Source of the DNA: a virus
Reading direction: 5' to 3' (one strand)
IMG/VR virus record: IMGVR_UViG_3300026774_000001
Span: 1-60,694 of that record
Length of the DNA: 60,694 bases
Part shown: positions 1-60,694 of the stretch, piece by piece
Layout of the letters: the number at the start of each line of letters is the position of its first letter
Numbering within the stretch: the stretch's first letter is position 1
The notes under the pieces: model-generated
What the model was told of the DNA's origin: nothing
Database searches by the model: none
What the model saw: the letters and a program-made list of their open reading frames with translations, nothing else
Translations under genes and position numbers: made by a program

Positions 1-99
1 GACATCTTCGGGTGACACAGGCCCCGACTTGCACGCAACGGCGCACCATGATAGATTTGACAGGTCTCACCAAGCTTTCGAGCTACGGGGGCCGGAAAC
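1..99. repeat. 99-bp terminal direct repeat, left copy (= 60596..60694)
   Basis: nt 1-99 are letter-for-letter identical to nt 60596-60694; signature of a circular or circularly permuted genome assembled with an end overlap. Confidence 0.95.
29..57 (+). promoter_or_regulatory. Candidate sigma70/HrdB-type promoter (TTGCAC-N17-TAGATT with TGa extension)
   Basis: -35 TTGCAC 29-34, 17-nt spacer, extended -10 TGaTAGATT 49-57; same TGATAGNTT box as at 10901 and 11308. Confidence 0.45.
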
Positions 100-149
100 T
101 TACCTTTCCGGTACGGGGCCCATCCTTTCGGAGGGGTGGGGATGGGCCC
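91..149 (+). terminator. Two stem-loops after the wrap-around gene 60035..60610
   Basis: ccggaaa/tttccgg (91-110) and 10-bp gggcccatcc/ggatgggccc (116-149); weak T tract. Confidence 0.4.
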
Positions 150-195
150 TTGAAATCACCTCTCACGATCACGATCAAAGACGGAAGGACATCAC

Positions 196-543
196 ATGTT
201 CGGTATGACCGACGGCCAGCACCGGGACAACATCGTTTCAGGTTTCAAGTCAATTGCGGAATTTCTGTACGACTATCCCATTTCTGCATCGCTGAACACC
301 GCCAGCCGCGTCGACGTGCAGTACAGCATCCTGGAGGAGGATAACGACAAGGCTCGCGAGGAGTACAACGGGCTGGTGCACTTCATGGGTGATGTCGTCA
401 ACAAGATCAACGCGGAGTTCAGTGCGCATGCGAACGTGTACGACACGAACACGCACCACGTTGCCAGGTTGACGTTCGGCGCGGGCACCGTTGCCTACCA
501 GGTGCTGTGGATCGAGAAGACGGGAGACACCGAAGATGAGTGA
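196..543 (+). CDS. hypothetical protein (115 aa)
   Basis: ORF track; SD gacggaagga upstream; first gene of rightward block. Confidence 0.7.
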   Translation: MFGMTDGQHRDNIVSGFKSIAEFLYDYPISASLNTASRVDVQYSILEEDNDKAREEYNGLVHFMGDVVNKINAEFSAHANVYDTNTHHVARLTFGAGTVAYQVLWIEKTGDTEDE

Positions 544-706
544 CGGAACGAAGAATTTCGAGTACTACATGCGCAAGGCCGATGAGGCGTTGCAGGCTGC
601 CAGCGATAAGGCGAGTAGCGGATACAACGAGTCTGCGGCGTCCTTTCTCAAGGCGGCTGAGCTGTATACCGAGCAGGCCAAGCTGGTGAAAGGACCCGGG
701 TACTGA
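536..706 (+). CDS. hypothetical protein (56 aa), paralog of 706..963
   Basis: Internal ATG of ORF 491..706 overlapping upstream stop (ATGAGTGA); N-terminus MSDGTKNFEYY resembles MSDELKDFRYY of next gene. Confidence 0.6.
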   Translation: MSDGTKNFEYYMRKADEALQAASDKASSGYNESAASFLKAAELYTEQAKLVKGPGY

Positions 707-963
707 TGAGTGACGAACTGAAAGACTTCCGTTACTACGCGGACAAGGCCGAAGAGATGGTCACTACCGCTCTTCACTTTGAAACAGGGCAGCGCGCGGA
801 GGAGCTGCACACGCGGATTGCTGCCGTGTACGCCGAACTGGCGAAGGCCGCGCCGAAGGCCGAACCCGAGCCGCGCTACATCGTGATGACTCCGGTTGAG
901 GCTGAAATCAAGGCGGCCACTGACAAGAAGTTCGCGGCCAAGTTGAGGGGAAGACCTGAATGA
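706..963 (+). CDS. hypothetical protein (85 aa), paralog of 536..706
   Basis: ORF track; TGATG start/stop overlap. Confidence 0.65.
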   Translation: MSDELKDFRYYADKAEEMVTTALHFETGQRAEELHTRIAAVYAELAKAAPKAEPEPRYIVMTPVEAEIKAATDKKFAAKLRGRPE

Positions 964-1082
964 CCGACGACAAACCGAAGCTCAACGGCTGCGCTGTTGC
1001 GGTGTTGACCGTCTTCGCCATATTCGGCGTCACAGTGTTCTGGATTCTCCTCGAATTCGGACAGTGGATCGGGAGACAGTGA
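960..1082 (+). CDS. small membrane protein (40 aa)
   Basis: ATGA overlap with upstream stop; MTDDKPKLNGCAVAVLTVFAIFGVTVFWILLEFGQWIGRQ has one TM helix; below ORF-track cutoff. Confidence 0.45.
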   Translation: MTDDKPKLNGCAVAVLTVFAIFGVTVFWILLEFGQWIGRQ

Positions 1083-1249
1083 TGGTGGCAGTAATGAACG
1101 CGTTTATTGCGATCGTTCTTGCGTTCATCGCAGGCGTTATCACGCTCGCACTCGGGTATGACTACCCATTGCCGTTCGTTGTGGCGGGAATCGTGTTCCT
1201 TGCCTATTTTGGCGTGGTCGTGTTCATCTTCGACGCGGACTGGGGCTAG
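1082..1249 (+). CDS. small membrane protein (55 aa)
   Basis: ATG at 1082 overlaps previous stop; two hydrophobic helices. Confidence 0.55.
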   Translation: MVAVMNAFIAIVLAFIAGVITLALGYDYPLPFVVAGIVFLAYFGVVVFIFDADWG

Positions 1250-1252
1250 CCG

Positions 1253-1480
1253 ATGTCCACCCGAATCCACTGCGACTCCTGCGGGCACATGCTCGACACC
1301 ACGCAGCGCCCCAACTGGTGGCACGCGACCCTCATGGGAGACACGCTCAGAGCATCCGATGGTCGGATCATCGAACCTTCGGGGCTCACGGCCCGAGCCG
1401 ACAAGGATCGGCTCACGCCGATCAACAAAGCTGACCTGTGCATCCCGTGCATGTCGAAGAGTCAAGGAGAGACGACGTGA
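1253..1480 (+). CDS. zinc-ribbon protein (75 aa)
   Basis: CDSC...CIPC cysteine pairs. Confidence 0.6.
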   Translation: MSTRIHCDSCGHMLDTTQRPNWWHATLMGDTLRASDGRIIEPSGLTARADKDRLTPINKADLCIPCMSKSQGETT

Positions 1481-1668
1481 CATTTGAGTACCAGAGGTCA
1501 GAACACCTCATCAACGATCACAAGATCACGATTGCGCGGTATGCGCCTACGAACGGTGACCCCACCACGCACGTCGTTGAGGTCGTCAGCAGCGCGCATG
1601 AGGCGACTCGGGTCAACTTCGACCATGAGGGGTTCAAACTCTTCAAGGCCGTTATGAACCAGTACTGA
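1477..1668 (+). CDS. hypothetical protein (63 aa)
   Basis: GTG at 1477 overlaps upstream stop (GTGA), SD caaggaga. Confidence 0.55.
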   Translation: MTFEYQRSEHLINDHKITIARYAPTNGDPTTHVVEVVSSAHEATRVNFDHEGFKLFKAVMNQY

Positions 1669-1677
1669 GAGGACGAC

Positions 1678-1857
1678 GTGAGCGAGATCAAGGAACTCAT
1701 GACACCGAGTGAGGTCGGGAAGGCGTTGAAAGTCGACGCGAAGACGGTCACACGTTGGGTGACCCTGGGCAGGCTCCGGGGGATCAAGACTCCGGGCGGA
1801 CAGATCCGCCTGTACGCCGAGGATATCCGGGCGATCGTGAACGGTGAAGCTGAATAA
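1678..1857 (+). CDS. helix-turn-helix DNA-binding protein (excisionase/MerR-like HTH, 59 aa)
   Basis: GTG start; LMTPSEVGKALKVDAKTVTRWVTLGRLRGIKTPGGQIRLYAEDI is the HTH_17/Xis-type pattern; below ORF-track cutoff. Confidence 0.65.
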   Translation: MSEIKELMTPSEVGKALKVDAKTVTRWVTLGRLRGIKTPGGQIRLYAEDIRAIVNGEAE

Positions 1858-1898
1858 CACGTGAGACCCGCTGTCGATGGGGCAGCGGGTCTTTCGCT

Positions 1899-2177
1899 AT
1901 GCTGGACAGACCTCACAACCTTCGCAAGGAATCCGCCGTGTTTTGGTATGCCCTTTTTGTCCTCGGCTACACCATGTTCGCCATCGGCGCTGGTGTTATG
2001 CTCTACGCTCCCGTTTCTACTATCATGGGCTCTTCGCCCGACTACCGCCACCGCGACACCACCGAAGACGAGATCTGGCGTGACCTCCTCGTCACGGTCG
2101 GCATCGCCGCCGTCTGGCCTATCACCATGCCGCTGTACTGGGCGAGCCGAGTCGCCGCCCGTACTGTAGAATCGTAG
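1899..2177 (+). CDS. membrane protein (92 aa)
   Basis: ORF track; two TM helices. Confidence 0.6.
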   Translation: MLDRPHNLRKESAVFWYALFVLGYTMFAIGAGVMLYAPVSTIMGSSPDYRHRDTTEDEIWRDLLVTVGIAAVWPITMPLYWASRVAARTVES

Positions 2178-2181
2178 ACAC

Positions 2182-2201
2182 GGGGACCCTTCGGGGTCCC
2201 C
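2182..2201 (+). terminator. stem-loop ggggaccc-ttcg-gggtcccc
   Basis: Perfect 8-bp GC stem right after stop at 2177. Confidence 0.5.
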
Positions 2202-2223
2202 GAACCTAAGACGAGAGGACGAA

Positions 2224-2445
2224 ATGAACACGGATATGATGATGTGGACAGCATTTGGGCTGTATTGCCTGTTCGCGGTTATGATAGCTGCGGCTCTCAT
2301 CAAAGAATCCAAGGATACCGATGTCGAGGACGGTCTTCGTCCGTCGCTGTATGTACTGCTGGTCATCTCGGCTGCCGGTTGGCCTGTGAGCCTTGCTTGC
2401 GTAGCGGTGATTCGGCTGGGTCGGCGAATGTCACGGAAGAGCTAG
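2224..2445 (+). CDS. membrane protein (73 aa)
   Basis: ORF track; SD gagagga; two TM helices. Confidence 0.65.
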   Translation: MNTDMMMWTAFGLYCLFAVMIAAALIKESKDTDVEDGLRPSLYVLLVISAAGWPVSLACVAVIRLGRRMSRKS

Positions 2446-2484
2446 CCGAGCCGCGGCCAATGCGGTAAGCTAGAGGCACGTACA

Positions 2485-2510
2485 CGGGAGCCCTTCGGGG
2501 CTCCCGTTTC
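2485..2510 (+). terminator. stem-loop cgggagcc-cttc-ggggctcccg + TTT
   Basis: GC stem followed by tttc. Confidence 0.55.
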
Positions 2511-2570
2511 AAGACAGAGAGAATCCCCGCGCGAGGCCAGTCGCCGGGGTTTGGACGAACAGACTGGAGT

Positions 2571-3053
2571 ATGCTCGACATGAACAATGATACCAGCTAC
2601 CACGATGATATGACAGACGACGTACTAGAGGAACGTTTCTGGGCGAAGGTCGACGCTTCCGGTGATTGCTGGGAATGGACAGCGGCGCTAGATCGCGGCT
2701 ACGGAATCTTCAACACGGACAGTCGTACTGAATACGCACATAGATATTCTTGGGAGACGTTGGTGGGTGTAATACCTATCAACAAACATCTGGACCATCT
2801 ATGCCGAAACAAACGTTGCGTGAACCCTGATCACCTGGAACCGGTGACAAACCAGGAGAACACGAAAAGGGGCGCGGCTGCGAGCGTACAGCGAAACCGT
2901 GCGCGCAGACAGACGCACTGCAAGATGAATCACGAGTTCACTGAGAAAAACACGCACATCAATACGAACGGCGCTCGCATCTGTCGAGAATGTCACCGCA
3001 ACCGGACTAGGGCGTTCAGGGACAAAAGACGGAAGGACAACAAAGATGCTTGA
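2571..3053 (+). CDS. HNH homing endonuclease (160 aa)
   Basis: YAHRYSWE...LDHLCRNKRCVNPDHLEPVTNQENTKR = HNH_3 pattern. Confidence 0.85.
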   Translation: MLDMNNDTSYHDDMTDDVLEERFWAKVDASGDCWEWTAALDRGYGIFNTDSRTEYAHRYSWETLVGVIPINKHLDHLCRNKRCVNPDHLEPVTNQENTKRGAAASVQRNRARRQTHCKMNHEFTEKNTHINTNGARICRECHRNRTRAFRDKRRKDNKDA

Positions 3054-4863
3054 AGGCACGAAACTTCACTTGGTAGACAACTGGGAGGACGCTACCAAAT
3101 TCATGGATTGGGTAGCTGGACTCAATACGGAACGCATTGCCTTCGACACCGAGGGTGAGGGCCTAAATGTCCGTAAGGATAAGGTTCGTCTGATTCAGTT
3201 CGGTGACCGGGAACAGGGCTGGGCTCTGCCCGTAGATCGTTGGCTCGGTATAGCTACCGAGGTGTTCGACCGATGGGCCGCGAGTGGTCGTCGCTTCGTA
3301 GGCCACAATGCCCGATATGACGCGGGAATGCTGAAAAAGCATGGTATCAACATCCCGACGCACCTCATTGACGACACGATGATGCTCGCAGCGGTGGCAA
3401 ATCCGTCAGTCCCACTCGGACTCAAATCCCAATCGGCACGACACATTGACCCCCGCGCCGCTGTGCTCCAGGGACAACTTGACGAGGTCATGCGTTCCAG
3501 CGGCAAGACATGGAAAGACATCCCCATCACCGCGGATGGACCATTTTCCACATACTGGATTTACGGCGCACTAGATGCCATCATTACCAATCGACTATGG
3601 GACCACCACGCGCCTGATGTATTCGCGAATGCGCCCAAATCCTACGACCTGGAAATCAGCGCTGGGTGGATGGCTTCCCGAATGGAGGCGGCCGGAGTCG
3701 AGTGCGACCGCGAGTACACCGCTGCGCAGCAGGGAGAGTTCGCGGGGATGTATGACGACTTGACCGCACGCATCAGCGCTGAATACGGTGTAGATGCAGG
3801 CTCCAAGGATCAGGTTGTCGCGGTGCTTCTCAAGGACGGAGTCCAGTTGTCCAAGCGGACCGATGGCGGCGCGTTCTCCCTGGACAAGGAGGTGTTGGGA
3901 ACGGTTGACCACCCACTTGTACACATGATCGCGCAGCGTCGCAAGATCGAAAAACTCAGCTCGACATACCTTCGACGCTTTCTCGAAGCGAGTGAGGATG
4001 ATGGGCGTATCAGAGCGTCGATCAACACCATCGGGGGATCGGGCAAGAGCGTAGGCGAGTCGGGTGGTATGTTTGGGGTGAGAACGGGGCGTATGTCCCT
4101 TTCATCCCCGAATCTGCAGCAGCTTCCCCGCGGTGGAGACCCGCTGTCTTCCGTGATCCGCAACTGCATCGTTGCCGGGGAAGGTAAGACTCTGGTGTCT
4201 GTCGACTTCGACCAGGCAGAGTTGCGCGTCATGGCGCACCTGTCCAAGGACCCCGGACTTGCGGCGGCGTTCGCGTCCACGGAAGACTTTTTCACAACGC
4301 TGACCCGACGCATCTACCACGATCCGAGCATCGTCAAGAGCGACTGGCGTAGGCAGCTTACGAAGTCTTACGTGTTCGCCACGCTGTATGGAGCTGGTAA
4401 CGACAAGCTCGCTACCACCACGGGCGTGCCGCTGGGGGAGGTCGAGGACTTGCAACGGGAGTTCAACGCCGCCTATACGGGTGTGCCCGCGTTTCAGCAC
4501 GCAATTCAGCGCGTAGCCAAGCAGCGGCAGCGCGACGAAGGCATTGCTTACGTACGCTCTCCGTTCACGAATCGCAAGTTCGTGGGCGAGCAGGGAAAGG
4601 AATACAAGCTCGTCAATTTCATTATCCAGGGTACGCAGGCCGAACTTCTCAAGATGAAAATGCTTGAAGTCGACGCTGCAGGGCTGGGAGACGCGATGCG
4701 GCTCCCGATCCACGACGAAATCATCCTTGAGGTAGACGACGAAGACGTGCCTGAGGCAGTGCAGACGCTCCGTGACGTTATGAACGACTCCACGCTCCTC
4801 TCGGTGCCGATCACCGCAGGAGTTGCCATCGGAAAGAAATGGGGCGAAAAGCGTGACATCTAA
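3046..4863 (+). CDS. DNA polymerase I (family A) with 3'-5' exonuclease domain (605 aa)
   Basis: Exo I FDTEGEGL; motif A VDFDQAELRVMAH; motif B RRQLTKSYVFATLYG; motif C PIHDEIILEV. Confidence 0.95.
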   Translation: MLEGTKLHLVDNWEDATKFMDWVAGLNTERIAFDTEGEGLNVRKDKVRLIQFGDREQGWALPVDRWLGIATEVFDRWAASGRRFVGHNARYDAGMLKKHGINIPTHLIDDTMMLAAVANPSVPLGLKSQSARHIDPRAAVLQGQLDEVMRSSGKTWKDIPITADGPFSTYWIYGALDAIITNRLWDHHAPDVFANAPKSYDLEISAGWMASRMEAAGVECDREYTAAQQGEFAGMYDDLTARISAEYGVDAGSKDQVVAVLLKDGVQLSKRTDGGAFSLDKEVLGTVDHPLVHMIAQRRKIEKLSSTYLRRFLEASEDDGRIRASINTIGGSGKSVGESGGMFGVRTGRMSLSSPNLQQLPRGGDPLSSVIRNCIVAGEGKTLVSVDFDQAELRVMAHLSKDPGLAAAFASTEDFFTTLTRRIYHDPSIVKSDWRRQLTKSYVFATLYGAGNDKLATTTGVPLGEVEDLQREFNAAYTGVPAFQHAIQRVAKQRQRDEGIAYVRSPFTNRKFVGEQGKEYKLVNFIIQGTQAELLKMKMLEVDAAGLGDAMRLPIHDEIILEVDDEDVPEAVQTLRDVMNDSTLLSVPITAGVAIGKKWGEKRDI

Positions 4864-4870
4864 CCACAAA

Positions 4871-5356
4871 ATGATTATCGGTGTCGATCCCGGCAAGATG
4901 GTCGGCATGTTCATCTACCACACCGACCTGCGATGCACGATCCCACCGCCGTTCCCGTCGCAGACACCCGCTGAGCAGTACGTGAACGCGCTCGACAAGA
5001 TCATTGGCTCCCGTATCATCAGGTACGGAGTCGACAGCGTGCATATCGCTGTGGAAAAGTACGTCATCACGTCACGCACCGCGAAGCTTTCGCAACAGAC
5101 AGACGCTCTTGAGATCACGGGAGCCGTGAAGGCGATCGCCATGCTGCACGGCGTGACCGACGTTCGCCAGTACGCGAAGTCGAATCTCAAGTTCGCTTCG
5201 GATGACATGCTCCGCGCCGTTGACTGGTACTCACCGAAGCTCAGGCACGCCAACGACGCAGCACGCCAGGCGTTCGCGCTCCTCAAGGATGTGGACTATC
5301 CCCGCTGGTCAGAACTGGTGCGGGATGCTAAGATGGAACCTACGACGGAAGGATGA
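4871..5356 (+). CDS. RuvC-like Holliday junction resolvase (161 aa)
   Basis: MIIGVDPGK..., VEKY, HANDAARQA catalytic pattern; start ATG 4871 (GTG 4853 possible). Confidence 0.75.
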   Translation: MIIGVDPGKMVGMFIYHTDLRCTIPPPFPSQTPAEQYVNALDKIIGSRIIRYGVDSVHIAVEKYVITSRTAKLSQQTDALEITGAVKAIAMLHGVTDVRQYAKSNLKFASDDMLRAVDWYSPKLRHANDAARQAFALLKDVDYPRWSELVRDAKMEPTTEG

Positions 5357-5359
5357 AGG

Positions 5360-7285
5360 ATGAATGAGATCTATGCCGATCTGGGCGAAGACGACCGGAT
5401 CGTCCTGTTCACACGTGATTTCAGCGGGAACCAGGATGAAACGCTGTGGAACGACTCCTATCAGATCAAGATGATCCCAGGCAAGAAGTGGGACCGCAAG
5501 GCGAAGCGCTGGACACTTCCGAAATCGTATGCCGCGTGCATCGTGCTGCGCGAGCTGTTCGGGGATCGGATCGTGGTCGAACCGGAGCTTGCCGCTTGGG
5601 CGCGTTCGGAACGGAATCGACGCGATGATGTCTTGCTACTTCGCGAGGCGTTGTCGATTGGTTGGGTCTCTCCGTACTTCAACGAGCACGATGCGATCCT
5701 GTACCCGTTCCAGGTGCCCGGACGTGACTTTCTGGTCAAAGCGCGCAATGCTCTCCTTGGTGACGAGATGGGAGTTGGCAAGAGTTTGCAGACATTGTCG
5801 GCAATTCGCGCCGTTGACTCCATCGGTGAGGCGTACCCCGCGCTCATCGTCTGCCCCAACTCCTTGAAACGGAACTGGGAACGCGAGATTCGCAGGTGGC
5901 TTCCCGAGGCGAACCCGTTCGTCATCCAGGGTAGCGCCGCGAAGCGCCGCGCCCAGATCACCGAGGCTGCGGAAGCCTCCAATGCCATCATCATCGTGAA
6001 CATCGAAGCGATGAAGCTGCATTCCCGCCTGTCTTCCTTCGGGTCGAACCGGCTCAAGCGGTGCATGGAGTGCGAAACGAAGACGCAACCAGGTACGCCG
6101 GACTTGAAAGAGTCCGCCTGCGAGGTGCATGAGAAGGAACTCAACCGCATCCCGTTCCGGGTGTGCGTGCTTGATGAGGCACACAGGGTGAAGGACCCTG
6201 CAGCCTTGCAGACCCGCGCCATCTGGAACGTGTTCCACGGTTCGACTGTCGAATACCGATGGGCGCTCACGGGTACGCCCGTGGCGAATCACCCTGGTGA
6301 CCTGTGGTCGATCGGGTACGCTATCGCGCCTGACGTGTTCCCCTCGAAGTCTGCCTTCATCGACCGATACGCCCGGATCGAATACAACCACTTTGGCGGC
6401 ATGTCGATTGTCGGCCTCAAGCCGGACACGAAAGAGGAGTTCTTCAAGATCCTTGACCCGCACTTCCGCCGCATGATCAAGGCCGATGTGCTCAAGCAGT
6501 TGCCCGACAAGGTGTTCATGCGGCGTGATGTCGAGATGAGCCCCAAGCAGGCGAAGGCGTACAAGGACATCGCCGAGCAATTGGTGACCGTACTTGAGGA
6601 CGGCACGGTGCTCGTCGCCAACGGGAACCTTGCTGGAGCAACCCGGTTGCTGCAGTTCGCGTCCGCGTACTGCGAGGTCGACCAGGGGGAGACTCCCGAG
6701 GACCCCGCCACGTGGCTTGTGTCGCTTACCGACAGCCCGAAGTCCTCGAAGATCGATGAACTCATGTCGATCATCGAAGACGATCCGGGCAAGCCGATGG
6801 TGATCGCCGCCGAACATCGGCAGCTCATCGACCTTGCAGCGGCCCGCATGACCGATGCCGGTATCCCGTTCGCTCGGGTGACCGGCGGCATCTCGGCTGA
6901 CGAGCGGGATGCTGCGGTGCAGGCGTTCCAGGACGGCAAGATCGACTACATCCTGTTCACGTACAAGGCCGGTGGGGTTGGGCTCAACCTCACGCGCGCT
7001 GACACTATGGTCAGACTCCAGAGAAGTTGGTCGATGATCGACAATAACCAGGGTGTTGACCGTATCCACCGCATCGGCTCCGAGGTGCACAACAAGGTGA
7101 CCATTATCGACCTGGTGGCCGCTGGCACGATCGAAGAGAAGCAACTTGAGCGGCTGTACGACAAGGCCGAACGGCTTGAGGAGATCGTGCGTGACCGCGC
7201 TAAGCTCCTTGCGCTAGGCAAGGCCACCGATGATCTGGACGCGGAAGCGGCACGGATCGAAGCAACCGGATTGATGGGAGGATAG
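5360..7285 (+). CDS. SNF2-family DNA helicase (641 aa)
   Basis: LGDEMGVGKS (motif I), LDEAHRVK (DEAH), helicase-C motifs QGVDRIHRIGS. Confidence 0.9.
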   Translation: MNEIYADLGEDDRIVLFTRDFSGNQDETLWNDSYQIKMIPGKKWDRKAKRWTLPKSYAACIVLRELFGDRIVVEPELAAWARSERNRRDDVLLLREALSIGWVSPYFNEHDAILYPFQVPGRDFLVKARNALLGDEMGVGKSLQTLSAIRAVDSIGEAYPALIVCPNSLKRNWEREIRRWLPEANPFVIQGSAAKRRAQITEAAEASNAIIIVNIEAMKLHSRLSSFGSNRLKRCMECETKTQPGTPDLKESACEVHEKELNRIPFRVCVLDEAHRVKDPAALQTRAIWNVFHGSTVEYRWALTGTPVANHPGDLWSIGYAIAPDVFPSKSAFIDRYARIEYNHFGGMSIVGLKPDTKEEFFKILDPHFRRMIKADVLKQLPDKVFMRRDVEMSPKQAKAYKDIAEQLVTVLEDGTVLVANGNLAGATRLLQFASAYCEVDQGETPEDPATWLVSLTDSPKSSKIDELMSIIEDDPGKPMVIAAEHRQLIDLAAARMTDAGIPFARVTGGISADERDAAVQAFQDGKIDYILFTYKAGGVGLNLTRADTMVRLQRSWSMIDNNQGVDRIHRIGSEVHNKVTIIDLVAAGTIEEKQLERLYDKAERLEEIVRDRAKLLALGKATDDLDAEAARIEATGLMGG

Positions 7286-7525
7286 ATGTCTAGCTACATG
7301 CGGGATGTCAGTGAAGCGTTCCAAGGTGTAGACGGTAGATCACGGTGGCGTCGAATCCTCTGGGATGACGAGACCAAAGTGATGTACTTCGAAGACCACA
7401 GCGCATCGGTTGTCGAGGTGTGGCTTAACGGCCCTATCGACACTGATGATTACGATGATTTCGGAGTCTGGCCCAACAACTGCCTGCACAACGACAACGC
7501 CGTAGTCCTCTGGGAGAATACATGA
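7286..7525 (+). CDS. hypothetical protein (79 aa)
   Basis: ORF track; abuts helicase stop. Confidence 0.65.
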   Translation: MSSYMRDVSEAFQGVDGRSRWRRILWDDETKVMYFEDHSASVVEVWLNGPIDTDDYDDFGVWPNNCLHNDNAVVLWENT

Positions 7526-7698
7526 GCCCAAGCATGAGGTACGACGACGAACGGGCAACGCCCGAGTACATCGCCAAGGAGAAGAAACGCAAGCGCATCG
7601 TTAACCGGCAAGCGTTCATTCGTAGATGGTGGCCTCGAATCGAGGCCGAAGTGAAGGAGAAGAGGGAACATGGGCAAGAAGAACACCGGTCCGGTTGA
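7522..7698 (+). CDS. small basic protein (58 aa)
   Basis: ATGA overlap with upstream stop; MSPSMRYDDERATPEYIAKEKKRKR... Confidence 0.4.
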   Translation: MSPSMRYDDERATPEYIAKEKKRKRIVNRQAFIRRWWPRIEAEVKEKREHGQEEHRSG

Positions 7699-7819
7699 GG
7701 ACGACGGCAGCCTGTTCGACTACTACACGGAACGCCAACGGCGATCCCAGCAGCGCAACCCCACGCGAAGCGTCGGGGACGACAGCAAGACCGACAAGGG
7801 AAAGAAGGACAAGCGATGA
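7670..7819 (+). CDS. small basic protein (49 aa)
   Basis: SD gaaggagaag then ATG; MGKKNTGPVEDDGSLFDYY... Confidence 0.4.
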   Translation: MGKKNTGPVEDDGSLFDYYTERQRRSQQRNPTRSVGDDSKTDKGKKDKR

Positions 7820-7977
7820 GCAAGAACAACGATGAACAGTACCTTGATTTCCTGCGATTCCAGGAACTCAAACCAGCCACGGTGACCAGGCGCGATGAGA
7901 AGTGGATGAACTCGAAGGACGCCAAGCGCGAGATCAAGGCACAGGCGAAGGAGGACCGGAAGCGTGGGCGACGTTAG
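7816..7977 (+). CDS. small protein (53 aa)
   Basis: ATGA overlap, SD gaagga; MSKNNDEQYLDFLRFQ... Confidence 0.45.
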   Translation: MSKNNDEQYLDFLRFQELKPATVTRRDEKWMNSKDAKREIKAQAKEDRKRGRR

Positions 7978-8929
7978 GCGATTCTCGCAGAGCGAGTTCA
8001 AGACGTTCGCCTGTGCTCGCCGTTGGTGGTTGAGCGATTACCGACGCTTGTCGCTGGTCACGCTCAACCCTTCCGGGCCACTCCGGTCCGGGAGCCGCGT
8101 GCACACAGCGCTTGAGGCGTTCTACGGCCCCGAGCCTGAAACCTACCTTGACGTGCTCAAGGCCGCGCAGGACGCTGACTGGCAGGCGTATCTGGAGAAC
8201 TGCACCGAACTCGGTGTGTACCCGGATGTCGAAGTGTCGAAGGCGTTCGAGAAGGACTGCGAGCTTGAGCGCGCGATGCTGGAAGGCTATGCCGATTGGG
8301 TTGCTGAGTCCGGCGTTGACGCCGGTATCGAGTTCACCGCGATTGAGGAGATCGTGTCGGTTCGCGGCTCGGAGTTCGCTCCGGAGATCGTGGAGCGGTT
8401 CGGAGAGTTCGAAGTCGTCGGCAAGCTCGACGCTCGCGTGCTCAGGCTCATGGACGGCGCGCGGAAGTTCGTGGACCACAAGACCGCGGCTAGCCTCACC
8501 TCCGCACTCGCGACGCTGCACATGAACCCGCAAATGCTCCACTACGGCTGGCTGGAACGCATGACGCAACCGGCGGGCACGTGGAGTGACGGGGCACTGT
8601 ACAACGTGCTCAAGAAGGTCAAGCGCGGCAAGCAGGCGAAACCGCCGTTCTACGACCGGTTCGAGGTGAACCACAACGATGACCAGATCGCATCCTACGA
8701 GCTGCACATGAAGCGCAAGATCACGAAGATCTTCGAGCTTGAGGCGCTGCTCGCAGGCGCCACGGTCGAAGAGCAGGCGCACATTGCGGAGCCGAGCCCC
8801 GACGACTCTTGTAGTTGGAAGTGTCAGTTTTTCACCTTGTGTCCGCTTTTTGATGACGGCTCACGTGCTGAGGACATGGTGCGGGAGGAGTTCCGCGAGC
8901 GTGACCCGCTCGCCCGATACGCCACATGA
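7964..8929 (+). CDS. Cas4/RecB-family PD-(D/E)XK exonuclease (321 aa)
   Basis: N-terminal Cys plus C-terminal CSWKCQFFTLC cluster (Cas4-type Fe-S ligands); SD aaggagg before GTG. Confidence 0.8.
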   Translation: MGDVRRFSQSEFKTFACARRWWLSDYRRLSLVTLNPSGPLRSGSRVHTALEAFYGPEPETYLDVLKAAQDADWQAYLENCTELGVYPDVEVSKAFEKDCELERAMLEGYADWVAESGVDAGIEFTAIEEIVSVRGSEFAPEIVERFGEFEVVGKLDARVLRLMDGARKFVDHKTAASLTSALATLHMNPQMLHYGWLERMTQPAGTWSDGALYNVLKKVKRGKQAKPPFYDRFEVNHNDDQIASYELHMKRKITKIFELEALLAGATVEEQAHIAEPSPDDSCSWKCQFFTLCPLFDDGSRAEDMVREEFRERDPLARYAT

Positions 8930-8935
8930 TATAAT
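8927..8935 (+). promoter_or_regulatory. extended -10 box TGaTATAAT
   Basis: Overlaps Cas4-like stop, 29 nt upstream of ATG 8964. Confidence 0.35.
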
Positions 8936-8963
8936 TCAGACCTAGACAAAGAGGAAGGATGCA

Positions 8964-9758
8964 ATGACCGAAGACAGAAACCCACGTCACAACGCGACGT
9001 TTCTCGTGTACGCCGAAACCAAGCGCGGCAAGTCGACACTTGGGGCTAGCTGCCCTGGACCGGTGCTCGCGCTCGACGCCGAAGGATCCTGGAACGCGTT
9101 TGAGGGGCGTAAGAACCCCAACAACCCGAACCAGCCCTACCGCGTCATCTGGTGGGACCCGAAGGAAGCACCGCCGAAGGCGGACGGGACTTGGGACATC
9201 TGCGTGGTCGACGTGCTTCGATGGGAAACCGTCGAACAGGTCATCCAGTGGACCATCCAGCCTGACCACCCGTTCCAGTCGATCGTTGTCGACTCGGTGA
9301 CGCAGCTGCAGAAACGCTGCAAGGAGGCGCTGCCCGGTTTCCAGTCCGGGAACCAGCAGTATTCGGACTGGGGTCAGCTCTTGACCCGCATGTCCGAGAA
9401 GATCCAGCGGATTCGCGACATGGTGAAAGACGTTCGCAACCCGCTCAGGGTCGCAATGTTCACAGCCGAAGGTGACCTCCGTGCGGATGGCAAGTACGTT
9501 CCGAACATGGAGGGCGCGCTTCGCAAGGGCATTGCCTACTGGATGAACAACACATTCTGCCTGGTGGTCAAGAAGGTTCCGAACCAGGATGGCATCATAA
9601 CGGCTGACAGCCCGTTGGTGCGCTCACTCATGGTGAAGCCTGACCAGAACTTCATCACAGGTTCGCACTTCGAGGACCGGTTCACGTCGAACACCATCGA
9701 AAACCCCAACATCACTGAGATGATGGGCCAAATCTTCCCCGGCTTCGTGCCGGAGTAA
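8964..9758 (+). CDS. AAA_24 / RecA-like (Sak4-type) ATPase (264 aa)
   Basis: Walker A-like YAETKRGKST then VLALDAEG; position next to nuclease and ssDNA-binding-like gene. Confidence 0.75.
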   Translation: MTEDRNPRHNATFLVYAETKRGKSTLGASCPGPVLALDAEGSWNAFEGRKNPNNPNQPYRVIWWDPKEAPPKADGTWDICVVDVLRWETVEQVIQWTIQPDHPFQSIVVDSVTQLQKRCKEALPGFQSGNQQYSDWGQLLTRMSEKIQRIRDMVKDVRNPLRVAMFTAEGDLRADGKYVPNMEGALRKGIAYWMNNTFCLVVKKVPNQDGIITADSPLVRSLMVKPDQNFITGSHFEDRFTSNTIENPNITEMMGQIFPGFVPE

Positions 9759-9770
9759 GGACTACGAATC

Positions 9771-10304
9771 ATGACTACTGTCCCGTGGGATGTCTTGGTC
9801 GCGAAGGCCAAGGAGAACGGACACACCGAAGTCGCCCCTGTGGGTGTTTATCAGTGCCGCATCGAGTCTGCCGAAGCTGGCGAGAACCAGAACGGCAATG
9901 CCTTCATCGAGACTCGTCTCAAGATCACCGAAGGCGAGCACGCCGGTAAGCGTCCGACGACGTTCTACCACAAGATCTACCAGACCGAGAAGACGGTCAA
10001 CATCTTCATGCAGAACATGAAGGCGTTCGGCATCACGGACGAAACCGTCCTGCAGCAGCGTCCCACCCTTGACCAGGTGGCGCGTGCGATCATCGGAAAG
10101 ACCGTCACAGTCAAGACGAAGGTTGCCACGGACAACCGGAAGAACAACGAGGTCAAGATGGACCGCGAGGGCAACCCTCAGGTCGAGGTGAGCTGGTCTT
10201 TCAGCGCTCCGCGTGACGGCGCGGTCGCCGTGACCGAGTTCCCCCCGGTTGGTGGCGGCGCCCCCGCTATGACCTATGGCAGCGCGATCGACCCCGGTTT
10301 CTAG
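9771..10304 (+). CDS. DUF669-like putative ssDNA-binding protein (177 aa)
   Basis: VGVYQCRIESAEAGENQNGNAFIETRLKITEGEHAGK resembles DUF669 N-terminal OB-like pattern; synteny with AAA_24. Confidence 0.55.
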   Translation: MTTVPWDVLVAKAKENGHTEVAPVGVYQCRIESAEAGENQNGNAFIETRLKITEGEHAGKRPTTFYHKIYQTEKTVNIFMQNMKAFGITDETVLQQRPTLDQVARAIIGKTVTVKTKVATDNRKNNEVKMDREGNPQVEVSWSFSAPRDGAVAVTEFPPVGGGAPAMTYGSAIDPGF

Positions 10305-10313
10305 AACACCCAA

Positions 10314-10339
10314 GGGGCTCCCGACTGGGAGCCCCTTTC
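10314..10339 (+). terminator. stem-loop ggggctccc-gact-gggagcccc + TTT
   Basis: 9-bp perfect stem then tttc. Confidence 0.6.
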
Positions 10340-10358
10340 ACTCTTTGGAGGTAAACTC

Positions 10359-10850
10359 ATGTACGTGGCGACAAACCGTCAGAAAAAGAACGCCTTCGCG
10401 AAGCGGGCCGACTTGCAGCGCAAGGCCGAGGAGAAACCCAAGGCCGCGCCTCGCGCGACCCCAACGCCCGTGGCCGAGCCGAAGCCTGATCTCGAAGCGC
10501 TGAAGGCTGCGGCGGCGCTGGCGGCTGCTCTCATTCACGCGGATGCACCTGACGAGCTGGAGACATCGGACGAGATTCAAGGGGGGTCTGGAACTGATTT
10601 GGAGCCCGAAGCCGAGGCCGAACCGGAGCCCAAGCGCGGCCGTCCGATGTCCGCTGCGGTCGCCAAGCGGAACGCTACGATCCTCCAGCTTCTCGCCGAG
10701 AACCCCGAAGGGCTGTCGAAGCCGCAGCTCGCTACGGAACTCCGAGAGAAGGAGGCGAACGTGTACACCTCGCTGCGCCGTCTCCAGAGTGACGGGAAGG
10801 TTCGGATGGAGAACACCGAAGGTACCAAGTACCTGTGGTACCTGGTCTGA
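10359..10850 (+). CDS. winged-helix DNA-binding protein with Lys/Ala/Pro-rich N-terminus (163 aa)
   Basis: C-terminal ILQLLAENPEGLSKPQLATELREKEANVYTSLRRLQSDGKV = MarR/wHTH-like. Confidence 0.6.
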   Translation: MYVATNRQKKNAFAKRADLQRKAEEKPKAAPRATPTPVAEPKPDLEALKAAAALAAALIHADAPDELETSDEIQGGSGTDLEPEAEAEPEPKRGRPMSAAVAKRNATILQLLAENPEGLSKPQLATELREKEANVYTSLRRLQSDGKVRMENTEGTKYLWYLV

Positions 10851-10880
10851 CCTGCGGAAACGTTCAGGGTTACCCCGGTG

Positions 10881-10909
10881 TTGACAGCATCGGGGACACC
10901 TGATAGGTT
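10881..10909 (+). promoter_or_regulatory. promoter TTGACA-N17-TAGGTT (extended TGa)
   Basis: Consensus -35 lies in the 7-nt loop of hairpin 10873-10895; near-identical cassette at 11288. Confidence 0.6.
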
Positions 10910-10954
10910 ATTTCTACAAGCAAGATGAAGACCAACGATGCAAGGATGATTACC

Positions 10955-11263
10955 ATGAACGTTACCGCGAAGCACGGGCAGGCCGCAGTTCACCTCGGCG
11001 GACGCGAGATGAACAACGGGCGCTGGTCACCCGTCTGCGGGACCCAGCACCACAACGCCGGAGGTCGCGAGGTCACCCCGCTGCGACCCACAGACAAGCC
11101 TGTCACCTGCAAGCGTTGTCTGAAGACCATTGCCATGGACGAGGCGAAGGCTGCGGTCACGGTCAAGACTCCCGCTCAGGTCCTGGTTACCGACGTCGAG
11201 ACTGCCCCCGATGTCGCTGCCTTCCACCGCAAGCTGAAGGCTGGCATCGGCCTGACCTGGTAA
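10955..11263 (+). CDS. hypothetical protein (102 aa)
   Basis: ATG 10955 with SD gcaagga (ORF track extends to 10925, which is the conserved leader). Confidence 0.6.
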   Translation: MNVTAKHGQAAVHLGGREMNNGRWSPVCGTQHHNAGGREVTPLRPTDKPVTCKRCLKTIAMDEAKAAVTVKTPAQVLVTDVETAPDVAAFHRKLKAGIGLTW

Positions 11264-11287
11264 AACAAGAAAGTCGGACCCACGGGG

Positions 11288-11316
11288 TTGACAGCCCCGT
11301 GGGACTCTGATAGATT
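11288..11316 (+). promoter_or_regulatory. promoter TTGACA-N17-TAGATT (extended TGa)
   Basis: -35 in loop of 9-bp hairpin 11279-11303. Confidence 0.6.
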
Positions 11317-11360
11317 ACTTGTATTAGCAAGATGAAGACCAACGACGTAAGGACGAAACC

Positions 11361-11639
11361 ATGCAGATCATCGCCGCTCACTGCGAATTCCCCGAATCTC
11401 AGAAGATGGGCGTGAATCAACACCTCATCATCGACGCTGCGGCCAGCGTCGGCAAGGAATTCCCCGAGGTGATCGGGCACGTGACCGTGATCCGTGGATT
11501 CGGCCACTTCATCGGTGACCGGTACAGCGCGCTTAAGGGCATGGAAGCTGTTATCGCACTCGACGACGCGGGCTCTATGCGACGCATCAAAGAGCTTTTG
11601 CAGTCCGGCCTTCGGAACGGTCACGACGACCGGCATTAG
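11361..11639 (+). CDS. hypothetical protein (92 aa)
   Basis: ORF track; SD gtaagga. Confidence 0.65.
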   Translation: MQIIAAHCEFPESQKMGVNQHLIIDAAASVGKEFPEVIGHVTVIRGFGHFIGDRYSALKGMEAVIALDDAGSMRRIKELLQSGLRNGHDDRH

Positions 11640-11645
11640 GCAAGG

Positions 11646-11665
11646 GCGGGGCCTTCGGGCCCCGC
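11646..11665 (+). terminator. stem-loop gcggggcc-ttcg-ggccccgc
   Basis: 8-bp GC stem just after stop 11639; no T tract. Confidence 0.45.
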
Positions 11666-11703
11666 ATATAGTAAGATCAAATACGGACTTCGGTCCGGCA
11701 CAA

Positions 11704-11781
11704 GCCCCGGGCGGACGCGCCCTACTGGTCAAGCAGGGGAAAAGATCCCTGAGCCAGGTGGTTCGAATCCACCGAGGGGCA
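11704..11781 (+). other. tRNA-like element (canonical T-arm, imperfect cloverleaf)
   Basis: GGTGG-TTCGAAT-CCACC T-arm at 11757-11773 and 5/7 acceptor pairing (gccccgg / gaggggc); no canonical D or 7-nt anticodon loop found by hand. Confidence 0.3.
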
Positions 11782-11911
11782 CGAATGCAGTACCAGGCAT
11801 CGCCGTGCAGGGAGCGTTATTGAGCGCTTACGCTTGCGGGAGATTGGACCTCGGGAGCGTTGCCTTCCGGGGTGTGGACGACGATCGTAACGGGTCGGGT
11901 GTCCGCCACAT

Positions 11912-11984
11912 GCACCGTTAGCTCAATGGAACGAGCGGCTGTCTTACAAACAGCGGGTCGGGGGTTCGACTCCCTCACGGTGTA
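11912..11984 (+). tRNA. tRNA-Val (anticodon TAC)
   Basis: Hand-folded 73-nt cloverleaf: acceptor gcaccgt/acggtgt, D gctc-aatggaac-gagc, anticodon arm gctgt-cTTACaa-acagc, T-arm ggggg-ttcgact-ccctc; no encoded CCA. Confidence 0.85.
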
Positions 11985-12066
11985 CTAGGTTCCAGAGGAC
12001 GTAGCCGCTAAGTCGGTTGGCGTGGGGTCAACAAACGTGGATGTAGCGCACCACCTGGAACCGCTA

Positions 12067-12139
12067 GGGCTGTTAGCTCCAACGGTAGAGCATCTGCTTT
12101 GCAAGCAGAGGGTTGTCGGTTCGAATCCGACATGGTCCA
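12067..12139 (+). tRNA. tRNA-Ala (anticodon TGC)
   Basis: 73-nt cloverleaf: acceptor gggctgt/atggtcc with G3:U70 Ala identity pair, D gctc-caacggta-gagc, anticodon arm tctgc-tTTGCaa-gcaga, T-arm gtcgg-ttcgaat-ccgac. Confidence 0.88.
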
Positions 12140-12190
12140 CGCGGGGAGGTTGGGCGCGCTGTGCGTGTTCGGCGCTCCGCACTACAACAT

Positions 12191-12318
12191 GGGTGTGTAC
12201 GGAAGGTCTCCGGTTCGATTCCGGTATCCGCGCGGTGCGGTGTGAGGTTCGATTCCTCTTAACCATGGTGGCGAATAGGGGGATACCCCGCCTGAGGGTT
12301 CGAATCCCTCCACACCCT
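12191..12318 (+). other. tRNA-derived / tRNA-like segment with three T-arm hairpins
   Basis: ccgg-ttcgatt-ccgg (12210-12224), gagg-ttcgatt-cctc (12244-12258), gaggg-ttcgaat-ccctc (12294-12310); perfect 7-bp closing helix gggtgtg (12191) / cacaccc (12311); no standard cloverleaf. Confidence 0.3.
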
Positions 12319-12434
12319 CAAGGTTCGGTGTCTCGCGAGTCCTGTCACGTTGAACGGCGTGACCTGAAAAGGCCGCAGGCCCTGCAAGGGGTACCGCGAG
12401 CCCGAACCGTAATACCTACAACGACGGAAGAAGG

Positions 12435-13061
12435 ATGATGCGAACTTACCCAAAGATCCCCGGTCCGTACAAGCGACACACAGAGGGGCCGGACCGGAAC
12501 AAACTCATCATCGGCCGTTGGACCTCACCGGAACTCGGGGCGCTCGCCAAACTCGATTGGACCTGGACTGAAAAAGTGGACGGGACGAACATCCGCGTCC
12601 ACTGGGACGGACACAGAGTCACCTTCGGTGGTCGCACCGACAACGCCCAGATTCCCGCGAAGCTCATTGAAGTGCTGCGAGCCCTCTTCACGGAAGAGAT
12701 CTTTGAACAAACCTTCAACGACACCGAGGTCACGCTCTTCGGCGAGGGGTTCGGTTCAGGTATCCAGTCGGGCGGAATCTACCGATCAGACCAAGGGTTC
12801 GCACTCTTCGACGTTCTGATTGGGCAGTTCTGGCTCAAGCGTCAGGATGTTGTCGACGTAGCGAACAAGATGGGTATCGAGTACGTGCCGTTGAAGCTCA
12901 CGGCTCCGATCTCCGAAGCGATCGACTTCGTGAAGGCCGGTGTTGGTTCCGACTGGAACGACGCCAAGGCCGAGGGCCTGGTGGGTGTTGCTCCCGAAGG
13001 GCTGCTCTCCCGATCTGGTGAACGGATCATGGTCAAGATCAAACACAAAGACTTCCAGTAG
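12435..13061 (+). CDS. ATP-dependent RNA ligase-family nucleotidyltransferase (208 aa)
   Basis: Motif I EKVDGTN (KxDG), motif III LFGEGFG, motif IV AEGLVGV, motif V MVKIKHKDF. Confidence 0.75.
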   Translation: MMRTYPKIPGPYKRHTEGPDRNKLIIGRWTSPELGALAKLDWTWTEKVDGTNIRVHWDGHRVTFGGRTDNAQIPAKLIEVLRALFTEEIFEQTFNDTEVTLFGEGFGSGIQSGGIYRSDQGFALFDVLIGQFWLKRQDVVDVANKMGIEYVPLKLTAPISEAIDFVKAGVGSDWNDAKAEGLVGVAPEGLLSRSGERIMVKIKHKDFQ

Positions 13062-13077
13062 GGAAATCAAACGCGAA

Positions 13078-13108
13078 GCGGGTACCCCTTGGGTGCCCGC
13101 TTTCTTTC
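13078..13108 (+). terminator. intrinsic terminator
   Basis: 10-bp stem gcgggtaccc/gggtgcccgc then tttctttc. Confidence 0.65.
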
Positions 13109-13109
13109 G

Positions 13110-13118
13110 TGCTATGGT
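13110..13118 (+). promoter_or_regulatory. extended -10 box TGcTATGGT
   Basis: Immediately after terminator, 27 nt before ATG 13145. Confidence 0.4.
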
Positions 13119-13144
13119 GGGAGTCCCCCCAAGATGAAGGATTC

Positions 13145-14383
13145 ATGATGGAAGATTTCACGTCAACCCCCGAAGGCGCACTCCTGAGCGCGTGCGCGCT
13201 CGGCGCGCTCATGCTCGCGCTCATCCTCTGGCGCACGGCGCAGGGCGCGCGCGCACGCGCATCGGAGCGCGCACGCGCGTGGGCGGACATCAAGCGCCCC
13301 GAGTGGGAAGCGCGCGCGCAGCGCAAGGCAGACGCGCGCGCATCAGGCGCGCGCGCCGACGCGCGCTTGCGCATCACACTCTTGAGTGCGGTTGCGCTCG
13401 TCGCGCTCGCCGCAACGAACCTGAGTGCGCACGCCACGATCACCGCCATACAGCGCATCGGCCTCACCTCCGTTGACGCCGCGATCTCGGCTGTGATTGT
13501 CTTCGAAGCGTGGCTCGCGATCCTGGGCGCGCTGTCCCTGCGGCACATGACGCGCGGCGAAGGATTCAACCGGTACGAGGCCGGTGTTTGGACCATGGCA
13601 AGCCTTATGGGCACTATCGCCTGGTGGGGTGGTGGCAGCCCCATCTTCGCGCTGTGGCCCCTTCTCGCGGCTGTCGCGTGGCACGTGGTCATCACCTTTG
13701 GCAGGCCGCACAAGCCGTCCGCTCTGGTCGTCTGGTGGCGTATGAAGCGCGGCAAGGCGACCTCGCAGGACGCGAGCGAGGTTCTTACCGAACGGCTCAT
13801 CACGCTCATTGTCAACACGGCATACGCGGCCAACGTTGGGCCCAAGATCACGCGCGCGTTCTACAAGCGCGCATATGATCGCGCGTGGGCGCGCGCGGAT
13901 GCGCTCGGCATTCTCACGCCGGAAGTGCGCGCGCGCATCCAGACGCGCATCGCCGCGCGCTACGTCGGTGCGCGCGCGCTCGCTCCTGAAGCGGTTGCGC
14001 ACATGAATCCTTGGAATGAGCGCGCATCGATGAGCGCGCGCACGGGCAACGCGCGCGCAGTGCGTCCGGTGAGCGCGCCTCCCGAGCGCGCACTCGAAGC
14101 GAGCGCACATGTTCCCGACGACGCGCGCGCACTCACAGATGACGCGCACGCATCGGAAGAGGTGCGCGCGCCTAAGCGGACCAAGAATGCGCCCGCAAGG
14201 GATGATGTGCTTGCGGCGATCGACGCGCAAGACATCCCTGCGGAGGCCAAGGCGTGCATGAAGGAATTCGTGGTCACCACGGGTATGTTGCCCCAGCAGA
14301 AGTGGATTGCGAGCGCGACTGGCAAGTCCATCGGGCACGCGGGCAAGTGGCTCACGCCGGTTCGCAAGGCACTCGGGTACTAG
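13145..14383 (+). CDS. polytopic membrane protein, DUF2637-like (412 aa), Ala-Arg-Ala-rich soluble regions
   Basis: ATG 13145 with SD gaagga; about 5 TM helices between residues ~20 and ~200; synteny with FtsK-like ATPase as in actinomycete conjugative elements. Confidence 0.6.
   Translation: MMEDFTSTPEGALLSACALGALMLALILWRTAQGARARASERARAWADIKRPEWEARAQRKADARASGARADARLRITLLSAVALVALAATNLSAHATITAIQRIGLTSVDAAISAVIVFEAWLAILGALSLRHMTRGEGFNRYEAGVWTMASLMGTIAWWGGGSPIFALWPLLAAVAWHVVITFGRPHKPSALVVWWRMKRGKATSQDASEVLTERLITLIVNTAYAANVGPKITRAFYKRAYDRAWARADALGILTPEVRARIQTRIAARYVGARALAPEAVAHMNPWNERASMSARTGNARAVRPVSAPPERALEASAHVPDDARALTDDAHASEEVRAPKRTKNAPARDDVLAAIDAQDIPAEAKACMKEFVVTTGMLPQQKWIASATGKSIGHAGKWLTPVRKALGY
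13240..14175. repeat. array 1 of alternating-GC palindromic motifs (core GCGCGCGC)
   Basis: At least 12 occurrences of (GC)4/(CG)4, e.g. 13246, 13310, 13333, 13347, 13851, 13890, 13927, 13970, 14033, 14050, 14122, 14163; all inside CDS 13145..14383. Confidence 0.85.
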
Positions 14384-14393
14384 CGAGACAGCG

Positions 14394-14424
14394 CCCGGCA
14401 CACCCTTAGGGGAGGTGTGCCGGG
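14394..14424 (+). terminator. 11-bp stem-loop cccggcacacc / ggtgtgccggg
   Basis: Perfect stem 10 nt after stop 14383; no T tract. Confidence 0.45.
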
Positions 14425-14577
14425 ACCGTGCCAGCGGCACACCCGCTGGCACACCGAAAACCACGATTGACCTGCGGAAACACTGTTTCGGCACACCGGC
14501 ACAGTGTGCCGAGAGTACCGCTCACTAAGTGTTTTCGCAGGTCACCGCGACCCTAGGAACAACCCGCCTGGTGTGCC
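14397..14577. repeat. intergenic array of 8-mer GGCACACC (5 forward, 3 reverse copies)
   Basis: Forward 14397, 14436, 14448, 14490, 14498 (half); reverse 14414, 14504, 14570. Confidence 0.8.
14468..14544. repeat. 17-bp inverted repeat TGACCTGCGGAAACACT / AGTGTTTTCGCAGGTCA
   Basis: 16/17 complementary arms at 14468-14484 and 14528-14544, flanking palindrome ggcacaGtgtgcc. Confidence 0.8.
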
Positions 14578-14591
14578 GTGCCGGTCGGGTG

Positions 14592-14597
14592 TATAAT
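14592..14597 (+). promoter_or_regulatory. -10 box TATAAT
   Basis: Consensus hexamer 38 nt before ATG 14636; no clear -35. Confidence 0.4.
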
Positions 14598-14635
14598 TAA
14601 TGCAGACCTAAGATCGAGACGAAAGGATCAAAGAC

Positions 14636-15109
14636 ATGACTGACGTAGTCGCCATCGAATCCACCCTGGGGAACGGTGCTGCGGGGTTCGTTGCCCTGGT
14701 GCTGTTCGCCGTCGCATGGATCATCAACGAGAAAGCCAACGGGAACAAAGCGGGTGCCATCTTTGCGCTGGTGCTCGCACTCGCCGGGTCGTTCGTGCTG
14801 TACGCGTCCACCTGGTCAGAGACCTGGTGCGGCTGGATGGGGAGCATCCTCACCGGTATCGGGGACATGTTCGGCGCTGAGATGTCGCTACCGTTCATGT
14901 TCAGCATGGCCTGCGTCGCCGCGGTCTTCATCATCGCGGTTGACCTGGGCGTGAACGCTAAGGACAACCCCTGGGCTGTCGGGGCCCTCCTGGTCGCCCC
15001 TGTGGTCGCCCACGGTGCTTCGGGCATCATCGGGAGCATGGCGCATGGGTTCTTCGGGGGGATGGCCCTGGGAGTTATCGAAGCACTCAAGTCATTGACG
15101 GGTGCCTGA
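14636..15109 (+). CDS. Gly/Ala-rich polytopic membrane protein (157 aa)
   Basis: ORF track; SD gaaagga; 4-5 TM helices. Confidence 0.7.
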   Translation: MTDVVAIESTLGNGAAGFVALVLFAVAWIINEKANGNKAGAIFALVLALAGSFVLYASTWSETWCGWMGSILTGIGDMFGAEMSLPFMFSMACVAAVFIIAVDLGVNAKDNPWAVGALLVAPVVAHGASGIIGSMAHGFFGGMALGVIEALKSLTGA

Positions 15110-16952
15110 CATGACCGAGAACGTAGAGAACAAACCGAATGCGCTCGCGCGCACGGCGCGCACCTCGTGGGGTTACACCCTGCGGGGTGCGCGCGCGCTC
15201 GCCGAAGATGCGCGCGCATGGACGCGCGCGGAAGGAATCGAAGCGCACATTCGGGAAAAGGATGCGCGCGCAATCGAATCGCAGCACCAACGAGCGATGC
15301 GCGCGCATGCGCGCAACGCGAAACGCAGAGGTGCGCGCGCGATTCCTCCGGTGCGCGCGCATGCGTTCACCGACCTCGAAGTGAATGCGCGCGCATTCGG
15401 AACGCGCGCATTCCGATGCGCGCTCACTCTTGCCGCACCGGCGTGCGCGCTCATCGCTCCGCCATGGATGTGCGTTGAAGGCAACCCCGGCGCGCTCCTC
15501 GCGTGGCCCGCTGCGTACGCATACCTGGCGTGGCTTGGCTGGACGAACCGCGAAGATTCGGAGCTGTCTGAGGTTATCTCGGTGACCACGCTGCCGCAGG
15601 CACCTACCGAAGAGAAGACGCGTCTGTTCTCTCGGAACCGCGTCGAGACGGGACTCAAGCCCAACGCACAGGAGTCGGCGATCATCAACCGGATTCACAC
15701 TTGGGAGGTGAACGCAGCGGATCGCAAGCTGCATGAGGTGTTCCCCGGCTCGCCGATCATCGATGAGTCCGGCATACTCATCCCAATGGAGTTCGCAGGG
15801 CTGTGGACGCCCGCGAAGCTCGATAACCAGGTGGACCAACTGCGAGCACTGCTCGCGGTTCCCGATGAGGTCAAGACGCAAGTCAAGCCTGGCGGTACCG
15901 CTGACCGTGCGGTCCTGCGTATTCGCACGCGAGTGCGGGACTTGGACCTCACCTGGTCACCGGAGCGCAAAGGGCTCGGCCTCAATGCCGACACGGGCGA
16001 AGTCGTCAGTGTCGACGTGACCGACCGCCTCAGCGTCGCGGGCATGTCGGGAGCGGGCAAGTCCGTTGCGCTGCGCGTACTCATGGCGGAAGCGCTCGGG
16101 CTGCCAAACACCGCGCTGGTCATCATTGACCTTAAGGTGGAAGGTGCGCTCTGGGCGCATGTCGCGCGCGTCGAGTCCGAGGCAGACGGTATCCAGTCGG
16201 TCATTGACGACCTGGTGACCGAGATGAAGGAGCGCGAGGCGATCATGCGAACCGAAAGCCTGGACACTTGGGAGCCAACGCCTGAGCGTCCGCGCATCGT
16301 CGTTGTCGTTGACGAAGGGGCTGAGCTGATGTCCGAGGTCCCCGACTCCGTGACCGGCCTGCGTTCGATCGCGCGTCGTGCAAGGTCGGCAGAGATCCCG
16401 CTGTGGTGGGCCACGCAGAAGCCCACCGTGACCGGACCGGGCAAGGGACTCGACTCCGCGATTTCGGCTCAGCTCACCTCACAAGTGTGCATGGCCGTGT
16501 CCAGCCCGACCGAGGCGCGCAACGTCCTCGGAGAGGATGCCACCGCTAAGGGATGGCACGCGGAAGACCTGCTTAAGGGCGGGTGGTCGCTCGTGCGCGT
16601 GCAGGGTGAGGACCGAACCCCGGACCCTACCCGCGTGTGGCACATGACAAAGGAGGACGTGAAGGCTATCGCCCCGCGTTCCCCGTGGCGTCGGGCGAAG
16701 ACGCTGGCCCCCGTGGTCGATGCGAAAGACGCTCTGGTGGTCGCGTTGGACCTGTCCGAGGGATTGCAGGGTGTGTCTACGGTCCGTATCGGCGTTGCTC
16801 TCGGCGTCTCTGACGCTGAGGTGCACGTGCGTATGCGCGTGCACGGTGTCGATCCGGAACCCAACGCCTTCGCGATGGGCAACGGGGAGAAGGCCCGTGG
16901 ATACCGCAGAGATAAGCTTGAAGCAGCGTTCAACAGGAGGAATGACCGATGA
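15102..16952 (+). CDS. FtsK/SpoIIIE/TraB-like DNA translocase (616 aa)
   Basis: Walker A GMSGAGKS, Walker B IVVVVDEGAEL, two N-terminal TM helices, basic ARA-rich N-terminus, possible C-terminal wHTH; start GTG 15102 or ATG 15111. Confidence 0.85.
   Translation: MPDMTENVENKPNALARTARTSWGYTLRGARALAEDARAWTRAEGIEAHIREKDARAIESQHQRAMRAHARNAKRRGARAIPPVRAHAFTDLEVNARAFGTRAFRCALTLAAPACALIAPPWMCVEGNPGALLAWPAAYAYLAWLGWTNREDSELSEVISVTTLPQAPTEEKTRLFSRNRVETGLKPNAQESAIINRIHTWEVNAADRKLHEVFPGSPIIDESGILIPMEFAGLWTPAKLDNQVDQLRALLAVPDEVKTQVKPGGTADRAVLRIRTRVRDLDLTWSPERKGLGLNADTGEVVSVDVTDRLSVAGMSGAGKSVALRVLMAEALGLPNTALVIIDLKVEGALWAHVARVESEADGIQSVIDDLVTEMKEREAIMRTESLDTWEPTPERPRIVVVVDEGAELMSEVPDSVTGLRSIARRARSAEIPLWWATQKPTVTGPGKGLDSAISAQLTSQVCMAVSSPTEARNVLGEDATAKGWHAEDLLKGGWSLVRVQGEDRTPDPTRVWHMTKEDVKAIAPRSPWRRAKTLAPVVDAKDALVVALDLSEGLQGVSTVRIGVALGVSDAEVHVRMRVHGVDPEPNAFAMGNGEKARGYRRDKLEAAFNRRNDR
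15140..15455. repeat. array 2 of alternating-GC palindromes (ATGCGCGCGCAT family)
   Basis: About 10 copies: 15188, 15208-15219 ATGCGCGCGCAT, 15222, 15262, 15297-15308 ATGCGCGCGCAT, 15332, 15351, 15383-15398 GAATGCGCGCGCATTC (16-bp perfect palindrome), 15403. Confidence 0.85.
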
Positions 16953-17185
16953 AACTCGACTGGGAGAAAGATCCTGAGAACTCTAATAGGTACAACGCGG
17001 AAAGTTTCCGCTACCGGTTCATCCTGCTGACGACAACGGGCGGGAAGGCGCACCTATGGGTGCAGTCCGTTGACGACAAGTGGGGGACCAAGGCCATTGA
17101 CACGTGTTCGTGCCGCTCTGTCCGACATGCGGAAACGATGGCGCAACGATTCGAGAATGCACGACAGGCGAAAAAGCTCAGGTGA
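16949..17185 (+). CDS. hypothetical protein (78 aa)
   Basis: ORF track; ATGA overlap with translocase stop. Confidence 0.65.
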   Translation: MKLDWEKDPENSNRYNAESFRYRFILLTTTGGKAHLWVQSVDDKWGTKAIDTCSCRSVRHAETMAQRFENARQAKKLR

Positions 17186-17188
17186 CAG

Positions 17189-17215
17189 CCGGACCCTGCT
17201 TGCGGGGTCCGGTTT
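17189..17215 (+). terminator. intrinsic terminator ccggaccc / gggtccgg + TTT
   Basis: 8-bp stem then tttcc. Confidence 0.6.
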
Positions 17216-17220
17216 CCTGC

Positions 17221-17229
17221 TGTTACGCT
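17221..17229 (+). promoter_or_regulatory. extended -10 box TGtTACGCT
   Basis: Directly after terminator, upstream of ATG 17263. Confidence 0.4.
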
Positions 17230-17262
17230 TAGCGATCAGTACAAAGACGAGAGGACATCACG

Positions 17263-17529
17263 ATGACCAACTACGGACCCTACAGCCAGTACCAAATGCC
17301 CGAGCTGCCACGCAATGCGCCGCAACGGGCCCCGAAGTACCCTGAACCCCCGCGACACCGTAAAACCTCAAACTGGATTCACGGTATCCTCACGATCCTT
17401 ACTGGAGGACTCTGGGGCATCGTGTGGGTTACCGCGGCGATCTCCGCAGGATCCGCTAACGCAGCGGACCGTGCTCGGTACCAGCGCGAGGTGCGGAACT
17501 GGCACGCCTATGAACGACAGATTCGATGA
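17263..17529 (+). CDS. membrane protein (88 aa)
   Basis: ORF track; SD gagagga; central TM helices. Confidence 0.65.
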   Translation: MTNYGPYSQYQMPELPRNAPQRAPKYPEPPRHRKTSNWIHGILTILTGGLWGIVWVTAAISAGSANAADRARYQREVRNWHAYERQIR

Positions 17530-17786
17530 ACTGGTATCGGTTCAAAACTGAACTATCAGCGTGGATGTCCAAGACCGTGCTATGCGTCTTGACAACCATG
17601 CTTGCAATCAGCACGCTCTTCGAGCCAGCAGGATCTATCAAGGGGTATCCGCTGTCGTGGCGCGTTGTCGCGGAAAACGAGTGGATGTTCCCTGTCGGCA
17701 TGACAATCGGCGTACTTGTGCTGTGGGTGTGCTACTGGCAGACGTTTCGAATCCTCCGCGCTGATAAGCGTTACGGAGACAGGTAA
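17526..17786 (+). CDS. membrane protein (86 aa)
   Basis: ORF track; ATGA overlap. Confidence 0.65.
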   Translation: MNWYRFKTELSAWMSKTVLCVLTTMLAISTLFEPAGSIKGYPLSWRVVAENEWMFPVGMTIGVLVLWVCYWQTFRILRADKRYGDR

Positions 17787-17798
17787 CGAGGAGACAAG

Positions 17799-18227
17799 TT
17801 GACACAGCACGGTGACAGGCTGTCAGGGGCTCCCAGCGAAAGCAGGGGGCCCCGGCCCGACTGGAGAACAAAGGCCGCATGTCGAGGTTATGCGGCGATT
17901 ATCGACCCATGGGATGCCGATCCAAAAGACGGGGTTGTCAGTGACACAGCAGCCGCGTTCTGCAAGCAATGCCCGGTCCGACGCGAATGCCTGCTTGAAG
18001 GACTACGCAGTGATCTGATGAACGGAGGTTTCGCATACGGCGTGTGGGGAGGTCTCTCCCCTAAAGAACGTCGCGCGCTGATCCGGCTCCGGTATCGAGT
18101 TGCCTGCCCGGTATGCAGGGGGCAACTCATCATCACATCCGAAGGCGAGAAATGGCAAGCGTGCGCATCGTGCGGTATCACCTGGCAGTGCCGCAAACGC
18201 AAGCCTGCGGCACTACCAGAGGGCTAA
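17799..18227 (+). CDS. WhiB-family regulator fused to a C-terminal zinc ribbon (142 aa)
   Basis: C-X-CKQCPVRREC WhiB Fe-S motif, GVWGG turn, then CPVC...CASC ribbon; TTG start with SD gaggag. Confidence 0.85.
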   Translation: MTQHGDRLSGAPSESRGPRPDWRTKAACRGYAAIIDPWDADPKDGVVSDTAAAFCKQCPVRRECLLEGLRSDLMNGGFAYGVWGGLSPKERRALIRLRYRVACPVCRGQLIITSEGEKWQACASCGITWQCRKRKPAALPEG

Positions 18228-18727
18228 GGACGGTAGGTCGCGGTGTAGCTGACGGGGATACTCGTCCATGTCCCCGCCGACCCTTGCGTCTGGAATACGA
18301 ACATACTGAATCCCGTAGTCGAGATGTTGATAGCCCTGGAGCACCACAGCGCCGTTGCGCCCGCACCGGAATCGATGTTGGTCAACACTCGCGGTGCGGC
18401 AGGGAAAGTGAACCCGAACGACACGGAAGACGTGTTGGAGGAAACGGACGTGAAAGTCACGTTGGTAGTGCCGGTACGTGTCCAGTTGGTCAGGTTGGTG
18501 ATGCTGGTTTGCCCGGCAGCGATATCGACACCGAGATCAGTGATCTCCCCATTGATATCGGCGATATCATCCGTGAGCCCGTCAATCTGGCCCGACAGTG
18601 TGTTCAGCGCACCGTCCACCTGAACCGCGAGGATGGGAGAGACATTCCCAGGACCGCCGGTCAGCGTGATACCGGGTAGTGACGATGGGGACTCGTATTC
18701 TAGACCCCAGTTGGTAGTTGAAGGCAC
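18224..18727 (-). CDS. minor tail / tail fibre protein (167 aa)
   Basis: Last gene of leftward structural block; N-terminal PGITLTG..PILA motif shared with 18739..19566. Confidence 0.6.
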   Translation of the reverse strand: MPSTTNWGLEYESPSSLPGITLTGGPGNVSPILAVQVDGALNTLSGQIDGLTDDIADINGEITDLGVDIAAGQTSITNLTNWTRTGTTNVTFTSVSSNTSSVSFGFTFPAAPRVLTNIDSGAGATALWCSRAINISTTGFSMFVFQTQGSAGTWTSIPVSYTATYRP

Positions 18728-18738
18728 TGTGAATCCCC

Positions 18739-19566
18739 TTAGATGTATACCCGAATAATGGCAAGGCCGCCGGATCCGCTACCCCCGGTCCGGATGTCCG
18801 GAGTCGAAGCGTCCGCCATCGCGCCTGAGCCGCCAGCGCCGTAGTTGCGCGCAGCGTTGCCGTTCGCGGCGGCTGTTGACGCCGCAGCGTTTCTACTACC
18901 ACCGCTGAAGAACGAGCTTCCGCCCATGGGCGACTCGGTTGCGATCGCAATCGACTCGCTTCGCCCGTTGCTGCCGTCACCGCCAGGAATGATAAGGTCG
19001 CCCGAACCGGTCGTAGCGCCCGCGCCACCTGCCGCACCGTTCTGCCCACCTGTCGTATTGGTAGTGCCCCCGGCTCCACCGTTGCCGCTGACAAGCGATC
19101 CGAACGAAGTCGTAGTGCCAGACGAACCGCTGACGCCAGCGCCGCCCGCGCCACCTGTTCCTACGGTCACGTTGACCGATGACCCGATAGCCGCACTGAG
19201 TAGGAAACTTTCCGCGAAGCATCCGCCGCCGCCGCCGCCGCCCAGAGAGATCTGCGCAGCAGACGTGATCGTCGAGCCGCCGCCACCGCCGCCCGCGCCA
19301 ACGAGCTGTACGTGCGCAGCCTTGAAACCGTTGTACGACGCTTTGGTGAAGGCCGTGACGCTGCCCGGAGTGGAGTAGTACAGGGTCGTCAAGAGGCGGA
19401 AGCCGGTCGTCTCGATAGCGGTAAGCCGGGCTTCGAACGAGGCAAGCACTGATTCGACCACTTCGGCGAGGATCGGGTGGGACCCATCCGAGTCCCCGGT
19501 AAGCGTGATCCCCGGTTTGGATTGCGGTGTCTCGAACGGCAGTGAGTAAATCGGTGTCTCTGGCAT
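18739..19566 (-). CDS. glycine-rich minor tail protein (275 aa)
   Basis: GAGGGGGGS, GGGGGGG runs; shared N-terminal motif. Confidence 0.65.
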   Translation of the reverse strand: MPETPIYSLPFETPQSKPGITLTGDSDGSHPILAEVVESVLASFEARLTAIETTGFRLLTTLYYSTPGSVTAFTKASYNGFKAAHVQLVGAGGGGGGSTITSAAQISLGGGGGGGCFAESFLLSAAIGSSVNVTVGTGGAGGAGVSGSSGTTTSFGSLVSGNGGAGGTTNTTGGQNGAAGGAGATTGSGDLIIPGGDGSNGRSESIAIATESPMGGSSFFSGGSRNAAASTAAANGNAARNYGAGGSGAMADASTPDIRTGGSGSGGLAIIRVYI

Positions 19567-20678
19567 TACTCAATCCCCACAAAGATGACGGTGGATTCGC
19601 GTGTAGCGATCTTGATCGGGCTATTGACATTGAAGGGGATAGTGACACGCGCCACCACGTGCAACTCGCGGTTGCCATCGTTGTAGACCACGCGTATGAC
19701 ATCGAAGGGGCGAACCGCTGGGTTGGGAATCGCAGACAAGCCTACGTCATATGGAGCGCCCAGCGATTGACGTAGCAGGTTGCGAGCCGCGTTCTGTGCC
19801 TGCTGCTCGGTCGTGATGAACGTCGAAGAGTAGAAACGAGGCACGCGACCAAACGGGCCATCGAAGAATGTCGGGCTGGACTGCTGGGCATCGAACGCCA
19901 CAGCCCGAACCGGAGGCAGATCGTCTGCCCCCTCGCCGGTCACCACCACTACGTTGTAGATGCCGTCACGGGAGATGGAACGATCAGACTGAACCATAGC
20001 GCCATCTGGGCCAGCTTTCACCGACCAGATAGGGTCGCCCTCTTCGGGAACGGTTTGAAACACAAGCTGCCCGAGTTCATCCCAGTAGACGATTTTGCCT
20101 AGACCCTCTGCCAGCGTCAGCAGCACCTCGTAACGAGACTCCTCAACGATGAGGGAGCGCCCGAGAGTGGAGAGGTCGGAGTCGTCATCGAACACGATCA
20201 CAGCGTCATCGTAGATGGTGAGCACAGTGTCTTCCACGACCTCGCGCACCGTGGTGCCAGCAACCCATTGCCGCGGCTGCAAGAATCGAGAATCGATGAT
20301 CGTAGCCATCCGGTCATCCAGGGACAGTTTCAACGGCCCCTTGGCGGCGTCATTCTGGGTTACCTCTGAGATGCGGAAGTACCCCATGGGAGCCCACAAC
20401 ACGCCGTTGGCCCCTCGGTCGACGCCGCGGAACAACGCCACCTCGGATCCGAACGGCGCAAGAGACAAGTTCTGCGAGGTAGGCCATCCGCCTACGATTT
20501 CGATGGAACCGGAAGCGCGCACGTCTGCGGTGGAATTGAACTCAATCGACCCGTCACGGACCTGCAATTCAGTGCCCGTAGGGTCATCACCGGTCTGGAA
20601 TCCGTCAACGGCCACACAACGGAACCGGGCCATATGAGACCCTGAGATGACGGAAGCGAAGTCAGCGGCGGTGACCAT
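19566..20678 (-). CDS. minor tail protein (370 aa)
   Basis: ORF track; position downstream of tape measure; 1-nt start/stop overlaps. Confidence 0.6.
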   Translation of the reverse strand: MVTAADFASVISGSHMARFRCVAVDGFQTGDDPTGTELQVRDGSIEFNSTADVRASGSIEIVGGWPTSQNLSLAPFGSEVALFRGVDRGANGVLWAPMGYFRISEVTQNDAAKGPLKLSLDDRMATIIDSRFLQPRQWVAGTTVREVVEDTVLTIYDDAVIVFDDDSDLSTLGRSLIVEESRYEVLLTLAEGLGKIVYWDELGQLVFQTVPEEGDPIWSVKAGPDGAMVQSDRSISRDGIYNVVVVTGEGADDLPPVRAVAFDAQQSSPTFFDGPFGRVPRFYSSTFITTEQQAQNAARNLLRQSLGAPYDVGLSAIPNPAVRPFDVIRVVYNDGNRELHVVARVTIPFNVNSPIKIATRESTVIFVGIE

Positions 20679-21571
20679 TACGACTGCCTTCCGTAGAATC
20701 TACTGACACCGAAGCTGGAGAATCCACCCGTGGTATTGCGTGCGTACAGCGTGAAGGTCCCCAGGTCACCCGGCTTGGCGACGCCGCCCCACCCGGGCAC
20801 GTCGAAAGTGACCGTGGCCGCGCCGGAGCCCGACCCGACCACGATCTCTCCCGATCCTCCGATGTCACAGCGCACTTCCCACTCGGTAGTACCGGTCGCG
20901 AGCACCGAAAAGCCGATCACCACCTTGGGGTGATAGACAGGGTTGATGCCGCGCAGGACGGGCACGAACACCGCTGAGTTGGTCCCTGGCAGCGCTGAGG
21001 TGCCGTTATTGTTGGCGTCGGTGGTAGGCCCGATGAAGTAGGGAATCCAGGGCCGTGCAAGGCCCACCCCGGTCAGAGAGTCGTTTTCGAATATGAGGTT
21101 GCCTTGGGGGTCCAAGAGTGCGATGTCGTTCATATTCGAGATAACGAGCGCTCGCGATTCCTCCTCATCGCCGTAGTACAGGATGATGAGAGGGTCGCCG
21201 TCGATCTCTTTGCCGAAGAACGCAAGCGGGTATTCCTGCTCGGTGACGAACCGGAACAGCTTCGCGGTGACGTTCAGGTCTGCCACGAATTCACCGGGAT
21301 TCGTGAGCTTGCCCAGAATCCACCAGGTGCCTACGCCGCGCGAATTCTCGGGAGCCCACCCCAGCATCCCCACCACGTCACCTTGCCGCAGCGTCAGCGC
21401 GTTCACGCCTTCGATAATCGGAACATCGGTAAGCGTGATGCCGCGCCACTCGATTTGGTTGTGCAGGGTCTCGTTGTCCCACGTCAGGATGGTTCCCTGA
21501 GAGAACTGCACGCCCTTGGAAGGTGCGGGGGTCAAGAGCGCTGCAAGGTCATTGTTGGCGCGGTCGGTCAT
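20678..21571 (-). CDS. minor tail protein (297 aa)
   Basis: ORF track; synteny. Confidence 0.6.
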   Translation of the reverse strand: MTDRANNDLAALLTPAPSKGVQFSQGTILTWDNETLHNQIEWRGITLTDVPIIEGVNALTLRQGDVVGMLGWAPENSRGVGTWWILGKLTNPGEFVADLNVTAKLFRFVTEQEYPLAFFGKEIDGDPLIILYYGDEEESRALVISNMNDIALLDPQGNLIFENDSLTGVGLARPWIPYFIGPTTDANNNGTSALPGTNSAVFVPVLRGINPVYHPKVVIGFSVLATGTTEWEVRCDIGGSGEIVVGSGSGAATVTFDVPGWGGVAKPGDLGTFTLYARNTTGGFSSFGVSRFYGRQS

Positions 21572-21582
21572 GATGTCACCTG

Positions 21583-23022
21583 TCAGAAATCGTCAATATT
21601 GCCCTGAGTGAGCCACAGCTCTTGCCAGGTATCCCACTGTTCCCACACATCTTCCCAGGTGCCCCCGTCGCCGATCAGCGCCCAGAGCATCTGCCAAGTG
21701 ATGGTGGTCGGCAGGATATCGGCCGTGTCCATGGCTGCTACTTGGGTAAACGATACCTGCCAGACCCACAGCGGTTGACCGCGCATCGAGTGCGGGCGTA
21801 CGGAAGTGGTGGGAACCACGTAGCCGTCAGGGATACCCTCATATGTGGTCGGGCAGTCCTCGTCGACATCCCCGGGCGGCTGCAACAGCAGGACACCCCC
21901 GTAGGTCAAGAGGGCGAGAACCGAGCGGTTCGCCGCCGCCGACCGGGTCACGAATGTGAGGCCGAACGATCCGGATGAACCGACATCAGTGATTGCCAGG
22001 ATTTCGTGTCGGCCCTTGATGTCATAGAGGCCCACACGGGAGTCATAGGTGAGCGCATCCCAGTCGGTGCACTCAATCTCCCAGTTGAACAGAGGGTAAG
22101 CTACCGACTTCAACCATACTTCGGTCTGCACCGGGATAATAGAGGTTGACGCCGCAACGGCATCAGGGATGGCGCGGACCTCGATTGGGCCATACCACTG
22201 CTCGTAGGCCGCTCCCGATGCTTTACGGGCGCGAATGTACAGGCCCGAACCTGCCGCTAGATCAGTATCCGTGGCAAATAGCTGCCAGTCCCGCGGCTCA
22301 TCAGCTCCCGTGGGCCAAGCCTTGCACATGAGCGATGACCCGAACACGCGGAACATGGCGTACCACGGGATGTTGGCAGTCCACTCCCCGACGCGCAGCG
22401 TACTCGTCAATCCGGTGAAGACGCCCGCAACACGCTTGGCGAGCTGAATGCGCACGTCACGGCTGTCCGCTTCGCTTTCGAACAGCAATTGGCATTCATA
22501 GTAGTTGTTCTGGTCCGCAGATCGCAGTCCAATGTTGTAGTTGGTCTGGACGTCGAGTGCGGGGTCGGGCTGCACTGCTGACCACGTGGCCACGGCGTCA
22601 ACGGCACTGGCGTCCGTCGCTGCCCGCTGTTCGATGATGTTGCCCGAAGGCGTGAGGTCTTCGATGATGCCCACGCCGTTGTCAACGCGGGCGGTTGCGC
22701 CAGCGTCCGTCGCATGGTTGACGTAGCTCTGGCCCGTATCGGCCGTACCCCACGTGGCGGCGCTGACCGTCGTTCGGTTGAACGAGTCGTAGAACACCGG
22801 AGCAATGAGCCGGTAGTGGTTGGCCACGTTCGGGATGTACTCATAGTCGTCGACCACCGTCACACCGGTCGTGGCGACGTTCCCGCCACCGCGCACGTCG
22901 ACCCAATCCGGATCGGCATCGGTGGAGCGCTGCAAGATGTAGCTGACATTCGCTACCAAGTCGCCCGCTGTCAACCGCACGCGACCGAGGTCATTCAGGT
23001 ATTCAGCGCTGAGTGTAACCAT
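21583..23022 (-). CDS. minor tail protein (479 aa; distal-tail position)
   Basis: First gene after tape measure. Confidence 0.6.
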   Translation of the reverse strand: MVTLSAEYLNDLGRVRLTAGDLVANVSYILQRSTDADPDWVDVRGGGNVATTGVTVVDDYEYIPNVANHYRLIAPVFYDSFNRTTVSAATWGTADTGQSYVNHATDAGATARVDNGVGIIEDLTPSGNIIEQRAATDASAVDAVATWSAVQPDPALDVQTNYNIGLRSADQNNYYECQLLFESEADSRDVRIQLAKRVAGVFTGLTSTLRVGEWTANIPWYAMFRVFGSSLMCKAWPTGADEPRDWQLFATDTDLAAGSGLYIRARKASGAAYEQWYGPIEVRAIPDAVAASTSIIPVQTEVWLKSVAYPLFNWEIECTDWDALTYDSRVGLYDIKGRHEILAITDVGSSGSFGLTFVTRSAAANRSVLALLTYGGVLLLQPPGDVDEDCPTTYEGIPDGYVVPTTSVRPHSMRGQPLWVWQVSFTQVAAMDTADILPTTITWQMLWALIGDGGTWEDVWEQWDTWQELWLTQGNIDDF

Positions 23023-25491
23023 CTAACCACGCCTTCCGGTTCCGGCTCGGGCACGTCGCAGCATGTCCTGGTTCATCTCATTCTGTTGTTCCACAATGAT
23101 ATCGGTGATCTCTCGTTCGCCGATCTTGACCAGGAAGAAATTGTCACCGCTGTGTGCCACCGCGTTGACCGCACCTTCGCCCGTATCTGCGGATGCCTGA
23201 TTCATGACACCCGCGCGGCCCAGGGCTGACGCCAGCAGACTGTCCACTCGGGGGTCACCCAACGGGAGGAGTGCTTCATTGAACCGACCTTCGCCGATCA
23301 TGGCGAGCGTCGGGCCCGTAGCTAGTGCACCGGACGCAAGGTAGGGGATGTTCGGCGTGTTGATAGTGCCACCGCCGACCGTTCCGAGACCGGGGATGTC
23401 AACGGATGGAATCGAAAACGACAGGTTGTTCCATCCGCGAATGATCGAGTTAATCGCCGATTTGAAGCCCGAAGCGAGCGGCGAGAACATGTCGCTGAGC
23501 GCGCCGCTGATACGACCAGGGATGGCACGGACATTGTCGACAAAATCGGACCATCCGTCCTTGATTCCGTCAAGTGCTGACTTAATTGTCGACTTTACGA
23601 GATTGATCCCGTTTTTGATCGGTGTGAATACGTTGTTGTTGATAAACGCCCATCCGACCTGAAATGCGATCTGAAAAGCCTTCCAACCTGCAACAATAGT
23701 CTCAATGTTATCACCGATAACATCTTTGATCGTCTCCCAGATAATCTTGAATCCGATTCCCGCGAGACGGAATTGCTCGACGAGCCAGTTAATCGCAGCA
23801 CCGAGCCCGGCTTGCAGTAGGTCTGCCAGCGCTTCGACAGCAGGGACGACAAAAGGTGTGATGATGTTGTCGACCAGCCATAGCAGGATGTCGCCGAGGA
23901 CCTGAATGATTGGCACAAGAACAGCGCCGAGCAGTTCGGCGAGCACGCCGAAGATCTCGGCGACCGGATTCATGATGACGAGCAGCGGTTCGAGAATCGG
24001 AAGCAATGCCTCAAAAAGGGGCAAGAGCGCAACAAGTACCGCAGAAACGACAGAAAGTGCCGCAGACAGTGGCCCCTGTAGCGAGGTCAGCATCTGCTGA
24101 ATCAACGGCATGACGGCTTCAATCGCAACTACAAGGAATCCGCCGAAAAGTTCGATGATGGTGGTGAGGGGGGCAATAATCGGCTGAATCGCATCTGCGA
24201 CCAAACCCAAAATAGGCGCGAGGGCCGTAAGCACCGAACCCACCAGCTGCGACAACGGACCGAGCAACGGCGCGACAGCGCCGAGGATGGATGACAGGCC
24301 GCTCACCAGAGGGACGATAGCGGGGGCGAGGTTGCGCAGCACCACCGCGAAAGCGTCACCGACCTGATTCAACGCCTCGAAAATCGAGATCAGAACCTCT
24401 TGCCCCTGGGCAGACGCCAGGAAATCATCCACGACCCTGAGTGCTTCCCCAAAGGCCCCGAGGATGTTGCCACCAGTCGTTTGCGCCGCAGCTCCGACTG
24501 ATGCGAGAATACCCACAATCGGCTCCAGGATGTCACCGATGAGCGTGAACGTCTTCAACGCCTGATCGACCCATTGCACAGCCTGCCCGCTTGCCGCGGC
24601 CTGGTCGAGGAATGCCGCGAACTGCGTAATGAGGTTCGCGAGCCCCGCACCCGCGTTTTCTCCGAACGCATCATTGATGGCGTTACCGACGTTGAGTAGC
24701 GCCTCGAACAGTGCCGCTAGCGGTTCCTGGAGCTGAGCGAGAATCCCCGCCATGATCGAGAAGCTCTGGTTTACGAAATCGACGCCTTCGGCGGAAGTCG
24801 CCACCGCTGCAAGTCCGACAATGATCCCGTTGATTTCAGTCGCTACCGCGGTCATGCCAGCGGTCACGGGGCCAAGCAGGGTTTCCGCGAGCGTGTTCAG
24901 AACGTCATCGAAATCCTGGAAGAACGCGCCCTGTACCGAATTCCGAAGCTCCTCCAGCTCCGGCATAAGGTCACGAATGGCCTGTGCGGCCGCCTGGACA
25001 GGAGGTGCTAGTCCTTCCATGGCTGTGTTGAACTCTTCGGCGGTACCAGTTGCGGCTGCTTCGAAGGCTTCGCCTACGCCCAGCGTGGCGACACTCAGCG
25101 TCGTCATGCCCGCGGCGAGCACGCCGATACCGGAAGGCAATGCGGCTACGATACCGACAGCGGGTGCGAGCGCCGCGGCGAACTGTACAGCTGACGCCGC
25201 GGCCGATGCGAGCGCGAGGCTCAATGCCGCGAACGCCGGAACCGGCAGTTTGATGTCGGCGATAGATGACAGAGTGTCGCTCAGACCTGAGCTGAACCCG
25301 TCGCCGAACTCCTGCCCGGTATCCGACCCGATACGTCCGATGCCGCGTGAAATTGACCTCTCGGCACGTTCTACGCCTTGCGTAAGCGAGCGTTCAACGG
25401 TGCGACTGGCATTGCGAGCGGCACGCCGGACTTGACTCACGTCAAGATCGGCCGTGATCTCTACAAATGCCTCATCTAGCGGACCCGCCAT
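23023..25491 (-). CDS. tape measure protein (822 aa)
   Basis: Largest structural ORF, Ala/Leu/Gly-rich helical repeats, directly downstream of G/T chaperones. Confidence 0.85.
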   Translation of the reverse strand: MAGPLDEAFVEITADLDVSQVRRAARNASRTVERSLTQGVERAERSISRGIGRIGSDTGQEFGDGFSSGLSDTLSSIADIKLPVPAFAALSLALASAAASAVQFAAALAPAVGIVAALPSGIGVLAAGMTTLSVATLGVGEAFEAAATGTAEEFNTAMEGLAPPVQAAAQAIRDLMPELEELRNSVQGAFFQDFDDVLNTLAETLLGPVTAGMTAVATEINGIIVGLAAVATSAEGVDFVNQSFSIMAGILAQLQEPLAALFEALLNVGNAINDAFGENAGAGLANLITQFAAFLDQAAASGQAVQWVDQALKTFTLIGDILEPIVGILASVGAAAQTTGGNILGAFGEALRVVDDFLASAQGQEVLISIFEALNQVGDAFAVVLRNLAPAIVPLVSGLSSILGAVAPLLGPLSQLVGSVLTALAPILGLVADAIQPIIAPLTTIIELFGGFLVVAIEAVMPLIQQMLTSLQGPLSAALSVVSAVLVALLPLFEALLPILEPLLVIMNPVAEIFGVLAELLGAVLVPIIQVLGDILLWLVDNIITPFVVPAVEALADLLQAGLGAAINWLVEQFRLAGIGFKIIWETIKDVIGDNIETIVAGWKAFQIAFQVGWAFINNNVFTPIKNGINLVKSTIKSALDGIKDGWSDFVDNVRAIPGRISGALSDMFSPLASGFKSAINSIIRGWNNLSFSIPSVDIPGLGTVGGGTINTPNIPYLASGALATGPTLAMIGEGRFNEALLPLGDPRVDSLLASALGRAGVMNQASADTGEGAVNAVAHSGDNFFLVKIGEREITDIIVEQQNEMNQDMLRRARAGTGRRG

Positions 25492-25535
25492 TGCCGCACC
25501 TCAACCCCCGTTAACCTGCGCTCACAGTGTACCGC

Positions 25536-26410
25536 TTATTTCCCGCGTTTCCTGCCGCTCACTCCCGGTGCGGTCAACGTCGCCATGGCCGCTTTCGAAT
25601 TGAAGTTGTTCGTCTTGTCGTCCCCGTACCATGCGGGTTTCGGAGCGCGCTTGCGCTCCGGTCTGCCGTTCCGCGGAGCCGCGATTGCCTTCGCAACTGC
25701 GGGACCTGCTTTCTGCATGTCCCACTCCGCCACCTTCTCAGCGATCACCGCATCGAATTTGTCTTTGTCCTCGGTTGAAGCGTTGCGCGTGGCAAAGTAG
25801 TACACCAAGTTGAGCCATTGATCCCAAGGCAGTTGCAAGTGGTCGACGTTGCGTGAAGCGCACCAACCGTCGAAGGTGGGCCACACCTGATCCGATGTGG
25901 CCCAATCCTCTAGGGAGATTGCGGCAACGTAATGCCTTTTCCCAGTGCTTCACCGATCACCCAAGTGAGAATTTCGTAGAACGCCCCGATGTCGATCGCA
26001 TCGTATTCGCCATCGAATCGACGCTTGAAGCGGCCGAGCGATTCGGACTCGAAGACTTCGGCAAGCAGCTTGAAGATCGGCTCAGTTGCATCACGGTCAA
26101 CGTTTTCATCCGCGGCGAGTGACTGAATTTCGATCGCCTTACGGTAGACCGCAAGCGCAGCAGGACTGACGGGTTCAGCCCCATCAGGGGAAACGAGTGC
26201 CAGAATTTCACCCGCGAGACGAGAGAACTCATCGACACGCGGATCCCTCATCGTTTCTGCGGGTGCCTGAGCTGCTGCCTGCATTTCCCCGGCAAGACGG
26301 GAAAGCTCGGTCATCCGCCCAGCGGGAACACTCGCCTTAAGGCTGAACACCTCATCGTCGATGTCGAATTCGATGGGTTCTTTCCGCGTGGTAAAGCTCT
26401 TACGAGTCAT
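25536..26410 (-). CDS. tail assembly chaperone G-T fusion via -1 programmed frameshift
   Basis: ORF 25536..25886 lies in the -1 frame relative to 25910..26410 and that frame is open from the slippery site at 25943. Confidence 0.7.
25910..26410 (-). CDS. tail assembly chaperone (G-like, 166 aa)
   Basis: Position immediately upstream of tape measure; acidic protein. Confidence 0.75.
   Translation of the reverse strand: MTRKSFTTRKEPIEFDIDDEVFSLKASVPAGRMTELSRLAGEMQAAAQAPAETMRDPRVDEFSRLAGEILALVSPDGAEPVSPAALAVYRKAIEIQSLAADENVDRDATEPIFKLLAEVFESESLGRFKRRFDGEYDAIDIGAFYEILTWVIGEALGKGITLPQSP
25937..25943 (-). promoter_or_regulatory. -1 frameshift slippery heptamer G GGA AAA
   Basis: Minus strand reads ctG GGA AAA ggc, 9 codons before the G stop. 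Confidence 0.7.
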
Positions 26411-26422
26411 GATGTCACCTGT

Positions 26423-26758
26423 CTATGAGAACTGCGTGAAGCCTTCCCGAAGTCCGTCAACGAGGAACGGGTTAGCCTCCATGTACCGAGTGCCTTGATG
26501 TACATAGTTGGCGTACTCGACATCGGTACCGATCCGCTCAACAATAGCACCGTTTCGGATGTACTCCCGAATCTCGATAGAGTTGACCAGGTTGCCTGTG
26601 TCGATGCGCCGCGGGTCGGAATTCAGTCTGCGCTTAGCGGCTGCCTGTGTGGCAAGTGCGCGAGCGCGTAGGTTCATCACGACGCCAGAAGACGGGGAGG
26701 TCATGAGGACGCGGATGTTCCCGTAGTTGGTCGAGTGCTTGACTCTGGATGTCGCCAC
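26423..26758 (-). CDS. HK97 gp10-like head-tail joining / tail completion protein (111 aa)
   Basis: RRIDTGNLVNSIE...VEYANYVHQGT resembles gp10-family pattern. Confidence 0.6.
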   Translation of the reverse strand: MATSRVKHSTNYGNIRVLMTSPSSGVVMNLRARALATQAAAKRRLNSDPRRIDTGNLVNSIEIREYIRNGAIVERIGTDVEYANYVHQGTRYMEANPFLVDGLREGFTQFS

Positions 26759-26767
26759 GTTGACCGC

Positions 26768-27331
26768 CTAGCTGATATCGCAGGGGTAGCCACCGTTGGG
26801 GACGCCGATCTGCACCGTAATCGCAGATCCTTGGCAGCCGCCCATAGGCCCCACCATGGTTTGCGGTCCGATCGTGTACCGGTCGAAGAGCTTCACACCG
26901 TTAGTGCGTGTGGAGCCTGCGCACAGGCAGCACATGAGGCCAGCGCGAACCGCCCATGCGTCTTCGATAGACACGCGTGCCGCGGCGTCAACCTCTGAGC
27001 ATGGAGGGGGATTGCCCATGTCGTCACCCGTAGGGGAGCACCGGAGCATCGACACCGTGTATTGGAAGACGAACAAAGGTGGCCCGCACTTGCGCATACC
27101 GTCGTTCTGTGCCGCATCCCAGGGGTTCGGGAACGTGCCCGAATCGTACGGGCGGTCAAGCGACACGACGAGCTGCCCGCACTCGCAGTCGTCCCAGGCG
27201 ATTTGCCCCGTCGTGATGCACACGCGACTAGGGAGACCCGTGGTCGTTCCCCCAAGATAGGGGAGGATGCAGTCTCGCAAGTGCTCAGCGAGTTCATAAC
27301 CGGCGAACGGGTTTGCGTTGGTGAACACCAT
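26768..27331 (-). CDS. Cys-rich virion-region protein (187 aa)
   Basis: Internal ATG 27331 (TGATG overlap with upstream stop); about 13 Cys. Confidence 0.6.
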   Translation of the reverse strand: MVFTNANPFAGYELAEHLRDCILPYLGGTTTGLPSRVCITTGQIAWDDCECGQLVVSLDRPYDSGTFPNPWDAAQNDGMRKCGPPLFVFQYTVSMLRCSPTGDDMGNPPPCSEVDAAARVSIEDAWAVRAGLMCCLCAGSTRTNGVKLFDRYTIGPQTMVGPMGGCQGSAITVQIGVPNGGYPCDIS

Positions 27332-28188
27332 CAGGCTGTCCCCACCCGTCGATGCTTCGGACCGTCGATGTCGAAGATATTCGCCATACCGGTGCCAGAG
27401 GGGTTGAACGTCTTGATGAACAGATCCGGCCAGTACATGCCTGTCATGCCGCCCTTGAAAGCTGTCTCCGAATCGAAGAACACCTTTTTCACGCCTTGCC
27501 GTGTCACCTCCTGAACGGTGCCCGAAGGCAGCACGCAACCTGAGGCGTTGATACAGCGCTTGGCGATCTCCACTGCGAGCTGCCCGGCCGCGAGCTTGCC
27601 CAGTTCGGGAACGTCCTGACCGTAATCCGCGGTCACTGACCACGTGCCGACCTCGGTGTCTTCAAGGTTCATATCATTGCAACGCGGCCACTCTTCGCCG
27701 TCGATACGAACGAGGAGGTTGAAATTGTCGACACGATAAGCCGTAGGGGGCAGCACAACGCCATCAACCCTGACTTCGGTAATCGAGGCCACAGGGTACG
27801 GGAGCCGGACTTCGGAGATGTGCGAGCATGAGCAGTCGGAGAAGCACGAACCACACGCAATGTTGATCCACGCACCGCCGATCAACGCGGGTTGCGGGAA
27901 CGGCCATGAAGATCCGGTGAAGTCGTACCAACCGCCAGTTGTGGGGATCCAAGGACCGGCAGGGAGGCAGTCTTTCCGGCACGGGCGCAGCGACACGGAG
28001 CACAACCCGAACTGTCGCTTCGTGCGGTTCCACAGGATTTCGGTAGCGATCATCGCCGCGCTAGTTTCAAGCTCCGGTGTCACTCCGTCAGGGAAATTCG
28101 CGCACGACAAGTCCCAAGCCTGGCACGGACCGAAGTCCACGCTTCCCGCTACAGGAGAGCTGGGCGGAAGAGGATTGATGACTGGCAC
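27331..28188 (-). CDS. Cys-rich virion-region protein (285 aa)
   Basis: GTG start with SD taaggag; CGSCFSDCSCSH and other Cys clusters. Confidence 0.65.
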   Translation of the reverse strand: MPVINPLPPSSPVAGSVDFGPCQAWDLSCANFPDGVTPELETSAAMIATEILWNRTKRQFGLCSVSLRPCRKDCLPAGPWIPTTGGWYDFTGSSWPFPQPALIGGAWINIACGSCFSDCSCSHISEVRLPYPVASITEVRVDGVVLPPTAYRVDNFNLLVRIDGEEWPRCNDMNLEDTEVGTWSVTADYGQDVPELGKLAAGQLAVEIAKRCINASGCVLPSGTVQEVTRQGVKKVFFDSETAFKGGMTGMYWPDLFIKTFNPSGTGMANIFDIDGPKHRRVGTA

Positions 28189-28197
28189 TGTATCTCC

Positions 28198-29571
28198 TTA
28201 CGGTGTCGGGAATTTTCCACTGTTGACGATCACCGCTTGTGTGGGATCACTGAGGTTCGTTGCAACACGCGTGGCCGCGATGTATCCAATAAACGCCGCA
28301 TCAGAGAGCATCGGGTTGGGTGTGAACGAACCTGCCCCGATTGCCGCAACCGCGTTCGAGAGACTGGTATACGTGTTTCCGCCATACTGGATGATGAGCT
28401 GGTCAACAACATTGTTAGCAGCAAACAAGTACACGCGGTGAATCGTTGAGGTTCCCGCGCCGCCACCGATCGGCGTGATGACGCCGCCGGGCGCGTAGTT
28501 GGCGACATCGATCGTGTTCCTCAGCACACCGAACGTGGTGCTTGTGCTCGTGGTGTACCGGTACTGTGCCGGAGTCTGCGCGGCAGTGGTCGACACGTGC
28601 GGGTCGTTGGTCTGCACTGGCCCGACGAAGTGGTTGAACGCCTGGGAGAACAGTCTTCCCGTGCTTTTGTTGACCATCAGGTTCACGCCGTTGGCGCTGA
28701 TGATGTTGCCCGATACGTTGAACGGTCCGAGCGACACCATGAGGTCAGAGAGCTGATTCGCGGGTTGCTGCATGATGATGGGTAGCGTCTGGTCGATCGT
28801 GATGACGCCGCCGACCTGCGCAGTGAGCCCGAGCCGGATGTGCGTGCGTCGTTGCTCGTTCGTGGTCGGCGACGGCACTTGGGTAATGACCTGGTTCTCA
28901 TCCATCAACCATGAGGTCACGGTGCGCCCAAGCGCACCTGCGTCCATCTCCAGACCGGTCACGCCGGGGAAGTCGATCCGTGTGATCGACGGATTGAACG
29001 GGTCGGCCGTGAAGTCGGTAATGTAACCGACGAACGGTGCGATGTCGATAGCAGACGGGCTACCGGCGTTCACGCTTATCTCGCCACCGGCAGCAACTCC
29101 GGTCGACAAAGTCACCCGGCGTAGTTCGAGTGCTAGCAGCTCTATAGCTGCGATGTCAGCTTGCGCCGTAGCCATGTCAGTTTGCAGCGTGTTGACATCG
29201 GCTTGCAGCGTCGTCACATCTGTCTGCACGCCCGTGATCGTGACATGGATACCGGCAACGTCGGCTTCCAGTATGGTGACATCGTTCTGCAATGCTGCGA
29301 ATTCTGCCGGTGATACCGGAGGGGGGAGTCCGATACCGGTTTGAAACGACTCGGAATCTGCGTGAAGCCAGTACTCCCCTGCTTCGACATAGAACGCAAC
29401 GGCACCTGAATTGCTGGTAGTCACAGGGTTAGCGATCGGTACCGTTCCGGCGGCGTCAGCGTATAGCGGAGCGAGGATATTGGAATTCAGCGGGAACACG
29501 CGAACGGGAACGTCCGTCGCGAGTGTTCCGGTCGGAAACCAGAAAATGTCCGAGTACAACGCCAATGCCAT
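28198..29571 (-). CDS. fibre-like structural protein with coiled-coil repeats (457 aa)
   Basis: VTILEADVAGIHVTITGVQTDVTTLQADVNTLQTDMATAQADIAAIE repeat. Confidence 0.6.
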   Translation of the reverse strand: MALALYSDIFWFPTGTLATDVPVRVFPLNSNILAPLYADAAGTVPIANPVTTSNSGAVAFYVEAGEYWLHADSESFQTGIGLPPPVSPAEFAALQNDVTILEADVAGIHVTITGVQTDVTTLQADVNTLQTDMATAQADIAAIELLALELRRVTLSTGVAAGGEISVNAGSPSAIDIAPFVGYITDFTADPFNPSITRIDFPGVTGLEMDAGALGRTVTSWLMDENQVITQVPSPTTNEQRRTHIRLGLTAQVGGVITIDQTLPIIMQQPANQLSDLMVSLGPFNVSGNIISANGVNLMVNKSTGRLFSQAFNHFVGPVQTNDPHVSTTAAQTPAQYRYTTSTSTTFGVLRNTIDVANYAPGGVITPIGGGAGTSTIHRVYLFAANNVVDQLIIQYGGNTYTSLSNAVAAIGAGSFTPNPMLSDAAFIGYIAATRVATNLSDPTQAVIVNSGKFPTP

Positions 29572-29613
29572 GCCTGCCCCCTGTGTGACACTCAGTGTAC
29601 CGCCTGCGAACGG

Positions 29614-30438
29614 CTATGATGGACGCTTCTTGGGCACGTCAGGTGTTGCGCCTTGCCGCGGTACACGAAGCACCGACGCGGCCCGCTGTCGGTTGCTCGC
29701 CACGCGCTCAGTGCGCGCCCCTGTGACCGTCTGCGTGTTGAGTGCGCTAGCGACTGGTCGTTTCGGGAATCTACGCCCCACGGTGATCTTCGGGGAAAGG
29801 TCAACATAAGTGCTATCCCACTTCACGCTCAGCGCCGAAACCTCTTCGCCGAGGAACTGATGCGCCTTCCGCCCGCGGCCGTGCCCCACCAAGCTGTCGT
29901 CGTCGCGGTGATCCACCAATGTGGGCCAAGTGCAATACGTGGGCAGCCGCAGCACGTCGATAGCGTAACGTCCGATACGCCGATCATAGTTCGGATAGGT
30001 CTGCTTGTCACACCACGGCAACATCTTGTCGATGATGTCCGTGGGTGCCATGATCGCCACGCCCCAGTTCAGGGACGGCATGCGAATCCATGAGGCGTTA
30101 GCGGCCTTCGCGGCCTGCACCGCACGCTCCACACGGCTTGCCACGGGTCGACGCGTGCCGGTATACGGAGAGACCAGGCAACGCTCAGGCAGGAACGTAG
30201 CGGCCTTCTCAAGCCCTGCAATGAGGTCCCGAGTGACCAGCGCGTCATCTTGAATTACGCACCAATGTGTGCAACTAGGATCGTACATTTCCCAGGCGCG
30301 ACGACCCGTGTCCCATCTATCATTACGGCGATCCCAAGAAACCATTTCCTCGCCGATGCCCAGTCTCTCTAGGAGACCGGGAACAAATTGAGCCCGCTTT
30401 TGGTGCGCCATGATCGAGACGCCCAGCTTGATCACCAT
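29614..30438 (-). CDS. putative GT-A-fold glycosyltransferase (274 aa)
   Basis: VIQDDALV DXD-like motif; clustered with GT32 and methyltransferases. Confidence 0.5.
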   Translation of the reverse strand: MVIKLGVSIMAHQKRAQFVPGLLERLGIGEEMVSWDRRNDRWDTGRRAWEMYDPSCTHWCVIQDDALVTRDLIAGLEKAATFLPERCLVSPYTGTRRPVASRVERAVQAAKAANASWIRMPSLNWGVAIMAPTDIIDKMLPWCDKQTYPNYDRRIGRYAIDVLRLPTYCTWPTLVDHRDDDSLVGHGRGRKAHQFLGEEVSALSVKWDSTYVDLSPKITVGRRFPKRPVASALNTQTVTGARTERVASNRQRAASVLRVPRQGATPDVPKKRPS

Positions 30439-30467
30439 TGCTTACCTTCATCCTGTACACTAAATAC

Positions 30468-30974
30468 ATGAACGATTTTTGTCTCTGCGGATGCGGTCAA
30501 GAAATCACGTCCACGCGTCATGGAAAGCCCTGTCTGTACATTCACGGACACAACCGAACTAAAACTTCCATAAACGAGTCTAATTACATCATTGATGGCA
30601 GAGGGTACAAAACCGCGTGTTGGGTTTGGAAAGGTAAACCGAACGCAGCAGGATACGGAAGAACACAAAAGAATAAAAAGACAGTACTTGCGCACCGTGC
30701 AGTTTACGAGCTGCACAACGGCCCTATCCCGGACGGATTGGAACTTGACCATCTGTGCCGTGTACCAGCCTGTGTTAATCCTACTCACCTCGATCCGGTT
30801 ACTCACCTAGTAAACGTACGTCGAGGCAGGGCTAAAAGCTTTTCGTCCGAAAAGGTTGCTGAGGCTCAGGCCCTGCGCGATAGCGGAATGTCTGTGCTTG
30901 CCATCAGTAAGCAGATGGGTCACGACTGGAAAACGATTCGAAAGCACGTCACAGACCAACCTTCCCATAGATGA
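30468..30974 (+). CDS. HNH homing endonuclease with C-terminal HTH (168 aa)
   Basis: LAHRAVYE...LDHLCRVPACVNPTHLDPVTHLVNVRRG; opposite strand to all neighbours. Confidence 0.8.
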   Translation: MNDFCLCGCGQEITSTRHGKPCLYIHGHNRTKTSINESNYIIDGRGYKTACWVWKGKPNAAGYGRTQKNKKTVLAHRAVYELHNGPIPDGLELDHLCRVPACVNPTHLDPVTHLVNVRRGRAKSFSSEKVAEAQALRDSGMSVLAISKQMGHDWKTIRKHVTDQPSHR

Positions 30975-31539
30975 AGAACGACGCCAGTCCCTCGCGAAGT
31001 GGCGGCTCTTCGATCTTGAGTTCCCAGTCAAGGAACCGTTCGGCAATGTCGTCCGTGAACCTTCGCCGGAACACGTGGCGTGCGGTGCGCCCATCGGGGG
31101 TGTTTGTGGCGTAGATGACCACGTGCCGCGTCGCACTGTTGAAAAGGTGGTCAAGGTATTCGAAGTAGTCGCGGTCATCGGGGAGGTGAAACAGGACGTC
31201 CATGCTCATGGACATCCGGTAGGCGTCTTCATAGTTGTGCGTTGCCCCTGGACCGGCGAACCGGTGCTGCGGGAACTTCGCGGACATGCGATCCACGATC
31301 GTTTGCGAAACATCCACGCCCGTGTAGCTGGTTCCCTTCGGGAACGTGATCAGTTCGAGGACTTGACCATCACCGCAACCCCAGTCGACCACGGTTTGCA
31401 CCCCGTGGTCTGCGATGAATTTGGAGATGTAAGCCGCTTTGTAGGCACCCTCTGCGCCTTCGGAGCCCGCTCCCGAGCTACGCCCGTCGCGGTAGCGCCG
31501 ATCCCAGTAACCGGCTGGGGTGTACGCGGGGGCGCTCAT
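30949..31539 (-). CDS. class I SAM-dependent methyltransferase (196 aa)
   Basis: Motif I VVDWGCGDGQVLE. Confidence 0.75.
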   Translation of the reverse strand: MSAPAYTPAGYWDRRYRDGRSSGAGSEGAEGAYKAAYISKFIADHGVQTVVDWGCGDGQVLELITFPKGTSYTGVDVSQTIVDRMSAKFPQHRFAGPGATHNYEDAYRMSMSMDVLFHLPDDRDYFEYLDHLFNSATRHVVIYATNTPDGRTARHVFRRRFTDDIAERFLDWELKIEEPPLREGLASFFIYGKVGL

Positions 31540-32162
31540 TTCTCGACCCCGGGAACGCGTTCACCGATGACCTCGCCCGGCTTGCCGACAGCCAACCGGC
31601 CGTTTGCCATTGGAACGGGGTCCGCGAACTCACCGGACTTGCGAAGGATGGTCACCGCTTCGGTAACCCCGATGTTCTTGGTAATGCCGTAGTCGTCGAA
31701 GATGATGACCGCATCGTCCGTAAGGTGTTTGCGCCATGCGCGGAAGTCCGCAAGGGCAGCTTCCCGGTGATGGTCCCCATCGATGTACAGCAGGGCCACA
31801 GGCTCGCCGGTATAGCCGTCAGACGCGAGCGCAGTAAGGGATCGGATCGGAGTCACGATCTCTTCGACATCCGCTTTAGCGATCTGCGACAGGAAGTCGT
31901 CGAAGAGCGGACTTGGCAGTTCACTCAGCACCGCCTTGCGCCAGGCCGAAACCTCTTCGCTCCATGCGTCGATGGCGTACACGCGCGCGTGATTGCTCTC
32001 CGCTGATCCGGTCGCGAGATAGCATGTCGACTTGCCTCGGTACGATCCGAGTTCCACGATTGCCTGATCGCTCGGCACCGCTGTTGCGTAGTCATACAAC
32101 AGCTCGCCGACATCGCGACCGATCAGACCGTCAAGTTCGGCGAGTTCATCGAGTGTGAGCAC
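31536..32162 (-). CDS. SAM-dependent (O-)methyltransferase, Methyltransf_24-like (208 aa)
   Basis: IVELGSYRGKST...YIDGDHHREAALADF...IIFDDY. Confidence 0.7.
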   Translation of the reverse strand: MLTLDELAELDGLIGRDVGELLYDYATAVPSDQAIVELGSYRGKSTCYLATGSAESNHARVYAIDAWSEEVSAWRKAVLSELPSPLFDDFLSQIAKADVEEIVTPIRSLTALASDGYTGEPVALLYIDGDHHREAALADFRAWRKHLTDDAVIIFDDYGITKNIGVTEAVTILRKSGEFADPVPMANGRLAVGKPGEVIGERVPGVEK

Positions 32163-32817
32163 GTCGGCCCTTTCGTCGTTCCATAACTTCGGCTGTGTGA
32201 TTCCACGAATGGACGCAAATCACCTCAGGGCCGAACTGCGTAGGGACGTTTCCGTCCTTCACGTGAGAATACGAGTACGGGTAGAAACGTTCACTAGGTG
32301 CAGTATACCCCCCGCGGTGTTTCCAGATGGGAGTCAAGAATTTGGGCCCTGTAAGCACATTCGGACGCTTACCCGGGTTACGCTTCACGCTTCCGGGGAT
32401 GGCTCCGATGATCTCACGCATTATCAGGTGACCCGGAACCGCGCCAAGATACGTATTCCCCACGTGGTTGCGATCTTCCATGGCCGCGAACACGTCGTGT
32501 CCTTCAAGTTCGGCGTCAATGCGCTTGAGTGGTCTCGTGTCAACGTCCGCGTAAAACCCGCCCATGTCGTACAGCAGCTCATACCGTGCGAGGTCGGCTC
32601 GGAACTGGTTCACGGCATCGACAGGCACCAGGTTTTCGGCATTGTCGAACAGATCTTGATTGCGGATCTTCGGCAGGTTGCTTTCCGTCCACAGGTTCAT
32701 TTTCCAGTCGGGGTGCATGTGCCCCCAAGCAACGATGTTCTGCCGGAGGTGATCGGGCATCGGTTTACCGAACCAGATGAAGTGAAACGCGCGGTTAGCG
32801 GTCATGATGTCTTGCAT
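32146..32817 (-). CDS. GT32-type glycosyltransferase (DXD, 223 aa)
   Basis: FHFIWFGKPMP...YELLYDMGGFYADVDTRPL; ATG 32817 with SD gagagga. Confidence 0.75.
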   Translation of the reverse strand: MQDIMTANRAFHFIWFGKPMPDHLRQNIVAWGHMHPDWKMNLWTESNLPKIRNQDLFDNAENLVPVDAVNQFRADLARYELLYDMGGFYADVDTRPLKRIDAELEGHDVFAAMEDRNHVGNTYLGAVPGHLIMREIIGAIPGSVKRNPGKRPNVLTGPKFLTPIWKHRGGYTAPSERFYPYSYSHVKDGNVPTQFGPEVICVHSWNHTAEVMERRKGRRAHTR

Positions 32818-32840
32818 CGTTGTCCTCTCGGCAAGGAAGT

Positions 32841-32878
32841 GGGGGAGCGTAACCCGGTGACTAGGTAAACGCTCCCCC
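32841..32878 (-). terminator. 9-bp stem-loop gggggagcg / cgctccccc
   Basis: Downstream of 32912..33580; no strong T tract. Confidence 0.4.
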
Positions 32879-32911
32879 GGCATGATGGGCTGCATCCGCC
32901 CATTGATCCTA

Positions 32912-33580
32912 TCAGCTGAAAATCTCCACGGCACCGCAAGCGGGTTCGGGAGGCTGAACGGTGGTGATCGCGAAAGCGAAGTGCTTTCCCGGTTCCCACG
33001 TGCTGACAGGTGAGTCGGACAGCCACGGGTCGCCGATATCCCACAGCGGAGACGCGGGCTTAGACATGCTCGCGAATCCGAAGGTGAACACGTCGTTCGT
33101 GAACGTCAATTCCTGCACACGAGCGTTGTACTCATGCGGGAACGCCCAATAGATCCACCGCTGATTGCCTTCGGAGTCGCAAGCGTCCTCGCCCGCGACC
33201 GGCTGCCAGATCTCCTTGGAAAATCGGGCATTCAGCAGACCGGTACCGAACTGGACACCGACGAAATCAGCTTCGGCAACCGACACGATCGGGTCCTCAC
33301 CGAAGACGAGCGCGATCAGGTCAACGTCCAGGGTGCACAGGTTCGTGACCTCATCAATCCAGTTCAGGAAAGACGGGCTCTGTTCGTTGACGCACGGTTC
33401 TCCATTGGCTTTGAGCTGTAGGAGTCGCGTACCGTCTTCGTAGTTCGGCGTGACCGTGATTTCAGTCCATGCATCCGTAGTGACCTGAGCGGACCCGTCA
33501 CCAGTCACGGGCACCCCGCACTGGTCAAGCAGGGTGAACCGCACAATTTCACCGCGGATAGGATTCGCGCATTGGCTCAC
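32912..33580 (-). CDS. virion structural protein, possible major tail (tube) protein (222 aa)
   Basis: Position after capsid genes, followed by hairpin; IRGEIVRFTLLDQCGVPV N-terminus resembles some actinophage major tail proteins; uncertain. Confidence 0.4.
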   Translation of the reverse strand: MSQCANPIRGEIVRFTLLDQCGVPVTGDGSAQVTTDAWTEITVTPNYEDGTRLLQLKANGEPCVNEQSPSFLNWIDEVTNLCTLDVDLIALVFGEDPIVSVAEADFVGVQFGTGLLNARFSKEIWQPVAGEDACDSEGNQRWIYWAFPHEYNARVQELTFTNDVFTFGFASMSKPASPLWDIGDPWLSDSPVSTWEPGKHFAFAITTVQPPEPACGAVEIFS

Positions 33581-34470
33581 GATGTAACATCCTCTCCGTT
33601 AAGAATCGGAATCGCCAAAAGGCAGCAATCCCAACCGACGACATAGGTTCGCTCGGCAATCATGCTGAGCGTGTTCACGTCACGGTCGAACGACTCGACA
33701 GCAGTGAACGTGTGCGGCGCGGCCTCACGCTGGAAGAACACGGCCCCCGTGGCATACACCCAAGTGACCCCGGGCGTATCAGTCCCGTCCGTGGCGGTGC
33801 CCGGATACTCACCGAGCACCACCTTCGAGCCGACCGACGACGTGTACATGACTCCCGATCGCGGCGTAAGCAAGTACGCTTCCGCCATCAGCGCACCGAG
33901 GCGAATCGGAACGTGCAGCGTCGCAACGCCGGGATAGCACTCCCGCATTGCCGCTTCCAGCATCCCAATGCCGACCTCAATAGTCTGCGGAATCGCAGTG
34001 ACCACGGTTGCGGCAGGCTGCAGAAGGTCGTCCCCGTCCGCAACGGTAGTGTTCGCTGCGAGGTGCGGCCACGTGCTCACGCCGCCGCCAGTTTCGGCTT
34101 CTCCAGTCCAGAAGATGCGCTCCAGTTCGCGCGCTTCCGACCTGAGTAGCGCCTGCTGGTTTCTGGCAGACAACTGCTCCCACTGTCCGACCGGAGCGCA
34201 GTCGACACGGCTATATACCGTTACCGGCGTCGCGCCTCTGGTTTCCCACCCCCATGTCTCACCCTTCGGTGCTGGGAGCGGCGTACCGTCAGGACTCGTG
34301 CATTCCCCGTACGTCCCTTCTGCGTCCGGACACATCGGCTGCCATTGGAGCCCCATGCGCCAATGCGCATTGGAGGTCAAATCGAGCTGTGTTGCGGTCG
34401 TCAGCAGATCAAACGCCGGGGAAGTGAACGGCAGCACGTCACTTTCGATTTGGAATCTTCCGCGACTCAT
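33577..34470 (-). CDS. virion structural protein, possible second HK97-fold capsid (pentamer-like) protein (297 aa)
   Basis: Strong SD gaggagg; directly after major capsid gene; LRSEARELERIFWTGEAETGG resembles the conserved MCP helix motif; uncertain. Confidence 0.45.
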   Translation of the reverse strand: MSRGRFQIESDVLPFTSPAFDLLTTATQLDLTSNAHWRMGLQWQPMCPDAEGTYGECTSPDGTPLPAPKGETWGWETRGATPVTVYSRVDCAPVGQWEQLSARNQQALLRSEARELERIFWTGEAETGGGVSTWPHLAANTTVADGDDLLQPAATVVTAIPQTIEVGIGMLEAAMRECYPGVATLHVPIRLGALMAEAYLLTPRSGVMYTSSVGSKVVLGEYPGTATDGTDTPGVTWVYATGAVFFQREAAPHTFTAVESFDRDVNTLSMIAERTYVVGWDCCLLAIPILNGEDVTS

Positions 34471-34504
34471 CGCCGTTCACCTCCTCTCTGCGTCTCGGGA
34501 ATGG

Positions 34505-36304
34505 CTAGGAACCAGCGCACACGATGGAACGAGCGCCGATCTCGCCGGAACCGCAGATGTCGACGGTAACGACACGCGACTCGTGACCAGGCTTGAGAAG
34601 CGCGTAGCAGTCCTCAGCCCAGGCCGCGGTGTGGTCGTTGGTGCTGTTGAGAACGGAGTCACGAACAACGCCCAGGTCAAGCGACATGGAGTTGCCGCGG
34701 ATGAACGTGCCCGGGGCGTAGATCATGTAGTCCATGGTCAGCGGCCAGTCGGTTGCGGGAGTGGCCCCACCGGGGTCGTCACCCGAACGGACCTGCCAGT
34801 CGCCGACGAACTGCACGCGGACGCCGCGGATGTTGAACCAGTCGGCGATCATGCCGTCAGTGACGCCGAAGACGTCGATACCGTCGCGGTTCGCGAGGTC
34901 AGCGCGGATGACCGCCTGGGCCCAACGGGGCATGACGACTTCGAGAATCGCATCGAAGCACATGCTGTATTTCTCGCGGTAGTCGACGGCCGACAGCTCG
35001 ATAGAGCTGAGCAGCGCCGAAGTGGTCGCACCGAGCAGGCCCGTGTGGTCGACCGCGATGCTCGCGGTGATCGCGTCACCGGAACCGCCACCGTTCAGCA
35101 TCAGATCGATGATGCGCGCGTTGGTCGCCTTCGCACGGATCGCCATGACCAGCCGAAGCCAGTTGGCGATCAGTTCCGGGTACGCGTAATCGATCAGGTT
35201 GCCCGCGGTGACGCAGAAACCATCACAGTCGGCTCGCCGGTCGATGAACGTCGGGCACTCGACCCGAACACAGGGCTTGAAGATCGAAGACGAGTCGACC
35301 GCTTCGATGTCATCGGCCTCGGTCCAGGTCCAGACGATGCCCGGATCGGAAGCGAGATCGCCGAAGCTCGGCGAGGTCGGGTACTGGACGCCACCGCGCG
35401 ACAGACCGACCGTAGGCAGGTCGATCATGCCGTCTTCGCAGACGACGTTGAAGAAGTCGTAAGAGATCTCCGAAGGCGCGCACCACCCACCGGCAGCGAC
35501 GAGGATATCCTCATCGGCAGCGGCTTTCAGGACTTCGTTCATGTCCTCGGGGGTGGAGTTCTTGTTCAGCGTGAACGTGAACTCGCGTTCGAGGCTCGCG
35601 ACCGGAACCGCCTCGGGGTTGCCGGTGCGGCTGATCGGGAGGCTCTTCGCGCGGCGCGACATGGCTTCGCCGAGCTTCGCGATGTTGTCGATTCGGCCGC
35701 CCTGGGTGAACCCGGGAACGTCGGCCGAAGCCACGATCACGGCTTCGGAACGGGCCTCATGCACCTTGGCGTCCGGCGCGTACTGCTGAATCGTGCCCAG
35801 TCGCACGCGCTGGTTCAGGTCGGTTGTCGGCTTGAGGTAGTCGCCAGCGAATGCCTTCATGGTCTCGCCGATGGCCGTCGTGATCGAGGCGGTGAGCACC
35901 TTCTCATCGATACCGGCGGAAACGAGTTCCCGCGCTTCGGGGGCAGCAGCCTCGGGAACGGTGTCCCCGGCTTCGGTGCCGCCCTCTTCATCGTCGGCAG
36001 CTTCGGCCTTGACAGGGTTGATGGCAGCGCGAAGCGCGGCAGCCCGTTCGGCGTTCGCCTTGCGCGTGGCCACAACCTCTTCGGCCGTGGCGTTCACCGC
36101 AAGGATCTGCGTTTTGAGCACTTCAAGCTTTGCGAAGCCATCAGCGTCGATATCCGCTTTTCCGTCCTGGTGAATGGCGTCAAACGCCTCGATCAGTTCG
36201 TCACGCATCGCGGACAGTTCGGCTTCGGACTTACCCGCCAATGCGGCGGTAAGCTCGTCGCCCCCGTCCGGCAGGGACTGCCCCGCCTCTTTGTCCTTTG
36301 ACAT
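34505..36304 (-). CDS. major capsid protein with N-terminal scaffold-like coiled-coil domain (599 aa)
   Basis: ATG 36304 with SD agaggga; acidic coiled-coil first ~130 aa, then GGWCAPSE-containing capsid-like domain; synteny after protease. Confidence 0.8.
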   Translation of the reverse strand: MSKDKEAGQSLPDGGDELTAALAGKSEAELSAMRDELIEAFDAIHQDGKADIDADGFAKLEVLKTQILAVNATAEEVVATRKANAERAAALRAAINPVKAEAADDEEGGTEAGDTVPEAAAPEARELVSAGIDEKVLTASITTAIGETMKAFAGDYLKPTTDLNQRVRLGTIQQYAPDAKVHEARSEAVIVASADVPGFTQGGRIDNIAKLGEAMSRRAKSLPISRTGNPEAVPVASLEREFTFTLNKNSTPEDMNEVLKAAADEDILVAAGGWCAPSEISYDFFNVVCEDGMIDLPTVGLSRGGVQYPTSPSFGDLASDPGIVWTWTEADDIEAVDSSSIFKPCVRVECPTFIDRRADCDGFCVTAGNLIDYAYPELIANWLRLVMAIRAKATNARIIDLMLNGGGSGDAITASIAVDHTGLLGATTSALLSSIELSAVDYREKYSMCFDAILEVVMPRWAQAVIRADLANRDGIDVFGVTDGMIADWFNIRGVRVQFVGDWQVRSGDDPGGATPATDWPLTMDYMIYAPGTFIRGNSMSLDLGVVRDSVLNSTNDHTAAWAEDCYALLKPGHESRVVTVDICGSGEIGARSIVCAGS

Positions 36305-36393
36305 CGCGTTCCCTCTGTGTATTGAAGTGAATACCCGGATTCTACACACGATTCATAGGCGAAAATGAGAAATCGCCTTCGAATCGTGTGCTA

Positions 36394-36546
36394 TTAGCTT
36401 TCCGGCGCTGTGTTCTTCAACTTCGAACCGTTCGAAGAACCCGCCGAAGTCTTGACCGTCACATTCCGTGACTTAGCGATACGTGCCTGCTCCTCCGTAG
36501 AAAACACCGATACGCCGCCCTTTTTCTTGCCGCAGTTACAGCCCAT
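36394..36546 (-). CDS. small protein MGCNCGKKKGG... (50 aa)
   Basis: TGATG overlap with upstream stop; below ORF-track cutoff. Confidence 0.35.
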   Translation of the reverse strand: MGCNCGKKKGGVSVFSTEEQARIAKSRNVTVKTSAGSSNGSKLKNTAPES

Positions 36547-38879
36547 CAACCATCACCTTTCAAGGTCTTGCGCAAGCTCATAGCGAACTCGCGCATTCTC
36601 GACTCGGGGTCACGTCCAATTTGAGCGGCGATTCTCTCAACCGCAGCTCGCATCCCCACGGGTTCCGCCACGCCCACATGCGCGCCGAATCGGATCGGCG
36701 TCACCGTTCGGGCGAGTTCCCCTCCCTGAATCGTGAACGAGCGTGATCGCGTCGGGAAACCAGGCACCGGAACAAGCAGCGCCGCGGCAAGTTCGCGCTT
36801 ACCCGGTTTCTCACGGTGCGGGCCCCAGTCGCCGGACAGCTGGCACGCCATCATGCGTGCAACCTGACTGGCATCGACACCGGGAATCAACGCCCCCGAG
36901 ATCCATACCCCGCGTGCGTTCTCCCCGACACGTGCGGTAGCCACCACAGAACACGCGTTGTCGTAGTGCTCGCGCCGAGCCGAGCCCTTCGGCCCCATCG
37001 GCGCGTGACCGCAGTCCATCGTGATAGGTCCCGTGGCGATCTTCGTATAGCCACCTCGACCATCGTCGACCATCGTTGCGCGGTTCATCCAAATGCCGTA
37101 GTCGACGTTCCCCGTGGGAACCGTGACCCGCTTGTCGCGATAACCCCGGTGCGCGACCTGCTTGGGCGCGAGATAACCGAAGAACCGGCCCTCATCGGTG
37201 ACCGTGATGGCACCGATTTCAGGAACCTCGGTCGGCTCATCGAACCAATCGGCGGGTGGAAGATCGGGAATCGTGATCGTGTACGCCGAAGCGGTCACGA
37301 GTTCTTCTGCGTCGAAATCATCTGCGGCGGGTTCAGGCAACGCGGTTTCGTCGTCCAAATACACGCGAGCCTCAACGAAAGCGGGAATGCTCACCAGGTC
37401 TGCGGAACGAATCCTACCGGAATGGTAGATGACCTTTTCGGCAGTCATGCACCGAGCGATCTCCGATCCTTCGGCGTCCTCGGGCAGCTCATCGCAGCCT
37501 TCTGGCATGACGACTTCGACATCACCTTGATTGCCGCTGTCGTCAATGATGGAGATACCGGCGAGGAATCCGGGGTCCATCCGCGTTCCCATCTGCCGAG
37601 CCGCTTCGCGTCCCCAGGGGGAGTCAAGATCGAGAACGCCTCGCGCGTGGATCTCGTTCCCGATGCGTTCGATGTGGTCGACGCGGCCGACATCCACCGT
37701 GTTGCCGTTGTCAACGCCACCATGGGCGCGCTCGTACTTCCACCCGAGCGGAATCTCAAGCGACTCGGTCGCGCCGAGTTCCGGCCACGTCAGCGCACCG
37801 GGGGCGTACTCCTGTCCGTCGTAGGCGGGTGCGCCCTCGACCACGATCACGCCGGACCACGGTGCAACGTTCCGTGAGACCGGAGCGGCACTCGAAGATT
37901 CAGACGCGTACAGCGCGGCCATCTGCTCAAGCGCCGATTCCCGCGTGTCATGGCAGCCTTCGACTTCCCCGCCTTCGATCTTCACCACAGCGAACTCGCC
38001 AGAGTCGCAACCGGGGTTGCCCGTCTGAATCTCCCAAGGCATGGGTTGCTCCTCTTCATAAGCTGCGGCATTCAGCGTGAGTACCGCGCCGTTGTCGTTC
38101 AAGTTCAGATCTTCGGGGTTGAACACCGCGAAGGTGGCACACCGACAGTTGATAACCTCTGAGGCTGGCCCTGTCGGGTCACCAGGGAATTGCAGAGGGA
38201 ACCCACCCACCGTGAACGGCTCCGTGAACGGCACCGTCTGCTTGTCCGCCTCATGATGGGTGGGTCGCGTCCGGGGGTCCTCCGTGGCCTGCCACTCCTT
38301 GCGCATGACACCGGACGGAATGCCGTACGCCGACTCGAACCGCTGCATGGTGCCCATAGCAACGGTGTTGCGAGCGCCGTGCACCTCGGTTCGGGCGATC
38401 ATCCTCGCGCGTCCTTCGGTCACGCCGACAGCATCCATGATGCGGGCCGCAAGCTTCGGGATGGACTCGCCCAGCCCGGTACCCTCGACCAGCGCGGCGC
38501 GCGCGTTGAACCACAGCGCATCGCCGATGCCGACAAGCCTGTTCACTGCTTGCTGCAGGTACAACTCGGTGTCGAGTGCCTGGTCAATGAGCAGTGTAAG
38601 CGGGTTTCCAACCGCTTCCGCTAGGTGTGCGATCGTGGAAACGCTCGCGTTCAGCATGTTCAATTCAAGCGCAGGTGACAACTCGGCCGCCACATACGCG
38701 GCCCAGATGGTCACGATGGCGTCCATGGCGGTTTGGTCCGCGTTCCGCAACGCCCGTTCGATGTCCTCGGAGTTCATCACTTCGATCATCGCGGCGGTCA
38801 GCCCGGCCATGACCAGTGCCTCGAACTCCTCGGAACTGAGTTCGAGTTCTTCCAAGGTTTGCAGCGGGACGGTTGCCAT
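36546..38879 (-). CDS. MuF-like head morphogenesis / capsid maturation protease fusion protein (777 aa)
   Basis: MuF (SPP1 gp7) signature TRPTHHEADKQ...VINCRC in N-half; large C-terminal domain in protease position. Confidence 0.8.
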   Translation of the reverse strand: MATVPLQTLEELELSSEEFEALVMAGLTAAMIEVMNSEDIERALRNADQTAMDAIVTIWAAYVAAELSPALELNMLNASVSTIAHLAEAVGNPLTLLIDQALDTELYLQQAVNRLVGIGDALWFNARAALVEGTGLGESIPKLAARIMDAVGVTEGRARMIARTEVHGARNTVAMGTMQRFESAYGIPSGVMRKEWQATEDPRTRPTHHEADKQTVPFTEPFTVGGFPLQFPGDPTGPASEVINCRCATFAVFNPEDLNLNDNGAVLTLNAAAYEEEQPMPWEIQTGNPGCDSGEFAVVKIEGGEVEGCHDTRESALEQMAALYASESSSAAPVSRNVAPWSGVIVVEGAPAYDGQEYAPGALTWPELGATESLEIPLGWKYERAHGGVDNGNTVDVGRVDHIERIGNEIHARGVLDLDSPWGREAARQMGTRMDPGFLAGISIIDDSGNQGDVEVVMPEGCDELPEDAEGSEIARCMTAEKVIYHSGRIRSADLVSIPAFVEARVYLDDETALPEPAADDFDAEELVTASAYTITIPDLPPADWFDEPTEVPEIGAITVTDEGRFFGYLAPKQVAHRGYRDKRVTVPTGNVDYGIWMNRATMVDDGRGGYTKIATGPITMDCGHAPMGPKGSARREHYDNACSVVATARVGENARGVWISGALIPGVDASQVARMMACQLSGDWGPHREKPGKRELAAALLVPVPGFPTRSRSFTIQGGELARTVTPIRFGAHVGVAEPVGMRAAVERIAAQIGRDPESRMREFAMSLRKTLKGDG

Positions 38880-40306
38880 CAGACCTCACCCGGATTCCGC
38901 GCCTGGGTGTTCGCGGGATCTTCGCCGCCCACGTCACCTTCCGTCGACTCGGTTCCCATCTCGGGTTCAGCCTGCGGGGGGTTCGCGACGGCCGCCGCGC
39001 CCATGTTGCGTCGTTCGAGCTTGTCAGTCATCTCTTCAAGTTCTTTCGGCGTCGGCATGTCCGACTCGGAGAACCCGGATTCACGCCGGAGCGCCGCGCC
39101 GCTGATCTCCATACGGTCATACGCCAGGATCGCGTCATCGGACTTGTCGGGTCGCTTCTCGATCTCCGAAGGGTCGTACCACATGACGATGCGGCCACCG
39201 TTGGGCCCGGTGAGCAGATCTTCCCCGAGGCGCTCGCCTTCCGCACGCAGCACCGGGGTGAGGTAGCCTTTGGTCAGCGCGTGGCAGATCATTTCGGCAT
39301 CAGGTGCAATGTGCAACTTGATGCCGGACTCTTCGACTTGCGCCGCACCCCAGTGGTTCATACCGGACACGCCCAGCAGGATGTCACTCGGGAGGTCAAG
39401 AGCTGTCGCAAGCCGACGAATCGCACTTTCACGGTGGGCGATCAGCTTGTCATCGATGGGGTTCGAAAGGTCCAGCGCCATCATGACATCGGACAGCTTC
39501 GTCTCTGTGTTGTCACCGAGGTCAACGCCAACGGGCAGTTTGAGCGCCGCTTCGGCGCTCATCGCGTCTTTGATACCGCGTGAGGCAACCTCGACCAGGA
39601 CTTGCGCGAACGGGTCCTGCCCTTCGGGCCCGCTGGGGTTAGCGGTCTGTGGAAACGAGAGCTTGCCTCGGTCATAGAGCAGGATACCGTTTGACGCCAG
39701 ACGGGACACGGTTTCCGCCACGATGCGCTTATTGATGAGGTCCAGTTCGCTCATCGACCCGAGCGCATGCGCGGCTACCGAGGTCGCGCGATACGAATAG
39801 CGTTCGTTCGGCCGCCAGAAACGGACCACCATCGTGTCTGGCCCCAGTGTCTGCCACGCGCGTTGCGACTCACCCACGCGGAGCTGATACACCTTTTCGC
39901 GGATACGCAGCTCGTCAGCGGAGTAGACCGCCCAGATCTCTTCGCCGTCTTCATCCTCGTGACCGACTAGCCAGCCTTCACCGGGGACGTTGTAGTGCAC
40001 ACCCATGAGCTTCATAAGCTGCGATTGACCGCCGATACCGCCTGCGAGACGCGCTACGGCGTCCGCCGCGGGCCCTTCAGCGATCGGCAACGGCTCGTCG
40101 CCGCCAGGGATGTACTCCGCTGCGAGGAGGCGCACACGTGAAAGGGCGTTGCCTTTCCAGTTCACGGCAGCCGCGAATTCCTCAAGACGGTAGTAGTAAT
40201 CCCACAGTTGGTCTTGTACGGAGTCGTATTCGGGGTTGTAGGCGCGGCCTGTGGACAGCACGGAAGCGGACGCTACAAGCGTGGTGCCGAACGCCGGAAG
40301 TTCCAT
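38879..40306 (-). CDS. portal protein (475 aa)
   Basis: Size and position upstream of MuF fusion; start ATG 40306 (MELPAFG) chosen to avoid overlap with 40315..40644. Confidence 0.8.
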   Translation of the reverse strand: MELPAFGTTLVASASVLSTGRAYNPEYDSVQDQLWDYYYRLEEFAAAVNWKGNALSRVRLLAAEYIPGGDEPLPIAEGPAADAVARLAGGIGGQSQLMKLMGVHYNVPGEGWLVGHEDEDGEEIWAVYSADELRIREKVYQLRVGESQRAWQTLGPDTMVVRFWRPNERYSYRATSVAAHALGSMSELDLINKRIVAETVSRLASNGILLYDRGKLSFPQTANPSGPEGQDPFAQVLVEVASRGIKDAMSAEAALKLPVGVDLGDNTETKLSDVMMALDLSNPIDDKLIAHRESAIRRLATALDLPSDILLGVSGMNHWGAAQVEESGIKLHIAPDAEMICHALTKGYLTPVLRAEGERLGEDLLTGPNGGRIVMWYDPSEIEKRPDKSDDAILAYDRMEISGAALRRESGFSESDMPTPKELEEMTDKLERRNMGAAAVANPPQAEPEMGTESTEGDVGGEDPANTQARNPGEV

Positions 40307-40314
40307 GTGTTGTC

Positions 40315-40644
40315 CTAATCCCCGTCGATGCGCCCCAAGAACCCGACTACGGTTGACATCGCTAGCCATGTAAGTATCGGGTAATCGAGTCCATACGCCA
40401 ACGATAGTACCACCGTGAACACACCGCACACCCAGAATCCAAGGCACCACGGGCATGAGAGCAGATACGCCAGCTTCGAATTCCAGTCTGTATCGGAGCC
40501 GGAATCGTGCTTTCGGAACCAGCGCCGCTCAAACCACCAGCGAAGTCGTTCGAAGACCGGTTCCGTGATCTTGTCGGAGGTGACTAGTCGTGTCACTCGG
40601 TATGCCGCGAGCGATGCCAGCGCGACTAGCCACCACTCAGGCAT
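40315..40644 (-). CDS. DUF1360-type membrane protein (109 aa)
   Basis: LLSCPWCLGFW motif; 3 TM helices. Confidence 0.7.
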   Translation of the reverse strand: MPEWWLVALASLAAYRVTRLVTSDKITEPVFERLRWWFERRWFRKHDSGSDTDWNSKLAYLLSCPWCLGFWVCGVFTVVLSLAYGLDYPILTWLAMSTVVGFLGRIDGD

Positions 40645-40843
40645 TATCAGAGTCCACCTTCCGCTTGCGTGGCAACGTTCGAACGAACGCGAGGACGAGC
40701 GCAAAGAACGGGATCGCCGCTCCCAGAGCCGCCTGCCACATTGCGATCTCTTTCGCCTCGGCATCGACGTAGAACGCGAAGAGCGCGATCACGGTCAATC
40801 CGAAGGCGTACACGGTTGCGCGTGGTCCACTCATGACGGGCAC
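40637..40843 (-). CDS. holin-like membrane protein (68 aa, 2 TM)
   Basis: Two TM helices and basic C-terminus; downstream of endolysin. Confidence 0.5.
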   Translation of the reverse strand: MPVMSGPRATVYAFGLTVIALFAFYVDAEAKEIAMWQAALGAAIPFFALVLAFVRTLPRKRKVDSDNA

Positions 40844-41133
40844 TCCGTTTCGAGGTTCTGCACGTGCGCTTTCACGGTGTCAACCTCGGAGCGCATCTCT
40901 TTCACGCTGGTCTTGACACCCTCAAGCGCCTTGTCAATGTTGTCCAGCCGTTCAGCGAGCCCCGGTCGCGCTTCTGCGTCCCCTTGGTATCGCTCCGGCC
41001 TGCCTGCTACGACGTCTATCGCCGCAACTGTCTGTCGCAATGGTCTCCACACCTTCCCGACAATACCTGTCAGTAGCGCAGCCCCGATGATTCCCGTCGC
41101 GGTCCATACCTCGGGTGTCAGCTCGGGCAGCAC
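40831..41133 (-). CDS. membrane-anchored coiled-coil protein (100 aa), lysis-associated
   Basis: N-terminal TM then coiled coil; abuts endolysin stop. Confidence 0.5.
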   Translation of the reverse strand: MLPELTPEVWTATGIIGAALLTGIVGKVWRPLRQTVAAIDVVAGRPERYQGDAEARPGLAERLDNIDKALEGVKTSVKEMRSEVDTVKAHVQNLETECPS

Positions 41134-41823
41134 CTAAGCGCCCAGGAGGGCGGTCCAGGTCTTGGGACCTGCCAGCCCATCGGACGGCTTCGCGTGCTTG
41201 CTCTGGAACGCCTTGACCTGCCGTTCCGTCTTCGGGCCGAAGTCGCCGTCGATCGTGGTGCTGTAGCTGTTCGCGGTGAGCAGCCCTTGCAGGCGTTTTA
41301 CGTCGGTGCCCTTGGCACCTTCTCGCAGGGTCGGCATAGACATAATGGCCTCCTTGGTCCAGTCGTTCGCGGGCTTGTTGGGCTTGCTCGGGTTCGAGGG
41401 CTTGCCGAGATCGGCGATACCCCAACCGGTCGTGCTGTCGTAATCGCGGGTCCCCCTGCCGTCCGGGCCGTTGCCCACCGACACATGCACGTGCGTAGCG
41501 TGCGGGTTCGACCCGCGGTAGTCGCGCGCCTCGAAACCGTTGCTCCGCTCGTAGATCTTCCGATTGAAGATCACGTAGCGCATGTTCGGGTGCGGGTGCG
41601 CCACCAGGTGCGACACGAATGAAGGCAAGTTCAATCCGTGATCCCCGAGGACATCCACCGCGCATACAACGCCTGCATCGTTGGGGTTGTGGTCGCTGTA
41701 TCCGTTCTGGTGATTTCTGTCCCCGATTGTCCACACGGTCGTTTCGGGGTACTTGGCCTCGATTTCGTCTCGCAGGACTTCAAGGCTCCTAGCCAATCGC
41801 CAGTCACTTGACATGGCTGTCAC
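41134..41823 (-). CDS. endolysin: M15/VanY-type peptidase + PG_binding_1 domain (229 aa)
   Basis: SDHNPND...ATHVHVS zinc ligands; C-terminal GAKGTDVKRLQGLL...DGDFGPKTERQVKAFQ. Confidence 0.85.
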   Translation of the reverse strand: MTAMSSDWRLARSLEVLRDEIEAKYPETTVWTIGDRNHQNGYSDHNPNDAGVVCAVDVLGDHGLNLPSFVSHLVAHPHPNMRYVIFNRKIYERSNGFEARDYRGSNPHATHVHVSVGNGPDGRGTRDYDSTTGWGIADLGKPSNPSKPNKPANDWTKEAIMSMPTLREGAKGTDVKRLQGLLTANSYSTTIDGDFGPKTERQVKAFQSKHAKPSDGLAGPKTWTALLGA

Positions 41824-41906
41824 CTCCTATTTCCTCTGTAATCGTTGCGTCACCTGTCCGAAGACGGTACCACAGACGAGAGCACTGCTCTGACTTTCTG
41901 GCATGC

Positions 41907-41937
41907 AAAAGCCCTGGACGTTAGTACCGTCCAGGGC
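41907..41937 (-). terminator. intrinsic terminator (minus strand)
   Basis: gccctggacg / cgtccagggc stem followed by TTTT on minus strand. Confidence 0.6.
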
Positions 41938-41951
41938 GTCATTCGGTTGAC

Positions 41952-49495: not shown

Positions 49496-49675
49496 ATGGC
49501 TCGGAAAGTTCCCAAGCGCGACTACGGGCAGGCCAAGGCCGCCCCCGCTCGCCCGGCGTCGAACTGGAGTCCGTTTGCGGCTCCGAAGGGTCGGCAGGAC
49601 ATCGCCGATAACGTCGAGTACACAGCCTTCGACCGCGTGAAGCGCGAATGGTTCACGCACAAGCCGAAGCGCTAG
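49496..49675 (+). CDS. basic hypothetical protein (59 aa)
   Basis: SD gagagga; ORF track starts at 49490. Confidence 0.55.
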   Translation: MARKVPKRDYGQAKAAPARPASNWSPFAAPKGRQDIADNVEYTAFDRVKREWFTHKPKR

Positions 49676-49682
49676 CAACGAG

Positions 49683-49708
49683 CCCCGCACCTTTCGGTGC
49701 GGGGTTTT
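49683..49708 (+). terminator. intrinsic terminator ccccgcacc / ggtgcgggg + TTTT
   Basis: 9-bp stem and T tract. Confidence 0.7.
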
Positions 49709-49716
49709 GCTATACT
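49708..49716 (+). promoter_or_regulatory. extended -10 box TGcTATACT
   Basis: Abuts terminator T tract. Confidence 0.45.
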
Positions 49717-49754
49717 CGGGGAACGACCACAGGATCACGACGAAAGGATATGAC

Positions 49755-50168
49755 ATGCCCGAATACATGACTGACGCGCGGCTAGCCGAGATTCGAGACG
49801 CTGAGTCCCGAAACCTCGCGAAGCTCTTCGACAGCACCGTTACCGAACTGCTCGCCGAAGTCGATCGCCTGCGCGCCGAGCTGACCGCAACCAAACGCGA
49901 ACGTGACGACATCGCTACACGTTTCAGCGCGCGAGTCGTGATCGGCGAGACCATCGGCGAACTGATGGACAAGCATGACCGGCTTCGCGCCGAACTCGAC
50001 AAGACCAGACGCGAGTGCAAAGACATGCGCGATTCCCTCACGGATGAACGTGACACACTGCTGTCAGAGTTGCACGCAACCAAGACGGGTCGTTCCGAGA
50101 ACAACGGCGTCGGGGATGTCGCCAAGCACATCCAGGCCGAGACCATCAATGATCTGCGTCTGAACTAG
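49755..50168 (+). CDS. coiled-coil protein (137 aa)
   Basis: ATG 49755 with SD gaaagga. Confidence 0.65.
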   Translation: MPEYMTDARLAEIRDAESRNLAKLFDSTVTELLAEVDRLRAELTATKRERDDIATRFSARVVIGETIGELMDKHDRLRAELDKTRRECKDMRDSLTDERDTLLSELHATKTGRSENNGVGDVAKHIQAETINDLRLN

Positions 50169-50174
50169 CCGTAA

Positions 50175-50199
50175 CCCCCACCCGCAAGGGTGGGGGTTT
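50175..50199 (+). terminator. intrinsic terminator cccccaccc / gggtggggg + TTT
   Basis: 9-bp stem, GCAA loop. Confidence 0.7.
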
Positions 50200-50200
50200 C

Positions 50201-50209
50201 TGGTATGCT
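50201..50209 (+). promoter_or_regulatory. extended -10 box TGgTATGCT
   Basis: Abuts terminator. Confidence 0.45.
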
Positions 50210-50242
50210 GGACCAAAGACACCATGACGAGAGGACACGAGC

Positions 50243-50320
50243 ATGACGAACACTCGATGCGGTAGCTGCTCTTCGCTCTGCCCGACCTGCAACCCCAAGC
50301 CGAACGGGGGCGGGAAGTGA
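50243..50320 (+). CDS. Cys-rich micro-ORF (25 aa) MTNTRCGSCSSLCPTCNPKPNGGGK
   Basis: SD gagagga; GTGA overlap with next gene. Confidence 0.3.
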   Translation: MTNTRCGSCSSLCPTCNPKPNGGGK

Positions 50321-50532
50321 CCACCGAAGACACACGTCACCATACTGCGCTCATGGCGGTAGCGGGGTGTTCTTCGAACCTGATTCAGTTCTGGTCGGAA
50401 ACGAGCAACGACGGTCGTAATTACCTGCTATCTGAACTCGCGAAGTCGCTCCGCAATCTCGAATACGTCGAAGCGAAGCTGGGTCTGAGCATCGACGGAC
50501 GACCGGACGGTAGTAGTGATGGGCAAGCCTGA
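50317..50532 (+). CDS. hypothetical protein (71 aa)
   Basis: ORF track (GTG start). Confidence 0.55.
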   Translation: MTTEDTRHHTALMAVAGCSSNLIQFWSETSNDGRNYLLSELAKSLRNLEYVEAKLGLSIDGRPDGSSDGQA

Positions 50533-50854
50533 GATCATCGGATACCAGGCGGACCCGCTCAACTGGTCAGCGCCGAGCCTGCCTTCTATCTCCATTGACG
50601 CGGATGGACTGTGGGTGGAGAGGAATGGCACTCGTCGCCATCTCCCACCGGAAAGCGTCGATGAGTTCTACCTGCGCCACGGGTACAAGCGGGTCTACAA
50701 GCCTCGGGAGTTTCACGCCAAGCCCGCGTACGGCGGTTACCGCATCCACTGCAGAACATGCGACACGACGACACTGACATCGGGGTACCTTCCGCACGAC
50801 TCCGCGAAAATGCACGCTGAACGAGAACACCATTACAGCACTACCTGGTCTTGA
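50516..50854 (+). CDS. hypothetical protein (112 aa)
   Basis: ORF track. Confidence 0.6.
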   Translation: MMGKPEIIGYQADPLNWSAPSLPSISIDADGLWVERNGTRRHLPPESVDEFYLRHGYKRVYKPREFHAKPAYGGYRIHCRTCDTTTLTSGYLPHDSAKMHAEREHHYSTTWS

Positions 50855-50856
50855 CC

Positions 50857-50865
50857 TGGTAGAAT
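50857..50865 (+). promoter_or_regulatory. extended -10 box TGgTAGAAT driving a probable leaderless mRNA
   Basis: Only 6 nt between -10 and ATG 50872, no SD. Confidence 0.45.
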
Positions 50866-50871
50866 AGTCGC

Positions 50872-51078
50872 ATGTACACCACCATCGTCGGGGACTGGTC
50901 CGTCGAGACTACTCACGACATCGACCCCGAGTCGCAGGATTATGAGGCCGCGTGCGCTGATGCCGTGCAGCCCACCATCGCTTTTGCACAGGACTGGGGT
51001 TCTTCGGCTCACGGTAACCAGTTCGAGGATCCCCCGGGCGTCGAGCACGCGATCGTGGTGCGGAAGATCGAGCCGTGA
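50872..51078 (+). CDS. acidic hypothetical protein (68 aa)
   Basis: ORF track. Confidence 0.55.
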   Translation: MYTTIVGDWSVETTHDIDPESQDYEAACADAVQPTIAFAQDWGSSAHGNQFEDPPGVEHAIVVRKIEP

Positions 51079-51102
51079 GATAGGGTCGAAACGCGTCCGA
51101 GA

Positions 51103-51129
51103 GGCCCCGCGCTTGGAGTGTGCGGGGCC
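51103..51129. terminator. bidirectional stem-loop ggccccgc / gcggggcc
   Basis: Between convergent genes 50872..51078 (+) and 51138..51341 (-). Confidence 0.6.
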
Positions 51130-51137
51130 TTCCGCGT

Positions 51138-51341
51138 CTACGGCTCCATGATCTCCCCGCGTCGCACGTTCGCCCGGAACCACGCCGTGAACTCCGGTGT
51201 CATCTCCCCGTCTGCGATCTTCTTGGCGTACCGGTCGTACCCACGCGGGTGCATGACCCACGCGGGTGCCTCGCAGCGGTAGTTGTCCTGGAGCTGGTGG
51301 TAAAAGTCTTGCAGTACCGTCTTCATGTCGTCATGTTCCAT
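51138..51341 (-). CDS. hypothetical protein (67 aa), lone minus-strand gene in plus block
   Basis: ORF track. Confidence 0.55.
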   Translation of the reverse strand: MEHDDMKTVLQDFYHQLQDNYRCEAPAWVMHPRGYDRYAKKIADGEMTPEFTAWFRANVRRGEIMEP

Positions 51342-51480
51342 GTGATGAGCTTATCATGCCTGGTCAACGCGGTATGTTACCGTGCGCATCGGAGTCGGGA
51401 AACTTTCTGCGAGAAATCTTGCTCCAGGGGTTGCAACGGGGAGCGGAGCGGGATAGGGTTGCGGAAAGACGAAAGGACCA

Positions 51481-51681
51481 ATGATGCAGGACAACTACGA
51501 CGCCGAAGCGAACCAACTCGACCGGGGATTCAGCCCGTGCCCGCACTGCACCACGGCCTACTACCTGCAGTGCCATGAGTGCCTGAACGAGACCTACCGA
51601 AGCGCCGCTAACCACCTCGGTTGGCGCATGGATCATGTGGGCGGATACGGCTGCATTGCCCTCTGCCCCGACCACCGTTAG
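51481..51681 (+). CDS. zinc-finger protein (66 aa)
   Basis: CPHC...CHEC...C..CPDH; SD gaaagga. Confidence 0.55.
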   Translation: MMQDNYDAEANQLDRGFSPCPHCTTAYYLQCHECLNETYRSAANHLGWRMDHVGGYGCIALCPDHR

Positions 51682-51703
51682 GCATGATGAGAGGACCAAA
51701 GAT

Positions 51704-52045
51704 ATGGAAATCATCGACACCGAACTGACCACCCGGGAAATCGCCGACCGACTTGCAGGCAAAATGCAGCACACCGGCCCCGTCACGCTCGTGATCGCAC
51801 CCGACCGCACCACCGAGCGCGAAAAGCGCTCCCGTTCCTACGGCAACGCCTACAGCCGATACAAGCACCTCGACATCGCGTCGTCGGGTGACTTCCCGGA
51901 CATCGAAACCGCCCGCGCCGCCGCTGTCGACGTTCTCACCAGCAGAGGAGCCGCGGCCGAGGACATCGAAGCAGTCCGCGCCATCAAGTTCGGTCGGGGC
52001 ATCACCGCGGCCGGGCTCTACCTCCTCATTCGCGAGACCGACTGA
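51704..52045 (+). CDS. hypothetical protein (113 aa)
   Basis: ATG 51704 with SD gagagga. Confidence 0.6.
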   Translation: MEIIDTELTTREIADRLAGKMQHTGPVTLVIAPDRTTEREKRSRSYGNAYSRYKHLDIASSGDFPDIETARAAAVDVLTSRGAAAEDIEAVRAIKFGRGITAAGLYLLIRETD

Positions 52046-52126
52046 ACGGATCTTCGCACAAGACGCGGAGTAGCCGAAAAGAATCTGAGAAAGTTGCCCC
52101 ACCCGCTTGCCACGATGGCAGGCGGG

Positions 52127-52135
52127 TGTTAGGCT
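52127..52135 (+). promoter_or_regulatory. extended -10 box TGtTAGGCT
   Basis: Follows hairpin cacccgc / gcgggtg. Confidence 0.4.
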
Positions 52136-52166
52136 TTGGAGGTAAGCAACGATCAACGACGCGAGG

Positions 52167-52532
52167 ATGAAGATCATGAACAACTCTTCCACCACCCAGA
52201 CCATCGCCCAGTCCGTCCGGGAATCCCTGGAACTCCTCTTCATCGAGGTCTCCCGCGACCCCTTCGGCGATGAGGCCAAGTACGGCTCGCGCATGATCGT
52301 CCGGGCGTACGGCGAGCGCGTCTCGTCAGCAGTGCGCGAGATCATCGAGGCCGGTACCGCCCAGAACAAGTACCTCGCCGAGATGGACAAGCTCAACGAC
52401 ATGGAGCGCACCGAAGGTGCGAACGAGATGTTCGACATGGCTTACGAGCTGTGCGAACTCCAGTCGGACCTCTGCGAGTTCATCGCCGAGCAGGCTTCGA
52501 AGTCGTTCATGTCGCTCGCCGACGTTCTCTAG
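52167..52532 (+). CDS. hypothetical protein (121 aa)
   Basis: ORF track. Confidence 0.65.
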   Translation: MKIMNNSSTTQTIAQSVRESLELLFIEVSRDPFGDEAKYGSRMIVRAYGERVSSAVREIIEAGTAQNKYLAEMDKLNDMERTEGANEMFDMAYELCELQSDLCEFIAEQASKSFMSLADVL

Positions 52533-52533
52533 C

Positions 52534-52551
52534 CACACACACACACACACA
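52534..52551. repeat. (CA)9 dinucleotide microsatellite
   Basis: cacacacacacacacaca directly after stop 52532. Confidence 0.95.
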
Positions 52552-52554
52552 CCA

Positions 52555-52580
52555 CGGGACCCCGAAAGTGGTCCCGTTTC
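52555..52580 (+). terminator. intrinsic terminator cgggacc / ggtcccg + TTT
   Basis: 7-bp stem then tttc. Confidence 0.65.
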
Positions 52581-52596
52581 GCTATCAGGAGGAAGC

Positions 52597-53088
52597 ATGA
52601 CCGAGACCGAAGACAACCGCACCAGAGAAGAACTGGTCACGGAACTGCGAGCGGCGTACGCCGAGATCAGCAGGCAGCAAGACGCGTTGCACCTGGCGTG
52701 GCAGAAAGAGCGCGACGCGTACCGAGAGGAGGCTGCGCAAGCGCGTCGGGAGGCGTGGCGCGTCGTCACGTTCAATCCGCAGTTGTACGTCATGAGCCAC
52801 GTGGAAAACGAGTTCAAGTTGCTCATGAGCGCTGCGCGGGGTCACAAGTGCACCAAGGGTGGCACCGATATGGCCGAAACCCACGCGGCGATGCGTGCGT
52901 TCTGGGATCAGTACCGCTCAGTCGAAGGCAGTGCAGATGTCAGCGCTGCGGTTGAGATCAAGCGGCTGCGCGAGTACATGCAGGAGGTCGGGAGCCAGCT
53001 CCACGCGGATACCGAACCGGACGAGTATGGGGATGGCTGCCCGTGTGTGGGGTGTGATCTAGTTCGGGGGATCGATGCGAACGTGTAA
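52597..53088 (+). CDS. hypothetical protein (163 aa), coiled-coil N-half, CPCVGC near C-terminus
   Basis: ATG 52597 with SD aggagga. Confidence 0.65.
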   Translation: MTETEDNRTREELVTELRAAYAEISRQQDALHLAWQKERDAYREEAAQARREAWRVVTFNPQLYVMSHVENEFKLLMSAARGHKCTKGGTDMAETHAAMRAFWDQYRSVEGSADVSAAVEIKRLREYMQEVGSQLHADTEPDEYGDGCPCVGCDLVRGIDANV

Positions 53089-53216
53089 GCGCTTGCCAGA
53101 CTGGGGAGTGACCTGACTCAACACGCAATTAGGGGCTCTGCACCGGCCAGCCGCCCGAAAAAGAAAAACCCTTTCAAATCGGGCATCGACCCCGGCCACC
53201 TGGGCCCCGCGATCTG

Positions 53217-53225
53217 TGATATCCT
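53217..53225 (+). promoter_or_regulatory. extended -10 box TGaTATCCT
   Basis: 22 nt upstream of ATG 53247. Confidence 0.35.
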
Positions 53226-53246
53226 GGTCATTCACGATGAAAGGAC

Positions 53247-53465
53247 ATGATGATGGGCAACAAAGAAGAGGAAGCCAAGCGCAGGCTCTTGAAGGGGCTC
53301 ACTGACCCCGCCAAGCACAACCCCTACCACAAGGCGCAGCTCAAGAAGGATGCCGACAAGGCGAAGGCTGTCAAGGCCGCGCTTGCCAAGCGCAAGGGCA
53401 AGCACACCAAGCGTCGCGACGATGGTAACGATGGTGTGATTGACACAGGCATGTTCGGTCGGTAA
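53247..53465 (+). CDS. Lys-rich basic protein (72 aa)
   Basis: ORF track; SD gaaagga. Confidence 0.55.
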   Translation: MMMGNKEEEAKRRLLKGLTDPAKHNPYHKAQLKKDADKAKAVKAALAKRKGKHTKRRDDGNDGVIDTGMFGR

Positions 53466-53481
53466 CCACATAGCTACACAC

Positions 53482-53510
53482 AGGGGCATCCCGCCATGGG
53501 GTGCCCCTTC
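53482..53510 (+). terminator. stem-loop ggggca / tgcccc + TTCT
   Basis: End of rightward small-gene block; nested in longer imperfect inverted repeat agctacacacaggg / ccctgtgtagct. Confidence 0.45.
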
Positions 53511-53659
53511 TCTATGCCCTGTGTAGCTCTCTAAGGGCTTGACCCTGCATACCCTAACCCGTGTAAGCATCTCGCCCGTGAGGCCGCCAGCGTGCCGCAC
53601 AGCGGCCGGACGGGCTATGTACGTCTAGGACTACGGCCCGCGCTGGCAGGCTTGGCCCT

Positions 53660-53781
53660 GGGAATTCCCGGGAACATAGGTGGGAACAGGACCCATGTGC
53701 TGACATATGGCCTGACCTGCAATTCCTACCAAACAACATAACTTTCGGGAAGTGTTGTTCCCACAACCGTTCCCAGTTCCC
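53660..53781. repeat. inverted clusters of hexamer GGGAAC (3 forward, 3 reverse)
   Basis: GGGAAT/GGGAAC at 53660, 53670, 53682; GTTCCC at 53757, 53769, 53776; non-coding region. Confidence 0.6.
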
Positions 53782-53783
53782 GC

Positions 53784-53808
53784 CAAAGTTGAGCCACCAA
53801 GGCTCAAC
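53784..53808 (-). terminator. terminator of leftward replication block
   Basis: gttgagcc / ggctcaac stem overlapping stop 53804, TTT on minus strand. Confidence 0.55.
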
Positions 53809-54307
53809 TCTCAATACCGGGACGTTCCGGGAACTTGCCACCCATGGACGCATGACGGGACGAAAGCTCGCGCCCAACCTCCGCCAGCGCGGTGCGCAAC
53901 TCCACGGTGGCCGCGGCCCACTGCTCGTCCGTCAATTCCGCGGCCTGTAGGGCCCTCTGGAGGACTCCGGCGATCATCCGCGCCTCTGCTTGCACACTCT
54001 CGATGTAACGCTCTGAGAGGCCCGCTGAGACGGCCGCACGGGCCACCTGCGCCCCGTGGGCGCGTTCCTCCCGCCCGAGGCGCACCCACTCCCGCAACTC
54101 GCGCCCTGCGCGGCTCCGCGCGATCTCGAATTTCTCGGGCTCCCAGTCGTGCTCCTGCGCCTCCAACTCGGCTTCACGTTGGATCTCTTTGCCGATCCGT
54201 TCCTCAAGCCACAGGATCCGGTACCCGGATCGCCGAACCTCGCTCAGGATCGCGTCCCACGGGGCAACGTCGACTTCGCCCTTATGCGGCATCTGCTTGG
54301 CACTCAT
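53804..54307 (-). CDS. helical Glu/Arg/Ala-rich protein (167 aa), unknown function; candidate iteron-binding protein
   Basis: ORF track; starts immediately below the iteron region. Confidence 0.6.
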   Translation of the reverse strand: MSAKQMPHKGEVDVAPWDAILSEVRRSGYRILWLEERIGKEIQREAELEAQEHDWEPEKFEIARSRAGRELREWVRLGREERAHGAQVARAAVSAGLSERYIESVQAEARMIAGVLQRALQAAELTDEQWAAATVELRTALAEVGRELSSRHASMGGKFPERPGIES

Positions 54308-54364
54308 GCGTTTTCCCAGCTCCTAGCGTTTTCGTGTCTCGGATTGTGCCCCTGACCAGGCGAT

Positions 54365-54824
54365 GCAGGGGTAGAACAGGGGTAGAAATTCTACCTCTGC
54401 AGGGTCTGACCTGCGAAAACAGGCCAAATGCAGGGGTAGACAGGGGTAAAACGCGTGTTTGCTCACCACCTATAAGAGCACAGTAATATATTACTCTATT
54501 TCTCATGTACATTAATCATCATTCTACCCCTGGCTACCTCTGCAGTATTTTAGTGTTTTCCCTAGTAGAAGTACTTGGAAAGCCTTTTCCAAGTCTGCAG
54601 AGGTACCGAGGTCACAGCCCCAATCTACCCCTGATCTACCTCTGCATTTACCCCTGCTACCCCTGCAAACTCGCCGGACGAGCATACTCTCAGTAGTTCC
54701 GTCATAACTTTCGCCTTCACGCTTCGAAGCCGCTATAGGTACTCACAGTGAAACCGGACAAAAAATGCAGGGGTAGTGCAGGGGTAGCAGGATCTACCCC
54801 TGCACACCTCCGCGCTACCCCTGC
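54365..54824. repeat. iteron array (16 copies of GCAGRGGTAG) flanking an AT-rich core; putative origin of replication
   Basis: Forward copies 54365, 54376, 54430, 54440, 54597, 54767, 54778; reverse 54391, 54524, 54534, 54625, 54636, 54648, 54657, 54794, 54815; AT-rich 54471-54523. Confidence 0.7.
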
Positions 54825-54843
54825 ATTCACGCAGTGCACGCAT

Positions 54844-56556
54844 TCACCTACTGCTAGTCTCGATCGTCCACAGGTATCCGGCCCGCGTGGACTTCTCGCT
54901 CTTGCACACCATGATGTCCCTGAACCAGGTCCGGTCCTTGTAGTCCAAGAACTTGGTGAGCGAGCTTTTGAACGACGCGTCGGAGAACCCGTTCCACCGG
55001 TGGGCGAGCGCGTTCGGCATGGCGTCCTGCAGGTCGGTACCGAACTTGAGTGCGTCCACGATCTCCCGGCACGTGATCGGCTTCGTGCCGAACTGCGATC
55101 GGAGCGCGTGCAGGAACACCCACCATTCCTCATCCTCGGCGGTCATGCCGAGCTGTGTCGACGTGGCGTCGAACTCGTCGCCGAGTCCTGCGTGCTGCAG
55201 GATGCCCGAAACCATCTGACGCCACTGGGCGTATGAGTCCGAACTCGTGGCCGCTGGCATCTGCGCACCCGCGTACAGCCATGACCGGATCACGGTCATG
55301 AGCGCTGACAGGTACGGGCCGCGGTTGTTCGACATCCATCCGACAGGGTTGGCGATTTGGAATCCGGTACGCTTCTCGGGTTCGGGACCGGCGTCGAGCC
55401 GGATCTTGAGGACACGCCGCGCCATGTCCCCTCCGAAGGTGACGTTGTTGCCCGTCACCATCCACAACCTGTCGTTGGGCAGGATCGCGTCAACGTTCCC
55501 GCCGAGCAGTCGGTCTGACCAGGTTTCAGCGGTGAGCAGCGCTTCAAGCGATGCCGACTTGACCATGCCGCGCACGTTGTCGAACACGATGATCCCTTCG
55601 GAGCCGAGCAGCGCCGTGGTGATCGTCTTCTTCATCTCAGACTCTTTGTCGGGCAGGGAGCCGCGGAGGGTACCGCCGTGGAGTTTGCGGAGCATGCCGA
55701 CGAGGAATCCTTTACCCGAACCGGAGTTGCGCGCCCCGACCTCGACCATCTTGTACGGTGCGGGAGAGAGGTAGCGCAGCAGCGGGGTGAACGCGCAGCC
55801 GAACCAGTTGCACCGGTCGGCTTCGGTTTCGAACGGGAACTGCGAGAACGGGTACTTGATAAGCGTTGCGGCTTCAAACAGTGCTTGCCGCGTGGGCTCT
55901 TCGGGGACATGGATTTTCAACCCCTCTTCGGGCTGGTACAGCATCTTGGTAACCGAGTCGTAACCGGGCTGGTCGATGAGTTCGCCATCAGCGCGGAACA
56001 GGGGGATGCTGGTGATCCCTTGGATCTCGCGCGCGTTGTTCAGTCGGTGAACGGCTCCGATTGCGTTTTCAGCAGGCACCAAAGGGAAGTTGATGTCAAC
56101 TTCCCCCCTGTCTTTCACGTGCTTGATCGACCGGAACGTGTAGTCGATTTCAGCGCGCAACTGCTTGGCGTTCAGCGGTTGAATCGCGCCGGGGATGATG
56201 CGGACCAGGTTGCCCTGCCTGCGAAACAGGTGATCGAGTTCACCGACGCCGACACGACGAGAAAGCCACAGGTGCAGACTTGCGGGCTCCGTGGCATCGC
56301 ACAGGGGGCGATCGGCGTCGGTGACCGCGGAGTCGTTGACAACTGCGGGAACGGTAACGGAGGGTTCTGGAACGTCGTCCGCGATATCGCCGAACATCAT
56401 CCGACGAAGATCGTCACTTGATGCACTGGTAGTATTAGTGCTATCATCTTCCATGAATAAATCCTTTGAGGCCATATTGCGTTGGTTTGCGAGGGTGGCA
56501 CTATGCCGAGTGCCGACGAGCAGGGCCCTAGTTTCCGCTAGGGCCCTGCCGCACAT
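54844..56556 (-). CDS. D5/P4-type (SF3-like) replicative helicase / primase-associated NTPase (570 aa)
   Basis: Walker A GARNSGSGKG, Walker B IIVFDNVRG; TGATG coupling with upstream gene. Confidence 0.65.
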   Translation of the reverse strand: MCGRALAETRALLVGTRHSATLANQRNMASKDLFMEDDSTNTTSASSDDLRRMMFGDIADDVPEPSVTVPAVVNDSAVTDADRPLCDATEPASLHLWLSRRVGVGELDHLFRRQGNLVRIIPGAIQPLNAKQLRAEIDYTFRSIKHVKDRGEVDINFPLVPAENAIGAVHRLNNAREIQGITSIPLFRADGELIDQPGYDSVTKMLYQPEEGLKIHVPEEPTRQALFEAATLIKYPFSQFPFETEADRCNWFGCAFTPLLRYLSPAPYKMVEVGARNSGSGKGFLVGMLRKLHGGTLRGSLPDKESEMKKTITTALLGSEGIIVFDNVRGMVKSASLEALLTAETWSDRLLGGNVDAILPNDRLWMVTGNNVTFGGDMARRVLKIRLDAGPEPEKRTGFQIANPVGWMSNNRGPYLSALMTVIRSWLYAGAQMPAATSSDSYAQWRQMVSGILQHAGLGDEFDATSTQLGMTAEDEEWWVFLHALRSQFGTKPITCREIVDALKFGTDLQDAMPNALAHRWNGFSDASFKSSLTKFLDYKDRTWFRDIMVCKSEKSTRAGYLWTIETSSR

Positions 56557-56912
56557 CAGGAGGACGACCGATTGCGGCGCGCTTCATACTCGCGGCGCAT
56601 CCGCTCGGTTCGATCGTGGTTTTCCTGCATGTACTTGAGCGCTTCGTCGGGGTTCGGGTACTCGCCTTCATAGGGGATCACCACGGTTCCGTCAGGCCGT
56701 TGGAACGCGCCAGCCACCTGATCGTCGGTGTCGCAGATGGGATCGGTAGTGCAGGTGTGCTCGTTGTCCTCAAGCTTGACGTGCACTGCCCACGCGATGA
56801 TCGGACCGGTTACCCATTCGCAGGGACGATTGTCATCGTCGGTCACGATGTGCAGGGCAATGTATCCTGGCTGGGCAGGAATAATGCTATGAGCGGTGCT
56901 GATGCCTTCCAT
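56556..56912 (-). CDS. hypothetical protein (118 aa)
   Basis: ORF track. Confidence 0.65.
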   Translation of the reverse strand: MEGISTAHSIIPAQPGYIALHIVTDDDNRPCEWVTGPIIAWAVHVKLEDNEHTCTTDPICDTDDQVAGAFQRPDGTVVIPYEGEYPNPDEALKYMQENHDRTERMRREYEARRNRSSS

Positions 56913-56917
56913 GCTGC

Positions 56918-57091
56918 TTAATCCTCCTCATCGTTCTCTTTGATCGGAACGAGCCGGTAGCCCAGCGCTTTCGCGTGGCCTTCGACCATGTGCAGTCGCT
57001 GCTTGTGTTTCGCGTCGTCACCGGCGTCACCCCATCGGGCGTTGGCTGCGTTACGCGCCCGTTCTACGCGCTGCGCTTTCGTGAGTGCCAC
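56918..57091 (-). CDS. small protein (57 aa), paralog of 58528..58701
   Basis: GTG with SD gagagga; VALTKAQRVERARNAANARWG...LGYRLVPIKENDEED. Confidence 0.5.
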   Translation of the reverse strand: MALTKAQRVERARNAANARWGDAGDDAKHKQRLHMVEGHAKALGYRLVPIKENDEED

Positions 57092-57148
57092 AGAGTCTAT
57101 CCTCTCGTCGGTGCCGGTCTGCCCGTGGCAATCGGCTCGTGTGCATAT

Positions 57149-57157
57149 ATGCTATCA
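57149..57157 (-). promoter_or_regulatory. extended -10 box TGaTAGCAT (minus strand)
   Basis: Reverse complement of atgctatca; upstream of GTG 57091. Confidence 0.4.
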
Positions 57158-57234
57158 CGACTCAGGCGACAACATCATCGGGTAGGATAGAGCTGTGCCC
57201 CGGCTCCTCACCCGAAGTCGGGGCACTGTTGCGT

Positions 57235-57519
57235 CTAGGGGTTGTCCCTGTGGAACGCAGCCCGGTGGGCAAGCCACTCGGGGCCGCCCGCCTCGTACAT
57301 CTTCCACAGGTCGAAAGCGCCGTTGTCGTAGCGTCGGTGCTCTCGCATGTATGCAGCCTCTTCGCACAGCGTTTCGCGAGCGATGATCGGACGCACAGCG
57401 GCCACAACGGCGTGAGCCAACTCCTCATGCCGTTCGCTACCTTCGGTCCACTCGCTGCCCTCTTCGTAGAGGAGAACGTCAGCGGCAGCGCGTTCGGCCT
57501 CTGTGAGTTCGTTGCTCAT
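57235..57519 (-). CDS. hypothetical acidic protein (94 aa)
   Basis: ORF track. Confidence 0.6.
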   Translation of the reverse strand: MSNELTEAERAAADVLLYEEGSEWTEGSERHEELAHAVVAAVRPIIARETLCEEAAYMREHRRYDNGAFDLWKMYEAGGPEWLAHRAAFHRDNP

Positions 57520-57680
57520 CGCGTCCTCGTCTTCATGCTTTTGAGCACCAGTTCAGCACCGCAGGTCTGGCACCAGAACTCATCGTGGGTTTCGCCATCA
57601 GCAACACGGATCCCATCGGTCCAGGGAGCCCAGCGGTAGCAGTACGTGCACCGGTATTCGGTTTCGGTCCGCGTGGTCAT
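57516..57680 (-). CDS. zinc-ribbon protein (54 aa)
   Basis: CTYC...CQTC; ATGA overlap. Confidence 0.5.
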   Translation of the reverse strand: MTTRTETEYRCTYCYRWAPWTDGIRVADGETHDEFWCQTCGAELVLKSMKTRTR

Positions 57681-57681
57681 G

Positions 57682-57843
57682 TCAGCGCCCCTCTTCGAAC
57701 GGCCTGCGGTGCATGCCCCGCTTGGCGTTCTCGACCCGCGTTTCCCGCTTCACGTCGCGCTTCGCAGCGCGGTCGTCGCGGGCGGTGCGGGTGGTCGGTT
57801 CGTGTCGTTCGGGGTTGGGCTGTCGGTTGTGCCAGAGTGCCAT
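57682..57843 (-). CDS. basic small protein (53 aa)
   Basis: SD gaagga; MALWHNRQPNPERHEPTTR... Confidence 0.4.
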   Translation of the reverse strand: MALWHNRQPNPERHEPTTRTARDDRAAKRDVKRETRVENAKRGMHRRPFEEGR

Positions 57844-57846
57844 CTT

Positions 57847-58008
57847 CTAGTCCTTCTCGTGTTTCATGCAGCGGCAAACACCGCTGTGGGGGAGCTGGGA
57901 AGCAACACGCTTGTATTCGCTCCACTGCCCTTGGAAGTACACTTCGACCTTCCCGTCTCGGATGCGAACGGCACCCTCTTCGTCAGGAACGGGATTTTCG
58001 TCGGTCAT
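57847..58008 (-). CDS. small protein (53 aa)
   Basis: SD aaagga; MTDENPVPDEEGAVRIRDGK... Confidence 0.45.
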   Translation of the reverse strand: MTDENPVPDEEGAVRIRDGKVEVYFQGQWSEYKRVASQLPHSGVCRCMKHEKD

Positions 58009-58166
58009 CGTTCAGTCCTTTTCGTGTACCGATCGGTACCCGTACCGGAACACTGACGCGGCGCGTCATGTGGCCCGTGGGTTCCATCGTTGTGTGCGGA
58101 AAGGTTCCCGTCTGCCTTGATGCGGGCACGCCTCCCGCAGATACCGCATGTCACAGTGGTTGTCAT
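58005..58166 (-). CDS. small zinc-ribbon protein, family member 2 (53 aa)
   Basis: VTCGICGRRARIKADGNLSAHNDG...CSGTG; ATGA overlap. Confidence 0.5.
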   Translation of the reverse strand: MTTTVTCGICGRRARIKADGNLSAHNDGTHGPHDAPRQCSGTGTDRYTKRTER

Positions 58167-58169
58167 CGT

Positions 58170-58382
58170 TCAGTCCTCTTTCGTGTCGTCGTCAACGTCT
58201 TCAGGTGCAGGCTGGTGTGGGTAGTTCTCCCACTCGCGACGCTGGATGATCGATTCTGCGGCGTACAGCGCCCCGTCGATGCTTTCGTCAGCACCGGACG
58301 AACCGAACCCTACTTCGGTAAAATCGTCCTCCCCGTCGCGGCAGCGGGTGATCGAGAAGTCGATACGGTACTCGGTTGTCAC
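58170..58382 (-). CDS. acidic hypothetical protein (70 aa)
   Basis: ORF track (GTG start). Confidence 0.55.
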   Translation of the reverse strand: MTTEYRIDFSITRCRDGEDDFTEVGFGSSGADESIDGALYAAESIIQRREWENYPHQPAPEDVDDDTKED

Positions 58383-58531
58383 TTTTCGGCCTCTTCCGCG
58401 TTGTTCAGCTTCGCACGTGCCGCTTCGGCCTTATCGAGCAATTCTCCCCAGGTCACACCCGTAGCGGGATCCGGGATTGCTGCCCGGTACTCCTCTTCGG
58501 TTTCGAATCGACTGTTCGGGTAGTAACTCAT
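58379..58531 (-). CDS. small protein (50 aa)
   Basis: 4-nt overlaps at both ends; MSYYPNSRFETEEEYRAAIPD... Confidence 0.45.
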   Translation of the reverse strand: MSYYPNSRFETEEEYRAAIPDPATGVTWGELLDKAEAARAKLNNAEEAEK

Positions 58532-58701
58532 CGTCCGTCTTCCTTCTCTGTGTCGTCAACGGGCACCAACCGATACCCGAGGTTTTCCGCCTGCGCTTCG
58601 AGCATGACCAGGCGTTGTTTCCGCTTGTCGTCTTCGGTCTTGCCCTTCCACCTCGCCTGCGCGGCGTTGCGGGCGCGTTCGACGCGTTGTTCCTTGTCCA
58701 T
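58528..58701 (-). CDS. small protein (57 aa), paralog of 56918..57091
   Basis: ATG 58701 with SD aagga; MDKEQRVERARNAAQARWKG...LGYRLVPVDDTEKEDGR. Confidence 0.5.
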   Translation of the reverse strand: MDKEQRVERARNAAQARWKGKTEDDKRKQRLVMLEAQAENLGYRLVPVDDTEKEDGR

Positions 58702-58709
58702 TTGTGTCC

Positions 58710-58862
58710 TTAGTTGCCGGGGTGGGTGCCGCTGCGGTTGCAGTGCGACGCCCAAGGGCTACCGGGATATTGCGGACGCCCATCGTTGTGGTGCCAGATG
58801 GTGCCGTTCTTTCGGAGCGCGATGAACTTGCCGCATCCGGGGCACTTCACGCGTTGTCGCAT
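58710..58862 (-). CDS. small zinc-ribbon protein, family member 3 (50 aa)
   Basis: VKCPGCGKFIALRKNGTIWHHNDG...CNRSG. Confidence 0.5.
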   Translation of the reverse strand: MRQRVKCPGCGKFIALRKNGTIWHHNDGRPQYPGSPWASHCNRSGTHPGN

Positions 58863-58892
58863 GTCTTGCTCCTCTCGTTAGCAAGCATCCTA

Positions 58893-59774
58893 TCACACGT
58901 TCCCGGCTCGCCTGCCCGCCTGCCAGCCGCTTTCGAACGTCCTACGTTGGGATGACTCATCATCGTTCGCCCCGATGGAGAACATGACGGTCCGAAGCTC
59001 GGACCACGCCTCATCAGCGCTCATGGTGCCCATCTTCCCGAGCCGGTACGCGGCGACGTTCAGTTCGTTGTTGCGGGTCCCCGGTGCCGCGTTCCCGAGC
59101 CGGTCAAGCACCCGTTCGGCTTCGCGCTCTGCTGCAGCACTGCCCGGTTCGAACTGCGGTTCGTATCGCTCCGCACGCTCAGGCTTGCGCGTCAACTCCA
59201 CGAGCCAATCGGGAGCCGGGAGGATCATCGTACGCCTGATACCGTCCCGCGGGACCACTTGATAGCCTCCGCAGCCCGGAGCTTTCACGAGGCCCCCGAT
59301 GCCCTTCACGTCCAGGTTTGGTGCCAGGTGGCCGGATGAGTCGCTGCGAACGCCGCCTTCTGCGTCTGCGATCTCGTCCCAGCGGAAGTAGAGGTGCGCC
59401 CCGCCCGAGGGCGTGGCGACGGTCATGGTTCGGGTGAACTCCTCGACGCCAGCGCCGTTCACCTTTGCGAGGTCGCGGAACACCTCGAACCCGTTGATAC
59501 CGTGCTTGGTATCAATGTCCAAGATCCACACCCCCGAACCGGGCCCCGTGGCGATCCCCACGGGATACCCTGTGAACTCCCCGCCTGCCCACCACTCCCG
59601 GATCTGGTCGAGATCAGCAGTGGCGCGTTCTTTCCAGCCTTCGATGGCGGGGCGCTTGGTTCCGGGAACCAGCGGAAAGACCTTGAACCCGAGCTGCGAG
59701 CAGGCGTACGCCACCGCTCCTGAGCTGGGAGCTTGCCCCCCGGCTGCGGTTTCATCGAACTTTACAGTAGTCAC
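58893..59774 (-). CDS. bifunctional primase-polymerase (Prim-Pol, AEP family) (293 aa)
   Basis: GFKVFPLVPGTKRPAIEGW...WILDIDTKHG (DxD)...GGAHLYF pattern; GTG start. Confidence 0.85.
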   Translation of the reverse strand: MTTVKFDETAAGGQAPSSGAVAYACSQLGFKVFPLVPGTKRPAIEGWKERATADLDQIREWWAGGEFTGYPVGIATGPGSGVWILDIDTKHGINGFEVFRDLAKVNGAGVEEFTRTMTVATPSGGAHLYFRWDEIADAEGGVRSDSSGHLAPNLDVKGIGGLVKAPGCGGYQVVPRDGIRRTMILPAPDWLVELTRKPERAERYEPQFEPGSAAAEREAERVLDRLGNAAPGTRNNELNVAAYRLGKMGTMSADEAWSELRTVMFSIGANDDESSQRRTFESGWQAGRRAGNV

Positions 59775-59823
59775 ATCATCACTCTTTCATCTTCGATCGT
59801 CGTTGTTCAAGCTTACCCGCGTC

Positions 59824-59832
59824 TGATACCAT
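59824..59832 (+). promoter_or_regulatory. extended -10 box TGaTACCAT
   Basis: In divergent region 59775-59892, upstream of GTG 59893. Confidence 0.4.
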
Positions 59833-59892
59833 TGCGCTACCGGGACAACCCGCTGACGATTGCAATGATCGAAGATGATGAAGGGACACACC

Positions 59893-60033
59893 GTGAGTAA
59901 CAACGACATGGGGATGTACGAGGACCCTGCGGTCCTCAAGGCGATCCGGGAACACCTCGCCGAGCAGGCACGCGAATCTCACCAGGATGACTGGTACGAA
60001 ACCGACGAACGACACGAAGATGAGGAGAACTAG
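59893..60033 (+). CDS. acidic small protein (46 aa)
   Basis: GTG start; VSNNDMGMYEDPAVLKAIREHLAEQ... Confidence 0.4.
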   Translation: MSNNDMGMYEDPAVLKAIREHLAEQARESHQDDWYETDERHEDEEN

Positions 60034-60034
60034 C

Positions 60035-60610
60035 ATGGATGTGTACCGAGATGATGAGGCGCGAGAGGCTGCCACCAAGGGCTGGGGGGACGAACCCCTG
60101 GACGTGGTTTCGGACGAGTTCGCGGAGTTCGCAGCGGAAGAGTGCGAATTCGACGACCCCACCGTGAAGGACTTCACCGTTTCCGGGCAGCCGTTCACTG
60201 GGCGTGTACTGGGATTCGGTTCCTCCCGCCACCAGAACGGCACCCACAACGGGCACATGCCCGGTACGGTGCTGCCCCGCGGGCAGACGTGCTCCGCGTG
60301 CCGGTGGGCCGATGTGGCGATCATGGGCGTGAACACTGACGACAACGTTCCTATGTTCCTCGTACTGACCATCGGCAAGTCCACGATCCCCGGCGAGGAC
60401 CAGCGGGTGTCGACCACGTGGACGCCCGACGCTCTTGAAGTCCTCAAGTCCCTGTACGTCAAGAGCAAGAACGGGCACCCCCCGAAGATCCCGATCCCGA
60501 ACGCCACCGCGTTCCGCGCCGCCGCGGCTGTCGACAAGTCGATTGATCGCGTGTTGGAGCGGTTCGAGGACATGGTGCCGCTGGTGCCGGAAGATGACAT
60601 CTTCGGGTGA
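60035..60610 (+). CDS. hypothetical protein (191 aa); 3' end lies in the terminal repeat
   Basis: ATG 60035 with SD gaggag; stop 60608-60610 equals nt 13-15. Confidence 0.65.
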   Translation: MDVYRDDEAREAATKGWGDEPLDVVSDEFAEFAAEECEFDDPTVKDFTVSGQPFTGRVLGFGSSRHQNGTHNGHMPGTVLPRGQTCSACRWADVAIMGVNTDDNVPMFLVLTIGKSTIPGEDQRVSTTWTPDALEVLKSLYVKSKNGHPPKIPIPNATAFRAAAAVDKSIDRVLERFEDMVPLVPEDDIFG

Positions 60611-60694
60611 CACAGGCCCCGACTTGCACGCAACGGCGCACCATGATAGATTTGACAGGTCTCACCAAGCTTTCGAGCTACGGGGGCCGGAAAC
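60596..60694. repeat. 99-bp terminal direct repeat, right copy (= 1..99)
   Basis: Exact identity with nt 1-99. Confidence 0.95.

Follow-up and report, generated by a model that had tools for sequence, protein, structure and literature searches.

A putative Tra/TraB-type DNA translocation module with candidate recognition repeats in a clade of uncultured actinophages

Introduction

The uncultured phage record IMGVR_UViG_3300026774_000001 contains a group of genes that raises the question of what use a phage might have for a membrane-anchored DNA pump related to those of conjugative Streptomyces plasmids. The whole record, 60,694 nucleotides in length, was analysed and is referred to here as the window; its assembly is closed, the first and last 99 nt being exactly identical. 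The module is found at the end of a block of replication genes encoding DNA polymerase A, an SNF2 helicase, a PDDEXK nuclease, AAA_24 and DUF669 proteins and an RNA ligase.

Annotations of Streptomyces phages routinely include FtsK-like genes (PMC11536984), and SpdB2 homologues in phiC31 and VWB were earlier proposed to spread phage DNA (PMC4447253). Plasmid-phages have also been described (PMC4170104), and pZL12, a plasmid of this type, depends for its transfer on a tra gene together with two adjacent genes (PMC3583192). Because of such precedents, the module is less new than the first-pass annotation implied. In the literature searched, no experiment was found that ties any phage FtsK-like gene to DNA spread.

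Organization of the module

The module is made up of four co-oriented genes, orf1 to orf4, on the + strand between positions 13145 and 17185. Three of these had been recognized from the outset, namely orf1 (13145-14383, 412 aa), orf2 (14636-15109, 157 aa) and orf3 (15102-16952, 616 aa), and all three are in place. The fourth gene of the module is orf4 (16949-17185, + strand), which is coupled to orf3, its ATG overlapping the orf3 stop codon (ATGA); it encodes a soluble protein that is conserved, and always 78 aa long, in every relative whose sequence extends far enough downstream. The orf3 reading frame probably begins at the ATG at 15111, one base past the orf2 stop codon; the resulting protein of 613 aa has the length of two homologues (P0001 and P0002) that are 93-98% identical to it. 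Residue numbers of orf3 given here nevertheless count from the GTG at 15102, the alternative start.

The module had been described as a single unit bounded by terminators. The boundary hairpins (~13077-13102 and 17187-17214) are indeed present. The upstream one (13076-13108, + strand) is situated 3' of the RNA ligase gene and resembles an intrinsic terminator, with a predicted RNA fold of -26.2 kcal/mol (z -4.8) and a stem followed by UUUCUUU. The downstream one (17187-17214, + strand) is also terminator-like, with a weak U tract and a fold of -27.2 kcal/mol (z -3.1). The single unit, however, gives way to two predicted transcription units, orf1 and orf2-orf3-orf4, since orf1 is followed by another strong hairpin, the third, and orf2 is preceded by a conserved -10 element of the extended type. 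The third hairpin (14394-14424, + strand; -25.9 kcal/mol, z -3.5) is located directly past the orf1 stop codon, has the arms GGCACACC and GGTGTGCC and is without a U tract. The putative -10 element, read from the sequence as TGTATAAT, occupies 14590-14597 on the + strand. Three relatives (L002-L004) keep the hairpin and carry the -10 element as TGTATAAT or TGTATGAT. We infer that orf2 and orf4 are transcribed with orf3 from this predicted promoter within a group of GGCACACC repeats, the last of which, GGTGTGCCGTGCCGG, covers its -35 position.

The orf3 product

The orf3 product is very probably a Tra/TraB-type translocase, which agrees with its initial description as FtsK/TraB-like. It matches the Pfam family PF01580 (FtsK_SpoIIIE) with 47.7 bits against a cut-off of 24 (E 1.7e-12) and phrog_17958, 'FtsK/SpoIIIE-like', with 8.5e-56 over aa 30-547. 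Its best PDB sequence matches are FtsK, and Foldseek comparison of the AF2 model (pLDDT 80.5) recovered the FtsK motor (6t8o/2ius, E 4e-16, TM 0.63), with the conjugation coupling protein TcpA ranked after the FtsK motors. The nearest characterized relatives are the Tra proteins of Streptomyces conjugation. pIJ101 Tra is 36.5% identical over 373 aa (E 9e-56), the range over tblastn and blastp being 36.5-36.7% identity and E 3e-44 to 9e-56, and the top plasmid matches in these searches are all small Streptomyces conjugative plasmids. The best NCBIfam model is plasmid_TraB, at 55.8 bits far under the equivalog cut-off of 800. A homologue with 38% identity, P0120, serves as Tra in a textbook AICE, where Prim-Pol, an excisionase and a tyrosine integrase are found alongside.

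The predicted protein shares the layout of TraB: a membrane anchor, a motor and a C-terminal winged helix. Charged helices at the N-terminus (aa 11-72) are followed by a helical transmembrane (TM) hairpin at aa 91-148, in keeping with the two TM helices first described, and by the motor (aa ~185-530). Within the latter, the Walker A sequence GMSGAGKS (aa 314-321, 16041-16064) and the Walker B sequence VVVVDEGAEL (aa 400-409, 16299-16328) are both invariant across 28 homologues. The winged helix, at first only a possibility, is now predicted at aa 544-615 (about 16731-16946) as a helix-strand-helix-helix-hairpin, and this region aligns with the MarR-type wHTH of homologues.

The orf1 and orf2 products

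The orf1 product is a membrane protein with a C-terminal HTH-like domain. Of the roughly five TM helices expected, hydropathy gives four to five (at 11-29, 77-95, 112-130 and 167-185, counting as well a helix of the AF2 model at 143-163). From the N-terminus, TM1 and an Ala/Arg-rich helix come first, TM2-5 and a helical region in the cytoplasm follow, and a disordered linker leads to a four-helix HTH-like domain at aa 352-410 (AF2 pLDDT 85-89). Its initial description as DUF2637-like was not borne out by sequence. It has no Pfam, NCBIfam or PHROG match, and a full HMMER profile search of 1.84e9 representative proteins returned a narrow, phage-only family of 16 clusters, none of which matches DUF2637; an hhalign comparison with a genuine phage family of the DUF2637+HTH_17 type returned a probability of 5%. 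DUF2637 proteins resemble it only in architecture, with a polytopic N-terminus and a C-terminal HTH, and in their position upstream of the pump.

As first described, the orf2 product is a small polytopic membrane protein that is Gly-rich (21 of 157 residues; the protein as a whole is Gly/Ala-rich) and has four to five hydrophobic helices by hydropathy. Homology of orf1, orf2 and orf4 to SpdA, SpdB, KilB or DUF2637 proteins was not detectable.

A repeat cluster upstream of the pump gene

The module had been said to be flanked by candidate recognition repeats, and two sets of this type are present, a GGCACACC cluster in the orf1-orf2 spacer and a palindrome array in orf1 and the 5' end of orf3. 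The cluster (14397-14582) comprises ten GGCACACC-like repeats (GGCAC[AG][CG]Y) within 190 bp, including six exact copies, four forward and two reverse. Exact GGCACACC occurs ten times in the window, where 3.3 copies are expected, and six of these ten are in the cluster, which also contains a perfect 15-bp palindrome, CGGCACAgTGTGCCG, at 14497-14511. Every relative with orf2-orf4 has 4-11 copies of GGCAC[AG][CG]Y at the equivalent place, and both GGCACACC and the orf3 recognition helix (EVHxRMR) are conserved.

Experimentally defined clt loci are 50-175 bp long, lie next to tra and consist of 5-9-bp direct and inverted repeats; examples are the nine copies of CCGCACA[C/G][C/G] in pJV1 and the four copies of TGACACC in pWTY27, which are footprinted by TraA (PMC3583192; PMC4447253). 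The GGCACACC cluster resembles these plasmid loci. As an independent parallel, Streptomyces phage YDN12 has a clustered 8-mer in the genes for membrane proteins that directly precede its FtsK-like gene. This 8-mer, GCCAGCGC, is part of the 9-mer CGCGCTGGC and is the most locally clustered of that genome, with eight copies in about 630 bp where 0.38 are expected.

Palindromes within coding sequences

The second set of repeats is formed by the palindrome G[AC]GCGC[GT]C, 36 of whose 44 copies in the window fall in 13194-15497. These copies and (GC)n runs form three blocks, A in orf1 codons 17-73 (13194-13356), B in orf1 codons 236-341 (13889-14171) and C in orf3 codons ~16-130 (15189-15497), the last ending before the motor domain. 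After recoding with genome codon usage, orf1 would be expected to contain 6.9+-3.0 copies of GCGCGC and the orf3 N-terminus 4.0+-2.3, against 38 and 23 observed; in the orf3 motor domain, which served as a negative control, two were observed and 1.4 expected. When the synonymous codons of each gene were themselves shuffled, the observed count was reached in none of 500 trials. The dipeptide Ala-Arg is encoded as GCGCGC in 22 of 28 cases in this region, compared with 13 of 91 in other genes. Since synonymous recoding leaves a 5-6-fold excess beyond what the protein requires, the analysis shows that the palindromes are under selection at the DNA level. Between relatives, motif positions turn over while palindrome density is kept.

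There is a precedent for palindromes embedded in the coding sequence of a gene such as orf1, as the 12-bp sps palindrome, bound by SpdA, sits inside the spdA coding sequence (PMC4170104). The orf1 HTH helix and the mix of palindrome variants both vary between relatives. Assigning the palindromes to this HTH draws on their co-occurrence in only six lineages (three pump-bearing and compared in detail, three without the pump) and on a loose co-variation with no correction for phylogeny.

Distribution among related phages

More than 110 orf3 orthologues with 55-98% identity were found, many on contigs of 57-63 kb, and the module is syntenic in more than 35 related phage contigs of ~60 kb. The order orf1-orf4 is kept in all relatives with enough downstream sequence. 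No integrase match was obtained among window ORFs above 250 aa. As the first-pass annotation maintained, the module is not simply an inserted ICE, given this finding and its synteny in every related ~60-kb phage contig examined. Judged by these comparisons, it is a conserved trait of a large clade of uncultured actinophages with genomes of ~60 kb and apparently no integrase. The phage genome is 60% G+C, below Streptomyces chromosomes; a mycelial habit of the host is suggested by a phage WhiB gene and by nearest relatives that are Streptomyces phages and plasmids.

Three relatives (L007, L008 and L048) have an orf1 homologue, while the pump is absent from the DNA fetched for them. They lack the GGCACACC cluster, and GCGCGC is the top hexamer of their orf1 homologues, with 19-23 per kb versus 0.5-2.9 elsewhere. 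That related phages carry orf1 without the pump suggests that orf1 has a pump-independent role.

Possible functions of the module

The reading that we tentatively favour, though at somewhat less than even chances, is that the module is the Streptomyces Tra/TraB and Spd apparatus for double-stranded DNA transfer in a phage-borne form, with cis-acting sites of its own, and moves phage DNA between compartments or cells. Hexamers of orf3 would be seated in the cytoplasmic membrane, and their winged helices would load on the GGCACACC cluster, as TraB does on the 7-9-bp repeats of clt. Replicated phage DNA could then be pumped as a duplex through a membrane or septal cross-wall to reach an adjoining compartment or cell. 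The orf1 product, and perhaps that of orf2, would act as Spd-like membrane partners. The former would most probably bind the ~36 G[AC]GCGC[GT]C palindromes in its own gene and the orf3 5' end, tethering a stretch of the genome to the membrane beside the pump. Points that weigh against this reading are the undetectable Spd, KilB or DUF2637 homology of orf1, orf2 and orf4, the orf1 homologues of relatives without the pump, the low plasmid_TraB score and a G+C content under that of Streptomyces chromosomes.

The GGCACACC cluster could simply be an operator, because it overlaps a promoter and contains a perfect palindrome. On this account, which is rather unlikely, it is a kil-kor-type operator/promoter at which a phage HTH protein, be it orf1, the wHTH of orf3 or a different one, shuts off a toxic pump operon, and the pump is not sequence-specific or works on host DNA, for example clearing or redistributing the host chromosome, or disturbing septation or sporulation as part of host takeover. 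The repeats do overlap the -35 position that goes with the conserved extended -10 element, a perfect 15-bp palindrome is typical of dimeric repressors, traB-traR are kil-kor pairs, and TraR targets repeats located 5' of spd genes (PMC4447253). However, no GntR/TraR-like repressor is encoded adjacent to the module, ten repeats in both orientations over 190 bp exceed the usual need of an operator and match the anatomy of clt (PMC3583192), and the pump retains a conserved, predicted sequence-reading winged helix. The operator and clt-like readings of the cluster are not mutually exclusive. Chromosomal FtsK/SpoIIIE acts at sporulation septa, and orf1 might similarly serve to anchor the replicating genome to the membrane through the palindrome array while the pump resolves or partitions the copies or drives them into daughter compartments or prespores, the outcome being a carrier state or spore entrapment rather than spread from cell to cell. 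This is unlikely, although the module does stand at the end of the replication genes, the occurrence of orf1 and its array without the pump would fit tethering as the primary function, and Rackow et al. suggested a replication role for the Woodruffvirus homologue (PMC11536984). Against it, orf3 is far nearer to conjugative Tra than to chromosomal FtsK, which it matches with E 5.6e-8 over about 100 aa, compared with 9e-56, and the scan of ORFs revealed no Xer/dif-like or ParAB components.

Superinfection exclusion or conflict between phages, in which the membrane proteins and pump expel or block competing phage or plasmid DNA, would account for the hypervariability of orf2, for which most relatives show 34-40% identity, including those with 95% identity in orf1 and orf3, a pattern typical of arms-race genes. 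There is also a weak PADLOC match of orf3 to mad8, the P-loop component of a defence system (E 1.3e-16), but its score is far below that of the Tra match; PADLOC found no defence-family match for orf1, orf2 or orf4, and the cis-acting repeats clustered on the phage genome itself are left unexplained. This role is improbable. It is still more doubtful that the palindromes are a by-product of an Ala/Arg-rich low-complexity protein, slippage-prone (GC)n, Z-DNA or mRNA structure, and the module a decaying AICE fragment useless to the phage. The motif does encode Ala-Arg-Ala in every frame, the Ala/Arg-rich helices are conserved as protein, and the palindrome runs are between 6 and 18 bp long and spaced without helical periodicity. 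Yet the excess after recoding, a codon choice sharply unlike that of the rest of the genome and the density kept despite turnover of positions all argue for more than a by-product. One lineage (L044) relies mainly on GAGCGCTC, a sequence without purine-pyrimidine alternation, which speaks against Z-DNA and simple slippage. Every complete relative has all four genes in intact form and in synteny, and the module is therefore not in decay.

If the module is indeed a transfer apparatus of the Tra/TraB and Spd kind, the phage genome would be able to spread or persist within a mycelial, compartmented host and would need neither an extracellular step nor a virus particle.

The phage genome and the organisation of the module

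Nucleotides 1-99 of the window are identical to nucleotides 60596-60694; the assembly is therefore circularly closed and covers the whole genome, about 60,595 bp in length and either circularly permuted or terminally redundant. Its minus strand encodes a terminase, two portal/morphogenesis proteins, the major capsid protein and the tail genes, while the plus strand carries genes for DNA polymerase A, an SNF2 helicase, a PDDEXK nuclease, AAA_24 and DUF669 proteins, an RNA ligase, two tRNAs and a WhiB-like protein. A primase is also among the phage's own genes. The window has no DNA-level similarity to cultured phages, and the closest capsid proteins, at around 35% identity, are those of Streptomyces phages Xkcd426, phiSAJS1 and Mischief19. 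Judging by the WhiB gene and all of the nearest relatives, the host is an actinobacterium. Neither an integrase nor a Rep protein was recognised among the scanned open reading frames of the window, and the genome has no GntR-type TraR/KorA. Its replication module belongs to the lytic-phage type, with no recognised genes for lysogeny or plasmid maintenance.

The three open reading frames described in the first-pass annotation are present as claimed: orf1 (412 aa) and orf2 (157 aa, 14636-15109), which encode polytopic membrane proteins, and orf3, which encodes the pump. The most probable start of orf3 is the ATG at 15111, one base past the orf2 stop codon, giving a protein of 613 aa that matches its 93-98% identical orthologues. 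A fourth gene, orf4 (78 aa, 16949-17185), overlaps the orf3 stop codon and is found in all relatives with enough downstream sequence. These four plus-strand genes span 13145-17185 and are flanked by hairpins at approximately 13077-13102, with a U tract, and at 17187-17214. A strong hairpin is also found 3' of orf1 (14394-14424), and a conserved extended -10 element, TGTATAAT, is present 5' of orf2 (14590-14597). On the basis of this hairpin and promoter element, the module can be divided into orf1 alone and an orf2-orf3-orf4 operon.

The module is widely conserved. More than 110 orthologues of orf3 share 55-98% identity with it, many of them from contigs of 57-63 kb, and orf1 has 159 homologues at E <= 0.001, with the 120 that were listed spanning 60-97% identity. 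Across three protein-index contigs and 37 IMG/VR loci, all members whose sequence reaches far enough downstream show the order orf1-orf2-orf3-orf4, and in these relatives the replication genes lie to one side of the module and the convergent tail genes to the other. This constant synteny marks it as a stable component of the phage lineage. The possibility of an inserted actinomycete integrative conjugative element (AICE) can accordingly be rejected, as had been anticipated from the sequence: synteny of the module extends to all relatives, and there is no Int, Xis or Rep gene nearby.

Some features of the surrounding genome deserve mention in their own right. Within 11912-13061, genes for tRNA-Val(TAC) and tRNA-Ala(TGC) lie immediately 5' of the RNA ligase gene (Pfam RNA_ligase, 5.7e-15), a pairing that suggests tRNA repair directed against host anticodon nucleases. 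Just 3' of the module, past two small membrane-protein genes (17263-17529 and 17526-17786), is the gene for the WhiB-like protein (17799-18227), which has a C-terminal extension with zinc-ribbon-like CPVC...CASC spacing. On the minus strand, ARAGORN calls a 99-nt 'tRNA-Pyl' with a CTA anticodon (25853-25951), overlapping the ends of two tail-region open reading frames (25536-25886 and 25910-26410); this could be an amber-suppressor-like tRNA, if the call is not a false positive.

orf3 encodes a Tra-lineage pump

The assignment of orf3 as a pump of the Tra lineage is secure. The protein matches the Pfam family FtsK_SpoIIIE (PF01580) with 47.7 bits against a cut-off of 24, and phrog_17958 across nearly its full length. 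FtsK provides the top sequence matches in the PDB, with an E-value of only 5.6e-8. An AlphaFold2 model, built with 28 homologues (pLDDT 80.5), comprises long N-terminal helices, a helical hairpin (residues 91-148), the motor, and a C-terminal helix-strand-helix-helix-hairpin arrangement corresponding to a winged helix. Rather than resembling a non-translocase AAA+ protein, the motor superposes on FtsK motor domains (Foldseek, E 4e-16, TM 0.63), with the conjugation coupling protein TcpA the next match. The Walker A and Walker B residues G314, G319, K320, D404 and E405 are invariant. The earlier proposal of an FtsK/TraB-like ATPase is thus borne out by the Pfam match, by the fold of the motor and by similarity to pIJ101 Tra, with which orf3 shares 36.5% identity across the motor (373 residues, E 9e-56).

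All of the best plasmid matches of orf3 are to small conjugative Streptomyces plasmids. A homologous protein with 38% identity, P0120, is the Tra protein of a classical AICE, where its neighbours are Prim-Pol, an excisionase and a tyrosine integrase. plasmid_TraB is the best NCBIfam model for orf3, yet the score is 55.8 bits against an equivalog cut-off of 800. By sequence comparison, the closest characterised relatives of orf3 are plasmid and AICE Tra proteins and not chromosomal FtsK. The carrier, however, is a complete tailed-phage genome, with terminase, portal, capsid and tail genes, and not a conjugative plasmid or AICE. Matches to terminases and type VII secretion ATPases are far weaker than those to Tra and FtsK. 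A defence system was also considered for the module and set aside, the only match being a weak P-loop match to mad8.

The motor is preceded by an N-terminal membrane anchor, with AlphaFold2 helices at residues 91-126 and 129-148 and a hydropathy peak at 107-125; the transmembrane helices of pWTY27 TraA are at residues 68-90 and 102-124 (PMC3583192). The predicted winged helix at the other end of the protein (helices 544-551, 560-567 and 571-579, strand 557-559, hairpin 586-602; pLDDT around 85) aligns with the C-termini of homologues that are annotated as MarR_2. Searched alone, the C-terminal domain is negative in Pfam and in PDB sequence searches. As the final 81 residues found nothing significant in the latter, similarity to the FtsK gamma domain is unsupported.

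A clt-like repeat cluster in the orf1-orf2 spacer

In conjugative plasmids TraB loads at a locus of transfer termed clt. Experimentally defined clt loci are short non-coding regions by tra that contain direct and inverted repeats of 5-9 bp (PMC3583192). The pJV1 clt has nine copies of CCGCACA[C/G][C/G], and that of pWTY27 has four copies of TGACACC that are footprinted by TraA (PMC3583192). Helix 3 of the TraB winged helix reads 8-bp repeats (PMC4447253, PMC3583192).

The 252-bp spacer between orf1 and orf2 contains six exact copies of GGCACACC, four in the forward and two in the reverse orientation, and the looser motif GGCAC[AG][CG]Y occurs ten times within 190 bp of it. Across the whole window there are ten exact copies of GGCACACC, where 3.3 would be expected. 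Two copies of this type build the hairpin after orf1, two build a perfect 15-bp palindrome, and the last covers the -35 position of the predicted orf2 promoter. In each relative that bears the pump, 4-11 copies occupy this site, and no more than two lie anywhere else. The word itself resembles the repeat words of pJV1 and pWTY27. In its anatomy, the GGCACACC cluster matches known clt loci, though it overlaps a putative promoter.

A palindrome array embedded in coding sequence

A second cis element is written into the genes themselves. Positions 13194-15497 of the window hold 24 of its 25 copies of GCGCGCGC, 63 of 101 copies of GCGCGC and 36 of 44 copies of the 8-bp motif G[AC]GCGC[GT]C. The copies are arranged in three blocks, corresponding to codons 17-73 and 236-341 of orf1 and codons ~16-130 of orf3. 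None is found in orf2, orf4 or the spacer, and there are two in the 1.45 kb encoding the orf3 motor.

This palindrome array is selected as DNA. The motif is found in all three codon phases, and Ala-Arg is written GCGCGC in 22 of 28 instances in the array region, versus 13 of 91 elsewhere in the genome. When the same proteins were recoded with the codon usage of the genome, counts of 6.9 ± 3.0 for orf1 and 4.0 ± 2.3 for the orf3 N-terminus were obtained, versus 38 and 23 observed; the orf3 motor domain, serving as control, behaved as a null. Shuffling of each gene's own synonymous codons never reached the observed count in 500 trials. The excess of GCGCGC recurs in relatives down to 33% orf1 identity, and a codon alignment of orf3 N-termini reveals that copies have been gained and lost at differing positions while their density has been kept.

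Runs in the array are 6-18 bp long, and the spacing of the motif has neither helical nor codon periodicity. In one relative, L044 (IMGVR_UViG_3300020138_000001), orf1 and the orf3 N-terminus contain mainly GAGCGCTC (12 copies) alongside five copies of GCGCGCGC. This substitution makes a dimeric, sequence-specific binder more likely than Z-DNA or slippage, and the two latter explanations of the GC runs are further weakened by the recoding test. Nor is the array a general feature of phage and AICE Tra modules, as it is missing at all five of the loci scanned, namely those of YDN12, Xkcd426, Mischief19, an AICE (L005) and another Tra-bearing phage. Antisense open reading frames of 270, 383, 221 and 264 aa lie on the minus strand opposite orf1 and the start of orf3 (13039-14494 and 14608-15881); most simply, these are a side effect of stop-free palindromic GCG/CGC codons and not genes.

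The membrane proteins

In orf1, a first transmembrane helix is followed by an Ala/Arg-rich helix, three or four further transmembrane helices, a cytoplasmic region of helices, a disordered linker and, at residues 352-410, a confidently predicted C-terminal domain of four helices that resembles a helix-turn-helix (HTH). The transmembrane helices lie within residues 11-185, the later ones holding conserved polar residues (S, E and WH motifs). Pfam, PHROG and NCBIfam scans with orf1 gave no match, and only 16 clusters came back when 1.84 billion representative proteins were searched in full with an HMMER profile. A PDB fold search with the orf1 model (pLDDT 65.6) found nothing significant, only weak matches to sigma region 4 and HTH domains.

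The first-pass annotation had described orf1 as DUF2637-like, a label that did not survive closer scrutiny. DUF2637 (PF10935) is unmatched by orf1 and by the seven distant homologues scanned (E <= 0.1). As a positive control, the protein directly 5' of the Woodruffvirus FtsK-like gene was used (YDN12 gp69, Xkcd426 gp76, Mischief19 gp77). This family has three or four N-terminal transmembrane helices and a C-terminal HTH_17 domain, and 6 of its 21 members match DUF2637. Comparison of the orf1 profile with this bona fide phage DUF2637+HTH_17 family by hhalign gave a probability of 5%, with only 27 HTH columns aligned. orf1 does have the DUF2637-type layout, with an N-terminal polytopic domain, a C-terminal HTH-like domain and a gene placed 5' of orf3, and the likeness is one of analogy in architecture and position only, not homology.

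Outside the clade, the small polytopic orf2 protein has no relatives. Among the phages compared (L011-L046), identity in orf2 drops to 34-40% even where orf1 and orf3 reach 95-97%, with exceptions at 57-60% in a few (L036, L042, L046) and at 96% in L018. Hypervariability of this kind suggests that the gene for this small membrane protein is exchanged as a cassette or is under diversifying selection. Homologues of pIJ101 SpdA, SpdB and KilB were sought among orf1, orf2 and orf4 and none was found; likewise, no homology was detected between these three and the membrane protein encoded 5' of an AICE Tra.

Separation of the two cis elements

The two cis elements can be separated phylogenetically. 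In three more distant phages (L007, L008 and L048; 69-72% G+C), the orf1 homologue adjoins convergent lysis and tail genes, and no pump is present in the 7-17 kb fetched. In these phages GCGCGC is the commonest hexamer of the orf1 homologue, at 19-23 per kb versus 0.5-2.9 per kb, and the GGCACACC cluster is absent. Thus, the array travels with orf1, and the cluster with the orf2-orf3-orf4 operon. IMG/VR scans with the proteins P0243 or P0248, or with a divergent alignment yielded no further pump-less relatives. The GCGCGC-rich zone of two of the three extends into small genes 5' of the orf1 homologue (L007, 6536-7021; L008, 6354-7707); one of these, a 486-bp gene of L007, has 16 copies, and none of them is related to orf3. 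What the array marks is therefore a zone of 2-3 kb around orf1 and not particular proteins.

The predicted DNA-binding helices of the two proteins fit this split. In the orf3 winged helix, the putative recognition helix EVHxRMR is as conserved as GGCACACC, whereas the HTH helix of orf1 (GHAGKW, NCRKW or SYCRKW) varies with the mix of palindrome variants, in a comparison that covers few independent lineages and is uncorrected for phylogeny. In L044 the helix is SYCRKW, instead of GHAGKW or NCRKW; protein and site are candidates for co-variation at this locus.

Comparison with known systems

Like the Tra/TraB proteins of plasmids and AICEs (pIJ101 Tra, pSVH1 TraB, pWTY27 TraA), orf3 combines a single FtsK-like motor with an N-terminal anchor and a C-terminal winged helix of the MarR type, here a predicted one. 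Shared too are a short non-coding region next to the gene in which direct and inverted repeats of 7-9 bp are clustered, and translational coupling to small membrane-protein genes downstream and upstream. However, orf3 is housed in a 60.6-kb tailed-phage genome without Rep, integrase or GntR-type TraR/KorA, its repeat cluster lies 5' of the operon over the promoter instead of at the 3' end of tra, and its own 5' end carries the palindrome array.

Genes annotated as 'FtsK-like DNA translocase' in cultured Streptomyces phages (Woodruffviruses YDN12, TP1604, Geonosis, Xkcd426 and Mischief19; large phages such as Satis and Kradal) encode Tra-like proteins 29-38% identical to orf3. The Woodruffviruses are likewise virulent and integrase-less (PMC11536984). 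They encode a protein of about 340 aa, with three or four N-terminal transmembrane helices and a C-terminal HTH, directly 5' of the pump gene, have a local cluster of a 9-mer in the adjacent membrane-protein genes, and possess distantly related capsid proteins. They differ in that the upstream protein is a DUF2637+HTH_17 protein to which orf1 is not detectably related, in having neither the GCGCGC array nor the GGCACACC cluster nor any DNA similarity to the window, and in the location of the pump gene, which is at the genome end instead of between the replication and tail modules. In an unbiased scan of the whole YDN12 genome for locally clustered 8-mers, GCCAGCGC ranked first, as part of the 9-mer CGCGCTGGC. 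Of 15 copies of the latter, 8 fall within ~630 bp (52741-53373 of the YDN12 record), 7 of them in one orientation, compared with 0.38 expected for the 8-mer. They fall within gp68 and the beginning of gp69, membrane-protein genes directly 5' of the FtsK-like gp70, and this cluster is a possible clt of the Woodruffviruses. An association of such modules with repeats, which the first-pass annotation had made a touchstone for its proposal, is thereby found in another lytic phage, at least in the case of YDN12.

A Tra-like pump with a MarR-type winged HTH, coupled to a 98-aa membrane protein, is also encoded by an unrelated temperate phage (L006, JGI 3300068085 contig, 10001-11844), which has capsid, SPP1-type portal, terminase and tyrosine integrase genes. 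Entry of Tra-type pumps has therefore occurred in more than one actinophage lineage, indeed in several.

The spread proteins of conjugative plasmids offer the nearest parallels to orf1. SpdB2 of pSVH1, which binds dsDNA and forms pores (PMC4447253), is 409 aa long against 412 aa for orf1, and both have a polytopic membrane N-terminus. pIJ101 SpdB resembles orf1 in its four N-terminal hydrophobic helices and, by eye, in an Ala/Arg-rich middle and an HTH-like C-terminus, and orf1, like these proteins, is encoded adjoining a Tra gene. In contrast, orf1 has no sequence or profile similarity to pIJ101 SpdB (blastp, hhalign), which is to be expected because Spd proteins are known to be diverse (PMC4170104), and orf1 is also found without a nearby pump. 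The array has its own precedent in sps, a 12-bp palindrome embedded in the coding sequence of Streptomyces plasmid spdA and bound by SpdA (PMC4170104). There, a short palindrome repeated within a spread gene matches a repeated amino-acid motif and is bound by the gene's own product; the array resembles this, with orf1 as the putative binder. However, sps has 1-3 copies, whereas the array comprises about 36 copies of an 8-bp palindrome in three blocks and two genes. Finally, pZL12 is classed with the plasmid-phages, which conjugate as episomes and also make infective particles (PMC4170104), and its transfer requires a tra gene together with two genes next to it (PMC3583192, PMC4170104). Compared by description, pZL12 differs in being kept as a plasmid, whereas no maintenance or lysogeny genes are recognised here.

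Possible functions of the module

Plasmids of mycelial actinomycetes spread as double-stranded DNA, using one pump and a few membrane proteins. By analogy, the orf3 pump would load at the GGCACACC cluster and move phage dsDNA across a membrane or septal cross-wall, while orf1, by way of the palindromes, would tether adjacent DNA to the membrane, with orf2 and orf4 as putative accessory proteins. It is tempting to propose that a large, integrase-less clade of tailed actinophages passes naked, replicating genomes between hyphal compartments or cells by means of a conjugation-derived pump, with orf1 gripping some 36 palindromes in its own gene and that of the pump under a double coding constraint, and with the GGCACACC cluster as the loading site. 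Taken as a whole this remains a tentative proposal, and we consider it rather unlikely to hold in every part.

Several other roles have to be weighed against it. The GGCACACC cluster may be an operator only, a reading with which its overlap with the putative orf2 promoter is compatible; its likeness to plasmid clt loci would speak for loading. The module may instead serve membrane-attached replication or partition, including partition into spores. It may also mediate exclusion, the best hint of which is the hypervariability of orf2. Use of the plasmid route by phages has been a matter of speculation ever since SpdB2 homologues of phiC31 and VWB were proposed to aid the spread of phage DNA (PMC4447253).

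FtsK-like translocase genes are a routine annotation in Streptomyces phages, where they have been mentioned without functional data (PMC11536984; bioRxiv 10.1101/2024.02.16.580700), and our literature search found no paper testing pump function in a lytic phage. What appears to be new here is the orf1 family, the coding-embedded palindrome array together with the evidence that it is under selection, the clt-like cluster by a phage pump, and the split phyletic pattern of the two elements. The locus is a concrete, conserved and testable system, uniting a Tra-lineage pump and a candidate loading site with an unusual array of 8-bp palindromes, on which selection at the DNA level is measurable, and a candidate binding protein; it also comes with natural variants in which orf1 and the array occur without the pump. 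If the proposed function holds, the array would be a new kind of coding-embedded, centromere-like element and would illustrate clearly how a protein code and a DNA code can overlap. The life cycle of a lytic phage would then include a virion-independent, 'conjugative' leg, and plaque growth, host range and the ecology of soil phages would gain a virion-free component.

Follow-up and report, generated by a model that had tools for sequence, protein, structure and literature searches.

Introduction

Precedents for the locus analysed here are found on the conjugative plasmids of Streptomyces, on which the translocase TraB binds clt repeats. The sps palindromes bound by SpdA sit within the coding sequence of spdA itself (PMC4170104), the clt of pWTY27 lies partly within traA (PMC3583192), and unregulated traB is toxic in such plasmids, in a Kil-Kor relationship (PMC4447253).

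We focus here on a 60.7-kb (60,694-nt) stretch of soil phage DNA, referred to as the window, from an uncultured, actinophage-like phage family with genomes of about 60 kb. Two of its genes, gA and gB, belong to a module for double-stranded-DNA translocation of the TraB/FtsK type and encode its two large membrane proteins (Table 1). About 40 alternating-GC tracts with the core GCGCGC are maintained in these genes at the nucleotide level. They are overprinted on Arg-Ala-rich, structurally tolerant segments, namely juxtamembrane helices and a disordered linker, and the influence of the DNA pattern on the peptide is at least equal to the reverse influence.

Table 1. Coordinates of the module and its sequence features in the window
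Feature	Position	Strand	Description
gA	13148..14383	+	ORF; 411-aa membrane protein
Array 1 (gA N-terminal block)	13188..13366	none	9 alternating-GC tracts, 6-10 nt
Array 2 (gA C-terminal block)	13849..14171	none	14 tracts
gA-gM intergenic region	14384..14635	none	7 GGCACAC(C), both orientations; hairpin after gA; promoter-like pair
gM	14636..15109	+	157-aa hydrophobic protein; no Arg, no tracts; swappable cassette
gB	15111..16952	+	613-aa FtsK/SpoIIIE (TraB-like) DNA translocase
Array 3 (gB N-terminal block)	15146..15450	none	14 tracts, five TGCGCGCGCA, 16-bp palindrome 15383-15398
Alternating purine-pyrimidine tract	16821..16845	none	25 nt, GTGCACGTGCGTATGCGCGTGCACG, 7-bp inverted arms, gB 3' end

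The module and its tracts

The gA product, for which 13109 or 13145 are possible alternative starts, is predicted to have helices rich in Arg and Ala, a bundle of transmembrane segments and a disordered linker followed by an HTH-like domain at the C-terminus; its AF2 model has helices at 8-286, disorder at 282-346 and a confident four-helix domain at 351-409. It has no match in Pfam or PHROG, and the family is limited to the window's phage group. gB matches PF01580 in Pfam (E = 1.7e-12) and phrog_17958 in PHROG (E = 9e-56), is 37% identical to gp71 of Streptomyces phage YDN12, and combines an Arg-Ala-rich N-terminus, hydrophobic segments, the motor domain and a C-terminal HTH-like tail.

(GC)4, GCGCGCGC, occurs 25 times in the window, with 24 copies within 13245-14171 and 15189-15394, while dinucleotide shuffles of the window yield 7.4 ± 3.1 copies and none of 100 reaches 25. 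(CG)4, CGCGCGCG, occurs 17 times, 13 of them inside the same intervals. Three blocks hold these 24 and 13 copies, an N-terminal and a C-terminal block of gA and the first 360 nt of gB. The density of tracts 6 nt or longer is 20 per kb in gA and 39 per kb in those 360 nt, compared with 0.94 per kb in the remaining window. The dense arrays of GC palindromes noticed by eye in the preliminary description are thus real. Its first array is two blocks, Arrays 1 and 2, set apart by the transmembrane-coding part of gA; its estimate of about 12 copies there agrees with the 12 non-overlapping tracts of at least 8 nt in gA, whereas gB has 8 rather than about 10, and instead of two copies elsewhere, exact counting finds four loci with 8-mers outside the module (16163, 31982, 38497 and 56028).

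The tracts are 6 to 18 nt long and irregularly spaced, bare 6-7-mers make up about 40-50% of the tracts, and every array tract falls in translated sequence. Array 1 includes alternating purine-pyrimidine runs of up to 18 nt (13245-13262), and Array 2 spans gA helices 230-286 and the disordered linker. The longer palindromes reported earlier were all located: ATGCGCGCGCAT at 15208 and 15297 (and also at 15385), GTGCGCGCGCAT at 15351 and the perfect 16-bp palindrome GAATGCGCGCGCATTC at 15383-15398. TGCGCGCGCA, GCGCGCGCA and TGCGCGCGC, with 5, 12 and 10 copies in the window, are confined to the arrays.

Codon-level tests

One null was protein-preserving codon resampling with window codon usage (2000 resamplings), which yields 5- to 10-fold fewer motifs. 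gA contains 26 8-mers against 3.5 ± 2.9 resampled and gB 12 against 2.0 ± 2.1, counts matched by at most 1 in 2000 resamplings, so the codon-preserving shuffle proposed earlier as a check does not reproduce the motif density. In Array 2 alone, 15 8-mers compare with 1.4 ± 1.7 expected, and in Array 3 GCGCGC is found 22 times against 3.7 ± 2.2 (both 0/2000); the five TGCGCGCGCA copies of Array 3 compare with 0.19 expected, or 1.15 when codons are permuted within the segment (0/2000).

Ala-Arg is written as GCGCGC in 20 of 23 instances in the arrays but in 10 of 87 elsewhere, and Arg-Ala as CGCGC[AG] in 26 of 28 compared with 14 of 88. All 12 Arg codons of Array 1 are CGC and 19 of its 20 Ala codons are GCG or GCA, a preference that the window and all relatives show only within the arrays. 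Ala preceding Arg is GCG in 20 of 23 cases, whereas Ala following Arg is GCA or GCG equally. CGC and CGT are read by one tRNA; the large excess of CGC over CGT in the arrays, together with these position-dependent Ala codons, thus argues against selection at the tRNA level.

GCGCGC is used in all three codon phases (12/11/15 in gA, 10/6/9 in gB). Counted from the gB start at 15111, the 12-mer at 15208 begins at codon position 2 (GAT GCG CGC GCA TGG) and that at 15297 at position 1 (ATG CGC GCG CAT), as had been described. This difference was taken to argue that the nucleotide motif is conserved beyond the peptide; alone it proves little, because every phase of (GC)n encodes Ala/Arg, and the conclusion is carried instead by the resampling, the array-only codons and the relatives.

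Conservation in relatives

We compared 24 metagenomic relatives with 58-95% protein identity, which form near and far clades. All 24 have arrays at the three homologous places, with Array 1 at -1860 to -1745 and Array 3 at +30 to +280 relative to the gB start. The non-array codon usage of each relative predicts 4-11 and 3-7 tracts, whereas 18-26 and 11-17 are present, and in every relative the observed counts are at or above the highest value in 300 simulations. Arg is CGC in 79-94% of cases in the arrays and in 38-48% in the rest of gA/gB. Between clades, codon identity at conserved Ala/Arg is 0.74 in arrays versus 0.39-0.52 elsewhere; for the other amino acids, gA has no comparable excess and gB a small one (0.51 versus 0.49). 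The RA-rich segments are conserved as peptides, yet the tracts persist at homologous sites via different peptides and phases (e.g. KRRGARA, NRRAHSA and KSKRARTR). Array 2 is the module's best-conserved DNA, with about 80% nucleotide identity to the far clade. The positions of single tracts turn over, and third-position variation in the cores is only about 25% below that elsewhere.

Homologous modules of cultured Streptomyces phages (YDN12, Xkcd426, Mischief19 and JustBecause) and those of distant IMG/VR relatives with 66-74% GC lack arrays, with 0.5-4 tracts per kb; on these sequence comparisons, the arrays are a lineage-specific feature of the window's phage family. Since the homologous N-terminus of YDN12 gp71 is Arg/Ala-rich like that of gB, without arrays, the bias in the peptide predates them.

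Discussion

Which process maintains the tracts is a matter of graded likelihood. By analogy with sps and SpdA, they may be cis-acting DNA sites read by a protein, a tentative reading to which we give somewhat better than one chance in three. The tracts would then work in cis on double-stranded phage DNA as densely clustered palindromic sites of low information content, flanking clt/operator-like GGCACAC(C) repeats. Their reader would be a DNA-binding protein, with the HTH-like tail of gA, gB or a host factor as candidates, and binding could mark or organize the 3.5-kb segment for the pump, or hold the module under control, a logic modelled on SpdA at sps inside spdA and TraB at clt. The confidently modelled C-terminal helical HTH-like domain of gA would favour protein-read sites. 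However, this tail is cassette-like, with about 50% nucleotide identity between phages whose arrays are more than 90% identical; a structure search returned no significant match, and the variable tract length and irregular spacing are unusual for a defined operator.

The intergenic region also counts against protein-read tracts, as it offers the module's DNA-binding domains a more conventional site cluster. Half of the 14 GGCACAC copies in the window fall in these 252 bp between gA and gM, which are kept in both clades, and GGCACAC(C) is a better candidate for an analogue of TraB clt or an operator than the GC tracts; the binding-site role proposed earlier keeps a place with that reservation. 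The promoter-like pair there, TTGACC / TGTATAAT, was read by eye only, and a pattern scan for promoters that included this region found none. The window has no alternating-GC tract in this region; some far-clade relatives have, by our reading, a single GCGCGCG tract in theirs.

Structural DNA, in which alternating purine-pyrimidine sequence prone to B-Z transition or deformable absorbs or reports negative supercoiling with no sequence-specific reader, is a less likely explanation, at about one chance in five; transcription or the translocase would supply the supercoiling. The flanks are consistent with it: a 3' flank that is a free third position is A 12 times in 13, the base after it is a pyrimidine in 16 of 20, and a purine precedes TGCGCGC in all 14 cases, a rule of continued alternation rather than of a fixed base. 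Palindromes such as TGCGCGCGCA often result, however, so that this preference is not separable from the site of a dimeric protein. Alternating tracts of at least 10 nt number 28 in the 1.4 kb of arrays versus 54 in the other 59 kb, and alternating runs cover 124 nt of Array 2 versus 87 ± 14 under within-segment codon permutation (1/2000; nulls span 77-87), with tract length unconstrained. GTGCACGTGCGTATGCGCGTGCACG, the window's longest perfectly alternating tract, may belong to the same signal as the GC arrays; it, or a version with CAC>CAT in which alternation is preserved, is present in 10 of 11 other near-clade relatives while flanking codons vary, the exception being L011 (GTGCACGCACGCATGCGCAT), where alternation is lost after 20 nt, and 57 of 2000 codon permutations give as long a tract. 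Against this, most runs are 8-12 nt and many tracts are bare 6-7-mers. A B-Z junction costs about 5 kcal/mol, and only extreme supercoiling would flip tracts this short. The Z-DNA role raised earlier thus fits the flanks but, on these general energetics, not the length of most tracts, and we found no Z-DNA role in phages described in the literature.

Equally improbable, at a similar one in five, is an effect on mRNA, whereby self-complementary GCGCGC copies would pair and the structured gA/gB mRNA would pace or throttle translation or be protected. The two products are potentially toxic membrane proteins, as the toxicity of unregulated traB suggests, and since the tracts lie solely in transcribed, translated sequence, an RNA-level role fits as well as a DNA-level one. 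The first 381 nt of gB mRNA fold to -199 kcal/mol (z = -3.6 versus dinucleotide shuffles), but such folding is inherent in the motif and adds no independent support, and a self-complementary motif gives no covariation signal to test. In tract cores, C>T and G>A changes have similar frequencies (22 versus 20 and 19 versus 13), with no signature of G-U wobble; Rfam gave no matching family, and the position of Array 2, 700-1050 nt into gA, is odd for a translation throttle.

It is unlikely, at roughly one in ten, that the tracts are a neutral by-product, in which Arg-Ala helices and linkers are needed and local mutation, for example template switching that turns quasi-palindromes into perfect ones, or short-patch conversion among near-identical copies, would push their codons to GCGCGC without function. 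Such a bias would mimic purifying selection, and the turnover of tract positions with its modest third-position constraint, the perfect palindromes of up to 16 bp and the Arg/Ala-rich N-terminus of YDN12 gp71 are compatible with it. However, Ala-Arg and Arg-Ala elsewhere in the genome and in non-array gA/gB show no such drift, higher-GC homologues with Arg/Ala-rich N-termini lack arrays, tract numbers hold down to 58% identity, and DNA conservation within the module peaks at Array 2.

Slightly less probable still are recombination linkers, patches of conserved homology or of recombinogenic sequence around gM and the gA tail that would promote cassette swaps between related phages. gM is 45-58% identical at the nucleotide level between the window and L001, L002, L003 and L006, with flanks at 90-98%, while L010 has the window-type gM. 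The right junction of this cassette (14634-15106), at 15107-15160, coincides with the start of Array 3, and the gA tail cassette begins at about 14110-14168, at the end of Array 2. Yet the left gM junction is intergenic and outside any array, no cassette adjoins Array 1, and conservation beside cassettes may just mark where homologous recombination works, as a consequence.

A restriction-modification or methylation target, also suggested earlier, is not favoured and quite improbable. GCGCGC is a 6-bp palindrome of known (BssHII-type) restriction specificity, and a host or phage enzyme could recognize clustered GCGCGC, GCGC or CGCG; outside the arrays (GC)4 is mildly depleted (once versus 3.7-6 expected). 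However, GCGCGC outside gA/gB is not strongly avoided (38 versus 42-57 expected), a scan of about 45 proteins revealed no methyltransferase or restriction gene, and packing more than 60 cleavable sites into 1.4 kb has no obvious benefit. A pure by-product of Ala-Arg-Ala peptides and genome-wide GC codon bias, the scenario named beforehand as refuting a nucleotide-level motif, is refuted as far as computation allows and is highly improbable, since, although the RA-rich peptides are conserved and permuting codons within biased segments regains part of the density (gA-N, 14.4 versus 11 observed), resampling falls far short, the codon bias is array-confined within the same genes and position-specific, and relatives retain the tracts as peptides change.

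It is very probable that selection or some other active process maintains the tracts as a feature of the nucleotide sequence, and the arrays resemble a hidden signal superimposed on the protein code, family-wide.

Alternating-GC tracts form three blocks in the translocase module

The arrays of alternating-GC tracts are real and statistically robust, and they reveal a constraint, or a directional process of equivalent effect, that works at the nucleotide level on the Ala and Arg codons of three segments and is family-wide and lineage-specific. The preliminary description had placed dense (GC)4/(CG)4 palindromes in the translocase module, and this concentration holds, in the form of three blocks, two in gA (arrays 1 and 2, in its N-terminal and C-terminal parts) and one in the N-terminal part of gB (array 3). 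Here gA, gM and gB are the co-oriented genes of an FtsK/TraB-type DNA-pump module, with gB as the translocase. Counting every alternating-GC run of at least 6 nt as a tract, gA has 20 per kb and the initial 360 nt of gB have 39, versus 0.94 in the remaining window. Tracts are built on a GCGCGC core and measure 6-18 nt; neither helical nor any other periodicity was found in tract spacing.

Where the base next to a tract falls at a free third codon position, A takes the 3' side in 12 of the 13 window cases (and predominates there in both main clades of relatives) and T takes the 5' side in 7 of 11. GCGCGCA is followed by a pyrimidine in 16 of 20 cases and TGCGCGC preceded by a purine in all 14. 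Such flanks lengthen the strictly alternating purine-pyrimidine run and in many cases make a palindrome too, two properties that are inseparable in these data. Of the alternating purine-pyrimidine tracts of at least 10 nt, the arrays contain 28 in 1.4 kb, versus 54 in the other 59 kb; 13 of those in the arrays reach at least 12 nt, the longest being 19 nt, and most tracts measure 6-11 nt. A further, perfectly alternating tract of 25 nt near the 3' end of gB (see the table) may belong to the same signal. At locus L011 it reads GTGCACGCACGCATGCGCAT, with alternation lost after 20 nt; in the other ten near-clade relatives it is unchanged or carries CAC>CAT, which leaves alternation intact, while neighbouring codons vary.

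Two other kinds of feature were looked for. A conserved antisense ORF under the arrays is ruled out by antisense stop codons, which vary from 0 to 9 among relatives, and no known RNA family rose above noise.

Features of the window and of compared loci, with positions in the record named
Feature	Record	Position	Size	Remarks
Terminal direct repeat	window	1-99 and 60596-60694	99 bp	exact
tRNA-Val(UAC), tRNA-Ala(UGC) and RNA ligase	window	11912-12140 and 12435-13061		directly 5' of gA
gA	window	13148-14383	411 aa	no Pfam or PHROG match
Array 1	window	13188-13366
Array 2	window	13849-14171
gA HTH-like tail	window	14169-14342		second exchangeable block
gA-gM intergenic region	window	14384-14635	252 bp	conserved in both clades
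gM	window	14636-15109	157 aa	hydrophobic, zero Arg
gM exchangeable block	window	14634-15106
gB	window	15111-16952		FtsK/SpoIIIE domain, translocase
Array 3	window	15146-15450
Alternating purine-pyrimidine tract, GTGCACGTGCGTATGCGCGTGCACG	window	16821-16845	25 nt	gB 3' end, codons for EVHVRMRVHGV, 7-bp inverted arms
ARAGORN 'tRNA-Pyl', anticodon CTA (amber-suppressor type)	window	25853-25951 (-)	99 nt	amid tail genes; may be a spurious call or a suppressor tRNA
Large terminase	window	43345-45075
(CA)n microsatellite, CACACACACACACACACAC	window	52534-52552	19 nt
GGAACGG repeats, about eight	L025 (phage YDN12)	5056-5379		gp70-gp71 intergenic region, 5' of FtsK-like gene
Alternating-GC tracts, about 40 per 1.5 kb	L032	2500-4050		unrelated 59%-GC viral contig with lambda-type portal
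Arg-Ala-rich ORF holding most L032 tracts	L032	2863-4059 (-)	398 aa	no family match
Palindrome array	L082	8100-9250		high-GC viral contig; adjoins a conserved ORF
Palindrome array	L063	1380-2330		high-GC viral contig; adjoins a conserved ORF
Palindrome array	L098	3600-4120		high-GC viral contig
Palindrome array	L042	9650-9817		high-GC viral contig; tandem repeat of a 10-12-nt GTGCGCGCGG-type unit

Peptide composition and codon usage

A codon-shuffled null that preserves the proteins had been proposed as the check on whether the motif is more than a by-product of its peptides, and it fails to reproduce the motif density. With synonymous codons drawn at the usage of 28 long window genes and the proteins kept, the octamers (GC)4 and (CG)4 number 26 in gA versus 3.5 ± 2.9 on resampling, and 12 in gB versus 2.0 ± 2.1. 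The same resampling predicts 6.8 copies of GCGCGC in gA and 5.3 in gB, where 38 and 25 are observed, and 0.2 copies of TGCGCGCGCA in gB, where there are 5. A stricter null, in which synonymous codons were permuted inside each array segment, regains part of the density, but only because the arrays already have extremely skewed codon usage: CGC makes up 40 of 48 Arg codons there, and GCG or GCA 72 of 78 Ala codons, versus 33% and 55% window-wide. GCGCGC, its extended forms and alternating-run coverage in arrays 2 and 3 lie beyond all or nearly all of these permutations.

The coding of dipeptides is similarly confined to the arrays. Ala-Arg is written as GCGCGC in 20 of 23 instances inside them versus 10 of 87 outside, the latter being what independent codon choice predicts, and Arg-Ala is written as CGCGC[AG] in 26 of 28 versus 14 of 88 elsewhere; GCGCGC occurs about equally in all three codon phases. 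Ala before Arg is GCG, and Ala after Arg is GCA or GCG equally, which is the pattern required to continue or close an alternating run. The phage encodes a tRNA-Ala(UGC) 1 kb 5' of the arrays, and this tRNA reads GCA and GCG, the Ala codons found there. Codon choice driven by tRNA supply is nevertheless ruled out as the main cause, since CGC is far commoner in the arrays than CGT, which is nearly absent and is read by the same tRNA, and since the Ala codon depends on position.

Conservation through changes of peptide and phase

Protein and locus searches recover a large uncultured family, of more than 150 members, with contigs around 60 kb. Measured from the gB start, the octamers cluster in the same three positions in all 24 IMG/VR loci compared (58-95% gB identity). 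The gA array segments of each relative contain 18-26 tracts and its gB segment 11-17, where its own non-array codon usage predicts 4-11 and 3-7, respectively, and in every relative the observed number equals or exceeds the maximum of 300 simulations. Pooled over relatives, CGC accounts for 79-94% of Arg codons in arrays versus 38-48% in the rest of the same genes. A comparison of the two main clades gives a codon identity at conserved Ala and Arg of 0.74-0.75 in the arrays versus 0.39-0.52 elsewhere; for other amino acids there is no excess in gA, and the values are 0.51 versus 0.49 in gB.

Codon alignment shows the tracts staying at homologous positions while peptide and phase change. A single tract position encodes K-R-R-G-A-R-A (ggtGCGCGCGCG), N-R-R-A-H-S-A (agGCGCGCGCacaGCGCGC) or K-S-K-R-A-R-T-R (aaGCGCGCGCGC), and a second one AMRAHAR, EARAR or YARAQA. 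That relatives hold their tracts through altered peptides and phases bears out the earlier proposal that the nucleotide motif, and not only the peptide, is conserved, and it is the clearest sign that conservation acts on the DNA pattern. This conservation has limits: the third position varies in tract cores only about 25% less than elsewhere, so that the property conserved is mainly tract density and approximate position.

The homologous modules outside the family look different. That of YDN12 (70% GC) has 2-3 tracts per kb, and those of Xkcd426, Mischief19, JustBecause and six distant IMG/VR relatives (25-41% identity, 66-74% GC) have 0.5-4 per kb. Since such modules have an Arg-rich N-terminus yet few tracts, the Arg/Ala-rich peptide character predates the arrays, and the alternating-GC overprint is an innovation of the window's family. 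In a collection-wide scan for (GC)4 triplets, loci with several arrays mostly came from this same family. The other dense arrays found (L032, L082, L063, L098 and L042) are unrelated, lie with genes that have no family matches and yield no general rule. L032 may be an independent instance of an alternating-GC overprint. The remaining four have a motif that differs from the window's, with apparently non-coding GGCGCGCC-type palindromes spaced about 15-17 bp apart. No description of such arrays was found in the literature searched.

The genome and its host

The terminal direct repeat indicates that the window most likely represents an entire phage genome assembled as a circle. It is about 60% GC, and its genes include a family A DNA polymerase, an SNF2 helicase, a PD-(D/E)XK nuclease, an AAA_24 ATPase, an HNH endonuclease, PrimPol, a SprT-like protein, an RNA ligase, WhiB and a Mu-F-like head protein. 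No near-identical DNA was found in cultured phages, where only distant protein matches to Streptomyces phages appeared; the nearest cultured relatives are Streptomyces phages of the genus Woodruffvirus, with 33-38% identity in the translocase protein. A genome-contig scan for the host returned a single distant Streptomyces match (47% over 240 aa). The host is likely an actinomycete, given the WhiB gene and the TraB-like module. The Streptomyces phage JustBecause likewise has its FtsK-like gene, tRNAs and RNA ligase adjacent to one another.

A mosaic module around a clt-like region

The AlphaFold model of gA is of moderate confidence (mean pLDDT 66). It predicts a first hydrophobic helix that runs on into Arg-Ala-rich helices to about residue 100, a helical bundle to about 185, cytoplasmic helices at 192-286, disorder at 282-346 and a confident four-helix HTH-like domain at 351-409; a structure search with gA gave only non-significant matches, of sigma-region-4 or LexA-like type. 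In gB, the motor is recognized by PF01580 (E = 1.7e-12, residues 296-385) and most of the protein by the phage FtsK-like family phrog_17958 (E = 9e-56, residues 27-543), and identity to the actinomycete FtsK-domain proteins found is 34-37% over the whole alignment and 39-45% in the best local alignment. Reading the translation by eye, we see hydrophobic stretches at about 105-150, N-terminal to the motor, and an HTH-like sequence in the C-terminal 100 aa, which have no Pfam match.

Nucleotide identity to the closest relatives drops to 45-58% in gM versus 90-98% in its flanks, and locus L010 has a window-type gM. The junctions of the gM and gA-tail cassettes adjoin arrays 2 and 3, and array 2 is the best-conserved DNA in the module. 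By these comparisons the module is a mosaic, in which gM and the HTH-like tail of gA move as cassettes among phages that share 90-98% identity over the arrays and the intergenic region.

The gA-gM intergenic region contains no GC tracts and 7 of the window's 14 copies of GGCACAC(C), in both orientations. One pair forms a hairpin directly after gA, and one copy overlaps the -35 element of a TTGACC / TGTATAAT-type promoter read by eye, for which the pattern scan made no call; that scan for promoters and terminators was uninformative. The cluster resembles published clt loci: that of pJV1 has nine copies of CCGCACA[C/G][C/G], and that of pWTY27 has four copies of TGACACC, with 16 bp reaching into traA (PMC3583192), while the C-terminal winged HTH of TraB recognises 8-bp repeats (PMC4447253). 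On this likeness, the GGCACAC(C) 8-mers are probably the module's conventional loading or operator sites (clt or operator), with the GC arrays as an extra layer on both sides.

Comparison with known systems

We compare the window with several known systems. First, the TraB-clt systems of Streptomyces plasmids (pSVH1, pJV1, pWTY27) combine a dsDNA-pumping, FtsK/SpoIIIE-type membrane translocase, of which the window has the motor, with clustered 7-9-bp repeats that act in cis and lie next to the gene or extend partly into it, to which the GGCACAC(C) cluster corresponds. The GC arrays, on the other hand, are palindromic, of variable length, present in about 40 copies and inside two coding sequences, and the carrier is a 60-kb tailed-phage genome rather than a plasmid.

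Second, Streptomyces plasmids (pIJ101 and others) carry sps, a palindromic 12-mer of defined sequence, CGTCACGTGACG, in 1-3 copies inside the spdA coding sequence, where SpdA binds it and it imposes the peptide motif SRDD/E; plasmid stability was affected when synonymous recoding removed it (PMC4170104). As a nucleotide-conserved palindrome within the coding sequence of a spread or transfer module, sps is the closest precedent for the GC-array layer. The window differs in sequence, with alternating GC of 6-18 nt in about 40 tracts over two genes, and Pfam and PHROG detected no SpdA-like family for gA, gM or gB.

Third, the gp70-gp71 module of YDN12 shares a membrane protein with a C-terminal HTH, a repeat-bearing intergenic region and an FtsK-like protein with an Arg-rich N-terminus, and its GGAACGG repeats are the counterpart of the window's GGCACAC(C) cluster. 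It lacks a gM gene. The FtsK-like proteins of YDN12, Xkcd426 and Mischief19 are 33-38% identical to gB, and their modules, compared for the latter two through annotation tables and tract counts only, are without GC arrays at 70% GC (1-4 tracts per kb versus 20-39 in the window).

Finally, short repeated or palindromic binding-site arrays are overprinted on tolerant coding sequence elsewhere in phages: the lambda ori iterons lie inside gene O, and the P1 pac hexamers inside pacA. Those sites belong to replication or packaging genes, whereas in the window the terminase is 30 kb off and no replication initiator is adjacent. The arrays extend a known kind of element, the cis elements in actinomycete DNA-transfer coding sequences, in a much denser form, with a different sequence and in a phage family.

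Possible roles of the tracts

The reading we tentatively favour is that the tracts would be cis-acting DNA sites read by a protein, for which we point to the palindromic core, to how densely the tracts are packed next to a translocase, to sps and clt as precedents and to the HTH-like domains of the module. Less easily accommodated are the variable tract length and the variability of the gA tail itself.

A structural, Z-prone DNA element is unlikely, although it would account for both the alternation rule and the free tract length. The tracts resemble Z-DNA-forming sequence in being CG-rich and perfectly alternating, with flanks that extend the alternation up to 19-25 nt; many are only 6-7 nt, however, and most fall below the lengths shown to flip to Z-DNA at physiological supercoiling. 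None of the window proteins scanned is a Z-DNA-binding protein. An mRNA-structure signal is doubtful to a similar degree. It would explain why tracts occur only in translated sequence, but strong predicted folding is an automatic outcome of the motif, and no wobble signature was seen in tract-core variants.

More speculatively, the arrays could constitute a structural DNA code instead of sites for a protein, in which Z-prone or deformable clusters on both sides of a clt-like loading site would be selected to absorb or signal torsional stress. Such stress could come from transcription or from the FtsK/TraB-type pump, and local supercoiling might, for example, gate pump loading or expression of the module. 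If this were so, it would be, to our knowledge, the first phage element with conserved purine-pyrimidine alternation overprinted on coding sequence; the literature search found no comparable phage case.

A mutational by-product is improbable. Substitutions in tract cores show only a slight transition excess, and C>T versus G>A shows no strand asymmetry, at low power. That the tracts are recombination linkers is decidedly improbable. A restriction or modification target (BssHII-type GCGCGC), also raised at first sight of the sequence, is not favoured and must be considered highly improbable: outside gA and gB, GCGCGC occurs 38 times versus 42-57 expected, which is near expectation and gives no sign of strong avoidance, and no cognate methyltransferase or endonuclease was found among the window proteins scanned. 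A pure peptide explanation carries negligible weight, peptide plus codon bias being ruled out by the resampling, the array-confined codon usage, the dipeptide coding and the relatives' simulations.

Implications

The arrays are an apparently clean natural example of a second, non-protein code overlying a protein-coding one: in a span of 1.4 kb, the choice of Arg and Ala codons is almost invariant and yields alternating-GC tracts, a pattern that persists down to 58% protein identity. Low-complexity Ala-Arg stretches of phage proteins can be by-products of DNA-level signals, and recoding such genes synonymously may not be neutral. An experimental template already exists in the sps study, with its recoded sites and its assays of binding and phenotype (PMC4170104). 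The module that bears the tracts is most like the unusual dsDNA conjugation and spreading machinery of mycelial actinomycetes. If the tracts serve the pump as cis sites or structural elements, they would offer a handle on why phages carry TraB/FtsK-like translocases, and also on how such motors select DNA.

Follow-up and report, generated by a model that had tools for sequence, protein, structure and literature searches.

A clt-like repeat field beside the gene for a Tra/TraB-type translocase in an uncultivated actinobacterial tailed phage

The membrane-protein/tra locus and its non-coding repeat field

The window, i.e. the whole 60.7-kb stretch of DNA that was analyzed, represents the genome of a tailed phage (siphophage), which is uncultivated and actinobacterial. 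DNA polymerase I, a helicase, an exonuclease and a Sak4-like protein are encoded at 3–10 kb and primase-like genes are found at 55–60 kb, while the tail, tape-measure, major head, portal and large terminase genes occupy the minus strand between 19.5 and 45 kb. A near-identity search against 50,697 phage records retrieved no close DNA relative. Among isolated phages, the capsid and the translocase described below are nearest to those of Woodruffvirus-type Streptomyces phages (33–38% identity), and well over a hundred related contigs, each 58–63 kb in length, are present in metagenomes. The locus addressed here comprises the following genes and flanking arrays:

13109–14383, plus strand: gene for a 424-aa membrane protein, the stop codon of which abuts the repeat field
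13180–14200: left GCGCGC array, located inside the coding sequence of the 424-aa gene
14636–15109, plus strand: gene for a small multi-pass membrane protein (157 aa) without Pfam match
15102–16952, plus strand: tra, encoding a Tra/TraB-type FtsK-like dsDNA translocase of 616 aa (PF01580 at 1.7e-12)
15130–15450: right GCGCGC array, TGCGCGCGCA occurring five times within the first 350 nt of tra

The translocase shares 36% identity over 373 aa with Tra of pIJ101 (E 3e-56), has its best matches among plasmids in small conjugative ones of Streptomyces, and matches the NCBIfam TraB model weakly. Judged from these similarities, it belongs to the conjugation branch of the FtsK-like pumps. Many actinophage genomes are annotated as encoding FtsK-like translocases, and we know of no function for these proteins. 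The AlphaFold2 model of the protein (pLDDT 79.7) shows the motor domain together with N-terminal helices and, at the C-terminus, a helix-strand-helix-helix-strand-strand arrangement, the elements of which (helices 544–551, 560–567 and 571–579, strands 557–559 and 600–602) are modeled with pLDDT values of about 83–87. The C-terminus, encompassing residues about 541–616 (nt 16722–16949), is accordingly predicted to form a winged helix; no match was obtained when this domain was compared with Pfam helix-turn-helix families. This domain is one of the most highly conserved portions of the protein, with column identities of 0.82–0.88 among relatives and the signature LSEGLxGVST...EVHxRMR...PEPNAFAMGNGEKARGYRR.

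The start of tra (15102) overlaps the end of the 157-aa gene, and this small gene is all that intervenes between the end of the repeat field and tra, which are 525 bp apart. For the 424-aa gene on the other side, a true start near 13145 is suggested, since its homologues measure about 412 aa. The 424-aa protein could not be assigned to any Pfam, PHROG or NCBIfam family, tblastn against the 50,697 phage records yielded nothing, and similarity to SpdB of pIJ101 or to gp70 of phage YDN12 was not detectable. In a large homology search, relatives of this protein were retrieved within this phage clade only.

The gap between the two membrane-protein genes (14384–14635) had been described as non-coding in the initial annotation. 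This holds, because the indels found in this gap in relatives are not multiples of three (e.g. 11 nt and 13 nt). The gap contains the following elements:

14394–14424, plus strand: hairpin 1, CCCGGCACACC-N9-GGTGTGCCGGG, a perfect 11-bp inverted repeat comprising one forward and one reverse motif copy
14428–14455, plus strand: hairpin 2, GTGCCAGCGG / CCGCTGGCAC, in which a reverse GTGCC core (14428) precedes two forward copies (14436, 14448)
14468–14484, plus strand: left arm of the long inverted repeat, TGACCTGCGGAAACACT
14490–14510: central sites inside the long inverted repeat, i.e. GGCACACC at 14490 followed by the palindrome GGCACAGTGTGCC at 14498–14510
14528–14544, plus strand: right arm of the long inverted repeat, AGTGTTTTCGCAGGTCA
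14570–14582, minus strand: two reverse cores, GGTGTGCC followed by GTGCC, covering the -35/spacer position of a promoter-like element
14590–14597, plus strand: -10 promoter-like element TGTATAAT, reading into the membrane-protein/tra operon

Eight copies of the repeated word had been claimed for this field. Exact copies of GGCACACC number six in the interval 14397–14577, and all of their previously listed positions are correct (14397, 14436, 14448 and 14490 on the plus strand, 14414 and 14570 on the minus strand). In addition, two near-copies are supplied by the 13-bp palindrome that had likewise been noticed at 14498: GGCACAGT on the plus strand and GGCACACT, which deviates from GGCACACC by one mismatch, on the minus strand. 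Further GTGCC cores are present at 14428 and 14578. Altogether, ten GGCAC/GTGCC cores, corresponding to six exact and four partial copies, are packed into about 190 bp (14397–14582). Along the field their orientation reads + - - + + [left arm] + + - [right arm] - -.

The entire window contains ten exact copies of GGCACACC as compared to 3.26 +/- 1.86 expected, and none of 100 shuffles reached this number. Clustering is likewise pronounced: per 200 bp, the field holds six exact copies vs. a maximum of two in 300 dinucleotide shuffles, and ten GGCAC cores vs. a maximum of seven, which was attained once in the 300 shuffles. The 190-bp field is the sole such cluster in the 60.7-kb genome. The four other exact copies are scattered over the window, two of them (43236 and 45627) being read as chance matches inside coding sequence. 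A regulon marked by these single 8-mers or by clusters of GGCAC at 47.7–48.8 kb was considered and rejected, since these, too, read like chance matches in coding sequence.

Hairpin 1 starts 11 nt past the stop codon of the upstream gene and folds as RNA with -25.1 kcal/mol (z -3.6). It lacks a T tract, but looks like a terminator for the 424-aa gene. Hairpin 2, in which the two forward copies are spaced by 12 bp, reaches -20.8 kcal/mol (z -5.0), the stem-loop itself covering 14428–14452. The 17-nt arms of the long inverted repeat are complementary at 16 of 17 positions (94%), as reported before, and the element spanning 14464–14548 folds with -45.6 kcal/mol (z -6.9). The -10-like element TGTATAAT occurs once in the window and is kept in relatives; transcription is predicted to start near 14604, and a Shine-Dalgarno sequence is present between TGTATAAT and the ATG of the 157-aa gene at 14636. 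A consensus promoter/terminator scan called neither the hairpins nor the -10 element in the gap, because a -35 hexamer and a T tract are missing.

Conservation of sites and symmetry among relatives

A scan of viral contigs delivered 24 loci encoding translocases 58–95% identical to that of the window, and the gap was readable in 22 of them. The question whether the repeats recur at the syntenic position in relatives, raised by the initial annotation, can be answered for all 22 readable gaps: the field is kept in each of them. The number of GGCAC cores per relative ranges from 4 to 13 (7–13 in all except one, L013), and the sites conform to the consensus YGGCACRSY. The cores remain GGCAC(A/G) throughout, while flanks, loops and some site positions vary. 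In the central sites, the columns GGCAC..GTGTGCC show no or hardly any variation over the 22 sequences, and the best conserved block of the gap is CTGGTGTGCCGTGCCGG-N-GTGTATAAT. The conserved 20-base promoter-block pattern, of which 12+8 bases are specified, had no match in 185,579 species genomes. The more distant of these relatives possess extra cores elsewhere, e.g. GGGCACCC...GGGTGCCC just ahead of the promoter.

The symmetry of the field is also retained. Hairpin 1 has eight core pairs, of which six are invariant over the 22 sequences and two deviate in one or two sequences only, while its three outer pairs covary, with compensatory changes in 7, 7 and 1 sequences, respectively. In the long inverted repeat, 85% of the cells are paired in relatives vs. 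32–41% in slid controls, and five pairs are altered on both sides. Hairpin 2 is confined to the closer relatives (68% of cells paired). Long-range pairs proposed by RNAalifold were not used, since any forward copy can pair with any reverse copy. Judged from these alignments, both the sequence and the symmetry of the field are under selection.

These data bear on the idea that the field is a structured RNA, e.g. a 3'-UTR/processing element or a small RNA, and that the word is a by-product of its stems. The three very stable stem-loops (z -3.6 to -6.9) are in agreement with this idea, and so are the compensatory changes, which affect the long inverted repeat as well as the outer pairs of hairpin 1. 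However, the stem cores are invariant rather than covarying, and many copies are unpaired direct repeats (14436, 14448, 14490, 14570–14582). Mismatches in the long inverted repeat are of both the G-U and the A-C type, and therefore neither strand is favored. A comparison with Rfam gave no match inside the gap, and the three hits below threshold that were obtained in 13000–15500 are all located outside of it. In addition, copy number, spacing and orientation differ between clades, while the word is kept. As the sites turn over and their number is maintained, an array of protein-binding sites would be expected rather than one RNA fold. We consider a structured RNA to be the least probable explanation of those weighed here.

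Distant tra modules and exchange of the repeated word

It had also been suggested to inspect homologous phages for arrays of their own. Such arrays were indeed found beside tra in more distantly related elements, and they are composed of other words (GGAACGG, GGTGAAC and AGACRS) as well as of the GGCAC type:

L032 and L036 (metagenome; Actinomycetes MAG): Tra 37% identical to that of the window, C-terminal domain of the window type, 10 GGCAC-type sites, mostly direct
L050 (41-kb contig of a Streptomonospora wellingtoniae isolate): Tra about 36–39% identical, C-terminal domain a variant that differs in its wing, AGACRS at 11 sites
L034 and L049 (Nocardiopsis kunsanensis): Tra about 36–42% identical, MarR-like winged helix, 7–10 GGTGAAC/GTTCACC sites
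Streptomyces phages YDN12 and Xkcd426: Tra 33–38% identical, HTH_24/MarR-like winged helix, direct GGAACGG copies with 9- or 12-bp spacing

Homologues of the 157-aa protein are encoded directly upstream of tra in L032/L036, where the small membrane-protein gene is thus also present, and in L034, L049 and L050. As far as flanks are available, this gene and tra are the only genes common to the window, L036, L034, L049 and L050. The field of L032/L036 is placed immediately downstream of tra and contains a GACCTG...CAGGTC repeat, and L032 carries a shorter version of the arm of the window's long inverted repeat. In L050, the field follows right after tra, its inverted repeat (CTGACCTGCGGAAAAG / CGCGTTTCCGCAGGTG) is nearly identical to that of the window, and the layout + - - + + + [left arm] + + [right arm] - - - is the same as the one described above for the window. 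The sites of L034 and L049 surround a GAAAACGCGGG inverted repeat, again right after tra. In the two Streptomyces phages the array is located upstream of tra, with a terminator hairpin on one side and a -10-like element on the other. They share with the window both the position of the array between an upstream membrane/helix-turn-helix protein gene and tra and the order of terminator hairpin, repeat array and -10-like element. In contrast to the window, their copies of GGAACGG are all direct, the C-terminus of their Tra is MarR/HTH_24-like, and the long TGACCTGCGG inverted repeat is missing.

Shuffle tests with exact k-mers support the arrays of the window, L034, YDN12 and L032, the latter two marginally, as their values were reached by 2 of 100 (YDN12) and 3 of 100 (L032) shuffles. 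In the complete genome of YDN12, 6 of the 23 GGAACGG copies fall into 118 bp and form the only cluster, while the array of Xkcd426 is not the top cluster by exact k-mers. The same test gave nothing significant in Mischief19 or L033. In L033 no array adjoins tra; the GGCCCAC repeats that are seen by eye downstream of tra in Mischief19 were not counted, being non-significant with exact k-mers.

Taken together, the field is invariably associated in these comparisons with tra or with a membrane-protein/tra module, which it may precede or follow. The word of the array changes along with the winged-helix domain at the C-terminus of Tra, a link that is based on about five independent lineages. The field of the window is homologous to the tra-adjacent field in the chromosomal contig of an actinomycete isolate.

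The association with tra is also relevant for the possibility that the field constitutes an iteron-type replication origin or a partition site, to which an initiator or a centromere-binding protein would bind. In favor of this, the gap has strong secondary structure and is similar in appearance to iteron origins known from actinomycete plasmids, such as that of pWTY27, where 300 bp hold five GTGGGAAC, five TTCCCAC and three inverted repeats (PMC3583192). However, the field follows tra across clades and not replication genes, none of which adjoins it in the window (polymerase, helicase, exonuclease and Sak4 at 3–10 kb, primases at 55–60 kb). Neither ParA/ParB nor a Rep-like protein was found in the neighborhood, and the gap is devoid of an extended AT-rich unwinding element. 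An origin or partition site is very improbable in our view, and this reading, like that of a structured RNA, fits the data less well than a clt-like or an operator function. Readings of the field as origin, pac/cos or attP site had been dropped on gene positions alone (terminase gene at 43–45 kb; no integrase among the larger ORFs scanned in the window).

A candidate docking site for the translocase and its likeness to known systems

In Streptomyces plasmids, the clt loci that have been defined by experiment are located beside tra, comprise 54–175 bp with several 5–9-bp direct repeats plus inverted repeats (PMC3583192) and are bound by the cognate Tra protein (PMC3583192, PMC4447253). TraB reads 8-bp repeats via its C-terminal domain (PMC4447253, PMC3583192). 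Clt of pJV1 contains nine CCGCACA[CG][CG], and that of pWTY27 contains four TGACACC plus inverted repeats and has been footprinted by TraA (PMC3583192). The phage field resembles these loci in being short, non-coding and adjacent to the gene of a Tra-family FtsK-like translocase, and in consisting of several copies of one element-specific 5–9-bp word combined with imperfect inverted repeats. A C-terminal winged helix, as in the pumps of the plasmid systems, is predicted for the pump of the window. Even the words are alike, when CCGCACA[CG][CG] of pJV1 and TGACACC of pWTY27 (PMC3583192) are compared with (C/T)GGCACACC of the phage. The fields of L032, L034, L049 and L050, which immediately follow tra, have the same position as the mapped clt of pWTY27.

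There are also differences. The carrier is not a plasmid or AICE, but a tailed phage that encodes terminase, portal, capsid and tape-measure proteins, and its field is known by sequence comparison. In classical clt the repeats are mostly direct, whereas the phage copies have mixed orientation and reside partly in hairpins. Unlike plasmid clt, the phage field overlaps a terminator-like hairpin and a promoter and is flanked by GCGCGC arrays. In a search of the literature, no description of clt-like arrays in phages was found, nor of the arrays in YDN12 and Xkcd426. To our knowledge, there is no known need of a tailed phage for a clt.

Another class of sites is represented by KOPS and SRS, the 8-bp words that are read by the winged-helix gamma domain of the hexameric dsDNA pumps FtsK and SpoIIIE. 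KOPS occur chromosome-wide with skewed orientation and steer the motor, whereas the phage word is concentrated in one 190-bp field and shows no over-representation outside of it, with four scattered copies in 60 kb. A KOPS-like, strand-biased dispersal over the genome is not observed: six of the ten exact copies reside in one gap, and orientations within the field are mixed.

With somewhat better than even confidence we favor the interpretation that the field serves the translocase as a clt-like docking region with multiple sites, which overlaps a terminator and a promoter. This interpretation is put forward because the field accompanies tra, the word follows the C-terminus of Tra, no other DNA-binding gene travels along, and the make-up matches that of clt. 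In this model, the about ten sites (YGGCACRSY in both orientations) arranged around the conserved long inverted repeat TGACCTGCGGAAAC...GTTTTCGCAGGTCA would serve as nucleoprotein assembly site and would be recognized by the C-terminal winged-helix domains of the neighboring hexameric Tra/TraB-type dsDNA translocase. As a consequence of this recognition, the pump could be loaded specifically on phage DNA, e.g. to move it between hyphal compartments. The conserved TGACCTGCGGAAA inverted repeat could form a cruciform/hairpin or provide a second protein site. The first two sites double as terminator-like hairpin for the upstream gene, while the last two lie over the -35 position of the conserved membrane-protein/tra operon promoter, so that their occupancy would probably throttle expression of the pump, too; in plasmids, such a pump is lethal if not kept under control. 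Such self-throttling would replace the KorA/TraR repressors of plasmids, which are absent from the phage module. In the initial annotation, the field had been regarded as the best candidate for a cis-acting site at which the translocase is recognized or loaded, or else as an operator; the fields in relatives and the different words beside tra in other elements lend support to this proposal.

The main rival is purely transcriptional control, in which the field would combine a terminator with a multi-site operator for a dedicated phage or host regulator other than Tra, gating a potentially lethal operon. The terminator-like hairpin right behind the stop codon and the conserved TGTATAAT with two cores over the -35/spacer region are compatible with this scenario. 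The fields of L032, YDN12 and Xkcd426 likewise end in a -10-like element. More generally, such an element, accompanied by a motif copy over the -35 position, closes the field in every clade; this is operator-like and speaks against a clt-like reading, as does the limitation of the link between word and C-terminal domain to about five independent lineages. In plasmids, tra genes are kil genes and are repressed via repeats in the promoter region; the KorA/TraR (GntR-type) operators are composed of repeats as well as inverted repeats and lie where kil-type tra/spd operons have their promoter, which is reminiscent of the two phage sites over the -35 position (PMC4447253). A weak candidate for a winged-helix regulator is encoded at 10359–10850.

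However, ten sites for a single promoter without a second cluster in the genome would be unusual for a regulator and are far more than a simple operator needs. Unlike the plasmid systems, the phage module lacks a GntR or other regulator gene, and none travels with the field: the membrane-protein gene and tra alone are shared across clades. In L032, L034, L049 and L050 the field is not located before the operon, but downstream of tra. The word, moreover, changes along with the C-terminus of Tra. The 424-aa neighbor is a poor candidate for the reader of the invariant word, because its helix-turn-helix-like C-terminal tail is variable, representing the least conserved part of the protein (0.42–0.61). 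Thus, an operator for a separate regulator explains the overlap with the promoter, but not the number of sites, the downstream position in four elements and the missing co-traveling regulator gene. As sole function of the field we regard it as possible, though on balance unlikely; an operator role may exist alongside the docking role.

If the field is a docking site for the pump, what appears to be new is that a tailed phage carries a clt-type site, the two-part grammar of which is also present on chromosomal contigs of actinomycete isolates. The clt concept would be widened from plasmids and AICEs to viruses, and phage DNA may pass between compartments of a mycelial host without particles. 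SpdB2 homologues have been found on actinophages and were suggested to aid the spread of phage DNA (PMC4447253). A wider and, as we see it, doubtful extension is that tailed actinophages carry a complete, self-recognizing DNA-transfer cassette of the Streptomyces type, consisting of membrane protein, TraB-like pump and cognate clt, which would move replicated phage genomes in the form of naked dsDNA across septa or between adjacent cells without virions. The grammar of clt would then be common to phages and integrated actinomycete elements, i.e. the TGACCTGCGGAAA inverted repeat combined with exchangeable words that are read by a winged helix. Under the docking interpretation, the rule that the word of the array follows the C-terminal domain of Tra would predict clt sites of uncharacterized elements, and GGCACRS, AGACRS, GGTGAAC and GGAACGG would represent natural specificity variants for DNA reading by the winged-helix domains of these pumps. 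The presence of a conserved recognition field beside the gene makes the DNA target of the pump and the effect of site removal experimentally addressable.

The location of the field between two arrays of GC palindromes, which had been pointed out before, is confirmed by the GCGCGC-rich stretches on both sides. We know of no plasmid counterpart of these flanking arrays. They are absent from L032, and L050 has no enriched GCGCGC-type k-mer. Within the clade of the window they are conserved, and codon choice inside them is biased toward GCG and CGC. The arrays are under selection at the DNA level and represent a candidate for an alternative target of the pump.

Codon choice in the GCGCGC arrays beside the repeat field

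The repeat field in the non-coding gap upstream of the small membrane-protein gene is accompanied on either side by arrays of GCGCGC, both of which are located within protein-coding sequence.

GCGCGC arrays
13180-14200, inside the gene of the 424-aa membrane protein
15130-15450, within the first 350 nt of tra, the gene of the FtsK-like dsDNA translocase

Segment 13000-15500 comprises 61 of the 101 GCGCGC occurrences of the whole window, and five copies of TGCGCGCGCA are found at 15209-15395, the spacing of which alternates (54, 35, 54 and 34 bp). Codon usage is also biased: GCG accounts for 65% of the Ala codons inside the arrays as compared to 39% outside, and CGC for 77% versus 35% of the Arg codons. 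Ala-Arg-Ala tripeptides occur 15 times in the 447 codons of the arrays, but only 7 times in 14,539 codons otherwise, and 13 of these 15 are encoded by GCGCGCGCN. The biased codon choice shows that the GCGCGC arrays are under selection at the DNA level. The arrays are retained in all relatives belonging to the same clade. As for the more distant tra modules, GCGCGC arrays are absent from L032, and no enriched k-mer of the GCGCGC type was detectable in L050 (Streptomonospora) and in Streptomyces phage YDN12.

Variable segments around the field

A mosaic hot spot separates the field from tra, namely the gene of the small membrane protein (14636-15109). In relatives L001 and L007, this gene is just 34-37% identical to that of the window, while the flanking genes are about 95% identical. 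In L010, by contrast, it is 96% identical and tra 81%. Upstream of the field, the helix-turn-helix-like C-terminal region of the 424-aa protein (C-terminal third, 14131-14383) is hypervariable across relatives, whereas its final residues (W.TPVRKALGY) are fixed; this region may represent a swappable specificity module. In relatives L009 (5226-5300) and L013 (5212-5300), about 70-90 nt of inserted sequence follow the stop codon, ahead of the field. This segment, possibly a small mobile insertion, carries a direct repeat of its own, i.e. two copies of GTTGTCATGTTC.

Other repeats and neighboring tRNA genes

At least three genes of the window are preceded by a near-identical translation-initiation leader, GA(A/C)(A/G)(A/G)GGATCAAAGAC(AC)ATG.

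Translation-initiation leaders
14617-14638
47937-47961
48113-48134

CGACGCCG is densely repeated, at 6-8 copies per 200 bp, inside gene 146 of Streptomyces phage JustBecause (L027, 3380-3650), two genes upstream of its FtsK-like gene; this array may be either a protein repeat or a DNA signal. In this unrelated 184-kb phage, the FtsK-like gene is neighbored by an RNA ligase gene as well as by tRNA genes. In the window, tRNA-Val, tRNA-Ala and an RNA ligase gene, together spanning 11912-13061, are located directly upstream of the tra module. This grouping may be a recurring neighborhood. A further tRNA call was made by ARAGORN between two small tail-region genes.

25853-25951, (-) strand, "tRNA-Pyl", anticodon CTA, 99 nt

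This call is probably either spurious or an element resembling an amber suppressor.

Follow-up and report, generated by a model that had tools for sequence, protein, structure and literature searches.

A predicted iteron-type replication origin directly 3' of a D5-like helicase gene in an uncultured 60-kb phage

Introduction

In the Streptomyces plasmid pWTY27, the minimal replicon consists of repB (encoding a Prim-Pol), repA and a 300-bp iteron region 3' of repA (PMC3583192). RepA binds the IR2 iterons in EMSA and footprinting experiments, replication is bidirectional, and the iteron DNA is needed in cis (PMC3583192). The authors suggested that RepA recognises a folded form of IR2 and cited pFP1 and pFP11 as related rep-iteron loci; RepA went unrecognised as an SF3 helicase, and the word 'helicase' occurs zero times in their paper (PMC3583192).

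SaPI elements replicate through an SF3 helicase with a C-terminal winged helix and have their iterons immediately 3' of rep; the AT-rich center of the origin is bordered on either side by two or more iterons, those of one side running opposite to those of the other (PMC9371898). The gp-alpha protein of phage P4 combines a primase with an SF3 helicase and binds short iterons through a C-terminal domain, and the origin of pRN1 is a 100-nt stem-loop 3' of the gene for the Prim-Pol/SF3/winged-helix protein ORF904 (PMC4234260).

Here, we analyzed a stretch of phage DNA of 60,694 nucleotides (the window) that carries an iteron field next to a helicase gene. To our knowledge, few lytic-cycle origins have been mapped in phages of Actinomycetota.

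Results

An iteron field lies immediately 3' of the helicase gene

A preliminary description of this DNA had placed the field between two minus-strand reading frames, a helicase at 54844..56556 and a 167-aa protein at 53804..54307, and both are where it put them. The helicase probably starts at the Met at 56454 (MEDD...) and not at the first ATG of the ORF at 56556; its homologs are 532-541 aa long. The genes of the locus and those to which we refer below are:

3046..4863: Pol A gene of the phage itself
43345..45075: large terminase (TerL) gene, ~9.3 kb from the iteron field, with head genes downstream of it
53804..54307, minus strand: gene for a 167-aa helical protein, last gene of the operon
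54365..54824, both orientations: iteron field, 16 copies of GCAGGGGTAG at no more than 2 mismatches
54844..56454, minus strand: gene for the D5-like SF3 helicase (536 aa), the proposed initiator
58893..59774, minus strand: Prim-Pol primase gene (PF09250, E 8e-27), first large gene of the helicase operon

The Prim-Pol gene lies upstream of the helicase gene in the same orientation, a synteny that is kept in relatives. The 167-aa protein is a conserved neighbor of the predicted origin and matches PHROG 3678 (function unknown). It had no Pfam match at E<=0.01 (those at E<=1 were marginal and inconsistent) and no PDB match, and its single NCBIfam match was weak and below the cut-off.

The field is held in a non-coding gap of 536 bp (54308-54843) immediately 3' of the helicase gene. 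The 16 copies counted earlier were recovered exactly in 54365-54824 at up to two mismatches, whereas the rest of the genome has 0.58 per 550 bp. At up to one mismatch the whole window has 16 matches, 14 of them within the field; shuffled sequences gave 2.5 per 60.7 kb, and 0/100 shuffles reached 16. Unlike phage P4, which depends on a second, remote iteron cluster (crr), the phage has only two copies outside the field at this threshold (26780 and 51273), within the chance expectation. A further, degenerate copy lies near 54805-54813. The elements of the gap, starting from the helicase side, are:

54755..54830, minus strand: cluster I, three direct copies (one degenerate) and two inverted copies
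54625..54666, minus strand: cluster II, four tandem direct iterons (54657, 54648, 54636 and 54625; spacing 9-12 bp)
54606..54619, plus strand: motif A, CCGAGGTCACAGCC
54597..54606, plus strand: single degenerate iteron GCAGAGGTAC, abutting the conserved GGTCA motif A
54574..54593: small conserved palindrome CTTGGAAAGCCTTTTCCAAG, consensus TGGAAAAGGCTTTCC
54524..54543, minus strand: helicase-proximal iteron pair, pointing towards the AT-rich core
54471..54523: AT-rich core, 53 bp
54430..54449, plus strand: far-side iteron pair, inverted relative to 54524-54543
54405..54420, minus strand: motif B, GTTTTCGCAGGTCAGA
54365..54400, both strands: cluster III, 54391-54400 (minus) facing 54365-54374 and 54376-54385 (plus)
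54347..54362, minus strand: motif C, CGCCTGGTCAGGGGCA

The copies had been described as a forward block, a reverse block and a forward-forward-reverse-reverse set. The blocks are roughly right but not pure: a reverse copy (54391-54400) sits inside the forward block, and 54597-54606 is a forward copy in the mostly reverse one. The mixed set stands, with 54767 and 54778 on the plus strand and 54794 and 54815 on the minus strand.

Cluster I is a terminator-like element made of iterons. Immediately past the helicase stop codon, three copies (54815-54824, ~54805-54813 and 54794-54803) face two inverted ones (54778-54787 and 54767-54776); together they make a long hairpin (RNA fold -48.5 kcal/mol, z -5.8), and T6 follows it. 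An iteron-built hairpin with a U-rich stretch occupies the equivalent place in the metagenomic relatives L001, L002 (where the U-rich stretch is weak), L003, L013 and L015. This strong hairpin and T-run, which all lineages examined have directly behind the stop codon, could suggest that the field is mainly regulatory: the helicase or another protein would bind the repeats to terminate or repress its own operon and the 167-aa gene, and replication would start elsewhere. A sigma-70-like promoter match (TTCGCA-18-TAGAAT) that overlaps motif B and an iteron points the same way, and a regulatory role was also proposed for the 3' binding sites of RepAM elements (PMC2440964). However, 16 sites spread over 460 bp around the AT minimum of the genome exceed the needs of an operator or a terminator, and the homologous iteron DNA of pWTY27 is required in cis for replication. 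Regulation and origin function can also coexist. We consider a mainly regulatory field improbable.

The helicase is homologous to pWTY27 RepA and shares the fold of SaPI Rep

BLASTP aligned the phage helicase with pWTY27 RepA at 32% identity over 411 columns (E 5e-56), reaching into the C-terminal domain, and tblastn gave E 3e-47. The pWTY27 origin also has the same layout. In both elements, the homologous initiator is encoded in one transcription unit with an upstream Prim-Pol gene (the phage Prim-Pol being the equivalent of repB), its stop codon is directly followed by a terminator-like hairpin, and a non-coding iteron region lies immediately 3' of the gene. Short repeats run both ways in this region, inverted pairs surround a lower-GC center (IR2 in pWTY27, for which the phage pair 54430-54449/54524-54543 is the equivalent inverted repeat), and GCAGGTCAGA-type motifs flank that center on opposite strands.

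The two loci also differ. pWTY27 is a 14-kb conjugative plasmid, whereas the phage is tailed, has a 60.7-kb genome and encodes its own Pol A. Its iterons are 10-11 bp long with 16 copies in 460 bp, versus 7-8 bp and about 10 copies in 300 bp for pWTY27. The Prim-Pol and helicase genes, which overlap in pWTY27, are separated by ~2.3 kb of small ORFs in the phage, and a conserved AT palindrome of 14-16 bp is an addition found in the phage origin only.

We compared the full-length AlphaFold model of the helicase (pLDDT 90.7) with known structures. Foldseek matched it to the NrS-1 helicase region, poxvirus D5/E5 and SaPI PriRep5/PriRep1 with a probability of 1.00 (E 5e-10 to 1e-7); for PriRep1 with dsDNA (7PDS) and PriRep5 (7OLA), E was around 1e-7 to 1e-8. 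Fold comparison alone gave these matches: a PDB sequence search with the helicase family profile found none at E<=1, and sequence similarity to SaPI Rep1/PriRep5 is thus not detectable. The Walker A motif reads GSGKG and not GK[S/T], and the N-terminus is acidic and modeled with low confidence.

The AT-rich core is flanked by inverted iteron pairs

The core between the two iteron pairs, estimated before at ~25% GC, measured 24.5% and contains the lowest-GC 50-, 80- and 100-bp windows of the genome. The lowest 50-bp window has 26% GC, versus 34% for the next lowest, in a genome of 60.2% GC. We presume that the core is a DNA-unwinding element. A perfect 14-bp palindrome, AGTAATATATTACT, occupies 54482-54495 inside it, and CAGTAATATATTACTG, also in the core, is kept in 11 of 13 aligned lineages. 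The iteron pairs on its two sides (54430-54449 and 54524-54543) make a 23-nt inverted repeat that is 87% complementary across a 70-nt AT-rich spacer.

Folded as single strands, the inverted iteron pairs give long hairpins (z -3.4 to -8.0); the small palindrome at 54574..54593 forms a weak one (z -2.0). The long hairpins raise the question of whether initiation may use an extruded stem-loop or cruciform, possibly with a nick (rolling-circle or strand-displacement), instead of duplex iteron binding and theta replication. Starts of the stem-loop or cruciform type were proposed for RepAM elements and for the pRN1 origin, whose 100-nt stem-loop lies 3' of a Prim-Pol/SF3/winged-helix gene (PMC4234260), and recognition of folded IR2 by RepA was suggested by the pWTY27 authors (PMC3583192). 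Against this stand the four tandem direct repeats of cluster II, which have no nearby inverted partner, and the 16-fold reuse of one word, which a stem alone does not need. Moreover, pWTY27 replicates bidirectionally, and in the helicase neither a motif nor a domain of the HUH/RCR nuclease type was found. We consider a stem-loop start as improbable as a mainly regulatory field.

The search for other signals in the gap gave little. The best resemblance to a DnaA box, found by eye in the spacer between clusters I and II, is 6/9 (TTGTCCGGT). At the gathering threshold, Rfam reported two tRNAs only, both outside the gap, and a permissive scan of the gap returned only sub-threshold miRNA/snoRNA noise caused by the hairpins. 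The cumulative GC skew, proposed earlier as a check, has its extremes at 59851 and 18724 and not at 54.4 kb; because these coincide with switches in transcription direction, the skew is uninformative on the origin rather than contrary to it.

Relatives keep the layout of the field but swap the iteron word

Fifteen metagenomic relatives keep a repeat field in the corresponding gap downstream of the helicase gene. The gap of 13 lineages measures 517-549 bp, can be aligned and contains ~11-16 repeats at conserved positions and orientations, those of cluster II included. Two more distant relatives have shorter fields (L011, 375 bp with 15 copies; L017, 315 bp with 5 copies). No gene was called in the equivalent gap of any relative. 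The repeated word itself is swapped: there are 10 different iteron words among the helicase lineages, including TGCAGGGGTAG, GGTAGACTTGG (the word of the L002 field), GGTGCACTTGG (that of the L003 field), GGTGGACTTAG, GGTAGAGATAG, GGTGTAGCTGG, TCGGAGATAG and TGCGGGGTCT.

The helicase family comprises more than 18,000 cluster representatives. We scored a field as present where the 450 bp 3' of the gene had an 8-mer in at least 5 exact copies; by this measure, 76% of 71 actinobacterial genomic loci have one versus 0% of control windows of three kinds. A megablast search with the 4 kb surrounding the field found no match among 50,697 phage records, and a helicase scan of a viral-contig collection gave no relatives. 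The closest match in an isolated phage, Pas55 of the Actinoplanes phage phiAsp2, is not comparable because it is a 1415-aa fusion protein with a downstream gap of only 79 bp.

The iteron word follows the C-terminal segment of the helicase

The protein that reads the iterons had been sought in the helicase, in particular its N-terminus, and in the 167-aa protein. We compared protein identities between lineages that share, or do not share, an iteron word. L007 is 96% identical to L002, L006 and L008 in the ATPase core and only 52-68% in the C-terminal segment, and its iterons differ from theirs. L003 and L007 (core 88%, C-terminal segment 80%) have near-identical iterons (10/11 bases). The N-terminus as binder is contradicted by two pairs: L002 and L007 are 85% identical there yet differ in their iterons, whereas L002 and L006, with only 56% identity in the N-terminus and 89% in the C-terminal segment, share the same iteron. 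In partial Mantel tests controlled for the core, iteron similarity correlated with the last ~100 residues (rho 0.53) and the last ~55 residues (rho 0.39; both p 0.001). The N-terminus correlated as well (rho 0.49, p 0.006), so that it is the discordant pairs alone that exclude it as the reader.

The 167-aa protein was rejected as the iteron binder on its identity pattern. Between the phage of the window and L008 it is 96-97% identical and the iterons differ; between the phage and L001 it is 73-74% identical and the iteron is the same. Because its identities run against iteron sharing, it is not the specificity determinant. In these sequence comparisons, the iteron word tracks the last 50-100 residues of the helicase and not its N-terminus, its ATPase core or the 167-aa protein. 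Of the binders proposed earlier, the helicase is retained, through its C-terminal domain, which is likely to bind the iterons:

54847..55140, minus strand: C-terminal domain of the helicase, residues ~439-536 of 536, proposed iteron reader

This domain is the most variable segment of the helicase. Secondary structure and the AlphaFold model give three to four helices and then a beta-hairpin, in which residues 493-505 are the putative recognition helix and 514-533 the putative wing. Modeled in isolation, the domain had no significant Foldseek match (best E 0.24); weak matches included the winged-helix KIN17, ORC/Cdc6, MCM6 and IscR, and the winged-helix label is accordingly based on topology and these weak matches.

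The co-variation also bears on two further explanations of the field. A packaging site (pac/cos) for the small terminase subunit was the main alternative in the preliminary description, and some terminase binding sites are indeed arrays of short repeats in both orientations. However, the large terminase gene, with the head genes downstream of it, is ~9.3 kb away, the repeat word co-varies with the helicase C-terminus, and a like arrangement is found on a 14-kb Streptomyces plasmid and on many chromosomal elements. Because of the distant terminase gene and the co-variation, we regard packaging as highly unlikely. The 10-bp direct and inverted repeats, phased at about one helical turn, also resemble parC/parS-type centromeres, as expected if the field were the partition site of a plasmid-type prophage. 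Yet no ParA/ParB-type match was found among the ~20 larger ORFs scanned, specificity follows the helicase and not a small DNA-binding protein, and the 167-aa neighbor does not co-vary with the repeats. A partition site is just as remote a prospect.

Taken together, these results make it very likely that the 536-bp gap serves as the bidirectional (theta-type) replication origin of the phage. This reading, already put forward in the preliminary description, is supported because the repeat layout aligns in 13 lineages while the word is swapped, because the helicase is a homolog of RepA from pWTY27, a plasmid in which experiments have placed the origin in the iteron region 3' of repA, and because it shares its structural class with the self-loading initiator helicases of SaPIs. 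Very probably, the field is an additional member of this already known origin type (pWTY27/SaPI Rep-ori).

GGTCA-type motifs are conserved in the gap

Besides the iterons, the gap contains three conserved motifs. Motif A, which is oriented opposite to motifs B and C and reads GGCTGTGACCTCGG on the helicase-sense strand, is invariant and kept across lineages with differing iterons; pWTY27 has CTGACCTGCGG at the equivalent place. Motif B is invariant (pWTY27 equivalent, GCGCAGGTCAGA) and 4.7-fold enriched 3' of helicase genes; it includes the copy of the dispersed TGACCTGCGAAAAC motif that had been noted inside the field and is present at 54407-54420. Motif C, also invariant (consensus CCGCAGGTCAGAGGC), lies just 5' of the ribosome-binding site of the 167-aa gene. 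The invariant (C)GCAGGTCAGA motif flanks the melting region on opposite strands and is kept from pWTY27 to these phages. It is conserved although the initiators of pWTY27 and these phages are only 32% identical.

The same motif recurs in intergenic DNA of the phage at 10848, 14468, 14531, 48816 and ~53713, mostly antisense to the neighboring genes. A promoter reading of motif B is unsupported because the distance from GGTCA to a -10-like hexamer varies from 5 to 13 nt and most of the dispersed copies are antisense. By analogy with ssiA/ssiB of RSF1010, (C)GCAGGTCAGA may conceivably be a recognition or priming signal whose reader is Prim-Pol or some conserved region of the helicase, a reading that we hold to be doubtful. 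If it is true, iterons would set the identity of the replicon and GGTCA motifs the start sites of DNA synthesis.

Discussion

The phage locus shares several features with SaPI origins besides the SF3 helicase fold seen with 7PDS and 7OLA. The C-terminal domain is the proposed iteron reader, the iterons lie directly downstream of the rep ORF, and AT-rich DNA (54471-54523) separates opposed pairs (54524/54534 on the minus strand and 54430/54440 on the plus strand). A primase is encoded beside the helicase or fused to it, and specificity types vary among related elements. The SaPIs differ in host phylum and element type, and their iterons are 5-6 bp long in 6-12 copies, whereas the phage has 10-11 bp and 16 copies arranged in three clusters with invariant non-iteron motifs.

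Other systems share parts of this design. P4 also joins a primase function to an SF3 helicase, a C-terminal domain and short iterons, but its primase is of the Toprim type and fused to the helicase, versus a separate Prim-Pol here. In common with pRN1, the phage has a set of Prim-Pol, SF3 helicase and C-terminal winged helix (here winged-helix-like), its predicted origin lies directly downstream of the replication gene, past a terminator hairpin, and origin sequences diverge while structure is kept. Unlike the phage, this archaeal plasmid has a single stem-loop without iterons and all the domains in one polypeptide. In lambdoid phages (O/ori-lambda) and iteron plasmids (RepA/pi/TrfA), as here, initiator-specific iterons adjoin an AT-rich unwinding region, and the iterons change together with the initiator from one relative to another. 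There, however, a dedicated winged-helix initiator recruits the host or phage helicase via a loader, whereas the phage helicase itself appears to be the reader; in addition, the lambda iterons are inside the O gene and those described here are in non-coding DNA.

We propose the following mechanism. Helicase subunits would dock on the iterons via the C-terminal winged-helix-like domain and assemble, probably as two hexamers, flanking the AT-rich palindrome. The assembled helicase would melt this palindrome without a separate loader, the Prim-Pol of the operon would prime, and the phage Pol A would extend. The cluster I hairpin and T-run would probably terminate or attenuate transcription of the helicase operon ahead of the origin core.

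For a lineage of uncultured 60-kb phages, these results predict both origin and initiator precisely enough to be tested. They also yield an annotation rule, namely to look 3' of the helicase gene for a word that occurs at least 5 times in 450 bp; the rule held in 76% of the 71 actinobacterial loci. The 'hypothetical' RepA of Streptomyces theta plasmids is tied to the self-loading SF3 helicase paradigm of SaPIs. Finally, the aligned scaffold bears 8 of the 10 iteron words, each with small changes in a C-terminal segment of ~50 residues. This specificity-swap series could be used to decode protein-DNA recognition and to build compatible, orthogonal actinomycete replicons, and it may inform how co-infecting relatives avoid cross-talk between their origins.

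A repeat field around the GC minimum of the genome

Two minus-strand genes, an ORF of 570 codons (54844..56556) and an ORF of 167 codons (53804..54307), are separated by a 536-bp gap, 54308-54843. We counted copies of GCAGGGGTAG in the window. At one mismatch or fewer there are 16 copies, 14 of the 16 within 54365-54824; shuffling predicts 2.5 per whole 60.7 kb, and none of 100 shuffles reached 16. At two mismatches or fewer, the field holds exactly 16 copies versus 0.58 per 550 bp in the remaining genome. These counts confirm the iteron array that a preliminary description had placed at 54365-54824. The orientation blocks described there were nearly right, except that 54391-54400 is reverse among forward copies and 54597-54606 forward among reverse copies. 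The AT-rich stretch at 54471-54523 (24.5% GC; genome mean 60.2%) is the lowest in GC of the entire genome at window sizes of 50, 80 and 100 bp, and the dispersed motif reported inside the field, TGACCTGCGAAAAC, is indeed present at 54407-54420.

The scaffold is conserved while the repeat word is replaced

We fetched 15 metagenomic relatives (L numbers), with helicase identities from 99% down to 39%. The gene order helicase (the 570-codon ORF), gap, 167-aa homolog is kept in 15/15, and no gene was called within the gap in any of them. The gap is 517-549 bp long in 13 lineages and shorter in two more distant relatives (375 bp in L011, 315 bp in L017). Every gap carries a repeated word of 9-11 bp, with 5 copies in L017 and about 11-16 in each of the other 14 relatives. 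The word varies between helicase lineages, with ten words in all.

Repeat words by lineage
Window, L001, L005, L009, L010: TGCAGGGGTAG
L002, L006: GGTAGACTTGG
L003, L007: GGTGCACTTGG
L008: GGTGGACTTAG
L013: GGTAGAGATAG
L014: GGTGTAGCTGG
L015: TCGGAGATAG
L016: TGCGGGGTCT
L011: TTGCGGTGTT
L017: GGGGTTAAG

When 13 gaps were aligned together, the repeats kept their positions and orientations and had their sequence replaced. Fixed positions with a changing word are what would be expected of protein-binding sites that co-evolve with their reader; neither a coding region nor an RNA gene nor repeats arising by chance would be expected to show this. The comparison adds a ten-word specificity series, mostly on one aligned scaffold.

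Layout of the gap, in helicase sense
54830 to 54755: cluster I, three direct and two inverted copies; long hairpin, then T6, directly after the stop codon
About 90 bp: spacer between clusters I and II, differing between lineages
54666 to 54625: cluster II, four direct copies in tandem
GGCTGTGACCTCGG: motif A, invariant, adjoining one inverted iteron copy
TGGAAAAGGCTTTCC: small conserved palindrome after motif A
54543 to 54524: iteron pair on the helicase side of the core, two direct copies
AT-rich core: contains GAGAAAnAGAGTAATATATTACTG, a perfect palindrome of 14 bp in the window and 16 bp in most relatives
54449 to 54430: iteron pair beyond the core, two inverted copies
GTTTTCGCAGGTCAGA: motif B, invariant, after this inverted pair
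54400 to 54365: past motif B, one direct and two inverted copies
CGCCTGGTCAGGGGCA: motif C, invariant, just ahead of the 167-aa gene's ribosome-binding site and start codon

The cluster I hairpin and U-run were found in every lineage examined, with RNA folds of -36 to -54 kcal/mol (z -3.6 to -7.6). Because this structure recurs, rebuilt from each lineage's own word, cluster I probably doubles as a terminator or attenuator besides being a binding site.

The C-terminus of the helicase follows the word

Both the 167-aa protein and the D5-like helicase had been put forward as iteron binders. The 167-aa protein is not the specificity determinant, its identity being discordant with iteron type: the window's protein is 96-97% identical to that of L008, 92% to L002 and 87-88% to L007, all with different iterons, versus 73-74% to L001 and 67% to L009/L010, which have the same iteron. 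An invariant block, REERAHGAQVARAAVSAGLSERYIESVQAEA, is present in this protein, for which no recognisable family was found. The gap alignment places a mosaic junction at its start codon. Its product is 87-97% identical among the window, L008, L002, L013 and L007, the adjacent helicases being only ~65% identical, and the gaps of the window and these four relatives are unalignable up to that codon. This pattern makes the gene start a sharp mosaic (recombination) junction.

The helicase segment that varies most is the last ~100 residues. We compared segments pairwise among six closely related helicases.

Segment identities and iterons
L007 vs L002, L006, L008: N-terminus 85% (L002), 53% (L006, L008); core 96%; C-terminal segment 52-68%; iterons different
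L003 vs L007: N-terminus 61%; ATPase core 88%; C-terminal segment 80%; iterons near-identical (10/11)
L002 vs L006: N-terminus 56%; ATPase core 95%; C-terminal segment 89%; iterons same

In partial Mantel tests of iteron similarity against segment identity, controlled for core identity, the C-terminus gave rho 0.53 (last ~100 residues) and 0.39 (last ~55), both with permutation p 0.001. The N-terminus also correlated globally (rho 0.49, p 0.006), and its exclusion as the reader therefore rests on the discordant pairs. The helicase proposal thus stands for the C-terminal segment, which co-varies with the word, and falls for the N-terminus; specificity is placed in the helicase C-terminus, not in the 167-aa protein or the N-terminus.

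The helicase is of the D5-like SF3 type

The 570-codon ORF product had no match in Pfam or NCBIfam, and a search of the PDB by sequence alone found nothing. In PHROG profiles of 'DNA polymerase/primase' fusion proteins, it was the C-terminal half that aligned with residues 177-509. An AlphaFold model built from 70 sequences (mean pLDDT 90.7) matched, by Foldseek, the helicase region of phage NrS-1 polymerase, poxvirus D5/E5, ASFV PrimPol and the SaPI primase-helicases PriRep5 (7OLA) and PriRep1 with dsDNA (7PDS) (E 5e-10 to 1e-7, probability 1.00). These matches identify the product as a D5-like SF3 helicase. At E<=1e-3 the family numbers 18,493 cluster representatives.

In the model, four helices and then a beta-hairpin make up the C-terminal region, with a winged-helix-like order of elements (helix 493-505, strands 514-523 and 526-533). 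The isolated domain had a best Foldseek E of 0.24, below significance, with several winged-helix domains among the weak matches; the winged-helix label is thus provisional.

The homologs are 532-541 aa long and begin at the position corresponding to 56454, which makes the Met there (MEDD...) the probable true start; a gene that begins at the first ATG (56556) is probably 34 codons too long. The Walker A motif (window 55708-55722 region, residues ~245-249 of the 536-aa protein) reads GSGKG in the window and most close relatives, with Gly where Ser/Thr is usual after Lys. Elsewhere it is GAGKT (P0004) or GSGKS (RepA of plasmid pWTY27). GSGKG is unusual for an active P-loop ATPase.

Replication genes and genome context

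The window is a tailed-phage genome without a close match among 50,697 phage records. Its best matches, all weak, are phages of Micrococcus, Microbacterium and Arthrobacter, which makes an actinobacterial host probable. The structural genes, including portal, major head protein and tape measure, occupy the minus strand from ~45 kb to 19 kb.

Genes of the window
43345..45075, minus strand: large terminase, in the structural-gene run
3046..4863: Pol I-type polymerase (Pol A)
5360..7285: SF2 helicase
58893..59774, minus strand: Prim-Pol primase (PF09250)

Prim-Pol, small ORFs, the 570-codon ORF, the gap and the 167-aa gene form one minus-strand operon, which converges on plus-strand genes. In relatives L001, L003 and L017, Prim-Pol is preceded a few kb upstream by the Pol A gene, which is on the opposite strand. 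This adjacency of what are the window's ends (Pol A and Prim-Pol) suggests that the genome in the window is complete and circularly permuted. The cumulative GC skew is lowest at 59851, where transcription switches divergently, and highest at 18724.

There are two ordinary tRNAs, for Val and Ala, at 11912-12140. Within the tail-gene region, ARAGORN called a 99-nt 'tRNA-Pyl' with a CUA anticodon (25853-25951, minus strand), which Rfam at gathering score did not confirm; the call is a false positive or else an odd tRNA of the suppressor type. An FtsK/SpoIIIE-like translocase gene is present at 15102-16952 on the plus strand (PHROG 17958, E 9e-56). Proteins of this type serve as the conjugative DNA translocases in pWTY27 and similar Streptomyces plasmids, a hint that modules have been exchanged between such plasmids and the window's phage group.

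The field resembles a proven replicon

Searching plasmids by tblastn led to pWTY27, a Streptomyces plasmid of 14.3 kb. Its RepA, labelled 'hypothetical', is 32% identical to the window helicase over 411 columns (E 5e-56), reaching into the C-terminal domain. The minimal replicon of pWTY27 consists of repB (Prim-Pol), repA and an adjoining 300-bp non-coding 'iteron' sequence (Wang et al., PMC3583192). Deletion of the iteron region abolished replication and re-adding it restored replication; His-tagged RepA bound iteron DNA specifically, its footprints covering the arms but not the centre of a 105-bp inverted repeat, IR2; and replication from the locus was bidirectional (PMC3583192). Read in repA sense, this region is organised like the window: the stop codon is followed by a terminator hairpin, GTGGGAAC/GTTCCCAC occurs in both orientations, and a lower-GC centre has two copies on either side. 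CTGACCTGCGG upstream of the centre and GCGCAGGTCAGA downstream are the counterparts of motifs A and B. SaPI Reps are structurally related SF3 helicases with the same origin logic: their C-terminal winged helix binds iterons immediately 3' of rep, and the ori has an AT-rich centre with at least two iterons per side in opposite directions, no loader being needed (review, PMC9371898).

The repeats, AT minimum, conserved scaffold, co-variation, homology to a proven replicon and SF3 fold, all shown here, support the origin first proposed for the field. Four alternatives were weighed: an array with a purely regulatory role, an origin that depends on a hairpin or nick, a centromere and a pac site, the alternative named earlier. 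None of them fits both the co-variation and the pWTY27 homology. Taken together, these results make it very likely that the field is the phage's replication origin and that the SF3 helicase, through its C-terminal domain, is its own origin-recognition protein. That domain would bind duplex iterons, and two hexamers would assemble facing the AT-rich palindrome, which would melt without a loader; the operon's Prim-Pol would prime and the phage Pol A would elongate. The field belongs to the already known pWTY27/SaPI-type helicase-read iteron origins, a result that is satisfying, not surprising, to a specialist.

An invariant motif flanks the core and is dispersed

GCAGGTCAGA motifs flank the core on both sides, on opposite strands, and are conserved across lineages with different iterons and in pWTY27. 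At two mismatches or fewer, GTTTYCGCAGGTCA has 6 matches in the window versus 0.43 expected.

Copies of the dispersed motif
Window: 10848-10861(+), 14468-14481(+), 14531-14544(-), 48816-48829(+), ~53713-53720, 54407-54420(+)
Relatives: L003:11772, L011:6361, L014:6737

The copies listed lie between genes, most of them antisense to the genes beside them. Relatives have dispersed copies too, several with one just after the 167-aa gene, and the motif core also occurs in the pWTY27 origin. The motifs do not read convincingly as promoters, since their distance to -10-like hexamers varies. One possibility is that these motifs are priming or loading signals.

Iteron fields 3' of actinobacterial helicase genes

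In a scan of one genome per species, 294 actinobacterial loci encode relatives of the helicase (Streptomyces, Amycolatopsis, Saccharopolyspora, Actinoplanes and others). At least five exact copies of some 8-mer occur within 450 bp 3' of the stop codon in 76% of 71 analysable loci (median 8), versus 0% (median 2) in control windows of three kinds. Variants of TCCC(C/T)GCA or AAAC(A/C)CCGC make up many of the words and recall the window's ACCCCTGCA. In the 3' regions GCAGGTCA is enriched 4.7-fold, inverted at ~+50 to +80 and direct mostly at ~+175 to +260, and a Streptomyces caeruleatus locus has the entire plan. Iteron fields 3' of a helicase or Prim-Pol-helicase gene are the rule in the chromosomal elements compared, from Streptomyces, Amycolatopsis, Saccharopolyspora and other genera (L021-L100, L019, L095, L101). 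RepAM of pMEA300-type elements binds 8-bp repeats at the 3' end of repAM (PMC2440964); these repeats may be the same phenomenon. The position of the fields provides a simple rule for locating origins in a very large family of actinobacterial mobile elements.
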